Source: Antedon mediterranea (taxonomy: Eukaryota > Animalia > Echinodermata). From it: a stretch of 64,000 nt of DNA. The translations under genes were made by a program, and so were the position numbers. The stretch is taken from NCBI RefSeq assembly GCF_964355755.1, contig NC_092679.1:23791432-23855431 (forward strand), in the 5' to 3' direction. Every line of letters begins with the position of its first letter. Position 1 is the first letter of the stretch. Under the pieces are notes generated by a model that saw only the letters and a list, made by a program, of their open reading frames with translations, made no database searches and was not told the DNA's origin. Shown here one piece after another: positions 1 through 64,000 of the stretch.

Positions 1-1194
1 TCCAAAATGTTTTTGTAAGCGAAAAGTAAGCTAGAGAATGATGAATTTCTATAAAATTTGTGTTTTTAATACCAATTACTTTGAGAAAGCTTTCACAATT
101 TTTTCACCACACCAAATGTTATGACATAAGTTTATAAAAAATTAAAATATTACAAAATATTATTTATTATATAAAAAAAAAATTGTGTAAACAAAGCTTG
201 ATGAGTAATAACTTTTTAAATAATGTTAAAAAGTACCTGGTTATTTTGATCTTTTTAAGTATTACTAGGTAAATGTCAAGTTTAAATAAATAAAAGACCT
301 GCTTTCCTTACTTCAATGCTAATAAAGCAATTAAATTATTAACATGGTTGCTATGAAGGGTAAACCAGAATGGCTTTGTTTGTTTTCAAAACTAAATGTT
401 TTTCCTCGTCCACCCACTTCCTTTCCCATAGCCCTTCTGCCATTTTAAATCTTAATTTGCACAATACAATGCGGTTTGCCGTACAATACCTTGTTTTCAA
501 ACAGGATACTGTATTCAATCTTTAAGTTTATTTCCACAACAGGATATACACTTTGAATTTGAATTTCATTTTAAAAATCAATAACATGGTAGTACCATCA
601 TCGACTTTAAAAACATTTTATTTTCAATAGTTGAAACTTCCCAATTGACACTCACAACTTGTTTGCTCTTCCTATTGGCCAAATAAAAAAATGTTGCAGC
701 TGCATGACTTTATGTACTGTACTTCAAAGAAATTTCCCTACAACGTTTGATGTTTTGTAAAATAATGCATATTACACTTACAGGTACTTAAAAAAAGACA
801 TTAAACCAGGTCATTCCTTGTCTTAAATGTAAATGTTATGGTTTATATGATAAAAGCAGGCCTTGTCTTTTGAAAATAATAAAAATAATAATTATAAAAT
901 GATAGGTGTGCTACAAATTGTTTGTATTTTGGTGAGTAGAAGTTTACCAAATGTAATCGTGTTGTAAATCGCACTCCTCAAGTGCATTTTAGGAGTGTGT
1001 TAGGTGAGTGATCGCACTCGCTCGCCTTAAAAGACAAGGCCTGAAAAAGAGGAAATCAATGTACTGTACTACCTTTCTTAGTAGCTCATGTCAAATGTAC
1101 GCAAGGACCTAGTCTATCTACCTACAGTAGGCTTAGTTTTTTGGGTTTAAACAGTGGTAACTAACATACGAACATCATACACTACTGTACAGTA

Positions 1195-1397
1195 GCTATG
1201 GGCCTACTGTAGCTACATGGGCCTACTGTAGCTACATGGGCCTACTGTAGCTATGGGCCTACTGTAGCTATGGGCCTACTGTAGCTATGGGCCTACTGTA
1301 GCTACATGGGCCTACTGTAGCTACATGGGCCTACTGTACAGTAGCTACATGGGCCTACTGTAGCTATGGGCCTACTGTAGCTATGGGCCTACTGTAG
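1195..1397. repeat. Minisatellite, 17-19 bp unit (CTACTGTAGCTA[CA]TGGGC), about 11 copies
   Basis: Tandem repeats are directly visible. Confidence 0.95.
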
Positions 1398-2023
1398 ACT
1401 GGTGTTGTCTTCTTGTTGAATTAATTATCTGCCCTTTTTTGGGCATAATCTGTTTATACATATTGGGGAATACTTGGTATTTTCGCTAAAAAGTTAAGGT
1501 TCTTCCATTGCTTTCCGATCACAATATCACAGCAAGTGCATCGCAAACAAAACGATATCAATCAATGGTCTTCTTTTTTAACACTTCCGAGTTGGCTTCT
1601 TTTCGAGATGGCTTCTTATTAAGATTACATGCATGGCAAACTAAAGATATTAGGGGAGCTTTGAAATTAATGATGTAAATTGTGTGAATTCTACGATCTA
1701 CAGTAGGCTACCCTATTTATTTAGAGCCTCTAGGCCTACATAATAAAAAAAAATTAAACCTTTTTTTAAGACAAACCATAAAATAAGCAGCCATCGCCAT
1801 ATATTATATTGAAAATGATATTCATAATTAATAATTTAATAAACAATAAACATTATTGACAGAAGCTAGTATTTAATAATCTAGAAAACTAAGCTTAGTA
1901 GTAACGCAGGAAACCTAGTTTGAATAGGAAAATATAAAATAGATTGTCGAGGGGTAGGGCTTAATTCTCCGCATCACTACACGCTGGACAAAGTAGGCAT
2001 CGCCTGCCAGGAGGTAGGGAGAG

Positions 2024-3459
2024 GGTGTCAGATGAAATCGGTCGCGTCTGAAATCGGTCGCGTTTGAAATCGGTCGCGATAAAATCAACTTCCGGTATTT
2101 TGTATGGCGCGCCGCTAGAGCTATACGTTTAATGATATCGGTTGCGTTTGAAATCGGTCGCGCTATTTTGCATGGGATTCACTAGATTCATTTTTAATGA
2201 AAACGCTAATTATGTTTTTAGTTAATTTTGAATATAGAATTTCTAATACTATTAACAATTTTTTTACCTCGATCGTTATTATTTTTTTAGTAAATATAAA
2301 TATTTATCTCATTATTTATAAATTTGTGTTTTCATTTTATCTTACAGGTGTCAATGAATAATTGTAATGTGTTCGTTTAGAAAATCGTTTTCAAAGTGTT
2401 ATTGAATATTGTTTAAGTTTTTGAAAAGATTAGCATGCCACTGTTTAAAGTTTTAATAATGTTGAAATAATTTAATATTAAACAAGTAGACGCGCCTATT
2501 GCGTATTTTTTAATCGCAGTTAATTACGAAACTTGTTCTATACATGCAAGTGGATACCAGCTCAATGAGGTTTATGCAATAAAGGAAGATGATGTATGTT
2601 GATGATTTTTACGTTCGATATCCGCCACTCTTACGTGAGCATGGTTTTAGGATAATACTAATAAAATAATAGGCCGTTATAAATCAATCTACCGGGCCTA
2701 TACAGTAGGACTATGCAGTATGCTGTACAATGATAGGCCTAGATGTGAGAATAATAATGGATGGATATTAAAAGGTGGGCACGATTCTCAAAGAGGTAAT
2801 CTTGCACTGATATTTAAACATTTAGATGTACGAACGGCGTACGAATGTGAGACACTGAGTGGTACTTAATTATTTACATTTAGTGCTTATAAATGAAGAA
2901 ATATTCAAATTAAAAACTATAGTATCGCCGACGTATATATACGTAAATTATATACATCGTTTCACCATGGAACTATGTTTCACAAAAACACGTGCAGGCC
3001 TATAGATGTTTCAAACGTATGGTTATTAGTAAAAGGCCTACGTCATCTTTACATGGCCATGGACAATGATCGTAAGTGTTTTGTCCATGATTTGACACAC
3101 TAAGTGCGTGTTTCTTTTAAAGGGAATCCCCGTCAGCAAAATAACGTGCAGTAGTAACGTCGTCTGCACGATCATAGAAGGCACATCCACGATATGGCCT
3201 ATTTCGGGGTTTATTAACCAAAATAAAAAATATCCACATAAATAATCTGGTTCCTAAAAAATATCAATTAAATCTAGACTATATATAAACGAAGAAAATG
3301 TAAATCCCGCTAGCATGCATCTCGCTCCATACAAAATAGCGCGACCGATTTCAAACGTATAGCTCTAGCGGCGCGCCATACAACATACCGGAAGTTGATT
3401 TTATCGCGACCGATTTCAAACGCGACCGATTTCAGACGCGACCGATTTCATCGTAAACC
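2024..3459. mobile_element. Non-autonomous TIR DNA transposon with 8-bp TSD (Merlin/MULE/hAT-like; superfamily unresolved)
   Basis: Inverted termini of >100 bp contain tandem GAAATCGGTCGCG subrepeats (2033-2080, mirrored at 3405-3450). Ends are GG...CC. The identical 8-mer AGGGAGAG flanks both ends (2016-2023 and 3460-3467). No intact internal ORF. Confidence 0.88.
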
Positions 3460-4925
3460 AGGGAGAGAGGAGGAAACATAACGAGCTCTTGCCCACTCTC
3501 TAGATAGTAGAGGCCTAGCTAAAAGACCCGACCATTATTTTAATAATTGTATCTAAAAATAATTATTAAGTCATTCACAATCAATAATTGTATATCTACA
3601 TAATCTAATAATAAATATGATTCAAATCACCTTCATTAAGGTCATTCCCCTGATTTTGATTTCGGTTATTACCACTCATCCTTTCTATTTTTGTAGAAAA
3701 TTCCCCTCCTGATACCGCCCTCTATATCCTCAGAAAAGGAGCGAGCTTGATATTTGGGATTTCCCCGATGTCGTAATGCAAATTTTGTGAGTTTCGTCAT
3801 CGTGCAATCACGATTCACAGAATTTCAAGTACAGTAACGGAGAGTAAATAGGAGATACACCCACTCACAAATTTTACATGAAAAAAATTAAAATGAAAAG
3901 ACATAGGTCTACACAAACTGTCCATACAATCTTTATTTCGGAGTCTTCTTATGGGAAATCCCGATATTTAACACGAAACGTAGCCAACTTCTCAAGATAT
4001 TGAATTTAATGTTAAAATGATCCCATGGGTAACTTCATATTTAAATATGTGTTTCTTGGAATGTTTTTTTTTTTCGGAGAAGTGTGTGAATACAGTGGAA
4101 ACATTACATATTAGTATCAGTATCAGTAATTGGACCACTCTGTCAAACCAAATCAATTTTTTTTCCAAACGTGGATTTGGGGATCTTGGAAAAACCAGGC
4201 CTTCAACGATTGAGAGATGTATCTGCAGAGTGATCAAAGCTCAGAACTTATGTAGAACTTAGGCATATGTTACTGTATATACGTTCATGGTGGACCCAGT
4301 ATTGGAGGGACAAGGGGAAGGGAGGGGTGGATTGCAACAAACGTGCATTGGGTAAATTTAAGAGGTATTATTCGATAAAGCATTTCATTTTAAACAATAA
4401 ATGGTCAAGGACTATTTGAGTTTCGGTTCGGAGTTCTTACGTCATGTTTGTAGCATATAACACAGGCCTACAAATGACAGCGATTTGAACTTTTGTAATC
4501 TGGCCTATTAATACAATACTACTGCAAATGTATAATTTTCACAGGTTAAATGATAATAAACAGCGGTGTTCGTATGTAAGGGGTATAGAGATAATAGACG
4601 ATACTATATAACCTAGTAACTGTGACAAGTTACACTATATAATTATAAAGCAGTAACTGTGCTCAAAACTAGGTCTATGTGATTGCACTATAAAGCACTG
4701 TAACTGTGCTCAAAGGGCTTCAAAATTGCACAAAATGACACACTAACAACAATACACTATAAAACAGCGGTGTTGGCATGTAAGGGGCTAGAGACACATA
4801 ATTGATGAGTGATGATTGCACTATAAAGCACTGTATTTGTGCTCAAAAGGCTTCAAACATATTGCATTGAAATCACACACTAATATAATAACAATTTTAA
4901 TTTTGAAATGACACGTGACTACTAA

Positions 4926-5079
4926 TAAAAAGCCACTAGCTCTGCAACCCCATGGATCTCATCATAAAAGCCACTAGCTCTGCAACCCCATGGATCTCAT
5001 CATAAAAGCCACTAGCTCTGCAACCCCATGGATCTCATCATAAAAGCCACTAGCTCTGCAACCCCATGGATCTCATCAT
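4926..5079. repeat. Tandem repeat, 38-bp unit x4 (TAAAAGCCACTAGCTCTGCAACCCCATGGATCTCATCA)
   Basis: Four near-identical copies are visible. Confidence 0.95.
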
Positions 5080-5421
5080 AATCTGCTGTATTCACAAATA
5101 GCAATATACACCTTTTAAAATACTTTGACATTTCACTTGACCTGAATTTAGGTAGGATTTTTTTATTTATTTTTTTTTTACATTTTGTCTTTTTTAGGAT
5201 TACTAGGGCACGGGATTGTTGCGATGCATGACATTTCTGATAATTATAATGATGATGATGTTGTTGATGATTATATGACTATAATATTGATGTTGATTTT
5301 GTTGTGTTTCCATTCATTATTTTGCTCAATTGTTATAATAATTGTTTTATTTTGGTTGCACCACTAACGACAGTGTGTGTGCCACTGATAAAAAAAATGA
5401 TGACCAATAAATAATAAATAA

Positions 5422-5781
5422 AACAATAGTGGTCCGATAAAGGATTGATAACAATAGTGGTCCGATAAAGGATTGATAACAATGTGGTCCGATAAAGGAT
5501 TGATAACAATAGTGGTCCGATTAAGGATTGATAACAATGTGGTCCGATAAAGGATTGATAACAATAGTGGTCCGATAAAGGATTGATAACAATAGTGGTC
5601 CGATTAAGGATTGATGACAATAGTGGTCCGATACAGGATTGATAACAATAGTGGTCCGATAAAGGATTGATAACAATGTGGTCCGATAAAGGATTTATAA
5701 CAATAGTGGTCCGATAAAGGATTTATAACAATAGTGGTCCGATAAAGGATTTATAACAATAGTGGTCCGATAAAGGATTGG
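5422..5781. repeat. Minisatellite, 27-28 bp unit (AACAATAGTGGTCCGATAAAGGATTGAT), about 13 copies
   Basis: Directly visible. It explains the spurious ORFs at 5333-5620. Confidence 0.95.
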
Positions 5782-8397
5782 TGACCAAAGCTAACTTGAG
5801 ACCTATTGCAGCACTGAACTAATGGGTCAGAACAATTCTGTTTCAAAATGACACACATCATTGAATAAAACCACAATTTCTAAAAAACAAAATTCCTGAT
5901 ATTAGAGGATTATCAATAAATAAAACAACTAGGCCTACTGAAGGATGGGTTTCCGTATACGCTAAATAAAAACTAATAATAATAATGATAATGGCGATTC
6001 GCCACCCACACGATCAGGAAAATATAGCCTAACACGTACACGGAAGTCAGACACTACAACAGCATTATCTTTACATTTCTGTTTTCTTGTATTTTTTTTT
6101 ATCACGATTTTGTGACTTTTCATGTGCATCATGTTTATTATTATAAAATTATTTAAATTAAATGTATTATTAATTGCAAAATAAATATTATTGTATTTTT
6201 ATTTTTAAAATCTATAAGAGTACGATAAACAGTTCATCTGTCGTCTGCCGTTCAGCGATTTACACATAATCATAAGATATTCAATCAACGTGTTGTTGTT
6301 TCATCAACTTTGACTTGCTGTCATAATAATACTAATTAGTCAAAATCAATCAAACAATCACAAAACAAAAGAAAAAACCGACTAATATTAAATTATCAAA
6401 TCTGAACATGTATGTGCCTCGTTTTTATATCTTGAAACATTCAATACGTTTAATGGGTCACATGACTGTGGCAACTAACAGATGTCTTCCCTTGTCATGG
6501 CATCATCACCCACCCCGAAGGAAAGACGAAACAGCTCAGGTTCAAATATCTAGTAGATGTCATGGAAGGCACTCTGAAAGCTGCGGGGTGTTCCCGAAGG
6601 AACATGGCTCTATTTGAGTGCACCACCACTACTACACCCTGATCCTTTCCTCTCCAAGCGGGCCGAGCCATCGAACGGGATAGGGAGCGGCCCGGATGTA
6701 TAATCCCCTTAAAACATAGGGTAGACATGGCTCCCACATCACCGAGCATGTGAGGTTCTAGATGCGCAATCCCGATATAAAAAGAATACCGCAACCCCAA
6801 CACCCAAACATGATTTTGCAGTAAGCTGATCCAGAATGTTAAATAGAGGCAAGGGGTCTAAACATTGTAAAAGTGAAATCAATTGCTAACCTATGATCTA
6901 TTTTTATATTATGTGGATCTTGGAACTCCCTCCCTCCGTCGTCAATAACGCCAAACCTCTGCCTTAATTTAGATGTAATTACAACATCCCTTTCACCCAT
7001 TGCTCAATGTTTAGCACGGGATATTATAATGCTATGTGATTGCAATGATTGAATGGTATTTAATTGCTACATGCAATAAGAAATCAATTTAATTATTTTA
7101 TTATTCGTATTTTCTTAACCGGAAATTCCACAAATGCAAGAAGTCGTAAAGAGAATATTTATTCATCATTCAAGCAGGTTATCCAATCAATTAAGACTCT
7201 ATCAAGCAACAATCGATGTTTGTTCATAAGACTGCGTAATTCATGGAAATGTCGAACCTCGTAATTCCGTGAAAATATAGATTTAGTGAATATCGATGAG
7301 ATTAAATGGTTGTTTACAATGTATTTAATATTACGAATTGTTTACAATACACTATTAATTGCACATTTAATCATAAATCGTTACGCATTCAGTCAGTCAA
7401 CGAACGAGACCCTAATGAATGTACTACTGTCAATCTTGTTATTATTTTCATCTTTTCCTTCTTCTTAAATAACCGCCATTGTCTTGCTATTTGCTTTTAA
7501 ATTGTAATTAACATATATAATGTTTGTTTTTAATTCGGGGCCTATTGGAGATGAATGAGCGTGAAACAAACGAAGCGGGGGGGGGGGGGGGGGGACTTGT
7601 TGGAACCGGCCCACCTAAATTGTGATAAATAAAATGCAAGATCATAGCTATGTTCAATTCATTTTACAATTGTTTCCTATTTCAAAATCATGGATCCGCT
7701 ATTGAGTGTCGAGTACATAATACATGCACACATCACTACACACGAGATAAAATAATAATAATTATAATTTATATATAATCAGCAATAGTAAATTACAGAA
7801 TTTCATATACTCTCACATTTAAATCAATGCACTGCGCCTACATCCTACAACGAGTTGTTAATTAACAATTAACCACTCCCTGCATTCTATCAGTAGGCCT
7901 ACAATAGAATAGCGATTCTTAATGCAGCAGTAATGGACTTATTATAGGCCAAGCCACAAAAAAATTGTTTGACGTCAAACAATACAATAAAACCTCGTTT
8001 CTATTTATAATTAATAATAATCAATTGAATCATGGAGGAATAAAAATAGTTACCTACTTGATTTAATCATACAATAATTAATGTTGTATTTTAGGACGCA
8101 AAAGGTGAAACCCCTGAATTTCGAAGAAATCATGAAATACTTTTAGGAATTGAGGAATTCACTGATTCCAAGCCTACTTGTACCTTAGAGACTAAACGCC
8201 AGTGAACGTATCAGTACAAACGAGTCGCATGTCTCCAGCAGGAGTTCTAAGAAGAATATTTCGACAAAATAGGGAAATTCTTCCTCATGTTTTATGCAGT
8301 ACATTCTAAAAACATACAACATTCAATTTCAAAGAAGAAGTGGACGGGGTAGAAAGGCCCCGACCTTTTTACTTCTTAAAAGAAAAAAAAGAAAAAA

Positions 8398-9035
8398 TTG
8401 GTTCCCACAGGACGCAACGCAAGGACGTAAACGCAACGCAAGTCTAATGCTTGGTTTTCACTTAAGCGTGGTTCCCACTAGCGACGCAACGCAAGGACGT
8501 AACGCAACGCAAGCGTTTTAACCAATGACAAGCGAAGTTATAGACAGTATATAGCAATCACAAGCGAATAAGCCATCGCTTGTGATTGGTCAATTAACTT
8601 GCGTTGCGTTACGTCATTGCGTTGCGTGGCTAGTAGGAACCACGCTTAAAGCTGCGACACAAGACGTAATGCAACGTATGTAAATTGACCAATCACAAAA
8701 GATGAATTATTCGAACTGTCGCTTGCAGTGGTGGTTCCCACTAGCGACGCAACACAAGGACGTAACGCAACGCAAGTGAATTGACCAATCACAAGCGATG
8801 GCTTATTCGCTTGTGATTGCTAACTGTCTATAACTTCGCTTGTTATTGGTTAAAAAGCTTGCGTTACGTTCTAGTGGGAACCAAGCTTCAACACGCTTGC
8901 GTTGCGTTTACGGCCTTGCGTTGTCTCCATTGAGAACAAAGCTTTATGACCTATCACAGGCGATGGATGATCCCAACTTATTTGCGTTGCGTCTACGCAA
9001 ACTTCCTTGCGCTGCATCTCTATTGGGAACCATGT
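8398..9035. mobile_element. Cluster of nested palindromic MITEs (PIF/Harbinger-like, AGC(T/G)TGGTTCCCACTAG termini)
   Basis: One complete copy at 8465-8646 has inverted ends and TTA/TAA flanks. Further copies or fragments lie at 8730-8890 and adjacent, with relatives at ~19235, ~22168 and ~26735. Confidence 0.75.
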
Positions 9036-10231
9036 ATGGTGGTTAGCTATACTGTTAGCTATACTGTTCTATACTGTTCTATACTGTTAGTAGCATACTG
9101 TTTTTATACGTTATCTTTAATGTATTTTGAGTGTTTTATAATCGTATTATTCTCCGGAAAATAAATTTCATGTGAAGTAAATGTGACAATTAATTGAATA
9201 TTTAAATATTTTACATGTTTTACCATAGGTCTGTTAACTTACATCCAAAATAATAGTAATGTTAATAATGATGATAAATAATTATTATAAAGTATAATGC
9301 TAGGTTATTAGTGTGATTTATTTTTAACCACAATATATTATCAACAACTTTAAAGTTTGTAATAAGGTTTGGACATGGAAGGTGCAAATCCTGGAAGGGG
9401 AAGAAACTTGGAACCACATCACAAGAAAGCGGTCCCTTTATTTCTCCGAGTTTTGTGGTTTCTCATTTGAAAAGTGTGCACCACCTCCCTCTCCTTTAGA
9501 CTTACGCCATATTTCTGATTGTTTTGTGATAATTAATCAATCGCGTGTTACTAACTAAAAACAATTCAAATATACAACAGGAATGCTCTCATATGATAAC
9601 AATATTGTTTTTGTTATTAATAAAAGTATGCGTCTAATGTGAAATTATTTGACTCTTTTTTGTTGTTTTGTTGTTGTTAAACGTGACTTAGGCCTACTAA
9701 TAAACAACAACAACAAAATGACAATAGCTGCACGTCCGACGCGAAAGAATGTAAACAAAATATGAATACATCTAACAATATAACTTCCGCAGATGCATAT
9801 TATACTGTACTGTAACCCACATTATCATCTTATATTTACCGATGTATGGATAACTACATACAATTGTCTATAGAATATCCAAACACAAAAATAAACCAAT
9901 AAATGGAATGATCTCATCCAACTAAAATGTTGATTTTGTGAAATGTTTTCACAGGTCCGCCGAACGCACAGTCCTGACTTATGCTGTCACTAAAATGGCT
10001 ATGTTATTACAGCATTCACAAACTTAACTTAATTTCCTGACATAATTTACTATTACAGTCTATCAATAGAACTAGATAAATGGAATGATATCATATAATC
10101 GCAATATTGACTTTATGAAATGTATTCATAGGCCCCATGAACAGATAATGTATCAATAAACAACCATAAACACTACCATAGTAAAACAAAAACCCAATTA
10201 GAATGATGGCATTGACTTACTCCCTCCCCCA

Positions 10232-12090
10232 TCATAGGATAGGATAATTGTGTTGTGGGGTGGTAATGGACAGATAATGTCATACAGGATAGGATAATTG
10301 TGTTGTGGGGTGGTAATGGACAGATAATGTCATACAGGATAGGATAATTGTGTTGTGGGGTGGTAATGGACAGATAATGTCATACAGGATAGGATAATTG
10401 TGTTGTGGGGTGGTAATGGACAGATAATGGCATACAGGATAGGATAATTGTGTTGTGGGGTGGTAATGGACAGATAATGTCATACAGGATAGGATAATTG
10501 TGTTGTGGGGTGGTAATGGACAGATAATGTCATACAGGATAGGATAATTGTGTTGTGGGGTGGTAATGGACAGATAATGTCATACAGGATAGGATAATTG
10601 TGTTGTGGGGTGGTAATGGACAGATAATGTCATACAGGATAGGATAATTGTGTTGTGGGGTGGCAATGGACAGATAATGTCATACAGGATAGGATAATTG
10701 TGTTGTGGGGTGGCAATGGACAGATAATGTCATACAGGATAGGATAATTGTGTTGTGGGGTGGTAATGGACAGATAATGTCATACAGGATAGGATAATTG
10801 TGTTGTGGGGTGGTAATGGACAGATAATGTCATACAGGATAGGATAATTGTGTTGTGGGGTGGTAATGGACAGATAATGTCCTACACAGGATAGGATAAT
10901 TGTGTTGTGGGGTGGTAATGGACAGATAATGTCATACACAGGATAGGATAATTGTGTTGTGGGGTGGTAATGGACAGATAATGTCATACAGGATAGGATA
11001 ATTGTGTTGTAGGGTGGTAATGGACAGATAATGTCATACAGGATAGGATAATTGTGTTGTGGGGTGGTAATGGACAGATAATGTCATACAGGATAGGATA
11101 ATTGTGTTGTGGGGTGGTAATGGACAGATAATGTCATACAGGATAGGATAATTGTGTTGTGGGGTGGTAATGGACAGATAATGTCATACAGGATAGGATA
11201 ATTGTGTTGTGGGGTGGTAATGGACAGATAATGTCATACAGGATAGGATAATTGTGTTGTGGGGTGGTAATGGACAGATAATGGCATACAGGATAGGATC
11301 ATTGTGTTGTGGGGTGGTAATGGACAGATAATGTCATACAGGATAGGATAATTGTGTTGTGGGGTGGTAATGGACAGATAATGTCCTACACAGGATAGGA
11401 TAATTGTGTTGTGGGGTGGTAATGGACAGATAATGTCATACAGGATAGGATAATTGTGTTGTGGGGTGGTAATGGACAGATAATGGCATACAGGATAGGA
11501 TCATTGTGTTGTGGGGTGGTAATGGACAGATAATGTCATACAGGATAGGATAATTGTGTTGTGGGGTGGTAATGGACAGATAATGTCCTACACAGGATAG
11601 GATAATTGTGTTGTGGGGTGGTAATGAACAGATAATGTCATACAGGATAGGATAATTGTGTTGTGGGGTGGTAATGGACAGATAATGGCATACAGGATAG
11701 GATCATTGTGTTGTGGGGTGGTAATGGACAGATAATGTCATACAGGATAGGATAATTGTGTTGTAGGGTGGTAATGGACAGATAATGTCCTACACAGGAT
11801 AGGATAATTGTGTTGTGGGGTGGTAATGGACAGATAATGTCATACAGGATAGGATAATTGTGTTGTGGGGTGGTAATGGACAGATAATGTCATACAGGAT
11901 AGGATAATTGTGTTGTGGGGTGGTAATGGACAGATAATGTCATACAGGATAGGATAATTGTGTTGTGGGGTGGTAATGGACAGATAATGTCATACAGGAT
12001 AGGATAATTGTGTTGTGGGGTGGTAATGGACAGATAATGTCATACAGGATAGGATAATTGTGTTGTGGGGTGGTAATGGACAGATAATGT
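10232..12090. repeat. 50-bp minisatellite (CATACAGGATAGGATAATTGTGTTGTGGGGTGGTAATGGACAGATAATGT), about 37 copies
   Basis: Directly visible, with occasional 52-bp variants and strong G/C strand skew. Confidence 0.98.
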
Positions 12091-12649
12091 TGTCAAAACA
12101 ATGTTTATTTGCCATTCTTAATTAATCTATAATACTCCCGTGACATCCATCTGAAAAACCAATCTAGTAAAAGAACAATTTGAATGATGACATTGACTTT
12201 GCCTTCACCCCCCTTCCCTATCATACAGGATAACTGTGGGGTGGGGTGATAGGGGTGTGGGGTTCAGAGCAAAATATACTAACAGTGGACCTATATAAGT
12301 TCATGATATTAAGGCCAATTTACACAGACGAGCTGTAACTTTAGAACTTGCTTCATTTTACACATTTCAAGCCCTACCCCCGCAAGCTCCCTACATGACA
12401 CCCCATTCCCCATCGCCTATTTCTAAATCCTGAAGAATGTTAATTAAAAACACTGTTATTGTAGGCTGTAGCTTTCCAGGTAGGGTGGGTTAATCAATCG
12501 CCAATACAATTGATATATTGTATGGTTCATTGAGTAACAATATAATAATTCTAGATTCCCAGCTCCTTTATAACGCTGCCTATTACAATGTCTAGTTCAA
12601 TCAGCCGTTCATTACTTAACCGGATCCTATGGATATACTGACATACTGT

Positions 12650-12735
12650 AACCGAAACCAGGTAACGTAACGTATTACGTAAGTCTGTACAGCGCGCGAA
12701 ACATGGATTTCCCCACAACGAGGAAATTATAAATA
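12650..12735 (+). promoter_or_regulatory. Putative core promoter of the galaxin-like gene (TATA box plus upstream motifs)
   Basis: TATAAATA at 12728-12735, about 100 bp before the ATG. Also AACCGAAACC (12650), TTACGTAA (12675) and GGATTTCCCC (12705). Confidence 0.5.
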
Positions 12736-12831
12736 GCCGATGAGAGGGTAGCCCTTCTTCACTTACGATATTTAACTCGAACACAAAGGTTGGCATTAAA
12801 TATATCTGATTGAGACTCAACTCAACAACCA

Positions 12832-15800
12832 ATGATGCTGCTTCGTTCTACATCTATAGTGCTGTCTCTGTTCATGCTCGTGTATTACTCTCGGTCGTCG
12901 GAAGCAGCGGGTAAGTTGTATTTATTACATTTGCCTTTTGTTTTTGTGTACGCTAGGTCTTTAGTAGACGTATACAAATTGTTTTTCAACGCGATATCGA
13001 GAACCATAAACCGTGGTTTTTTATTCATGATAAATAAAAAAAATTCTTTATCTTGATTTGTTGTTACTATTGTTTAATGATAAAAGAAACTAGTTGAGCC
13101 ATGGATGTCTTCCGTGGTTTAGCCTCCGGACCCATAACAGTATAAAATACTGACTGGTCGGCCGGTGCATCCATTATTCACGGCCGCCACCTATTTTTTT
13201 TTAATTGAGAGATGATCATCATGTACATAGATTAGATAAAAAAATAAACAGTGATATGTTAGTATAAAAATAATAATTAGGCCTAAAATTATAAAAAATG
13301 TATAGAAATAAAGAAGAAAAAGCAAAGAGACTATGGAGCGGCTATTCCGGAATAAAGTTAGTGTCGTCAGCGAGTAGGCCTACTTTAAGTTACATTTTAA
13401 GACTCAATGGAAATAAGCAAATTAATAAATAATTTTTAGGCTAAGAGATGTTTAATGTTAAGAAAATGTTTTAAGTTTTAAAAGTTTATGATTATGATCA
13501 GGGATTGTTGTGTTATAAAAGAACACATAAACAATAGCTAATTATACAAATCAATTCTAGACATACAAATTAAATTGCAACGCAAAAATAATTAATAATA
13601 AATAAAAATATAATCTCATAATCTTGCATCTCATGTTTGTCTGCTTTTAATGAATTTTTAAATCATTTTCAACACCTTTTTTAAGTGTTTGCTTGTAATC
13701 TTGTTCTGTACTTTTTTGTATATTGTTATTGAAATTGATTTTGACAAAATACATGAATGAATAATTAATAATTAAATGCATGTCGTTTAGCAATGTTTTT
13801 ATTTAAAAAAACATCAGTAAAAATTGACCTTTTAAGAACAATTATATATATAACAATAGGCTGACGTTTACAATGGTAAGGTACATTGTGTACAGAAATC
13901 CGTACAGGCCCTGTGGGCAAAAGCTACTGAGACTTATTGAGTTAGAGGCCTATGTTGTCATGACAATTATAATAGAGCCAATGTATTGTATGGATGTCAC
14001 GGCTGTTCGAACCATGCGGAGTGATATTATTATCGTTGAACGTACGTACTAGGCCTCCGTCAAAAGGACACAATTCTAGGTGTTAAGTTCAAATAATAAA
14101 ATATATTTACTTTGTCAGTACTGCACATAAAAAACAACACATTATGATTAATATTATGTGTAAACTACATGACTATTATGTGCAAACAACACAACTTTAG
14201 TTTACACAGCGGTAAACCAATCCCATCCGCCTGTTGTCGGCGCTAAACAGCGGGATCATGTGGGGAGGGGAGGGGGTCTTTGGCGATTTTCGGGGGGGGG
14301 GGGAGGGGGTCTTCAAATGTTTAAGCCTATGTTTAACACGGCGATGATACTTTGGTGAAGTCGGACAACAAACGTGGATATTGCTTTTTAATTCAATCGA
14401 TATACAATTTGGCGCTTCGCAATACCGGACGCTATTTTGTTTTTCCGGGATAGAAAAATGTCTAGACAAGATTTTGATATTGAAAAAATGAAGACGGGTG
14501 TTTTTTCATTACAAATGCTGCAGTCATATTATATTTGTAGGCCTAGACATTTTCTGGACGAGTATAGGCCTTACGGACTGTAAACTTGATCATGTATAAA
14601 CTTGACACTATAACTTCAAATAAAGACAACATCATTTTCGATCTACTAATAATTAAGCTTCTGATGCATCTACAAAAATAAGTTTAGAAATGACGTAATG
14701 CAGTTATGACGTAATGTGGTTACTGTTTGTGCACTTCCGCCAGCACTATTGGTGATAATTAAATTATTAACGAGAATTGTAATAATATAATCAGGGAAGA
14801 GTGAAATTCACTCTTTCTAGATTATTTAGAAATATTGGTAAATTTAAGCGAACAATTATGTATACTCTTATATAACTGTTTTTATTATTTATGAATGTAA
14901 TTATTACTCCCACACTATGCTAATGTTTTAAAATATTTATGTGAACTCGAGTTTGAAAAGATTAGCCTACGTAATTGGTAGGCTAACACCATAGTAAATA
15001 TGACAGTATTGTTTATGCCTCTCGCCTCATAAAATTCACGGAAATATAATAATTTGAAACTGACATTAGACCACAAAAGTGCAATATCTCCTCATTATAT
15101 TACATTGATGTACTTCAAAACTTGAAAGAGAATGTCGGTTGTATGGGATATCAAATTAAATATGAAAACGTGATAAAGACTTAATTATATGGCTGGGGCT
15201 GGGGGAGGGGTGAGACACCGCCGTCACTACTTCCTTCCGCAGACCGCAGACCTGTAACTTTAAATGCTCAAGTTAAAACGTCACTGCATCGGAAGCAATT
15301 AATTAGTGTTGTTTTTCGACAGATGCATATCTATTTTCAGATATGATAACTGGTTACACAATGTTTCTGTTTTTAGGTCGAAAGAACAAGGGCCGAGTAG
15401 TAGTAAAACTTCATTTTAAACAATAACAACATAAATAATACGATTTTTATTTTGTTTTATAACTATGTATTTTGATAACTTCTTTTCCAATTCTGAAAAT
15501 TCATTCAGTTAAAATAGTAGGCCAGCGGAACAACAGTATAGCCTACGCTGTAAGGCCTATAATTACTAAATTAATGAAATCCTGTAGATAGACCACCGGT
15601 AAAAGAAATTATTTATTATTTCGCGCGTTATTTTCAATTCAAAGTTCGGATGACGTCATACGCTTGGTTGTTCTTTGCGTTGAGTCTTCGATGACGTCAA
15701 ACTTCCTGCTTATTGGCGTGTATAGAGTAGTATAGAGCGGTATCTGTTTGGAATTTCCAATAAGATAATTAACTAACACACTGGGAATGTCCAATATAAT

Positions 15801-18800
15801 AATTATACAATAAATATAAAATGATGTCAATAGGTTTACGTCGTCATAAAGACGGCTAAAATATCCCATTCAAATGCACCTTTAGTAACAGTGTTACAAA
15901 TCTATTACTTTCGATACAAACCTCGATGGTTTTTCCATAAATGATTAATTTACAAATTTCCAACTGGTGTAAAAATAATTAGTAAATCTACATAAATAAA
16001 AAGCTCAATATTCATTATTTCAAACAGAAAGGAGATACACAAACGAACTTTAAACAATGTTTCAATTGTTAGTTTATAGGATATTATTTGTGGGGAAGTT
16101 AATTTTATCAGTACAATCAAGAAGTAAGTTATACAGTAGTAATTTATTACGCGAATAATTTTCTAATCGGGCTTATGGGTTCGACGAGTGGGTGCTTAGC
16201 CTAATTTAACTTTGTTTAAATGTAGGGGAATATGCATATTATTAACGCCTGCGATTAGAATAATATTACGGGCAGGGATAACGTTACGGGTAAGCTTAAG
16301 CTTATTTCATTTTTGTCTTTTCTTATAATTTTGGATATGAAATCAGAAAAGTTTATAAACAATTTGTATTTTCGGACCGGGAATGTTGTGTACGTGTCCG
16401 TTATGACCAGTATGCATCTGCTATTCAACGTTAAACCTACTTTATCCAAATTCTATGTCTAAACGTAAACTTTTCTCTTTTCGGAGAAGGGTATGCTTAC
16501 TGGATGCTCTCCATCCAAGGATTACATGGCTGTGTAGTCGTGTGAGCTTTAGATAGACAGACGCGATTTTATTTCGTTAACACCGCTAAATTAAAAAAGT
16601 GAATCAAGGCCTACGCCGCGTGTAACGTACGCGGATTGGAACAGGATACGATCACAATTTGTGGGTTTTTATTTCGTTATCAGAGAACAATATACCGCAG
16701 GTAATAATTTAATAGGCTTACAGCACAGGAAAGTGCTCATAGTAAAGATAATTGCTGTAATGTCCACAGACTTTAAACATGTTTATTTAGAAAAACAAAA
16801 ATTAATATTTAAATTGTTTGCAGATGATGACGTAAATATTATTTATTTATTTCATAAATAATAAACGTAATCCTAAATTATTTATTTCGTAATCATTTCA
16901 GTGCGATTTTGATGGTAGAAATTTACTCCAGCAGAAATTATTCGCGAAAATATTTAAATAGAAATAGTAATTTTGTATTAAGTGTTTATAAATGTAGGCT
17001 ATCCACCTGCTTCCCGCAAACGCAGTAATCGCATCATAACCCGGGGTTTTTCATTACAAAAAAATATTTATTTATCTGCCGATCATCTGATTTTGAAATC
17101 ATATTAATAATATGATTTCACTTGCGGTACTTGGCTTTACCCCATGTAAATAGATAATGTACTTATATTTTCTTTCTACAAAAAAAGGTGTTTTTTTATT
17201 GTTATATCAAAATTTACGCAACGACAAAAGTAGACTTGCTTCAAGTCTGTAGTTATTTTTTTTTATGTTAGTCCACTAGTCGGCGTTTTGAGTTTTGTCT
17301 GAAAACTAGAGTTTACGAGCCCAAGTAGTATACGTATGAAACGCCACATGTGTCAAAATATTTATCGTTTTAATAATATTAAGTTAAACGACAAACGGCA
17401 AAGTAGTATTTAATCTGTATTTCACAGATTTTATTCTTATTGCATGAATAGAAATTAATTAAAATACAGTAAGTCTACTAACAAGTAAATTTTTAGATTT
17501 AGGAACCTCGTCAATCCATTTTATTCTCAAATGCCATTGCTAAAATCAGGTTAGAGTTTATACACTGTGTTGTGTGTCTAGGTATCAATTTGGATGCATA
17601 TGGGATAGAACAAAAACAATTAAATATATCAATCTAGGTGTCCCTAGGTGTCAAGGAAAGTATAACCGATATTTATAAATACGTGTACAGGTACTAACTT
17701 GTAATTTTATTTTTTAAATGTATTGTAGCTGAATTACCATGTGGTGGCACAAGTTACGATGACCAGCTACAAAGATGCTGTGGCGGTAACTTATACGAAA
17801 TCGACTTTACGATATCAAGCAAATGCTGTAAGTACAGTATACAGTACTTTTGTATTAACAAATTTAAATCCATACTAAAATAATAAACTTAATACTATTA
17901 TATACATGTCTGGTTTTGGTTCACAAAAAAACCTCATTAGTACCATTGAATATTACTTTGAATATTAATATTTGAATAGAAGAAATAACAAACAGCATGT
18001 GACACAAAATCAACCAATCAAATAACAAGAATATACTTTATAGTTGTGTTGGTTTAAAATGGATTAACCAACAGCATGCGACACAAAATCAACCAATCAA
18101 ATAACAAGAATATACTTAGGTGTGTTGGTTTAAAATGGAATAACCAACACCATGTGATACAAAATCAACCAATCAAATGACAAGAATATACTTATGTGTT
18201 ATATCATGGAGGACCATAAACTATAATTAATTATATATTATTAAAGAGTATAGTTTTGATAAAAGTGTTTCATTCATGATTAAAAACAAAAATGTAAAGA
18301 ACATTGAGGGGTCTATTGAGTACTGTGGTTCTTAAACAAAATTTGTGACAGATTTCAAATTTTTTTTAATTAGGCGGTAATGACCTAATTAACACACAAA
18401 CACACAAGTGTTGTGGTGGCAATGCCATACTGAAATCATCACACAAAGAATGCTGCATGGGCGAATGGATTGACACTCATACACGTGAATGCTGTTTTAA
18501 CAGAACGTATGATAAAGCAACAGGTGGGTCAGAATTAATCTTTATTTTTTCTCGTAAAGTGTATCTTTAGACAAAAATAAAAGTAACGTAATTATTATCG
18601 TCCTCAAGCTTAACAGGAAACTGAAAAAATCATCAGATTAGGCCCTTTAGAACCCTCCCACAGCGACTACCAAGATACCTACCAATGCCTCGACGTTCTC
18701 CAAGTTATCTACTTGGCCCAAGTTGCTTAAATATGGTGATCTGATAAGAACCAGTGTTTAACCTTGGTATTGCTGTATATGAGACAGGTGTTATGATCTC

Positions 18801-21800
18801 AACTAGGCAGACTGTTTGCAAGCAGGTGGTGCCATCATTATGGTTAATAAAGTTTCTATCACATTGCCTAAGCAATCTACCCACACTGGGGTGCAAACCA
18901 TTCAATACGGCAGTACCAGTGCACCAACGTTGAGACCCCGGTGTGAAAGGAGTTTTACTGTCTGAACGACCGAAGTGGATTAGCTTAAACCACTTGCTAC
19001 ACTCAGTTTCCCTCAGCCAATTGATTCTGCAACAGTTCTAGCTATGCTACAATAATAGAGTAAGACAGTTTCTTCAATCGTCTGTACCATGGTATTCAAA
19101 AAGCAGTAGTAGAAAGAAAGTAGCATGTAATTCAAACTCTGCATAGATTTAATATGAACCATTATGTCCCCTGTAATAAATCAGATAAAAACAAATTACA
19201 CTACAGTATGTAGGCTGAATCATGGCTCCCACTTAAGCTTGGTTCCCACTAGCACATAGCGCAAGGATGCAAGCCGCAGTGCAATTGACCAATCACAAGC
19301 GACAGTTTGAATAATTCATTGCTTTTGATTGGTCAATACCCTTGCGTTGCATCCTAGTGGCACAATACAACGATGTACATCGATGCAATGTGCCATAGGA
19401 AAATGACATTGCATATATAAAGCGGGAACCGACAACAAATAAGCATGTGTCGTAGATGCATCAGTGTCGCAAACTGAGGCAAGTTGAGCCGCTTGGGTCA
19501 ATTACGGAAAATCTGAAACTACAAAACGGCTAAAGCTCTGTATACACTATCAAACTATTTTGAGAAAAGTGTGATGTGCCCAAATATGGTAGTGATATGA
19601 CATCATCATTTTCATATATTGGCACATCACATTTTTTGTCACATAAAGTTTGAATGACAGTGTAGACATAGCTTTATTTGATATTTTATTAATCTTATTC
19701 TTGATTTTCTTTGTGGTGTGGATCTTTATTATACAAAATGTTTACATCTTAAATATTATATTAATCTATAATTCAGAAAGCTGCTGTGAAGGATTAGAAG
19801 TTTACAAACCAAGTATTCAAACATGCTGCGCAGACTACAGCTACTTGCCCTCCTTTGTGAAACATAAGGTAGTGGCAGGGCGGGGTGAATGCTGTAAACT
19901 AACAGACGTATATGACCCCGACACCCAAGTATGTTGTGGCGATGGTGATCAGGGTGTTGTGCAGTCCAGATACGATGGATTAAACGAGAAAACATGCTGC
20001 GGTTTGAAAACTTACAATAATGACAATGAAATGTGCTGTAATAAGGTATACTCATGCTTTGAAATGAATTTAACTAAAGTCTAAGGGGACACAATAAATG
20101 ACAGTGCACAATAAACTGACATAGGAATGAAATAAAAATTTGAGGGGGGGGGGGTGGATGTGGAAGAGGAGGATGGAAGGGGATAAGGGTGGGAAGGGGG
20201 TTAAAGATAAGGAGAGGAGATGTTTGCACTAAAAGGGGTCTCAGATATTTAACTACATTTTATATCTATATTTTACAAATATTAAATTATTAAACATTAT
20301 GTCAGCGTTCCTCTGTTTAAGAAATATTGGATGGTAGATGAGGGTGAAGACAATCTTTTTCATTACTTTCATATAACTTATTGAGAAAAAAAAAAAACAA
20401 TATTGCAGTGAAAAATGTATTTTACTGCAGTAACTGCAGTAGAATTATGATCATTTATTTCTATGAAGGAGGTAGTAGCATATGAAGCTGGCCAAGAATG
20501 TTGTGGTATTGTCGCATACAGTCCAGACACTGAATTATGCTGTGATAACAAACGACTGAGCAAAGAAAATGGCATGACAGACTGTTGTCGTAATATTAGT
20601 TACAATCGTGAAACACATCAATGCTTTACATCTACACCACAAGGAGTATATGATAAACGTAAGTATTGCCTGAATATACATCCTTCCTTTAAATAAAAAC
20701 CATTCCTAGGACCAGGAATAACATTGTTTTTAGATAGTCTTGTGACAACAGAGAGTGTTTTTCTACCAAACCACTACTAGTACTACTACTTTTTCAACAA
20801 TTTAAAAACTATGTGACCTGATAAATTTACAATAACCTTGCTGGCTATATAGAGGTCAAAAGAAAACAGCGCCGACATTATCGGTGTATGTTTCAATCAA
20901 ACAATGGCTCAGGTAATAATGTGCTTTTAAGAAGATTTGTGCATGAAGTGCTGTATCAAAATTACATATTTCATTTATTTATTTGAGGTACTTTAATCTT
21001 ACAGATGTTGCAATTTGTTATAATACTGCTTACAATTCGTACAAAGACGGTTGCTGCATCGTAGACATAGAAAAGAAAAGATATGGAAGAATTGCTCAAG
21101 GCATACCAGAGAAGAATGCTGTAAAAAAATGCTGTGGACTTGATAGCTACTTGGATAACACACACATATGCTGTAATGATCACCTTTATGAGAGGTCTTC
21201 ACCTGATGTGAGGTGCTGTGATCATGGAGAAGGTATATTGTAGTTATCAGAAGATTCACATTCTGCTGCTGGTTTACCAGTTTGGTATCAAAACCTTGTA
21301 TAGTATGTACCATTCAAAAACCTGGATGACTTACTAAAACATCATGTTCCGACCAAAACACACAATTTATTCTCTGCTTTTTTATTGGCTGTTGCTCTAA
21401 AAATGTTGCCATTATTTGCACAGTCCCCTTCACAATAAATTAAATTTTTAAGTAAAAAATGGATACACAGTTTTGATATAAATAGCAACAATATGACCAA
21501 CTTTAATATGATGCTATGACCAGAACAATTACCACCCAGTACCACTAACCACTAATACTGTACCTAACTAAACAATAAATTAATTTTACGGAATAATTTT
21601 ACTGTGGGGGTTTTCCCATTTGTTTTAGAGGGTACTTGCCCGATATGTGAGCAGTTTGAATCCAGAAGACATTTTTTTTATTCATACAACATAATTAAAA
21701 AGCTTTTGTTAATGAGTTATGGCTGATTATGAGACCATGTTCTAAAAAGGGCACTCATCTGTGTAGTTTTTATATTGGAACACTTGCCGATTGTGTTAAT

Positions 21801-24800
21801 GTAAATCCGATATGGTTAAATCAAAAGGTTTAGGAAAGAATTCAATTATTAACACATATTGTATTCCAGTTTTTCAACTAGGTATTCTATCTATTTTATC
21901 ACAGAAATATACAATACAGTAACTGATCTTTGCTGTAGTGGTAAACGCCATGTGAAGTGGGCAAACGACACAGAGTGCTGTGGTGAGAATACTTACAACT
22001 CAAGTACCCATATCTGCTGTGATAACAATATGGTTATCTCACGCGTGAATGGAGATCAGTGCTGTGGTGACAGTCTATACTGGTTGGCAACAGACACTTG
22101 CTGCATGGGTTATGGTTATGGAAATCAAGGTGAGCAAAGAGTGCGAAGCTGATGTACTGTAGTCTAAAGCTTGGTTTCTGAAGCAATTTTACCAACCAGG
22201 CCGCGATAGGTCATTCAAACTGTCGCTTGTGATTGGTCAACTCATTTGAGTTGCATCCTCATTATTTCAAAAAGTTTCTCTATTTACAGTTTCACATTTC
22301 TGTGTAAACGCTTTTTATATCCAACACTTATCCAAAGGCGTTTTTAGCTTCCTATAAACAAGGCATTTTTTTTCCAGGTATTTTTCAAACAAACATTTAT
22401 CCGAATCAAATTGGAAAATGTTGCGGCTATCAGATATATAATGATTCTCTGTCTATCTGCGACAATGACAACATTTATAAAAAGAATCATTCAAATGATG
22501 ATAGTGTCTGCCACCAGTATAATGTTGAAAGAACAGTGATGACCTATGACTCCAATGAAAAGGTAAAGAATTGAGCTTTTGTTGTGTTGCGTTGGGGTGC
22601 CCATACAGTACACTTTGTTCAGAGGTTTTTCACATCAACAATTCCTTCATTGTCCTTGGATATTTACATCGTCTGTATCCCTCTAATTGCAGGTTGACTT
22701 CTTCTCTGTGTTGTTTTAAAGTTATTTTCGCTTGTTTATCGATCAAATTATGTCGAGCAAAATTGATGCACTATTTGAACTTTTTTAACTCACCCGCATT
22801 GCGTCTCGAAACAATGCCTCTCATATTCCAGTCTGATATCCTTTACTATTATGCTATACCACTCTTTCTCTCCCCTATCAATAGAATATATTTATATTCA
22901 ACTGTTTCTTATAGAAATGCACTGATGGAGCAGTTACCTTAATTCGGCATGACAACAATCGCCTTGTATGTGCAGGAGAAATATATGACCACTTTAACGA
23001 GTATAATCAGGAACGTCATTGCTGTGAGGGTGGATCAACTCAAGCATACTTTCCAGACATTCAATCGTGTTGTGGAGGAAGTGTGTTTCCAATACCACTT
23101 GTATATAGCAAGTTAGTATTTTTAAAATGGAGAATCAATTAATATCAAGAAGTGATAAAATACAATAAAATCAAAATGCTCTGTCAATTGTAGATTTTGG
23201 AAGTCAATAAATTCCACTACAAATAGAAATGTGCAAAGACATAGAATACTGCATGTGGCAGAAAATAAAGTCCCCATGTCATTTAGTCGCGAGGGGCATT
23301 TATTCAAATAAATACGGTAGTAATATTTATTCAATAATTCATTTGTAACCTCCCTAACAACAGATGCTGTGGTACAACTGCCTACGATAACCGCACTCAA
23401 ATCTGTGCTGGTAGTCAAGTGTGCGATAAGATTGATAATCAGACGATACCAAAATCCTGTGGTGGACACTGTTACAATCCAAATCATCAATCTTGTTGTT
23501 TTGGAGAACTCATTGGGCCTGGGCAAACATGTTGTAAGAATGGGGTAAGACTAGTATTCTATAACGTTCTTTAAACTATAATTTTTTAATAAATAATAAT
23601 AATAATAATAATAAGTTATAGAAAAGATTAAAGCAGGAAGACCCTCCTCAAACCAAGTTTCAAATGCAGGAAAACCTTATCTGTGTTGAGGGTCCTAAAC
23701 AAATTTGAACTTATATCCCTTTATATACAGAATACATCTATGAAAACATACAACACTATAAAAAACATATCTTAATACACCAGCATACACTGGTAGTAGA
23801 ACTACTTTGTGACACCCCTACTGAAGCTCATTTCCCACTCTAAAAATGTAGGCCTTCATATGTTTTGCATTTAACCTCTGTCTACACTATCAAACTTTAT
23901 GTGACATTAAAAATATGTGTCCATATATAGACATAATGATGTCATATTACTACCATATTTAAGCATATCACTACCATATTTGGGAACATCACACTTGTTT
24001 TTGTTTGATAGTGTAGACAGAGCTTTACATCGCCATTCATGTATTGATACTCAATTTGTGCTATGTTGTCACTTGTAGGTATACCAAACACCAGGTACTC
24101 CATTGGGTTCCAAAGATTGTTGCAATTCTGTTGGCTATAATGCTGAAACTGAAATCTGCTGTGGTGGTTCAAAACTGTATGCTAAAAACTCAACAGGTAC
24201 GATCAAAGACCATAGAGGTACTATACAACTAGAAAGTTAGAGCGAAATGATAGGAATAGGGCAGAGACTCCACAAAATGGCTCCCTCATCTAAATCAGAA
24301 TCCATGTTTTAAAAAAAAATACCATACAGTTTTATACAGCCATATTCAAATGTCTCTCTCTTTTTGAGCTGTTAGTGTTGGTGTGTTTGAATTGATTCCC
24401 TAGTTGTGTTTTAAGCATACTTCTACTACTACTCAGTAGTATGGTTGGGAGTCGGGTTAAGCTGGGAAATCTGCTACATTCAAATGAGGTCCAGAGTTTT
24501 TGATGATTTGAAAAAGATTTCACAGAAAGTCCATAAACATATTGGTAGTTGATCATTGAAAAATTTTTTAACAAATTTGATTACTGCAAAAAAAAAAAAA
24601 TAAATAAACCACCTAAAAATGGAAAAAAAAATGTAGCCCTAAAATTAGGTATTGTAAAACACAATCATCCATCTAAAGCTCTGTCTACACTCTATCAAAC
24701 TAGTAAAAAAAAGTATGATATGCCCAAATATGGTAGCAATATATGAGAGCTTAACAGATAAAATGCTTAGAAACCAGGTTTTAAATAATTTGATTTTGTT

Positions 24801-27800
24801 TTATAGATCTGATATGTTGTGGTGAGCATCTCAAGAACATGAATGATGACATGACGGTCTGCTGTGACGGAAAGTTACTATCTACTGAGCACAACAGAAC
24901 ACTTTGTACTGGACAAGTATCCCACAATTCCACAGAAACTGTGTGCGAAGGTATACGATACCCTGTGCATGATGGTGTCTGTTGCGGCGAATACATCCTG
25001 AACACAGAACAAGAGGTGTGCTGTGAGAATAACCGATACCCAAAAGAAAAAGACATGGAGTGCTGTGGTACTATTCTCTTTAATTCGACTGAAGACAGCT
25101 GTTGTAAAACATCCTCGGAATTCATCTACAAAAAGAGTCAGCCATCGATGTGTTGTGATGTTGAAAACTATGACAACACAAAGGGTACCTGTTGTGGAGG
25201 TATCTGGTACACAGATGTACTCGCTGGTGAATGTTGTGGACCGAGAATTATCAGAAATCCTTCTGAGGAAACATGCTGTGGGGGACGAATTCACACAAGA
25301 GACATTCTTTATAATTTTCCACAGATATGCTGCAGTGGTGTAATGAAATACGCACAGCATGGTGATCACAGTATATGCTGCGAGGGCAACGTGATAGATA
25401 GTAGTCAGACCAGCTGCTGTAATGGTGAACTCATGATCAAAGAACGACAGAGGTGCTGCGGTGGTACTATACAGAATTTAGCGCATGGAAATGAACAATG
25501 CTGTAATGATCGACCTTACAACTCCAGATTGGACGCCTGTTGCGATAACTCGATAATAAATCTATCCAATGCCACTTGCGTTGTTGAAACATCAACTATT
25601 GTCGCTACCGAAACAACTGATGTACCAGAAATCAATAACGCAGAAACCAGCCAAACTTCTGAACTTTCAAATGACATTGCAATTATTGTACAACCTTGTG
25701 CGTCTAACGAAACTCACGGATGCTGTTCTGGATTGCCATTTAACAAGTCTGAGCGAGGATGCTGTGACGGAACAATATATCTGACAACCGAGTCAACCTG
25801 TTGCGGGTCAAGTGTCTGCGACCTGTCCAAAGGAACAGAATGCTGCGAAGAAAGAAACTACAACCCGGATGAACAGATCTGCTGCCTCGGTAAGCTACGA
25901 AAAAACAAAAAACATACGGCATGCTGTAGAAGCAGGACGTTCAACTATACAAGCCAATTCTGTTGCAAAGGTGTACCGATACCTTTAAACAAACTGACAC
26001 CAAAATGGTCAGAACACTGCTGTCCAGCGGGTCAAGCTATCAGTAATTTGACAAGGACATGTAAAGAGGTGAACAGTAATCATGCTGTCTTAATGGATGT
26101 CATCCTGCCATGTAATGCTTTCTTATTCTTTCTATACTTCTGGGGACTCTCCTAAAATTCCTTTCTGCAATTTTATAATATAAAATCAAAAATTAGGTCT
26201 AAGAAATATTATTTCTTCCATGTTAACAGATGATCTTACTACAGAAACAAATTTAGGTAGTGACAATATCAGGTGAGGTCAGCACTCATGGAACTAAATG
26301 CTGTAACAGATTAAAAAATACAAATAAAATGCATGGAATTACTTACTATGTTTGGCATTAATTGGAAACATTTATAACGACCGTTCCTATAATTATTTTT
26401 GTACATAATACTTTAAAATAATATAAAAATTAAAACAAGATTTTAAATTATATATTTACCATAAAAAATACACCTATTAATTACTAATTTTCCTGGTATA
26501 TGCCACTTTGTATAGCTTTCCCACGTTTTTTGCAACTTTACAAACAAATTAATTTTACTTTGCATATAGTATGTGACTATTTACCACTAACTATTCTACT
26601 TTTATTCTCTATGCAATATTTCATAAACTTATTATTAGCTTGTTTTTGTTTTCTTTTGCATACTAATTTCTGCTTATTTAATTTGATTTTTTGTTTAATA
26701 TAATTTTCCTTTATCTGTTTTAACTCATCTAATAAGCTTGGCTTACACTAGAACACAACGCAAGGACATGAACGCATCACAAGTGAGTTGACCAATGACG
26801 AATTAATTCGTCATTTGTGATTGGTCAAATGTACTTACTGTATGTTCTTACGTTGAGGCCCAGTGAGAACTGAGTTTAAGGGACCATGTCGAGATTATTC
26901 TACTACTAGGTGCTACATTGTTTGCTCTGTTGATATGCAATAGAAAGTTTTTTTTGGGTTAATATCACTGTTTATTGCTGTGATTGCCTCACTATGTATA
27001 TCACACAGTAAATATATCATGTATATTAGTTAATACAGTACCTGCAGTCAGTAGAGCAATTTATACATGATCCCTTACTTTCCTACCCTTTGCATGCAGA
27101 AAATTTATTTTAAACATTTTATTTTCTTTCTCTACTTCTTCCTAAACATACTTTTACTTTATAATTTTCTTGTATGTAATATGGTTTATTTTCCATATAG
27201 TAAAAATTCCACAGTATACTACCATCCACAACCACAGTAAATTAAAACACCTTTAATAAGTAGACAAAGTGGCCCCTTAAAGAGGATGTATTCCTACTTA
27301 TTTCTTCCACGGGAAAGTATCCCCTTATAGAATGTCGAAAAAGAGGGGTACTTTTACTGTTATCAACACCAACCCCAGTATGACCCCTGGTCAAACAACA
27401 ACAATACAAACTTGCTCAACGACAGGCTTGTGCATGTTATGCAAATAAATACACCCTCTGGTGGTACACAAGAAAACAGCACACAACACAACATTTTCAC
27501 AATACTATTAACTATGCTGTAGATAAAATTAATAAACTTATTTTTTCTTTTTTCCGTAGCCTGCACACAGTGCTCCAATTGTCCCCTAGATGGCAAGTGG
27601 AAACGAGCAATGAACAGTAAAAACGTTTTATTCAGCTTTGAAGTCGTATCGTGGAAAACATCGCACAAACATTTGATGATCAAAGTCGCAGATGTTCGAC
27701 AAATACAACCCAACAACGTAACTAACCACCAGAAACTAGACACAATCTTAATGCCCTCTAAATGCATGTGTTGTAATTTCGAAACAAATATACGTTATAT

Positions 27801-27945
27801 AGCAATGGTTAATACAGAAATTAAGGGTAGCGAATTTCGTCTTCGTGGAACAGACAAAATTGTGAAGACACAAATAAATCTTGAAGAACGTATAAAAAAA
27901 TATATGAGAAGAAAAGATTCTAACAGAATACAAAGGACTTATTGA
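12832..27945 (+). CDS. Secreted galaxin-like Cys-Cys repeat protein (~1,190 aa) with C-terminal NTR/C345C-like domain
   Basis: Phase-consistent GT-AG exons: 12832-12910 (signal peptide MMLLRSTSIVLSLFMLVYYSRSSEAA), 17729-17827, 18374-18523, 19777-20045, 20469-20658, 21005-21232, 21905-22129, 22378-22562, 22915-23111, 23364-23544, 24079-24196, 24807-26068, a probable micro-exon 26257-26272 (uncertain) and 27560-27945. There are dozens of CC(G)xxxY(D/N)xxxxxCC galaxin/usherin-type repeats, a Thr/Glu-rich spacer and many N-x-S/T sites. AATAAA at ~27993. Extra small exons in intron 1 cannot be excluded. Confidence 0.88.
17990..18195. repeat. Intronic tandem repeat of ~75 bp x3 (..GACACAAAATCAACCAATCAAATAACAAGAATATACTTA..)
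   Basis: Three diverged copies are visible. Confidence 0.8.
19534..19673. mobile_element. MITE, AGCTCTGTCTACAC family (PIF/Harbinger-like)
   Basis: Inverted termini with TAA/TTA flanks. The same family occurs at ~23875-24023, ~24678-24750, ~31435-31566 and 55543-55687. Confidence 0.75.
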
Positions 27946-28068
27946 TGATAAATTTATGTAGAATAGGTTATTTAAATAATATATTATATTGAAATAAAAA
28001 TATATAACATCTGATTGATATACAGTATTAAAGAAAATGCCAAATGATCAACTTGAATCCAATTAAAT

Positions 28069-28412
28069 TACCCTATTGTTTCTAATAAACGCCCCCTCTG
28101 AGATTTCTCCGTATTGTAATGAGTGCTCAAATAGAATTGCCTGTGTATCCTTAGATTGGTATTAAATGGAAAATATATTTATTTCACCCACTAGCGATGG
28201 ACTTATTGCTGGTCAAATAACTAGCAAACGGGATAAGGCCTAGATATAGCTTGCACATTAACTTGTTTTTCAACAAATAAAAAACTTTTTAACTGTTTTA
28301 AAGCAGCCTGTTTAGGTATTTTTGGGTGTTAAAATGTACCTCCAATAAATGCCCCCACCCCTTTTTGAAAAAAATGCAACGACCCGGGGCGTTTATTAGA
28401 GACAATACGGTA
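28069..28412. mobile_element. Tc1/mariner-pogo type MITE
   Basis: Inverted termini TACC(C)TATTGTTTCTAATAAACGCCCC ... GGGGCGTTTATTAGAGACAATACGGTA, with TA at both ends. Confidence 0.7.
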
Positions 28413-29807
28413 GTTCATCTAGCAAACAATTCTCTGATACCGGATTTTAAATAACTGTGCAATGCTTTGTACATTCCTTCTGTATCTTCTGTTTATGTAC
28501 AGTATTTAAAAAATAAATTATAGATTTAAAAGACCAGGGTATATACAAAAAGAAAACAACAAAAACAAACTGTGTTTGGAAAAACCAAAGAAATATAAAG
28601 GTTCACCGTCACTACTTTAGTTGACTGAATAAAAGTTATTAATGATAAATTAAAAAATTAAAAAACATTAACTAACCATCAAGAAGTCCCATACTGAAAT
28701 GTCTAGCTGAAAACGTTTATAAATGTATTTTAAATCCACCAAAAGTTTTTTTTTAAGCTTTATAATTTTATTTTTTTAAGAAGTGACCGTGCATCTTTAA
28801 TATTTGTTTGTAAAGTAAAAGCATATTGCTATATATGTAAGCCTATATGTATACAGGGGCAGATTCAAGAGGGGAAAGGGGGTGTGGATGAAAGAGGATC
28901 ATCACCCACACTATTTTTAGGTGGGTTTCAATATTTTTTTTTTTGAAAATTTGTGTGTAAATTGTGTTTTTGGACACTCTTTTCTAATTTTTGAATCTGC
29001 CCCTGATTTAATTAAGTTTTCTAAAGTTTTATGGGTTTAATAAATGTTTGAATTCATTATATCAATATATACATAGTCAGGGTTAAAGGTCAGAAATTGG
29101 AACTGTGAGATACTGTTTTGGGTTGTGTCCTTGTTGAAAGTTGATAGCAGTAAGCAATTTAGATTTATCATTATTGCTAACATTTTTCCGATTTACGTCT
29201 TTAAAATAATAGTTAAATTGATTAATAAAGGATTATGTTTAGGTGTACTAATATACAAAGAGTAAACATCTATTTATACTTTTTTACTTGAAATATTTGT
29301 CTAAAGTTATTTTAAATATATTATTTAAGCATCATTTTTGGATTTTCTTTTTATTTTTATCCATTATAGTTAACAAAGATGAAAATCACATTTTCTTGCA
29401 AACGAGAAAATAATTTATAGACTGATTTCACAATTGCATTTATCTCTACTACGTCAGAAAATATATACAAGAACTGCGAATGGCATGTGATACTTAATTA
29501 ACCAATCAAAATGCAAGCATACACTCAAGTGTATTATAAAACTGGCCATTTAATTTGCATATTTGGTAAAATCAAACAGTATTATGTAAAAATCAAAAGG
29601 CAAATTACTGAAAAACCCCAATAACACTAACCCTCCTTCAGCGCAATTATATAAAATATAAATGTGTGTTGTATGCAAAAACAAGTTATATTGCCCAATG
29701 GGCATCCTCAGATCGGTAGTCATGTGATGCCTTTTTGACCAATCATGTTCACATATGTAATATATCGGATCGATCTAGAATAAGAGGCATTGACTGACCT
29801 GTACACA

Positions 29808-32800
29808 TCAATACATATCTTGCAGCACACTATTCTCAATGTCATCGGTCATCCCCCAGTGGTCCATGATGTCCTCGCCGATCCAATGACCATTAAACGA
29901 GTCCATCTTTAGAATGCGTGTAAACAGTCTCAAGTAGTCCATAGCCTTCACGTCACCAGTCCTTGTGTGCTCGTTGTAACCAAGATCTATGCATATATAG
30001 CTGCTACCGGGCGCCCATACTCTAAATACACAAAACCAAAACATAGGAAATTGAGTAGGGATACAGCAAAATTTATGTGACAACCTTACGTACATCCAAC
30101 ATGATCAAATAATAATTTATTGTGTAATGTAATAAATGAATACAATTTTTTTTTTATAAAAAAATAAATTTACTGTGTTTTTGTATGAGAAAAATAATAT
30201 TTCCCGAGAAAAATAAAAGAATACCCTACTGGGGGATTTCCATCTTTCAAAGTGACTAACTTCCTTTAAATATCTAATATCATCAGGGAACCCAGAGAGC
30301 CCGATAATGGATGTTTGTTTCGTGTGTACAACACCGCACCATCTCTATCGGGCCATTCTTGATCTCATCAATGCACAAAATAGTATAGCATAATAACAAT
30401 TTAGCTTCATTACAATGCAATGAGACAATTAAATTATACAATTCATTTACACCAAGAATGACAAATAGTTTTTAAAACAGTCAGCCCCACAGTAATAGAA
30501 CCAAAATGTCAAAATAGACAAATATAAAATATTAAATATCACTCATATATTTCATAAAACATACAAAAATAAAGAGAAATTCCTACTCTAAAATCTTAAG
30601 TAAATTCTGCTTTCGTTTTGTCATCATATTTCGAACAAAATATATAAAGAGAGAAGTTTCTTCTGCGGTCATATTGTTTTCGTTGAACATTTCCATCTTT
30701 GGAGTCAGCTTCACCAAGCAAATTCTGTCATTCTGTTAAATATTAAAAAAAATTGTATGTAAATTTTAATGTATGCTTTCCCTAGTTTAGTTTATTTATA
30801 ACAACATTTTATGAGGGTGGTCCATCCATCACAAGTCTGTAGCTTTACAACTCTCGAACCCCCTTCTTTAATTTTACAATTTGCCTGCTGGTTAGGGATA
30901 ATTGAACATAACATTGTCATTTAAGTAAATAAAAATAAGGCCTATTTACTGGTATTGTTGCCGTTTGTCTCTAGTTTGAAAGGCCATTTCAGGTAAAGGA
31001 GCGTTATTCAAACCCTACAAAGCTTAAAGGATTTGTGTTGTAATATTTATACTACCTTGGCTTTGCCTGCCTTTTCTTGGAATAGCAACGATGAAAGACT
31101 TACCTAAATTCAGAAAAAGAAAGAGCAAAACAAGCTGTGTTACTATAAATGCACTTGCCAATTGTCTGACGCAATATACAAGCACAAAACAGATATCTTA
31201 CAGTGTGTAAACATTCCATTTGGAAGCCTATCTGCATTAATACTGAGATGGCTTGATACTTGACCATATAGCTTGTAGGCCCTTGAGTTAAAGTCTGAAA
31301 AAAAGGAAAAACACCTAAATATAATTACAACCTAGCTGTACTGCATCTCAACGTCAAGTAGACAACCAGAGTCAGATAAATCACATTTTTCTCATTTATT
31401 TATTTATTTTTACATTAGTACTGATCTAGACTAAAGCTCTGTTTACACTATCATACTAGTTTGACAACAAGAGTGTGATCTGTCCAAATATGGTAGTGAT
31501 ATGACATCATCATGTCCATATATGGGCACATCACATTTTTTTGTCACATAAAGTTTGATTTAGAGCTGTAGATTATCTACCCTCGTAAAAAAGAATCCTT
31601 TCTTTTCAAATTTAATGATGCAATCAAGAACATTTTAAAGAATTTGACTACGATTAGCATTTACCTTATATGTTTTTTCAAACATTAACAGGTTGCACTC
31701 CACTGGGCCAAATTTGAAAACACCAAATCTTTGCAACTGCAAGACTGCTAAAGTGTACAAGTTTGTTCTCTCTGTCATTTTATTGGCTATGCTCCCAACC
31801 ACTTTAATTACAGGCTCTGCAATAGTAGTGAAATAAACAATGTAAAATCAGCTTTGCATGTTTAATTTAAGAATATTTCAAAATGAAGATGTAAAATATT
31901 CTATTTTACTAAAGTATAAACCAAAACAGTAAAACCTTCAGAGTACGGAGTATGGGCTTGCCTAATATGGTTTTACCCCCTGGAGGTTACTTGGAAAATT
32001 CTATAATACAGTGTCATATGCATCACACTATATGGCACTTGTATCATAGGTCATATTACTCCACTCAAATGTATACAATAATTACATTGATAATAAAGAT
32101 ACGTAGATACATAGTTTATGGGTTAAGATACACAGAAGCCAAAGTGGCTTGTCTTTGTAGTCCTAAGCATAAACATAAAACATATACGGACGCATTACAT
32201 TAACAAAAATGACATTTTGAGACAGAAAAAGAAAAAAAAATAAAGTGAGATAAGCAAAATATTTACAACCCCAATTTTGAAGTAGCAATAGTAGCTAGCA
32301 ATATGTTTCAAATATCATCTTTTTAATATTGTACTTTAGCATAGGGAGCGAGGTCATTCTAGAGTAGACTGAAGTTTATTCCAGTAAGTTGGTCCTTCAA
32401 TGAAAATTGATCTTTTATTAATTTCTAGTCTACTGTGTGGAATATATATCTTATTTGCGTTTCTTAATGTCTTTAAGCGATCAGTTTTAGGGTTTAAATC
32501 AATCAAGTTGTTTATAGGGATAGATGGGAAGTTCCTGGAGATGATATTTGAACATAAAGCATGCAATTTGAATTTTATTTATATCGTATATATTTAACAT
32601 TTTTAAACTTTGTAATAGTGGTTTGGAGGCTGTTCTCATCGGTGAGTTTGTAATCATTCTAGCTATACGTTTTTGTAATTTATGTATTTTTTCTAAGTTT
32701 GTTGGATATTCATTTCCCCATATTATATTGCAGTAATAGAGGTTTGGTAAGCTAAACGCATTGTACGAATTTAAAAGAAAATGTTTAGGAAAGACGTGTT

Positions 32801-35739
32801 TTACCTTGTAGATGATACCAATGGATTTAGCGATTTTATTTGAGATGCAGTTTATATGGGGTTTCCAACATAAATGTTCATTTATATGTATTCCGAGAAA
32901 CATAACTGTTTGTTCTCTTTGTAATATTGAATTGCTAATTTGGATTTGGGAAGTAATTTCAGGGATCTTTTTTTGTCGAGGTCTAAAAATAATGTAGTTA
33001 GTCTTATCGACATTTAAAATAAGTTTGTTTGTCATAACCCATTTATTAATTTTTGAAAGTTCAATATTTAATGTGTCTATAAGATTGTTTATATTATTAT
33101 CACTCATGAAAACAGTGGTATCATCTGCAAAGGAAATCACGTTTATTTTATCACTTACTCTAATAATATCGTTAACATAGATAAGAAATAACAAGGGTCC
33201 AAGAATGGACCCTTGCGGTACTCCACATTTAATATGTTGGAGTGATGATTTGGTTTGATTTATTTGTACAAATTGTTTTCGTTCTTGTAAATAGCTTTGA
33301 ATCCATTTGTAACCAGTTCCTCGTATACCATAGTGATGTATCTTTTTAAGCAAAATATCATGATTCATTACATCGAATGCCTTTGATAGGTCCATAAATA
33401 CGCTAATTAAGTATTTCTTGTTCTCGAAAGATGTGATTATGTGTTTTGTTAGTTCAAGTATGGCGTGGGATGTTGAGTGCTTAGCTCGGAATCCGTATTG
33501 GTGGGGGTTTAAGAGTGCATATTTCGTTAAGTAGGTGTATAGTTTATTATACATTGCTCTTTCAAGCAATACATATATGCGATACATATTCTATGTGACC
33601 CTTTTAATTAAATACAGTATGTGGAGATACAGTACAGAGAATCAGGTGGGAGAGTATGTTTTGGGAAGGACATCATAAACAATGAAGAAAAAATCATTTA
33701 AAATCAACCCATTCTGCAGGTTAGTTGCAATGTTCATGGGGCAATCTTTATGACCAATGAAATGATAGGTAAATGTGACACAAAAACAACCAATCAAATA
33801 GCAAGGATTCGAAATGTGTTTCATAAAAAATACTAACCATTAACATTGGGGCAATTTTCATTACTAAGCTTTTGTTCAAATATCCCGGACATGTCAACAC
33901 AAGCGTCCTTGAATGATTGCAGCGTCCTCAGCACAGTAAAACTGTCGCCCGCGACAACTTGATAGCGCTTCCCAGGCTCAGCTTCTAGTTGTTTTAATAT
34001 CGGAACCAGTCCAGGCTCTTTCTCAATAACAATAAGGTTACCTACTCCACCTGCTAGTAAATGTCTCGTCAGTACTCCAGCTCCTGAAATATAAATAACA
34101 ATAAGGTTACCTACACCACCTGCTAGTAAATGTCTCGTCAGTACTCCAGCTCCTGAAATATAATCAAACTGTAAAGTTAGGATGATTATTAAATTAGTAA
34201 TTCATACATTATATATAATTAATTTTGAATGAGATATGGTCAGAATATAAAGGACATGATGAGCCACAGTACTTGAAAAAAAAGCTCAATGGTCAAAATA
34301 ACATTGCAGTTAACAGTGATAATCGGATAACATTCAAGCTAAATTTATATTCCAAGGTTCAAAAACATGATAAAAATACATACAAAAAACAATAAAATTA
34401 AGATATGTGAAAACAGAAAAAGTTTATCAATAAAAAATTGTTAAAATTTATATACAATCTGCAGACAGTACTGTTTCGATCTTATTAGATCTCGTCAGTG
34501 CAGCTCAGGTTTCGAAATGAAATGTACTGCAGAACTGGCACAATATATAGGCTGAGCCAGGTATGCGGGACATGGTACACTGATTATGAACACAAAGAGT
34601 GCACAAGCTCAACGAGCGTGCTTTGCAAAATGCTAATAGTATTCACAACAAAAATGCACCAAAAAACAATTCCAACACACAATCTATTGGCTATTTGTTT
34701 TGAGAACATAATTTCATTTGACATTTGTCTCATTTATGCTCAAGGCAATTTATTCGTAAGTTGTTAAATTATTTATATTCTCGCAGCAGACACAGACCAC
34801 ATTGTTCTTCCCTGTGCAGAGATAAAATTAAGTATCTCATCGATATAAAAGAAGTATTTAGTTGTGGCATTGTAAACAATTTGAACAAAATTTAATAAAT
34901 AATATATAAAACTGATCCACACCTGCCGTTATTTCTACAATTTGTGATGTTTCATGTTTTAGTGAATCACCGGGCCAAATTAATTCCTTTACGACTTTTG
35001 CAAACTCTGTCTTCAAAAAATATTTACAATTCTGTTGTCGCAGACATTGGAAGTCTTTTCGCAATTTTTGAACAAACGAGTCATCTTCGAACGTTGTTGA
35101 TGCGCAATTACGAGAAAAGACATAATTACTGCTAAGACGCAATCTTAATAGATTATTTGTTCTTAATATAGAATTTGGTAAACTATGTTTTACAACTGAT
35201 ACTGACGGACGGGTAGTAAGCAATTTGGAAGGTGTAACTTTTTCTAGGCGATGTTGAGCAGAGGTCCGGCATAACTTGACAGTTATGCCTTTTTCTAGAC
35301 GTGTAGCAGTTATATCAGGAGTTTTGTATTTTTCAACTAGAGCCCGCAAACAAGGCTCCACGCCCCAATCAAACTCTTTTTGAAGACGTTGCTGAAGAGG
35401 AATTGGAATAAATTCATTCTCTTTAGCATTCCTCAGAGAATTCCTGTATATTGTTTTGCTAGTTGGTGAAAACTGCTGACCACATATTATGGATTTAGAA
35501 ACCACTTTTCTCTTTAGATGTGATGAATTACAGTTAATATGAACATCAGTGTTCTGTTCAGGAGCAAAACCAACGAATACTGGGATGATGGTGTTATCTC
35601 CAATACCCTGTTGAACAGATGTTGGCGATGTGTTGTGCAATATACTAAACTGTTGCACGGTCGGTAATATATTTAGACTATTTAGCCGTTTAAGTCCAAT
35701 GCACCACCAGTGCTTTTGACACATGTGACAGAGATTCAT
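29808..35739 (-). CDS. TFB2M: Mitochondrial transcription factor B2 / dimethyladenosine transferase 2-like (KsgA/Dim1 fold), ~571 aa
   Basis: Phase-consistent exons (minus strand): 35739-34923, 34083-33838, 31816-31665, 31294-31202, 31103-31056, 30732-30587 and 30021-29808. The spliced product has motif I VEITAGAGVLTRHLLAGG..LIVIEKE, then VVAGD, IKVVGSI, FKFGPVECNLLMFEK, YQAISVLMQ, CLVKLTPK and FIYFVRNMMTKRKQ, which parallels TFB2M proteins. A probable 5' UTR exon ends at 36484 and splices to the acceptor at ~35748. Confidence 0.85.
32060..33570 (-). mobile_element. 5'-truncated non-LTR retrotransposon (CR1/L2/Crack-group LINE) in TFB2M intron 2
   Basis: ORF 32499-33587 has RT motifs QYGFR, FMDLSKAFD, GVPQGSILGPLLFLIYVND and FADD. 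The C-terminus continues in another frame (32354-32566, ..RSIFIEGPTYWNKL). There is a 3' hairpin AAGCC-ACTTT-GGCTT near 32136-32150. The ends are approximate. Confidence 0.9.
34025..34162. repeat. 69-bp tandem duplication spanning the TFB2M exon-2 splice acceptor
   Basis: 34025-34093 and 34094-34162 are identical except for one substitution. Confidence 0.95.
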
Positions 35740-38700
35740 GTTGATATCTGAAAATCAATAACAAATGTAGTTACAGTAATACATAATTTTCCTTTCTTTA
35801 ATATACCATTTCTAATAATAAATAATGTCAAATCAATCTCTTTATTCATCAAAAAGTATATAGTTATTTAATAACTTTATAAATGAATATTGCCAGGGAA
35901 ATTTCTTATTTAGGGCCTACTACTGTGTATTCTATACTAGGCCTTAATACCAATACTTAAACCATTTCAAACTAAAATATTTAATTTATTATTTAATAAA
36001 TAATACTTTAAATATTAATACCACTAAAAAATTAATAACAGTCCTAGGCCTAGCTTTACATCAACAACTAGCTAGGCCTAGCCTACTAGTCATATCCGAG
36101 TGAGATGTTTTAGAATTAACATTTTTTAAGACTAAGAAAGAGTAAGATGAACCCACGTCGGATGTCTAAAATAAAGGAATAGAATTAAAGAAAGCCTATA
36201 GATAGCGGCTTACTACCTATATATAGCCTAGGCCCTCTACTAGCTAGCCTACCACACAACACACAGCACTCACACTCGCTTGTCGCACCTCTCTCAGTCT
36301 CTGTCTGCCGCGCTGACTGCTGAGGTTGTAGTAAGGCCAAGCCTAGGTCTAATTAACTATCATAATAAACCGTACAGAAGTAGATCTAGCCTAGTTTGAT
36401 GACCTTTTTTAAATATATATATAGCCTAGCGAGCCTACACATTATTCTGGACATTGTTGTTTGTAGGCCTACCCTAGGCCTACCTGAAACACAACCCACA
36501 TGCTGTCTCTAGGCCTACGTCGTCTCTACCGACCCGTGTTTTTTGTTGAAACAATATGTCGCCCTCTACAACAAGAAATTACGATGGCCCATAAGTTCAA
36601 TATCATTTATTTCTTGAGGAATAAGATATTCACAAGGTTTCCCTCCAATTAAAGTCCACTTTGGGAGACCCAGGTAGTCCTTAGTAGCTTTAGTCCCTAA
36701 TTCGAACCCCTCCAACTAAAGACCGGCGGCGCTATTTATTATTAGTCTTTAAATTACATCATTTAGAGAGAAAATATAGTGTCAGAATGAATTATCTCCC
36801 CGAAGACTGAAAGTCCGGGTCTTCAGGTTTGTCTGTCTGTCCTATCCATTTACGTACCTGTAGTTTTTGTCTGATTTTCTTCCAATTTTTAATTGGAGAG
36901 GTCCGATTGGAGGGAGTCTAGACCGGGCGCCCGGAAGATTTATTCATGTGAAAAGATACAAAAGGTTTGATGATGTAGTTAGGTGCGTATTAGGGCGAGA
37001 TGCAATATTCGACATTGCTGCCGGGTCACAGCCTGTACACAGGGCCTGTGGGGATCATAACATAGGGGGGTAAAAATGCATTTATTTATGTGAAGCGATA
37101 CAAGGATAAACTTTTTTGGATATCATTCGCAGTGGGCTACTAATGATTACATCACCAATGACAGCAACTTAATCCTGTACGGGGCGCCAAACAGCAACAT
37201 TTTAGGGCCACGCCCAAATGGGTTTATTCATGTGAAGCGATACAAGGTTGAATCTTTTTTAATGGTAGCAGTATATATTGGGGATGACAAAAACACCAAT
37301 GACAGCAACTTTATCCTGTACATAAGCTCAGACAGCAGTCCTAAAGGTCCGCAGATTCCCCCTATTCGGCTATATACTCGGCGCGTATGTCGTCTTATGG
37401 CGTTCAGCTGAGTTAGAAATACGTGATACGGACTCGGACTGACAATAAATACACAGCAGAATGATAAAACAATAAATAAAGAGAGCAGTTGTTTGCTGTA
37501 CCAAATCATCAAACATCAAACTCTTAGGAACTCGCCCAAAATGGGTTTATCCATGAAGTGTGTAATCATTTTTGAAAAAATGTTGTTTTTTTTCACTTTT
37601 TTCGGTACACACCAGCTCTAATACCCGAGGCTCCATTCGTGATCAACAATGTTGATAATACAAACACATTCACGATAACGAGTGACTTTTATTTTATAAT
37701 TGAAATGTATCTTTATTTTGGAATAATAAATAACACCAACAAAAACACTTAAAATAACCAACAGCAGATTTGTATTTTAGGGTATCATTTTGAACAATCA
37801 ATATTTTATCAAAATCATTATTTCACAACACAAAATAATATAATTTAAGAATATTTTTCAGATAAACTAATTAATAATTACACTCATAATGATCGACACC
37901 GGTACCGATTATTGTGCATTATTATTATAACTCGATTTAAATATTGTTTTAATTACACGCTAGACACTAGTGATATGTCTATATGAAAAAAGGCAACGAA
38001 ATCTAAATTTGCAACATTTTTTACATAACATAACATAATAGTAAAGTAAATAATAGTTCGAATTCAACATAATCACTTAGAGAATTGGTAAGGTATAGAT
38101 TAGACTATCGATTGCACACTATTACTAAAAAAAAGTAACCGTTTTTATGTGAATTAGACTGATAAAAACCAACAAAAAACTTAATCTGCCAACATTTTAA
38201 ACGTCGTTACTTGTCCATAATGGATTGACTACTGTATCGATTACTGCACATTGTTTTACTATAACTGCCGAAGTCAAATTTAAAATTGTTACTGTACTAA
38301 CATTATACAGTGATATCTGATAAAAGGCAACATTAATAATACTGGACAAAATTAAATATCATTACTTATCCACAGTGGATCGACTACTGTATTGATTATT
38401 GCACATTATTTTTCTCTAACTGAACCCAGGTCGAATATTTTACATGCAGTGTAACTACCGACACACTGTAAAAGCACAATTGAGCAAAGACAATGTACTA
38501 ACATTAGACAGTGATATCTGATAAAATGCAACATACTCAGGACCAAATTAAATATCGTTACTTATCCATAATGGATCGACTACTGTATCGATTATTGCAC
38601 ATTATTTTACTATAACTGCCGAAGTCAAATTTAAAATTGTTACTGTACTAACATTATACAGTGATATCTGATAAAAGGCAACATTAATAATACTGGACAA

Positions 38701-39167
38701 AATTAAATATCATTCCTTATCCACAGTGGATCGACTACTGTATTGATTATTGCACATTATTTTTCTCTAACTGAACCCAGGTCGAATATTTTACATGCAG
38801 TGTAACTACCGACACACTGTAAAAGCACAATTGAGCAAAGACATCGAGGTTACTGGCTGTATGCATTAAATAACTGAATATTGTACATTCATCATATTCC
38901 ATTGTTACTAGCTAAAAAGAATACACGATATAATAAAACCAATAGGGGCTATTGGATTTCTTTTTACATGATTTGTGACAGCGTCATTTATAAATTGGAT
39001 TATATCACACTGTAATGATACTGGATTCTGCTTGCCAACTATCTATGGATCAAATAGTTCAGTATTTACATTTGATATATTATACAATATTTACTTCAAA
39101 ACTGTCAAATGTTTTATGTAAACGATTAAAAACTATTAAATCAGCCGTAATGCATAATCTTTTTAGT

Positions 39168-39540
39168 TTATCTATTCGTCATCATCACAATCACTTTCAC
39201 TGTCATCACTCCAAGGTTGGTCATCATCGATTTCAATCCATAGTTTAATGGGCGTAGGTTTTGTGTTGGCTGAGGAGTATGAGCGTGTCTCCACATAATA
39301 GATACATAATTTGCCCTCAACAGATGCTGGGTGATTGTGATTTCACATGGTGGCAATGACGAACAGTTGATCTTCTTGACTTTCTTCTTTCCAGTTTTCA
39401 TTTTGCGAAACGATTGGTACCTGGCCTCATTAATACTGTTCATGCTTTTAAACCCATATATCTTGCATACATAGGCAGTGACTGCGGGTTTGTCCATCCT
39501 GTCACCACAAAGCGATCGCAATGACTTGCCTTTGCGGTAA
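39168..39540 (-). pseudogene. Remnant of Academ-type transposon protein (XPG/H3TH-associated C-terminal region)
   Basis: LPPCEITITQHLLRANYVSIMW..PQP..PLNYG motif, preceded by an internally deleted FYRKGK. There is no authentic start, and the end is frameshifted. Confidence 0.65.
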
Positions 39541-39772
39541 AATCCAGTATCATTACAGTGTGATTATAATCAAATTGGTTTTATTATATCGTGTATTCTG
39601 TTCAGCTAGTAACAATGGAATATGAGGAATGTACAATATTTAGTTATTTAATGCATACAGCCAGTAAACTCGATGTCTTTGCTCATTGTGCTTTTACAGT
39701 GTGTCGGTATGCAAAATATTCGACCTGGGTTCAGTTGGAGATAAATAACGATATTTAATTTGGTCCAGTGTT

Positions 39773-39908
39773 GTATGGCTTTTTTTTTATCGTATTTTAT
39801 ATTTTATGTACTGTATCCATTTTATATTTGTATGTACTGTACTTTTGAAAAGGCCAACAGAGTTTCCCCATGGGGATAATAAAGTTTTAATTGAATTGAA
39901 TTGAATTG
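39773..39908 (+). mobile_element. 3' tail of a LINE (L2/Rex-like) inserted into the right arm of the foldback element
   Basis: Absent from the left arm. CCCCATGGGG hairpin, then AATAAA, then an (ATTGA)n tail. Confidence 0.55.
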
Positions 39909-41934
39909 TTATTAATGTAACAATTTTAAATTTTACTTGGGCAGTTGGGCAGTAAAATAATGTGCAATAATCGATACAGTAGTCGATCCATTATGGATAA
40001 GTAACGATATTTAATTTGGTCCTGAGTATGTTGCAGATACCACTGTCTAATGTTAGTACAGTAACAATTTAAAATTTGACTTGGGCAGTTATAGTAAAAT
40101 AATGTGCAGTAATCAATACAGTAGTCGATCCATTATGGATAAATAACGATATTTAATTCGATTCAGTATTATTAATATTAATTAATGTTGCCTTTTATCA
40201 GATATCACTGTCTAATGTTAGTACAGTAACAATTAAAAGTTTAACTTTGGTTCAGTTAAAGTAAAACAATGTGCAGTAATCGATACAGTAGTCGATCCAT
40301 TATGGACAAGTAACGACGTTTAAAATGTTGTCAGATTAAGTTTTTTGTTGGCTTTTATCAGTCTAATTCACATAAAAACGGTTACTTTTTTTTAGTAATA
40401 GTGTGCAATCGATTATAGTCTAATCTATACCTTACCAATTCCCTAAGTGATTATGTTGAATTCGAACTATTATTTACTTTACTATTATGTTATGTTATGT
40501 TAAAAAATGTAGCAAATTTAGATTTCGTTGCCTTTTTTCATAGACATATTATCACTAGTGTCTAGTGTGTAATTAAAACAATATTTAAATCGAGTTATAA
40601 TAATAATGCACAATAATCGGTACCGGTGTCGATCATTATGAGTGTAATTATTTAGTTTATCTGAAAAATATTCTTAAAGTATATTATTTTGATCGAAATA
40701 ATGATTTTGATATAATATTGATTGTTCAAAATGTTACCCTAAAATACAAATCTGCTGTTGGTTATTTGTGTTTTTTTAAAGTAAATAAAATAAAAGTCAC
40801 TCGTTATCGTAAATGTGTTTGTATTATCGACATTGTTGATCACGAATGGAGCAAAAAAGAGAGAAAGAGAGAAAAAAATGATTCATACTTCATGGATAAA
40901 CCCATTTTGGGCGAGTTTCTAAGAGTTTGATGTTTGATGATTTGGTACAGCAAACAACTGCTCTCTTTATTTATTGTTTTATCATTCTGCTGTGTATTTA
41001 TTGTCAGTCTGAGTCCGTATCACGTATTTCTAACTCAGCTGAACGCCATAAGACGACATACGCGCCGAGTATATAGCCGAATAGGGGGAATCTGCGGACC
41101 TTTAGGACTGCTGTCTGAGCTTATGTACAGGATAAAGTTGCTGTCATTGGTGTTTTTGTCATCCCCAATATGTACTGCTGCCATTAAAAAAAGATTCAAC
41201 CTTGTATCGCTTCACATGAATAAACCCATTTGGGCGTGGCCCTAAAATGTTGCTGTTTGGCGCCCCGTACAGGATAAAGTTGCTGTCATTGGTGATGTAA
41301 TCATTAGTAGCCCACTGCGAATGATATCCAATAAAGTTTATCCTTGTATCGCTTCACATGAATAAATGCATTTTTACCCCCCTATGTTATGATCCCCACA
41401 GGCCCCATGTACAGGCTGTGACCCGGCAGCAATATCGAATATTGCATCTCGCCCTAATACGCACCTAACTACATCATCAAACATTTTGTATCTTTTCACA
41501 TGAATAAATCTTCCGGGCGCCCGGTCTAGTCACGTATACATATTTCATTAAAGGAGTGGCGAGGGCTGATCAAGTTTTTAATTAATAACTTTCATTCATT
41601 CATTTATATCAGTGGATTACATATAAAATATACATAGAAATTATGTTCGCTCTGAGATATACAAAATCAGATAAGTAAAAAACAATTAAAAAGTGTCGGA
41701 TCACTCTTGTACGACGGTATATGACAAGATTATTCAGTGTCCGAATGGCAGCTGGATAAAAAGCTGTTACGAAGTGTAAGTAGGAGGATTATTATGTTCA
41801 TACGTCGTCGCTCATACCTTTGATCTTTATTAGGCCTACACATGTTCTATATTTATAGATAATATTTCCTGCCTACAGGTGTAAAAACATTTTATATAAT
41901 TAGAAACTTTTATATCAATAAACCATGATATTTT

Positions 41935-42035
41935 TACGGAAGCCCATTCGGGCCACAAGTTAACTATATTTTAAAAGCTGTTATCTGGCGGCCGCCACTT
42001 AATTATCTGGCGGCCGCCAGATAATTAAGTGGCGG
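41935..42035. mobile_element. Truncated copy of the NotI-repeat MITE
   Basis: Matches the left end of 47543-47854. Confidence 0.8.
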
Positions 42036-42404
42036 TTTCAACATGGCTACGTTTTGTTCTAAAAAATGTAACAGTTGATTCGCAGCGTTCTATAGAGGGC
42101 CGCGCTTAGAGACACGGAATTCAATGATGGTGTTTGTTTGATTGGCAGCAGTGCTTCAGTATAGGCAAGCGAGTTGGAAAATCGTTTGATGTCACCGTCG
42201 ATGCATATCCTTCTATTCCTTAATCCATGGGTATACATAAAAGCCATAATGCTTCTCATTTTAAACTAACATTTACTCTGTACAGTAATAATGCTTATTG
42301 AAATTGCAAGCGTAAAAAAAAGACACAATGATGAGAAGTTCTAATACGATGTCTGCATATCAAGCAAAATATGTATGTGAATCCCGAATATGATGACGTT
42401 TCCC

Positions 42405-43140
42405 AAAATCGTCATCCCTCTGAAGTTTTCAAATTTTCAGAAGAATTAGTCATACCAATCATAGAGAATGTTGACAGGATAGTGCCAGAAGGCTACGGCG
42501 CAATGGTGAAGCAGCTTTTATATAGAGCTTTGGGAGAACTCTATACTTATTTACTGATTTATTTTCGAAACAAATGTTCTCAGAATGATGTAGCCCTGTA
42601 CGAAAATAAACCTCTCCATTACTACACATTAGGAGCTGAAATGATCTTCCATGATAAATGGTATGACCAAGGTGCAGGTGGGAAAGCTCATGTAATAATA
42701 CACCATTACTTATTGGGCAATTCGGAAGCATTGCAAAAGGAACTTATGGAGTTTGAACCAATACTCATTGAAATAAAGACAATCACTATTTGATGAATAG
42801 ACTGAGTAGTATTGGCTTTAGGCCAGGATCATATCTAATGCTGAACGCCTGGGCCATGGATGAGAAGTTTCATACATTTGCCAAATCTAAAATGTGGTTT
42901 CGTGTAAATCCTGTCATACTTGTTTTGTATATAAAGGCCAAAGTATCATTTAAGGATGGCGACCTAGATAATGTATCTGCGATTGAGAAGAAAATGAAGG
43001 CATGTTTGAAGAACATTCTGGGCGTTCATTTACGTGATGTCACAAAAGCATTGATACGTACACATTATAGAAGTTGAAGCACTAGAGGTAACGAGAATGC
43101 TATACTCTCCTCACAAATTGTAGTAGACCTGATAGGGTTG
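42405..43140 (+). pseudogene. cGLR paralog A: 5'-truncated relic containing only part of the C-terminal helical domain
   Basis: Homology to the other paralogs starts abruptly at RHPSEVFKF (~42410). A 1-nt deletion near 42772 (GAAATAAA vs GAA AAT AAA) and a second frameshift near 43055 disrupt it. No Mab-21 domain is seen upstream. Confidence 0.85.
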
Positions 43141-44838
43141 AATGATAACAATATATAAGACTCATTGCCACAATCGACGTAATGGATTAGAGTTAAATAC
43201 TGATAAGCACAGTATCGACGACACAAACGCTTTTAATTCAAGGAGCAGAGTTTCATTTTCTCTGTTACTTAACCTTCATAATATCTTGAGCAATTGTGTT
43301 TGCCTTGCCTTGTGGACAAATAAATAAACTATGGGACAATGTAGCAAATACTATACGTATATGCGTATTTTATTATTCTAATTTATACAATTTTAGTCGT
43401 GATTACATATGTGTGCATTATATGTAACACAAGTTCATTACCACCCCGAAGAGTCCAAAAGATATTGGAAAGGTTAAACAATAACCTACGCTGTGATGAT
43501 AATTGACAATGTTATCAAAAATAATAGTTAATAATTAACAATGTAATATTGTAATTAGCATAAATATATCTGAACTTCAACCCGCTTGTAGGCCTACATG
43601 TCCTTTCAAATAAACAAATAAATAATCCGAACTCTTTTGAAAAGCTGCTTCGCGGATCTTTACTATCAACATTATATTACTAGTTTAAACAAAAATAATC
43701 ATATTATTATTATTGAAAATTGACATCCTGTTCAAATAGAATTGTCTATTTTAGTTTGTAAATGTATGAATCGAACGATGGTGAGAGAATGTGTTACTGC
43801 TGACGTATTGTCTCTCTCGGTCCATGCTCGGTCCGACAATGTGTAAACCTTTCTTAAGAAACCATTAAAGTCATAATTATCATTTCAGCCATAATGCTTC
43901 TCATATTAAATTAGCAGTTAATGAAAAATGTAAGACATTCTGATTTCATGTGAACTCAAAATTTAAGTCAAATGATTTTTTTCACATCCCCAACTGCGAT
44001 GAAGCCAGAATACTAGACAGAGAAAAGCACACAGAGTGAGAGGGATTGAAAAAGATTTGTAAGATAGGCCTAGTACTTTTCCTTTATATTTACCTAAGGC
44101 AAGCCAAGATATGAGCACTTTAATTTCCATTATACTGGATAACAAGAAATCTGTATCTGTATGCGGCAATAGAACAAATAATTGTGATGGATTAATGAAT
44201 AGTCATTAATCCATGGTTATATACAAATTTTTAGTTTTTTCCACTTTTTGTTTTAACATTATCATTAGCTGTTAGTATAGATTGCATAGGCTTTGTCCAT
44301 GTTTTAGGAATAGCTACCGTACAATTATTGTACTATGATATATATCAAGAAATCAACACATTTATATTGAACTATTTATATAATAGAATACTACATTCGT
44401 CATTTTAGCAAATCCTTAACATACTACATTTTTGCCACTATCATAGTAACATTTTATAAAACAAATGTTGACTTGTAATTATAACTGTTATACCATAATA
44501 CTTCATTGCTGAACGTTATGACCTCATTTATTTGCTTAAATGTAGATGTCATCTTACTGGGTAAACACTCAATTGACATGCTAATCATATTATACTGCTG
44601 GGCCACAATAAATAACGTTCTTTGTATTATCATTCACATTTGGATTCTAGGGTATAATTTAATAATGTACTTTGGAACATCCGGGTTTGTTCCAAGCTAT
44701 TTTACTACACAAGTCGCAATTGTTACAGAGCTGTTGACCATGACAATCAAAAGCTATACAGTACTGTTATATTATTCATAATAGTGTAGCCTAGGAAGTT
44801 TTGTTTATTGTACATCAGTAGAGAATCAGAAATACATC

Positions 44839-46950
44839 ATGAGTGAGAACATGCAACAGAAAACAAATCAAGAATTAGAAATATTTGCCAGCAGCATCAT
44901 TGAGCTGAAATCAGTTGGTAGATCACGAAGAATCATCGAAGCTACTGTTGGACAGGAATTTTTAAATTGTATGTCAAAAGTATGCTTACAGTTGCCAGTA
45001 CGTGCCGATAATATTTTGTCTGGAAGTGTATTTGATGGAATGCCTGACGAAATTTGCGGTGACATCGACCAAATGTTGATTTTTGAAATGATATTTCCAG
45101 TTGTTCGGTGGCCATTTCAAGCCGTAGTCACCAATCATGAATGTGGGTATGTAATGGCTGAGCATAATCCAAGTCATCCAGCCTACCTGGGACTTAAGGT
45201 TGTTGACAAACAGTTCCTGCATGAGAACATTCAAATTACTGTTGAAAACGGGTATATGATGTCAACCAGCTTCTTAAATGTATGTAAATACTATGATTTA
45301 GAGGAAGATGGGCTTCGTGTATATAAGACACAAGGTCCAGCAACTGTATCAGCATTACAAGCGGACCAAGTATTCGGAAAAACGAGAGACATAGTTTTCT
45401 GTTTAAAATGTCAATCATGGCCGCCTATCACTGATGATTTCTTTACTAGAGAGAGGTTAAACAAGTGGCCATCACAAGAGCTGTTGAACAGTATTTCCGA
45501 TTTAGATTGTCTTGTAGTGGCAGTTGGACACCCTTCTAGTGCATTTTCAAAAGAATTTGAATGGCGATTGTCTTTTTCTGTAGCGGAAAAGAAACTCATG
45601 CACGAAATGTGTGGACCATACTTCAACTGCATGATAGCACTCAAGGCACTTAAAAACAAGCATTTTGTACCCAGTGATCCTGACAAACCAACGCCGTTCT
45701 GCTCCTATTTCATAAAGACCGCCTGCTTGTGGATGTGTGAAATGTTCCCACATAAAGATGGCAGTAACATGGACTTGATTAGAAAAACGTTGGACTGGCT
45801 TATTGATTGCTATAAACAAGGGAATCTGCCTCATTACTTTATTCCCAGACAGAATTTAATCGGACATCTTTCAAGCGAACTCTGTGAGGAAACGATGACA
45901 AAACTGACAAAATTAAAAAGAGATCTGTGGAAGATGGTAATGTCTAGTCATGTTTTTATTGACCATTCAGTGCTTAATGTTATAGACAGTGTGTGTAATG
46001 CACTACGTATCACTGGAGTAACAGTATCTGATGACTATACAGCACTTGAGAATATTTTACTGAACCACCCAATGGCAAAGTCAACTCGTGTTATGGTGAA
46101 TTATCTGCTATCCAGTGGAAATCAGCTCTACATAAAGTTAGACAATTTAGAAACTTCGAAGATGACAGGAATGGATTTAATAGAGGGCAAGTTTATAAGA
46201 CTTGAACGTTTGTTTACACAAGGTCATCATCCCTCTGAACTTCATAGACTTCCAGAAGAAATCATCATGCCACTTATTGGGAAAGTTGGCGGGATAGTTC
46301 CAGAAGGCTACGGCGAAATGGTGAAGCAGCTTTTGTATAGATCTTTGGGAGATTTGTACACTTATTTGTTGATTTATTATCTGAGCAAGTTTTCTAAAAA
46401 AGATGTGGTTCTGTACGAGAATAAACCGCTCCATTACTACAAATTAGGAGCTGAAATGATCTTTCCTGATAAATGGTCCGACCAAGGTGTGGGTGGAAAA
46501 GCTCACGTAATAATATACCATTACTTAATGGGGAATTATGTACAATTGAAAAGAGAACTGATAGAGTTTGAACCAGTACTCGTTGAAAATAAAGACTTTT
46601 TGATGAACAGACTGCCTAGTATAGGCTTTTCGTCAAGGTCATATCTAATGGTAAATGCCTGGGCCATTGATGAGAAATTCCAGCAATTTTTCAAATCTAG
46701 ATTGATGTTTCGCGTCAATCCTATAACTCTTGTTTTGTATATTAAGGCCAGAGTATCACTTAAGGATGGCGACCTAGAAAATGCGTCGGCAATTGTGAAG
46801 GAAATAAAGTCCCGTTCGAAGAAATGTGATGTCACAAAGTCCTTGATTGAAATTATAGAAGTTGAAGCACTAGAGGTAACGAGAATGCTATACTCTCCTC
46901 ACAAGAAAATTGTAGTGGACCTGATAGGGGTGGATGATTACAAGAGATAA
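44839..46950 (+). CDS. cGAS-like receptor (Mab-21 nucleotidyltransferase, cGLR) paralog B, 703 aa, with C-terminal TPR-like helical region
   Basis: Uninterrupted ORF. Motifs: SGSVFDG..GDIDQM (GS plus DxD), third acid RDIVFC, WPP, EWRLSFSVAEKKL, SYFIKTACLW and LPHYFIPRQNLI. Confidence 0.92.
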   Translation: MSENMQQKTNQELEIFASSIIELKSVGRSRRIIEATVGQEFLNCMSKVCLQLPVRADNILSGSVFDGMPDEICGDIDQMLIFEMIFPVVRWPFQAVVTNHECGYVMAEHNPSHPAYLGLKVVDKQFLHENIQITVENGYMMSTSFLNVCKYYDLEEDGLRVYKTQGPATVSALQADQVFGKTRDIVFCLKCQSWPPITDDFFTRERLNKWPSQELLNSISDLDCLVVAVGHPSSAFSKEFEWRLSFSVAEKKLMHEMCGPYFNCMIALKALKNKHFVPSDPDKPTPFCSYFIKTACLWMCEMFPHKDGSNMDLIRKTLDWLIDCYKQGNLPHYFIPRQNLIGHLSSELCEETMTKLTKLKRDLWKMVMSSHVFIDHSVLNVIDSVCNALRITGVTVSDDYTALENILLNHPMAKSTRVMVNYLLSSGNQLYIKLDNLETSKMTGMDLIEGKFIRLERLFTQGHHPSELHRLPEEIIMPLIGKVGGIVPEGYGEMVKQLLYRSLGDLYTYLLIYYLSKFSKKDVVLYENKPLHYYKLGAEMIFPDKWSDQGVGGKAHVIIYHYLMGNYVQLKRELIEFEPVLVENKDFLMNRLPSIGFSSRSYLMVNAWAIDEKFQQFFKSRLMFRVNPITLVLYIKARVSLKDGDLENASAIVKEIKSRSKKCDVTKSLIEIIEVEALEVTRMLYSPHKKIVVDLIGVDDYKR

Positions 46951-47542
46951 AGCTGATAGATCGTACGCCAATGCAAAGGATTATTGGTAGGCTAAAGGTC
47001 CAGATGCTTCCTTTTCAACTCCTGTCACGAAACAGAGTTCTGCAGACTATCAATTTCTAGCATAATGGTTTGATGTGCCCAACAGGACTGTAAGTGGGTT
47101 ACATGGATTACAGATAACTCTTATTACCACTACTGGTTAACATTCATATCCACCTCAGGCCCACAATAGTATTGTAGAACAGCTGCTTGATTGTTAGTGT
47201 CTCTCCCGTTAAATAAAGTCATATTATATTAAACTAGCCTCATATTTCTATAATCCTCTGCTACACTTTACGATTTCTTATGGAAGGATTCTCTGTACCC
47301 TGTTATACTCTAAATAATACCTGTTCGGACAACTCTTTACCAAAAATCTTTTAAAACCGTCAATATTCCCCTCCTGACATTCTAAGGAGCTTCGTTAATG
47401 ATACAATGTATTTTAACAATCTGTAACATTTTACAAAGTTAAATAATTTGACATATATTTCTACCATGTCTTTTTTATTGTGGTTGTCAATCGTTTAATA
47501 TATTTTATATTTAGCGTTGTATGTATTATTTCTTTAAAAATA

Positions 47543-47854
47543 TACGGAAGCCCATTCGGGCCACAAGTTAACTATATTTTATAAGCTGTTATCTGGCGGC
47601 CGCCACTTAATTATCTGGCGGCCGCCACTTAATTATCTGGCGGCCGCCACTTAATTATCTGGCGGCCGCCACTTAATAATTGGTACATATCCCGTCACGT
47701 GACATGTACGTGCATTGGATCAGAGGCGATGTTGCATGCAATAAAAGGCATGATTGCCTGATAATTAAGTGGCGGCCGCCAGATAATTGAGTGGCGGCCG
47801 CCAGATAACAGCTTTTAAAATATAGGTAACTTGTGGCCCGAACGGGCTTCTGTA
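47543..47854. mobile_element. MITE with ~65-bp TIRs and internal 22-bp GCGGCCGC-containing repeats
   Basis: TACGGAAGCCCATTCGGGCCACAAGTTA... / ...TAACTTGTGGCCCGAACGGGCTTCTGTA. There are four direct and two inverted TTATCTGGCGGCCGCCACTTAA units, and TA at both ends. Confidence 0.85.
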
Positions 47855-48210
47855 CAATATAATCGTTTAGATTATATACTTCTTTTAACCTCTCCGATAC
47901 CTTAGGACTTTTCGATGATAGACTTGGGTTACATAAATTGTGCAAATGTAATCAAAGATAATGGTATAAAGTGGAATAATATGAAAATGTCTAGGTACAG
48001 TATTTGATATATATTTTATAGTGAATTGTCTTTGTCCACAGGCCATGAAATTCATTTGTCATACAATAGTTGCTAAAATTATTATAAAGTTGGCGAAATG
48101 TTGCTCTATATAAACTAAGACTCATTGGTAGTTTTACATTGACTCCACACGATCGACTGTGGCAATGAGCATTCTGTTATGGTCATTCAACCCTTTCGGG
48201 TTCACTACAG

Positions 48211-50249
48211 TTATGTTATAATTTCAATTAATGTCTTTGTGACATTACGTAACGGAATACTCCACATTATCTCCAAACGCGAATTCATTTTTTTTACAAT
48301 CGCGGATACATTTTCCGAGTCTCCGTCCTTAAGTGATACTTTGGCCTTTATATAAAACACGAGTATAATTGGGTTCACGAGAAACCACAGCCGAGATTTG
48401 GCAGATTTCTTGAATTTTTCATCTATGGCCCAGGTATTCAGCATTAGAAATGATCTTGAAAAAAAGCCTATACTAGTCAGTCTATTCATTAAATAGTGAT
48501 TGTCTTTATTTTCCACGAGTATTGGTTCTAACTCCATAAGTTCCTTTTTTACTTCTTCATAATTGCCCATTAAGTAATGGTGTATTATTACATGAGCTTT
48601 CCCACCTACACCTTGGTCAGACCATTTATCAGGAAAGATCATTTCAGCTCCTAATTTGTAGTAATGGAGAGGTTTATTTTCGTACAGAACCACATCAGTT
48701 TGAGAACATTTGTTTTGAAAATAAATCAACAAATAAGTATACAGTTCTCCTAAAGACCTATATAAAAGCGGCTTCACCATTGCGCCGTAGCCCTCTGGCA
48801 CTATTCCTTCAATACCTTCAATTATTGGTATGACGATTTCCTCTGCTAGCCTAAAAACCTCAGAAGAACGACGGCCATCTCTTATAAATCGTTCAAGCAT
48901 TGAAGCAGTTCCCTCTAATAGTTTAATACCGGCCATCAACGATGTTTTTACATCAGCTAATCTTCTGTACAAGAAACTTCCTGCACATAACCGAGAATTC
49001 GTTTTTTCAAGTTCAACTGTGGCCTTTGGGTGGTTGAGTAGCATGTTTTCAAGTGTTGCATAATCATCAGATTCAGTTACTCCACTGATTTCTAGGGCGT
49101 TGCACATATCGTTTACAACCCTAGGTAAGATTGGATGACGCCTGGCGTGACTTGACATTACCATCTTCCACATATCTCTTTTAAATACTGCCAGTTTTAT
49201 CCCAGTTTTATCCCCGTTTCCTCACAAAGTTCTCTTGAATGATGTCCAATTAAATTCTGTCTGGGAATAAAGTAATGAGGCAGCTTCTTTTGTTGATAGC
49301 AATCAATAAGCCAGTCAAGAATTTTTCTGATTAAATCCATGAGACTGTAATCATTATTTGGGAATGTTTCGCACATCCACAAGCAGGCTGTCTTTATGAA
49401 ATAGGAACAGAATGACGTTGGTTTGTCAGGATCACTTGGTACAAAATGCTTGTTTTTAAGCGCCTTGAGTGCTATCATGCAGTTGAAGTATGGTTCACAC
49501 ATTTCATGAATAAGCTTCTTTTCTGCTACAGAAAAAGACAATCTCCATTCATTGTCTTTTGAATCGGTACCAGGGTGTCCAATTGGCACTACAAAACAAT
49601 CTAAATCAGAGATCGTATTCAAGAGGTCTTGTGATGGCCACTTGTTTAGCCTCTCTCTAGTAAAGAAATCATCAGTGATAGGCGGCCATGATTGGCATTT
49701 TAAGCATACAACTACGTCCCTCGTTGTTTTGAGTATACTGTCTATTGGCGCTGCAGAAACATTCGATGGACCTTCTGTTTTATATACACGAATCCCACCT
49801 TTCTTCAAATCATGGTGTAACGCGTCTATGAAGTCGGTTGACTTCATATACCCGTTATCAACAGTAATTCTAACATCTTCATGCAGAATGTCTTTGTCAA
49901 CCACCTTAAGTTTCAGGTACGCTGGATTACTTGGATTAGGCTCAGCCATTACATAACCACATTCATGGATGTTGACTACGGCTTGAGATGGCCACCGAAC
50001 AACTGGAAAGATTGGCTTAGTCATCATTTGGTCGACGTCACCGCATAAATTGTCAGGCATTCCTTCGAACATACTCCCAGACATAATATTTTCGTTTGGC
50101 AAGCATACCTTTGATAGACAGTTAAAAGTTTGCTGTCCAACATTAGCTTCGATGATTCTCAGTGATCTACCAACTGCTATAAATTCAATGATGCTGCCGG
50201 CAAGTCTTTCCATTGCTTGATTTGTTTTCCTGTCAATGCTATCACTCAT
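48211..50249 (-). pseudogene. cGLR paralog C, split into a 350-aa Mab-21 ORF (49197-50249) and a 320-aa C-terminal ORF (48211-49173)
   Basis: An 11-bp tandem duplication, CCAGTTTTATC (49191-49201 and 49202-49212), shifts the frame relative to paralog D. The catalytic motifs SGSMFEG, DVD and RDVVVC are intact. The last ~25 codons are also lost by a deletion near 48215. Confidence 0.8.
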
Positions 50250-51749
50250 GATGACTTTCTGATTATTTCTACTCAGGACATTAACAAAACTTTCTAGCCT
50301 ACAATATGTTTGTTAATATCATAGAAGATTGGTGATTTCACAATGTCGAGGCTAAAATAGCTGAAAGTAACTCAGAAGTTCCAAAGTCCATTTTATTAAA
50401 ATCTACTCTTGATCAGATAAATTATATTAATACAAATAACGTTATGTATTGTGTCCTAATATATTATATAGTACGTCAATTAAGTGTTTAACCAGTGTAA
50501 AAATGTGAAATTCGAGTCTCGGTTGGAATAACTTTTCCTTTTATAAAACAATGGTCATTCGTTACTTGTAATAGTCCTGTAGACAAATGATGTCATCCAA
50601 ATTTGGAACCCATAATCTTCTGTTTGATATACAGGCTTATTCTACCATTACTTCTAGTGTCTGAACGTTAAATAAGCGTTAGATTCAAAGTAAAATAAAT
50701 GCGAATTTAAAATGAGTAAAAAAATGGCTTTCTGAATGTATGTGATTTTAATAGTTTCTTAACAATTAAAGTTTGCAGTGTCTGACTGAGAGAGGTAGTG
50801 TATCATCATCAATGACGAAAAGCGTAGCAGTAGCAAATGCTCTCGTCATCGAGTTGCAGAGCGTAATAGCGACCATAATAACTAATGCATAACACCGTAG
50901 TCAGAGCCATCCGATTCATCCAGCTACAATAGACCAGCAATACATTTTAGTACTTATACAGTAATACATATTCATCCAGAAGCAGCATTTTGAAGAATTT
51001 GAGTCATTGATTAGTTTTATTTGCAAGGTCATGTACAAGCGGGTTAAAGTTTAGATACATTTATATGTGTTTACATTGTAAAAAGATCCGTGAAGCAGCA
51101 TTTCAAAATATTTATTTATACTGAATATGATATTTATACATTGTTAATTATTAATTATTATCTTTCATAACATTCTCAATTCTCATCATTGTTCCTAAAC
51201 GAAATAACCAATGATAACCAACATAATGGTTCAAATATTGAACTTGTTTAACCTCTCCAATACCCTTAGGAGGACTATTCGGGGTGATAACTTTTAATGG
51301 ACATAGTGGTTACATAAATGCGCAAATGTAATCACGGGTATTTTATTTGTTTACAATGCCGTGAATTATATTGGCATACAGTTTGATCAAAATTGAATAT
51401 GAAGGTTAAGTAACACTCAGAAAAGAATAAAAATATGTAGAGCTACAAAATTACTCTGAATGAAAAATGATATGGCCGTAAATGCCACAATTCATCTACT
51501 CGCTTCTCGATTTAGTCTTTAAAAATAGTGTGGGATATCTACCCGACTGATCCGCAGTCAGTAGTGGGAAGCAGTTACATCTGAACATTTTATAAGAGCC
51601 AGTTCAACAAGTTTGAGAAATATTGTTGTACAAACTAAGTCTCATTTAGTTTTAAGAAGTTCCTGTATTCGTAACAACAGAGAACTGCTCTTTGAAATAA
51701 CAGCATCTGTGACGTCAAGCTTCTTTATCAGTATTTTAACTCTAATTCA

Positions 51750-53846
51750 TTACATTGACGCCACACTAACTTTCTTGTTAGGAGAGTATAGCATTCTTGT
51801 TACCTCTAGTACTTCAACTTCTATAATTTCGACCAATGTCTTTGTGACATTACGCAACGGAACACTCCCCATTATATCCAAACGCGCATTCATTTTCTTC
51901 ACAGTCGCGGATGCATTTTCTAGGTTCCCATTTTTGAGTGATACCTTAGCCTTTATATAAAGCACAAGTATGATAGGGTTCACGAGAAAAAACCACTGTT
52001 GAGATTTAGCAAATGTTTTGAACTGTCCATCCACGGCCCAGGCATTTAACATAAGAAATGATCTTGAAAAAAAGCCAATACTAATCATTCTATTCATCAA
52101 ATAGTGATTGTTTTTATTTTCAACGAGTATTGGTTCAAAATCCATAAGTTCCTTTTGCAATGCTTCCGAATTGTCCATTAAGTAATGGTGTATTATTATA
52201 TGAGCTTTCCCACCTGCACCTTGGTCAGACGATTTATCAGGAAAGATCATTTCAGCTCCTAATTTGTAGTAATGGAGAGGTTTATTTTCGTACAGAGCCA
52301 CATCATTTTGAGAACTTTTGCTCCAAAAATAAATCAAAAAATAAGTATAGAGATCTCCCAAAGCTCTATATAAAAGCTGTTTCACCATTGCGCCGTAGCC
52401 TTCTGGCACTATTCCTTCAATACTTTTAATAATTGGTATGACGATTTCCTCTGCTAGCCTAAAAATGTCAGAAGAATGACGGCCTTCTCCTATAAAATGT
52501 TCAAGCATTGAAGCAGTTCCCTCTAATAGTTTAAATCCTGCCATCATCGATGTTCTTACATCCTCTGAATTGTTGTAAAAGAAACTTCCTGTGCATATCT
52601 GAGAATTCGCCTTTTCAAGTTCAATTGTGGTCCTTGGGTGGCTGAGTAGCATGTTTTCAAGAGTTGAGTAGTCATCAGATGCAGTTACTCCACTGATTTC
52701 TAGGGCGTTGCACATATCGTTTAGAACCCTAAGTAAGACTGGATGACCCCTGACGTGACTTGACATTACCATCTTCCACAGATATCTTTTAAATACTGTC
52801 AGTTTTATCGTCGTTTCCTCACAAAGTTCGCTTGAAAGATGTCCGATTAAATTCTGTCTGGGTATAAAGTAAAGAGGCAGATTCCCTTGTTTATAGCAAT
52901 CAATGAGCCAGTCCAGGATTTTTCTGATTAAATCCATGAGACTGTAATCTTTATTTGGGAATGTTTCGCACATCCACAAGCAGGCTGTTTTTATGAAATA
53001 GGAACAGAATGACGTTGGTTTGTCAGGATCACTTGGTACAAAATGCTTGTTTTTAAGCGCCTTGAGTGCTATCATGCAGTTGAAGTATGGGTCACACATT
53101 TCATTAATAAGTTTCTTTTCCGCTACGGAAAAAGACAATCTCCATTCAGTGTCTTTTGAATCGGTACCAGGGTGACCAGTTGGCACTACAAAACAATCTA
53201 AATCAGAGACCTTGTTCAAAAGCTCTTGTGACGGCCACTTGTTTAGCCTCTCTCTAGTAAAGAAATCATCAGTGATAGGCGGCCATGATTGGCATTTGCA
53301 GCATAAAACTACGTCCCTCGTGTTTCCGTGTAAATCGTCTATTGGCGATGCAGAAACAGTCGACGGACCTTGAGTCTTATCTATACGAAGCCCATCTTTC
53401 TTTAAATCATGGTGTAACGCGCCTAAGAAGTCGGTTGACTTCATATACCCGTTATCAACAGTAATTCTAACATCTTCATGCAGAATGTCTTGGTCAACCA
53501 CCTTAAGTTTCAGGTAGGCTGGATGACTTGGATTATGCTCAGCCATTACATACCCACATTCATGATGGGTGACTACGGCTTGAGAGGGCCACCGAACAAC
53601 TGGAAAGATTGGCACATTCATCATGTGGTCGATGTCACCGCATACAATGTCAGGCATTCCTTCGAACATACTCCCAGACATAATATTATGGTATGGCAAG
53701 CATAGCTTTGATAGAAAGTTGAAATTTTGCTGTCCAACATTGGCTTCGATGATCCTAAGTGATCTACCAAGTGCCATAAATTCAATCGTGCTGCCAGCAA
53801 GTCTTTCCATTGCTTGACTTGTTTTCTTGTCAATGCTGTCACTCAT
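51750..53846 (-). CDS. cGAS-like receptor (Mab-21 nucleotidyltransferase, cGLR) paralog D, 698 aa, with C-terminal TPR-like helical region
   Basis: Uninterrupted ORF. Motifs: SGSMFEG..GDIDHM, RDVVLC, EWRLSFSVAEKKL, SYFIKTACLW and LPLYFIPRQNLI. Confidence 0.92.
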   Translation of the reverse strand: MSDSIDKKTSQAMERLAGSTIEFMALGRSLRIIEANVGQQNFNFLSKLCLPYHNIMSGSMFEGMPDIVCGDIDHMMNVPIFPVVRWPSQAVVTHHECGYVMAEHNPSHPAYLKLKVVDQDILHEDVRITVDNGYMKSTDFLGALHHDLKKDGLRIDKTQGPSTVSASPIDDLHGNTRDVVLCCKCQSWPPITDDFFTRERLNKWPSQELLNKVSDLDCFVVPTGHPGTDSKDTEWRLSFSVAEKKLINEMCDPYFNCMIALKALKNKHFVPSDPDKPTSFCSYFIKTACLWMCETFPNKDYSLMDLIRKILDWLIDCYKQGNLPLYFIPRQNLIGHLSSELCEETTIKLTVFKRYLWKMVMSSHVRGHPVLLRVLNDMCNALEISGVTASDDYSTLENMLLSHPRTTIELEKANSQICTGSFFYNNSEDVRTSMMAGFKLLEGTASMLEHFIGEGRHSSDIFRLAEEIVIPIIKSIEGIVPEGYGAMVKQLLYRALGDLYTYFLIYFWSKSSQNDVALYENKPLHYYKLGAEMIFPDKSSDQGAGGKAHIIIHHYLMDNSEALQKELMDFEPILVENKNNHYLMNRMISIGFFSRSFLMLNAWAVDGQFKTFAKSQQWFFLVNPIILVLYIKAKVSLKNGNLENASATVKKMNARLDIMGSVPLRNVTKTLVEIIEVEVLEVTRMLYSPNKKVSVASM

Positions 53847-55542
53847 GATGGATGTATAATGCTATTCTACTGATGTAGAATAACAAAAATCTTCCTAGCC
53901 TGCAATATTTCACGTGACCAACTAGCTCGAAACTAAAATGGAAATAATTTACCGCTGATGAATGAACGAAACTAACTCAGAAGTTCCAAAGTACATTTAA
54001 TCGATCTATAACCTAGATAAGATAATTATACTAATAGAAAGAAGTACGTTGGATAGCGATTATTCTGGAACCAATTTACGACTAATAGCTTGACAGTCCA
54101 AAGTCAATTGAGCGTTCAGCCTTTAGTTGATATTGAGTTTTTATACTTGAATTTACGGCATTTAGATTTCTCAAGTACCAGGGATATTTGGTAATACAAC
54201 ATCACATGTGTTTAACATGTATCTCCAAATCTTACACATAACTATTAAAAAAAAAAATTGATTGACAAGCAATTGTTATTAAATAGAACATGTTACATTT
54301 TAATGTAACATGTTCTATATACTAATAGCGGTAGTAATAAATCAAATATAGTTGTTTAATTACCTGGTATTTCTATGAAAAATAAAATGCGGGTTTTTTT
54401 ATTTTCTGAAAAAAAGTGTTCCATCTTTGTAATACTAAACATATTAAATAGTAAAATATTATTAGGGATCAATGCCCAACGACTAGGATTCTTAGATCAT
54501 AGACTAAAGCTCTACATACTGTATGTGATATAATAATGTTATGTGCCATTCTCAATGTACTTTGTATAAAGTGCAAATTACGTCAGAGTAAGGCAAACAT
54601 CTGACCACATACAAATGAAGCTAATCAATGTAGCTATAGTTGACCACTTTAGCCAAAGAATAATATATTATCGCTTTAGCTTAGAACCATAGTACAGCCG
54701 ACTGTATAGTATAGTTACATAGAAAATACGATAGCAACAATACGCAGGTGTTTATTTTGCATTATGGGATATACGCGTGCGGCGGTTCCATTTCAAATAT
54801 TTTAAAGTCTGAAACGCTCGTGTTCACACAATGAAGACATGTGAGAACACCTTTTCTTTTGAATAAATATAAATCATTTTATGGACTACAGTATGTTTAA
54901 ACTTGTACATTTTTAGTAAGATTCGCGCAATACAACTACAGGAACTTTGCAGCGGTTGGTATACGATGAACACGAGAGTAGGCTTTTCTCATATGAATTT
55001 AAAACAAAATTCTCTTACGGGGTTGATTCAAACGCGGAGGTGGGGGGGGGGGGGAGGAGAGATTAGGTACAAATGCGCGCGTACTGAGTGCGTATTCCAT
55101 CGCTACGCTGCGCTTGGCAACACGTCTGTTGTAGCGACGGCAATGGAGATGAACTCATTCACTACACGAACTTAGAAAGGTAAGCATCGCTAACAAAATC
55201 CTCCATAATATTACGCCTTTTTATCGCCTTTTTTGGCAATAATCTTGTAAAATATGTGTGATTAACAGAACGATTAAAAGTACAGTATTAAGCAAATATT
55301 TTACACAAATTTAAAGAAATTAATAGTTTATATGAAATGCAAAATTAGCCTTGTTTGTAGGCCTAGACCTAGATAGTTAACAATACTTCCATCACTGTGC
55401 CCCTCTGTGGGACTGGGGAGCTAACAGGAGTAGTTCGCCATCCTTTAGCACAATATGCTTATAAAAAAAATACCATACCCAATTTCACGACAACTCCTCC
55501 AGGACAACCTGTACTACCTTCAGTTTAGCCTCTCAATCCTAA

Positions 55543-55687
55543 AGCTCTGTCTACACTGTCAAACAAGTTTGACAAAAAAGGTGCGATGTGCCCAAATATG
55601 GTAGTGATATGCCAACATCAGATAGTGATATGACATCATCAAATACATCTTTTTTGTCACATAAACTTTGATAGTGTAGACAGAGCT
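55543..55687. mobile_element. PIF/Harbinger-like MITE with TAA TSD
   Basis: AGCTCTGTCTACACT ... AGTGTAGACAGAGCT, flanked by TAA on both sides. Confidence 0.85.
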
Positions 55688-55950
55688 TAAGGCTCGCCCG
55701 GATACGAATTATTATAAATCTGCATGTACAGTATTGTTAATTGTGTATTGTTTTGAATTCATATCTTGAATTTCTTACAGAAATGTATTCAATTCAAGTT
55801 CACATGTAATTTTTGGTGAGAAATTAATTATATCTTTATACCTATTATTACAAAATATTTGGTAATTTGTAACTTTCAAATAATCAATTATTACGGCAAT
55901 GTTGGGCATGTAGGCACATCTCAATAACATATACATTTTTATTTTAGATT

Positions 55951-58668
55951 ATGCCAGGACGAATTAAAAGTATATTCAAAAGGAGTGGTAAAAAACGGTA
56001 AATATATCGAAATACAAATTATTATTATTGCACAGATTGCAAAGAACGATAATAGTGAAACCAGTTATTAAGTGATTATACACAATTTAACTAATTTTGA
56101 AACATATTTTTTCCACAGAGGTTCTCGTTTTTCTACTTTTTTCAACAAGTATTTCCGATGCTGTTTTTGTTTCCAAAAACCTGATACTGATTATGAAGAT
56201 GTGGCTGCTACAGGCTACCACATGTGGGTCAAGATACCATCACACATTCGTGTTATATTGCTAAAGATAATATACGGCATTGATGTAAATTTACTTCAAC
56301 ACGACTTAGTTGGTTACTGTCCAGACACAACGCTTGACATCGCAATCAGACAATACGCAAGAGCCTTGGTCATCTTGGACAACAGCTGTATTGAAGACAA
56401 CGTCTTTCAACGAACTGGTATCAACATCACCATTTCAGAGCCAGATCATATTCTTGCACCAAACATCATTCGGAAGGGTTTCTCGCTGGACAAAATCAAC
56501 TTTGTTCCAGCACTGATGCAACCCATTGTGGTTGAGGGACAGTTTGCCGATTATGTGCAGAAGTACGTTAATAGTTCATTCCACGCAAGAGCTGCCTTAA
56601 AAACCCGATCAAGTCATGTTGTTAACATAAACCAGATGTTCAGCCTGTCTCACATCAGCATCGCAGAATGGTATCGTGTAAATCCTGAACCTTTATTAAC
56701 TACCGAGTCGTTTCACTTATGGAACGGTTGCTTTAGTTTGGAGACCACGTCATGCAAGGTGCGTATTTGACATTGTACAATTGATCACATTATAGAATGT
56801 ATTTTTTAATACAGTGCAGACTTGAATTATTAACAGTATTTTGATTTATTTATTACAGCATTTACATGTAAACCAGACGCCATTGAGGAATGTGCACAAT
56901 TCAGTAAACGCCAGATTATCATCATCGATACTAAGTACAAATTACAAACATGTAAGGGTAATTTTCAACATGACCATGTTTACTATTTATTATCTTATGT
57001 AAAATCCAATTTATTCTGTCTATAGTATAATCATTCCTAATATTTTAATTTCTTATCCACAGACCCTTTATTTACTACGTCATCCTTCACTGGACACATG
57101 CCATGAAGTATGTCATCGACTAGTGCTGCCATCCAAACCCGACATCGTTCGTTTACCATACAGATTGGAAATCTGCTACGATAAAAAGCTCTTTGTAACC
57201 TTCTCGTATAATTACACGCGGCGGTTTTCAGTGGATATCATCGTTGAAAATGACCAAGCTAGGTTGATCTTTGTGATGATCGCAAGAACATGGATACTAC
57301 TTGCCGGTAGCTATGATGCTGAAAACAGAATTGTGAAAGAAACGAGAAAGGTGACACATGACACGTGCCCCCTATTATACCATCTTTACAAAGCAATTTG
57401 TGGCTTGATGTATTTTGTCATTTTCAACATGGATCACCAATCCCCAACAATGCATCTACTCTCATGTGAAGAGCGCGAAACCACATTAGCTTTAAGCGAA
57501 TCATATGCAAGTTCTGTCAAGAATAACATCACCAGTCTTCAGAATGACGTATCTATACCGATTGCATGTCAAGCTGATGAAACCATCATCCTACAAGAAA
57601 ACAAACCAGCAGAATTGGTCTTTATTGACACGGATGATTTTGATGACGACATGAATTCTGTAGGAGCTCCAATGAGCGGTAAATGGCAGAATATCTTGTG
57701 CCTTTCTACCTCGTACCACGAACTTGGCCAGCACAGTGGAGTATTAACTCCTATCGGACCATTAGGCGATTTTAACCAACCTCATCATCTTATAATGTTG
57801 AACGCAATTTTACCAACGAATTCTCAAATGATATCAATGGCAGATTTGTACCCGATGTTTCTTTTAAATAAACAGGTAAGTTTCTTAAATTTGCTTATCA
57901 ATTTTATACTTGTAATCAATTTAATTTTAAACACAGGGATCTCTTTACATTTACTTCTCAGGTGACACTTGGGAAAGGTTCCTACGGTGAAGTAATGCTA
58001 AATCGACTGGGTCGTTCAGATGGCCCTCTTATTGCTGTCAAATCCTGCATCATTTCAAGTGACAAATCGAAGCAATTCCTGGATGAGTTGTCAGTTACAC
58101 TCGAAGCCCGTGTACTAATGTTGTTATCAAGAGAAAGCAAATTATTTCCATTTGTCTATGGGATTTGCGAGAAAGCTTCATTCGAACCTATAAAGAGAAT
58201 CGTCATCGAATACGTTGGTCACCCTGACCGTTTCAAATCTGTGACTCTATTTAAAGCCATCACCTTCAAAGATCCACCACTTACTCTCTCAGAAGGTCTA
58301 TATATAGCACTGGACATTGTAGAGGGAGTTCAGATAATGCAGGAACATGGACTAATTCATAACGATATCGCGACAAGGAACATTCTTCTCTATCATAATA
58401 GTAAGAGGTGGTCAGCCAAAATCACTGACTTTGGTTCGGTATGTCACGTTAAAGCCCCATTCGACTTCTTTCAGCTTTTCCAAACTCACTACCGACATTT
58501 AAATCGGATATTCACAGCGTTGGTGTAATGTTGCTGGACATGGGTTGTCGTCTGCGAATGAGACCTCTATATGAAATCGGCAAGAAGTGCACTCACGTTG
58601 ATCCAGACCGGCGACCTGTTATTAATGATATCGTCAACATGTTGGCAAACAAGATCAATATTTTATAA
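55951..58668 (+). pseudogene. Orphan protein kinase gene (TK/TKL-like catalytic domain, ~530-aa unknown N-terminus), frameshifted in the kinase C-lobe
   Basis: Phase-consistent exons 55951-55997, 56119-56758, 56859-56951, 57063-57875 and 57962-58668. Motifs LGKGSYGEV, IAVK, HNDIATRNILL and DFG are present. SDIHSVG and DPDRRP lie in another frame after ~58482, and no APE motif is seen. A likely 5' UTR donor is at 55180. It could be an intact gene with an assembly error or a polymorphic null. Confidence 0.75.
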
Positions 58669-59232
58669 TTCCCTTTCTTTCAGAAATTTACAATATTATT
58701 TTAATAACATATTTTATAATTTAATGATAATGTTTATGCAATATCACAATGTATATGTAATACTTTAGTTTTCTACAAATTAATCATAAAAAATGTATCA
58801 TTATCAGGAAAAGTCTAAGCTGCAAATAAATATATTATTTTTATAACATTAGCATTCTTGTTGTTTTGATTATTATTGTATGTAGACTTTTCACAATCAA
58901 TGCAAAACGTATCATTACCTAATTTTATATATTTCTTATATAACATTTTGATATTCTCCGAGATTGTTGATTGATTGATTGATTTTTTATTTTTCACACA
59001 ACATTCATAAAAATATAAATAAAAAATTAAGTACAATAAAGTGTGAAAAAAAGGGTAACCACAAGCAAGCAAAGCTTTTAATCTGTGGCACCCTAACTTA
59101 AAATATAAATTTACAAATATATTACAAAAATGTTTTCATGTAGTAAATAAATGAACGAAAATACAACGTACTATAATATAATATATATATATATATACTT
59201 CACAGTCTCAGAATATATAATTATATTTTTAA

Positions 59233-59357
59233 AACAAGGCCAACAGCCATAAGTCGCGTGCTAAAACGCATAGTGATACCGGACCGACAGACAGACCGAC
59301 AGACCGACCGACCGACCGACATAGTGAACTATAGAGTCGCGTCCACGCGACTAAAAA
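59233..59357 (-). mobile_element. Helentron-associated non-autonomous element (DINE-1/HINE-like), short form
   Basis: Minus-strand structure: TTTTTAGTCGCGTGGACGCGACT subterminal inverted repeat, (GTCG/GTCT)n microsatellite and 3' ACGCGACT..TGGCTGTTGGCCTTGTT end. Confidence 0.7.
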
Positions 59358-60817
59358 CAAACAATAACAATGAGTATGTATTTACATAATAAGAATGATT
59401 AATACTTGAGTAAAACGATTGATAAATTCCAGTCAATCTTTTTTCCATTTAGTTGTGTTGTATAAAAGAGGGATGTATTTCCCTTTTACACAGGAGATGA
59501 CCTCGAATAATCCAATAATAGTTTTAGTAAATCGGTCACAAAATTCATAATCATAATGAATCCATTTTCACAAAAAAATATAAAAAACTTGTAATGATCG
59601 ATTTATAATATCAGTGAGTCAATTAATAAAACCGTACTACATTTTTTGAAAAATATTCATAATCAGGTTTAAAAAAATGGATTCATAACTAACGATAAAA
59701 ATAGAAGAATAGTGCTGGTATTAAAAACTAATAACATTTATATAACAAAAACGAATGAGGGCCATCAAACTTTTATATAATTTTCTACATTACGTAAGTT
59801 GGACACTGATCATTTCTTACATTTTAATAATGAAACACGTGCAATTGAAAGTTACATAAAATGTAATGCAAATTTGTTTAAGAAGATACCTATTATGCAA
59901 ACAACCACATTTGTGCAAAAACAAAAACAAAAAAACATGTGCAAATTCATAGCCTAATCCACTAATGTGCAAACATAACGCCGTTATATGTAAAAGAAAT
60001 TCTACAAATTTGCAAATCATTTACTATAACGAAAATCAGTTTAACATTAGGAAAATAATACAGATACATGTTATTATAAATTTTTACTTGCATTTTTTAA
60101 ATAAATGTATGCATAACAGATTTATAACTTTGTTTTCTTCAAATACTGAAAATACATTGCGCTGTTTGAAATTGTCTACACAATCGAGTACAGTATTTTG
60201 ATTCAATTGGCACAAGGAAATCCCTTATGTAATTATACGATTTTTACTCACACCAGGCTTAAAATTTGAAGAATGTAATATGCTGGTATGTCATATAAAA
60301 ATTATAGTTTATCATTTTTTTATATCCAATGGATTATTAATCACGTGGGCTATGTTGCAAATTTCATACGAGGTTGTTGATCCGCTTTTGATCGACTTGG
60401 AGTTCAAAGTTGGAGCACTGCATGCTTTTTTGAATGGTTTTTTGGTTTACCATTCGGCAATAATTTACGATTAAAGCTTATTTTTATATAGTTGTTTTTC
60501 CATATAATTATACTGTTTTGTATTTGATGAATGGAGAGAATGTCTCCTGTGTGTACTTCCTTTTAGTAAAAAACTGCAAACCTAACTTTATAATATCATC
60601 GTTATGATACACAATTAATAAAATAATAATTAAACTTAAATTATACCTGTTATAAATTAATAACGATAAACTAATATTAATTTAATTAGATGTAAATAAA
60701 AAAACAAATCTAATCCGAAACATGGTTTGTTCTATATAAACTGTGGTAGTTTATTATCATGTTATATTAAATTAATTATGATGAAATTGACCTATACAAC
60801 AAAACAAAACACAAACA

Positions 60818-60866
60818 TTTTTAGTCACGTGGAAGCGACTCTATAGTTCACTATGTCGGTCGGTCG

Positions 60867-60897
<31 letters not shown>

Positions 60898-61653
60898 GGT
60901 CTGTCTGTCGGTCTGTCTGTCGGTCTGTCTGTCTGTCTGTCGGTCCGGTATCACTATGCGTTTTATCACTTTATGACCTTATCTTTATATCAGTTTAATC
61001 TAGCTAAGTCAATTTTTCACAGAATATTCCTTGTGACCAGGAATCGATGTGGTTATGTTTTCACGGTGCGCAATAAAAAATTACGCGGTCTACGCACGAT
61101 TTAACGAAATCACGTTTGTAATCATATCTTAACAAACATGAATCACAATTAAATAAAATTTGGTACTCATAAATTTCAGGGCATAAATCATCATATTATG
61201 GCAATACAATTACGTGCGTAGCGCGTGTAACGCATGCGTAAGCGCGCTTAAAATTTTCAAAATTTATTTTCGATGAAATAAGAGTACGTTTCAGGCAATT
61301 TTAAGCGTTTACAAAATTGCCATGAGTGCGCAGATTTTTGCGCGCGCACTGCGCGTTAAATGTTATTGCGCACTCTTCTTGCCCGTTTCTGTTTTCTTGA
61401 CTTACTTTTCAACTCGAAATTACGTTATACGAGCACGTCAAAAGTGACAGGCTACGCACGTGTAAATTAAAAAAATATAAATGTTTTTAAACATTTCAAC
61501 ATTTTTAAACATGTTCAGTAATTTCGGTCAGTATAGTTCACTATGTCGGTCGGTCCGTCTGTCTGTCGGTCTGTCTGTCTGTCGGTCTGTTTGTCTGTCG
61601 GTCCGGTATCACTATGCATTGTAGCACGCGACTTAATGGCTGTTGGCCTTGTT
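60818..61653 (+). mobile_element. Helentron-associated non-autonomous element (DINE-1/HINE-like), long form
   Basis: Same termini as 59233-59357. Two copies of the TATAGTTCACTATGTCGG-(GTCT)n-CCGGTATCACTATGC core bracket ~570 bp of internal sequence. Confidence 0.75.
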
Positions 61654-62469
61654 TAATAATTGTTTAAGGGAGTATTTAGTATTTTTGTATGCTTATTAGA
61701 TCTATATACTATTATTTCGATGTATAGTAATCATTGTACTATATAACTAGAACCAAGACAATCAATTGACTTACATTAATGATTCTACTTATTATATAAC
61801 TTATATAACTAGTAACTTGTATAACAATTTGTTTAAACTGCGGGTATGTCTTATGGAATGAATGGGCTTGTTACCGTGTCACCTGGCATGAAACCATTGT
61901 CCTCACGTTTACTATAAGACGTATCTGTGTCAGTTCTATAAAGTGAAGATCAAACAATAGTAAATATATTAAACTGGAAACTCACTTATCAAGTAAATAC
62001 AGATAAAATAAACATTTTATGACAACATAAAAAAAAGTAAAAGCTAAGCAATCAAATGGGAAATTGACAATAAATTCAGTTGTAAGCAGGTTGATTTATA
62101 GAATGGATTTATAGAAAATATACAGAAGGTATCTGGATTCGCTGCCAACATAGCGTAACATAGCTCCCGGCTGGTTATCGACAGAGTAAGTTTACAAGAT
62201 TTTGTAAATATAAGAGTCACATCAGGCTTCTTATTTAACTGTATTGGTGCGCTCGAATTTTGTTAGGAGGTCAGTGCCACAATATTATTATCGATAATTA
62301 ATGTATAGGCTCATTAATCTTTTTAATAAGAGGTCAAGGCCGATGTTACCGTCACAATTTTGGGACAATCATGGGAGACTATAAAAGAAACCTATCATTT
62401 ACTATTTAGGATACGTTATCTTTTTTCCTCCGATTTATTTGTGAATTAACAAGTTCATATACAAAGCTG

Positions 62470-62564
62470 CAGTCGCGTGGTCAAGTTAGTGTTTACCGCC
62501 CGACCAACCGACCGAACGGCCTACCAAACGACCAACATAGTGAGCTGTTGCACGCGACTAAAAA
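62470..62564 (-). mobile_element. Degenerate HINE-like element
   Basis: AGTCGCGTG ... (CCGA/CCAA)n ... CATAGTGA ... CACGCGACTAAAAA. Confidence 0.5.
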
Positions 62565-64000
62565 GGTACTGTAAGCTTTCCATTCTGCCTTAGTTTACCA
62601 TGTAAAATATTTGGATTAATATTACAATTTGTATTATATAATTCATTTCAATTAATTTAATATTCTTATGTATTTTTACATATATTTGTTTTCGAAACCA
62701 TTTTAAATAATAATGATAGTAACATTATTTTTCACAATCACATAATAATAACTAAATTATTTGAAATTGATACCTTTAATATTATCCTTTCCAAAAATAA
62801 TAGTTTTATTGTTCAATATACGGTGCAACATAAATACTATTAGGCCTACTAATAATAATGCCATTTTATGACAATTATATAACATAATTGACAAATAATA
62901 TCATCACTTAAATTCGTTTCTTTTGATTTATTCAAATCAATTTTTAGACAATAAGCCTACAATTAATCTCCAACAATAACTTATTAATTAAAACATTCTT
63001 AAATGTGTTACCTTTTCCTGAATGATATACTTTTTTTTTATTTTAACCATGTTTTATAAATGACAAACATTGCTAAAGTTATTACTTTAACAATAATATT
63101 AATATACAACCCATGTTCATTTACAAGACTTTAAGCTATCTATGCTATGTTTTACTGCTAAACTATCTATATATAAATTTACGTAAGGGCAAAATTCGGT
63201 AAATCGCGCGTTATTTCTAGAATGTTTACTCGATGGTATATAAAGTTGTTTCGTACTTTCGGTACTGATTTTAACCACCTGATGTAAACCCTGTTTACTA
63301 ATTAAATTGAGTTCGATAATTAGTTATGGACAATTAAAACGAATTTAGGTTCAACGAATTGCCCCAAATAGGGGTGTTTTTCGATCGTGGTATACACTGT
63401 CTAATGGATTTCCATCTTGAAAAATACCCGCAGACAATAATACGAGGATGCTTCGCATTTTCCTATCTCCTCCTACGATAATTGTTTTCAATGGCTGGAA
63501 ACCGGTTGAACAGCTTGAGTACAGCATCATAATGCTGAAGACAGGCCGATTTTCTTGAAAAAATACTTTTTTTATAGATTTAATATACGTTTATACAAAT
63601 GTATTGATTTGCGATGAATGGAACATTCCAATCTCTGTTCCACAAGTGTCTATTCCATCAGGCGTCGTAAAGGCAAGTACTGTATACTAGTAACAGAAAT
63701 TCGATCCATTTTTTTTTCAATCTGTACGGCAGAGGTTGGATATAAATTTTTTTAAACGGATAATGAGCTAGCGTTTTCACTCGCTGTATATTATGTTCAC
63801 ATCTTTATTATTGCAGTTAAACCACCCACATCATCACCCTTCCCTCACTGAGTAGCGTTGTAAAACCAGTAGAGGATAGGCCTACGGTACATCACATGCC
63901 CTAAACGCAGAACAACTTTGGTGGGTAGGGTAGGAACCAACTTAAGTATGAATTGGCTCTAAGTAACAATTGAAAACCATTAGGCCTACTAATTAAGTTG

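What the first reader, a model, noticed from the sequence alone, without database searches (positions are those of the whole stretch)
42405..53846. Tandem/inverted array of four cGAS-like receptors fused to an uncharacterised ~330-aa TPR-like C-terminal domain
Seen: two intact ~700-aa uninterrupted ORFs, one split copy and one relic. All three Mab-21 domains keep the GS motif, the DxD pair and the third acidic residue. The segment after SFSVAEKKL is short (..MHEMCGPYFNC..), so there is no vertebrate cGAS-type zinc-thumb insertion. The C-terminal half is predicted helical, with TPR-like patterns (LYRSLGDLYTY, PLHYYKLGAE, YHYLMGNY, LYIKARVSLKDGDLENA). Established: cGLRs are animal pattern-recognition nucleotidyltransferases that make cyclic dinucleotides for STING, and they are expanded in marine invertebrates. 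Inference: this is a lineage-specific receptor family in birth-and-death evolution, and the helical domain may be the ligand sensor or an autoinhibitory module. Ligand and nucleotide product are unknown and could be new.
Basis: partly seen in the sequence, partly recalled or inferred. Interest (0 to 1): 0.82.

Follow-up and report, generated by a model that had tools for sequence, protein, structure and literature searches.

The report
cGAS-like receptor cluster with helical tail
This is a cluster of four single-exon copies (two intact, one frameshifted, one remnant) of a cGAS-like gene, likely from a feather star and belonging to an already catalogued but untested family, whose unannotated helical tail is predicted to cover the usual DNA/RNA-binding face, so these proteins would likely sense something other than nucleic acid.

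Summary
Two intact ORFs (703 and 698 aa), one frameshifted copy and one 3' remnant are present. Each of the three Mab-21 domains keeps the GS loop and Asp triad and lacks the zinc thumb. The closest named relatives are feather-star (crinoid) proteins. The seven closest are already in the Li et al. 2023 cGLR catalogue; none was assayed. An AlphaFold model (pLDDT 87.5, pTM 0.88) gives a cGLR core (Z 24.8) plus a tail of about three degenerate TPR-like hairpins (Z 10-11.5, modest). The tail is not lineage-specific: it occurs in a sea anemone, a coral and an oyster, and more distantly in bivalve cGLRs. It was not annotated in the catalogue rows I checked. Only the expansion is crinoid-specific. 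Contigs of one sample carry both frameshifted and open forms of copies B and C, which fits birth-and-death turnover. The core is acidic (pI 5.5-6.0), unlike nucleic-acid sensors. Most likely these are cyclic-dinucleotide synthases gated by the tail and a non-nucleic-acid ligand; this is inferred and nothing was assayed. Verdict: new member of a known kind, with a useful lead on orphan cGLRs.

The parts
42401..43146 (+). Copy A, remnant: only the last ~240 codons (tail region), frame breaks near 42770 and 43058; the 5' part is absent from the window
   Evidence: tblastn; DNA alignment; a contig of run X2 has one extra base at 42770
44839..46950 (+). Copy B, intact single-exon ORF of 703 aa (P0001)
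   Evidence: model
44839..45933 (+). cGLR core of B (residues 1-365): spine helices 2-48, GS loop 62-63, D75, D77, D184, Mab-21_C helical lobe
   Evidence: Pfam; motif; PDB profile alignment; fold Z 24.8 to Cv-cGLR1
45964..46896 (+). Helical tail of B (residues 376-686): variable linker helices, then about three degenerate TPR-like hairpins (492-536, 551-583, 628-659) and a capping helix
   Evidence: secondary structure; TPR-protein matches Z 10.1-11.5; conserved positions
46068..46068 (+). Site of a 5-bp insertion in an alternative form of copy B; it would end the protein near residue 421
   Evidence: X2 contig of 603 nt against X1 contig of 598 nt with the same ends, same sample; stop position read from the shifted frame
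48211..50249 (-). Copy C, split in this sequence into 350-aa and 320-aa ORFs; 676 codons (stop included) without the duplication
49193..49214 (-). 11-bp tandem duplication that shifts the frame of copy C; present in one contig and absent in another of the same sample
   Evidence: X2 record 3 and X3 record 12
48211..48217 (-). Shortened 3' end of copy C (about 25 codons fewer than D); a related organism keeps 32 more bases here
   Evidence: runs X5 and X7
51750..53846 (-). Copy D, intact single-exon ORF of 698 aa (P0002), 66% identical to B and 84% to the first half of C
47543..47854 (.). Palindromic high-copy repeat (MITE-like) between the converging copies B and C; a partial copy lies at 41919-42035, upstream of the remnant
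   Evidence: self-blast; inverted repeat I24; high contig depth

Best explanation
These are cGAS-like receptor (cGLR) genes whose products are predicted to fold as a nucleotidyltransferase core plus a TPR-like helical tail that likely packs on the spine helix, so that a non-nucleic-acid ligand (likely a protein or peptide) would act through the tail to switch on synthesis of a cyclic dinucleotide, likely for STING. Shown: copy structure, catalytic residues, absence of the zinc thumb, acidic core, conservation of the tail in cnidarians and an oyster, and open and frameshifted forms in one sample. Predicted: the fold and a fixed core-tail arrangement. Inferred: tail position on the ligand face, ligand class, catalytic activity, product and immune role. 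The cluster arose by local duplication and inversion within one crinoid lineage and turns over by birth and death.
For: Core: Pfam Mab-21 and Mab-21_C above cut-off; the family profile hits Sp-cGLR1 at 2e-27 and cGAS at 6e-19; model matches Cv-cGLR1 at Z 24.8; GS plus triad in 44 of 45 aligned relatives. Tail: invariant D548 and conserved LGDxY, YYxxG, W608, D611, P628 positions. pTM 0.88 for the whole chain implies a confident domain arrangement. Three of six TPR-type matches begin at model residues 29-38 (the spine helix) and run to 683-703. Spine positions 30, 32, 34, 35 and 37 are 69-100% hydrophobic in the family. In human MB21D2 a C-terminal helix contacts the spine (PMC8410604, passages). 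Charge: first 350 residues have pI 5.5-5.95, against >8.5 for DNA/RNA-sensing cGLRs (10.1101/2023.02.22.529553, passage). The two long enzymes among the 15 named active in that screen (631 and 712 aa) are both in its unknown-ligand group, and the nine ligand-defined constructs are at most 519 aa. A related crinoid has 47 cGLRs and 3 STING genes. Turnover: dN/dS 0.34-0.54 between copies; window copies form one clade (100) inside a crinoid clade (99); alternative forms.
Against: No activity, ligand, product or expression was shown. I had no model coordinates, so the tail's position rests on first and last aligned residues only. TPR Z-scores of 10-11.5 are under the tool's caution level of about 13 for helical repeats. 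Pfam TPR was hit by 1 of 38 family members and by no window protein above cut-off. Six of 45 relatives have a basic core (pI above 8), and R28 is conserved on the spine, so some members may bind nucleic acid. The spacer between the second and third acid is 104-106 residues, outside the published 50-90. Of 11 constructs over 600 aa among screen samples 1-58 (3 of 8 parts read), only 2 are among the named active enzymes. STING was not shown for this organism (no genome held).
Confidence: 0.45

Rival explanations
1. Ordinary nucleic-acid-sensing cGLRs: the spine groove binds dsRNA or dsDNA, and the tail only localises or oligomerises the enzyme.
For: All cGLR ligands defined in the screen are nucleic acids. 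R28 is 89% and R36 69% conserved in the family. Six of 45 relatives have a basic core.
Against: The window cores are net acidic (about -8, pI 5.5-5.95) and have lost R36. The spine is hydrophobic on several faces. No zinc thumb.
Confidence: 0.2
2. Non-signalling or non-immune Mab-21 proteins (like MAB21L1, MiD51 or orphan MB21D2): they bind nucleotide or partners but make no second messenger.
For: MB21D2 and MAB21L1 match the model almost as well as active cGLRs (Z 23.1 and 21.1). MB21D2 showed no activity with the ligands tried. Most long constructs seen in the screen table are not among the named active ones.
Against: The triad is invariant across the 45-sequence alignment. Rapid duplication, remnants and frameshifted forms are typical of immune receptor families, not of developmental Mab-21 genes (own knowledge).
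Confidence: 0.2
3. The tail is an output or adaptor module that recruits a downstream partner, and the core is controlled by something else or is constitutively active.
For: TPR modules are generic protein-binding surfaces (own knowledge). One close relative carries an extra BIR domain after the tail. Six cGLRs in the screen were active without added ligand.
Against: A high whole-chain pTM and the spine-including TPR alignments point to tight packing on the core.
Confidence: 0.15

Closest known systems
Anneissia japonica ~700-aa cGLRs catalogued in Li et al. 2023 Table S1 (e.g. XP_033106383, XP_033120355, XP_033121068)
   Same: 43-46% identity over 88-97% of the length for the top seven, same core and tail, same long triad spacer
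   Different: Not one-to-one orthologues: the window copies form their own clade. None is in the assayed set. The tail has no domain row for XP_033106383.
Sp-cGLR2 (Stylophora pistillata XP_022802921) and Cv-cGLR2 (Crassostrea virginica XP_022344877)
   Same: Long (713 and 632 aa) cGLRs listed with only a Mab-21 domain and active with no known ligand. Sp-cGLR2 is acidic (pI 5.66) and makes 2'3'-cGAMP.
   Different: Whether their C-terminal halves are the same tail was not tested (table cells are cut at 400 letters). Cv-cGLR2 is basic (pI 8.3) and its product is unidentified.
cGLR-TPR fusions described by Li et al. 2023
   Same: cGLR core plus TPR-type helical repeats
   Different: Those were found by conserved-domain search. 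This tail escapes Pfam and the paper's domain table in the rows checked, has two insertions between the hairpins, and needed a model to be seen.
Human MB21D2
   Same: No zinc thumb, non-basic surface, C-terminal extension at the spine helix, orphan ligand; Z 23.1
   Different: MB21D2 has a short extension and is not known to be expanded. Here the tail is about 320 aa and the genes are multiplied.
Vertebrate cGAS, Drosophila and Tribolium cGLR1
   Same: Caged nucleotidyltransferase fold, GS loop and acidic triad
   Different: About 18% identity. Those have a basic nucleic-acid groove (and cGAS a zinc thumb) and no such tail.

Membership tests
cGLR (Li et al. 2023 criteria) | G[S/G] activation loop and three acidic catalytic residues | tested here: met
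   GS plus D75/D77/D184 in B and equivalents in C and D; they align with the cGAS loop and triad in the profile alignment
cGLR (Li et al. 2023 criteria) | Literal motif text: h[QT]GS, hydrophobic residue after the second acid, 50-90 residue spacer | tested here: not met
   LSGS/MSGS, polar residue after the second Asp, spacer 104-106. I do not treat the literal text as defining: the authors' own list includes seven relatives with spacers of 96-110 and no Q/T.
cGLR (Li et al. 2023 criteria) | Homology over both the NTase lobe and the C-terminal helix bundle | tested here: met
   Pfam PF03281 and PF20266 above cut-off; profile positions 36-334 align to cGAS
cGLR (Li et al. 2023 criteria) | AlphaFold model matches known cGLR structures | tested here: met
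   Z 24.8 Cv-cGLR1, 24.0 cGAS, 23.9 Sp-cGLR1 over about 320 residues, above the best CD-NTase at 15.6
cGLR (functional) | Ligand-dependent cyclic dinucleotide synthesis and STING activation | not testable with these tools
   needs biochemistry; no genome held to look for STING
Vertebrate-type cGAS | Zinc-thumb insertion | tested here: not met
   12 residues shorter at that place in the alignment to mouse cGAS
Nucleic-acid-sensing cGLRs | High pI (above 8.5) and basic ligand groove | tested here: not met
   core pI 5.5-5.95, full length 6.2-6.5; surface electrostatics were not computed
TPR repeat proteins | 34-residue repeats detectable by Pfam TPR models | tested here: not met
   no window protein above cut-off; 1 of 38 relatives hit TPR_1/TPR_2
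TPR-like alpha-solenoid (fold) | Stacked helical hairpins that superpose on TPR structures | tested here: inconclusive
   three hairpins in the model; six TPR-type matches at Z 10.1-11.5, under the caution level; the tail was not folded and searched alone

The most novel reading that the evidence does not exclude
A large, ancient class of 600-720-aa animal cGLRs (cnidarians, bivalves, crinoids), now counted as single-domain enzymes, carries an unrecognised TPR-like solenoid clamped over the spine helix. It converts the nucleic-acid sensor into a protein- or peptide-sensing receptor, which would explain many orphan and 'auto-active' cGLRs, and its copies segregate as null alleles within individuals.
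Probability: 0.3. Interest if true: 0.75.

Novelty: new member of a known kind. Interest (0 to 1): 0.42.

Why it matters
What activates most invertebrate cGLRs is an open question, and non-nucleic-acid ligands are suspected but unknown. This family gives a concrete handle: a conserved tail with invariant residues (D548, W608, D611), predicted to sit on the ligand face, that can be deleted or mutated. If the tail is as widespread as the profile matches suggest, the published 87% single-domain figure undercounts appended domains, and assays of trimmed cores would miss the regulation. The locus itself is ordinary for an invertebrate immune family.

Tried and rejected
Single-sequence AlphaFold failed (pLDDT 32) and used one of two jobs, so the tail could not be folded alone. 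The core-tail complex job gave no answer (score 0.00, alignment not used) and is not counted either way. Assembly error as the cause of the split in C was rejected: a contig carries the duplication letter for letter. Rescue by an intron is unlikely: 0 of 29 frame-restoring GT-AG pairs had a strong donor and pyrimidine tract. No RNA holder was listed. Run X8 ('RNA?' is a guess) has pieces on B and D and little on A and C, which I do not count as expression. The lack of X5 cover over the remnant proves nothing, and no listed X5 or X7 piece bridges the 11-bp site. The viral fold library gave one weak match (E 4e-4). One of the 34 tail hits (P0087, a 3334-aa repeat protein) is spurious by the tail profile. 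Of 31 other cGLR tails, 14 (seven groups) did not match the tail profile. Two alignment searches did not retrieve Sp-cGLR2, so it is not in the tree. The careful tree did not finish; the quick tree is used. Seven paper searches listed no study of crinoid cGLRs or of a cGLR tail mechanism; subscription papers are not covered. Earlier-findings look-ups returned nothing.
Full report
Observation. The window holds four related stretches and no others: remnant A (42401-43146, +), intact B (44839-46950, +, 703 aa), split C (50249-48211, -) and intact D (53846-51750, -, 698 aa). B and D are 66% identical; D and the first half of C are 84% identical. All are uninterrupted by introns. C is broken by an 11-bp tandem duplication at 49193-49214 and shortened at its 3' end. 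A lacks the first ~460 codons and has two frame breaks.

The core. B, D and the first half of C pass the Pfam Mab-21 and Mab-21_C cut-offs. GS, DxD and the third Asp are present in all three and in 44 of 45 aligned family members; the exception is cut at its N-terminus. The family profile hits Sp-cGLR1 (2e-27), cGAS (6e-19) and MB21D2 (1e-17) among solved structures; its alignment to mouse cGAS matches loop and triad and lacks the zinc thumb. An AlphaFold model built on 45 sequences (pLDDT 87.5, pTM 0.88) matches Cv-cGLR1 at Z 24.8, cGAS at 24.0 and Sp-cGLR1 at 23.9. The spacer between the second and third acid is 104-106 residues, longer than the published 50-90, but seven catalogued relatives have 96-110. 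I could not inspect the geometry of the triad because coordinates are not returned.

The tail. The model shows variable linker helices (376-460), then three helix pairs (492-536, 551-583, 628-659) with two insertions, and a capping helix. Six TPR-type structures match at Z 10.1-11.5, which is below the tool's caution level for helical repeats. Pfam TPR models hit 1 of 38 relatives and no window protein above cut-off. 'TPR-like' is therefore likely but not proven. The tail has its own conserved residues, including an invariant D548. Three of the six TPR matches start at residues 29-38, the spine helix, and end at 683-703. With the high whole-chain pTM and the hydrophobic pattern of spine positions 30-37, this suggests that the tail packs on the spine. 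In cGAS the spine forms the nucleic-acid groove, and in MB21D2 a C-terminal helix contacts it (PMC8410604, passages). This placement is an inference from alignment ranges.

Relatives. Of 71 hits, 21 are named Anneissia japonica and 5 Antedon mediterranea, so the window is likely from a feather star. In a quick tree of 62 core domains (chosen from about 130 stored proteins, fragments and near-copies left out, SH-aLRT only, midpoint root, no characterised cGLR included), the three window cores form one clade (100) inside a crinoid clade (99). Six of the nine rows labelled cnidarian there are unnamed and were labelled by similarity. The tail is older than crinoids. A tail profile finds Actinia tenebrosa (2e-30), Stylophora pistillata (4e-27) and the oyster Saccostrea echinata (2e-13), none of which was used to build it (E-values set for one million sequences). 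B aligns to the Actinia protein over residues 16-589. The Atlas model of the Actinia protein matches a mostly molluscan 729-aa cluster at TM 0.74 over 624 residues. Among 31 other cGLR tails, one group of 17 (including Mytilus, Crassostrea and Potamilus proteins) matches the tail profile at 89% probability, E 2e-6, against 0.3% for a reversed control; the other 14 do not match. Generic TPR likeness may contribute to that match.

What is in print. In Li et al. (10.1101/2023.02.22.529553 / PMC9980059; I saw passages, section 5 and parts of supplements 1-5, not the figures or the large PDF) cGLR-TPR fusions are a named class and 87% of cGLRs are called single-domain. All seven top hits that I looked up (7 of the 21 Anneissia hits) are in Table S1, and A. 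japonica is listed with 47 cGLRs and 3 STING genes. The Actinia and Stylophora members are also there, each with only a Mab-21 row in the domain table. None of these, and no protein of the five other deuterostome genera I searched for, is in the assayed set. The two long enzymes among the 15 named active (Sp-cGLR2, 712 aa, acidic, 2'3'-cGAMP; Cv-cGLR2, 631 aa, unidentified product) have no known ligand. Whether they share this tail I could not test. Passages of PMC10732462 and 10.1101/2025.09.04.674280 had nothing on such a tail, and seven searches (listings and abstract starts only) showed no paper on it.

Turnover. Pairwise dN/dS between copies is 0.34-0.54 by domain, highest in the N-lobe (0.65) and linker (0.69) and lowest in the helical lobe of the core (0.27) (simple counting); positive selection was not tested. 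Contigs from runs of one sample show two forms at two sites. At 49086-49278 one contig carries the 11-bp duplication and one lacks it, both otherwise identical to C. At 45852-46449 one contig matches B's frame and one has 5 extra bases, which would stop the protein near residue 421. The simplest reading is heterozygous null alleles, with B open and C broken on this haplotype and the reverse forms on the other. Phase was not shown, and an extra near-identical copy or a pooled sample is not excluded. A related organism keeps 32 more bases at the 3' end of C.

Mechanism. The cores are acidic (pI 5.5-5.95), whereas DNA- and RNA-sensing cGLRs lie above 8.5. I judge it most likely (0.45 for the whole chain) that these are active cyclic-dinucleotide synthases whose tail covers the usual ligand face and responds to a non-nucleic-acid ligand. 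cGLR identity alone I put at about 0.93. The rivals are nucleic-acid sensing (0.2; six of 45 relatives have basic cores and R28 is conserved), a non-signalling Mab-21 protein (0.2), and a tail that acts only as an output adaptor (0.15). Activity, ligand, product, expression and immune role are all untested.

Verdict. It is a new local expansion of a catalogued, unassayed cGLR clade. The value lies in the unannotated conserved tail and the test it offers for orphan cGLRs. Interest 0.42.

Noticed in passing
window:24839-26155 (+): 438-aa ORF with galaxin-like repeats (Pfam PF24748, E 3.5e-43)
   Followed up: no
window:32499-35739 (-): Reverse transcriptase ORF (RVT_1, E 1e-30) and an upstream 293-aa ORF with no Pfam match; likely a retroelement
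   Followed up: no
window:36918-41529: Long inverted repeat (about 1.7-kb arms, 87% overall, up to 98% at the ends) around a short ORF at 39168-39563; looks like a foldback DNA transposon just upstream of the remnant copy
   Followed up: no
window:56072-58668 (+): Chain of overlapping intronless ORFs ending in a frameshifted protein-kinase domain (Pfam E 8e-15); the two upstream ORFs (232 and 320 aa) have no Pfam match
   Followed up: partly
window:10236-12090: Satellite of 37 copies of a 50-bp unit, 97% alike, with strong G skew
   Followed up: no
proteins P0005, P0091, P0128: Crinoid relatives with extra domains: BIR after the tail (P0005), PF00209 in a 1363-aa model (P0091, possibly a merged gene model), PF07177 with a C-terminal Mab-21 domain (P0128)
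   Followed up: no
model m8237f21eac4b against BFVD: One weak match to an uncharacterised 389-aa Hyperionvirus protein (A0A3G5A6S9, E 4e-4, TM 0.45 by target)
   Followed up: no
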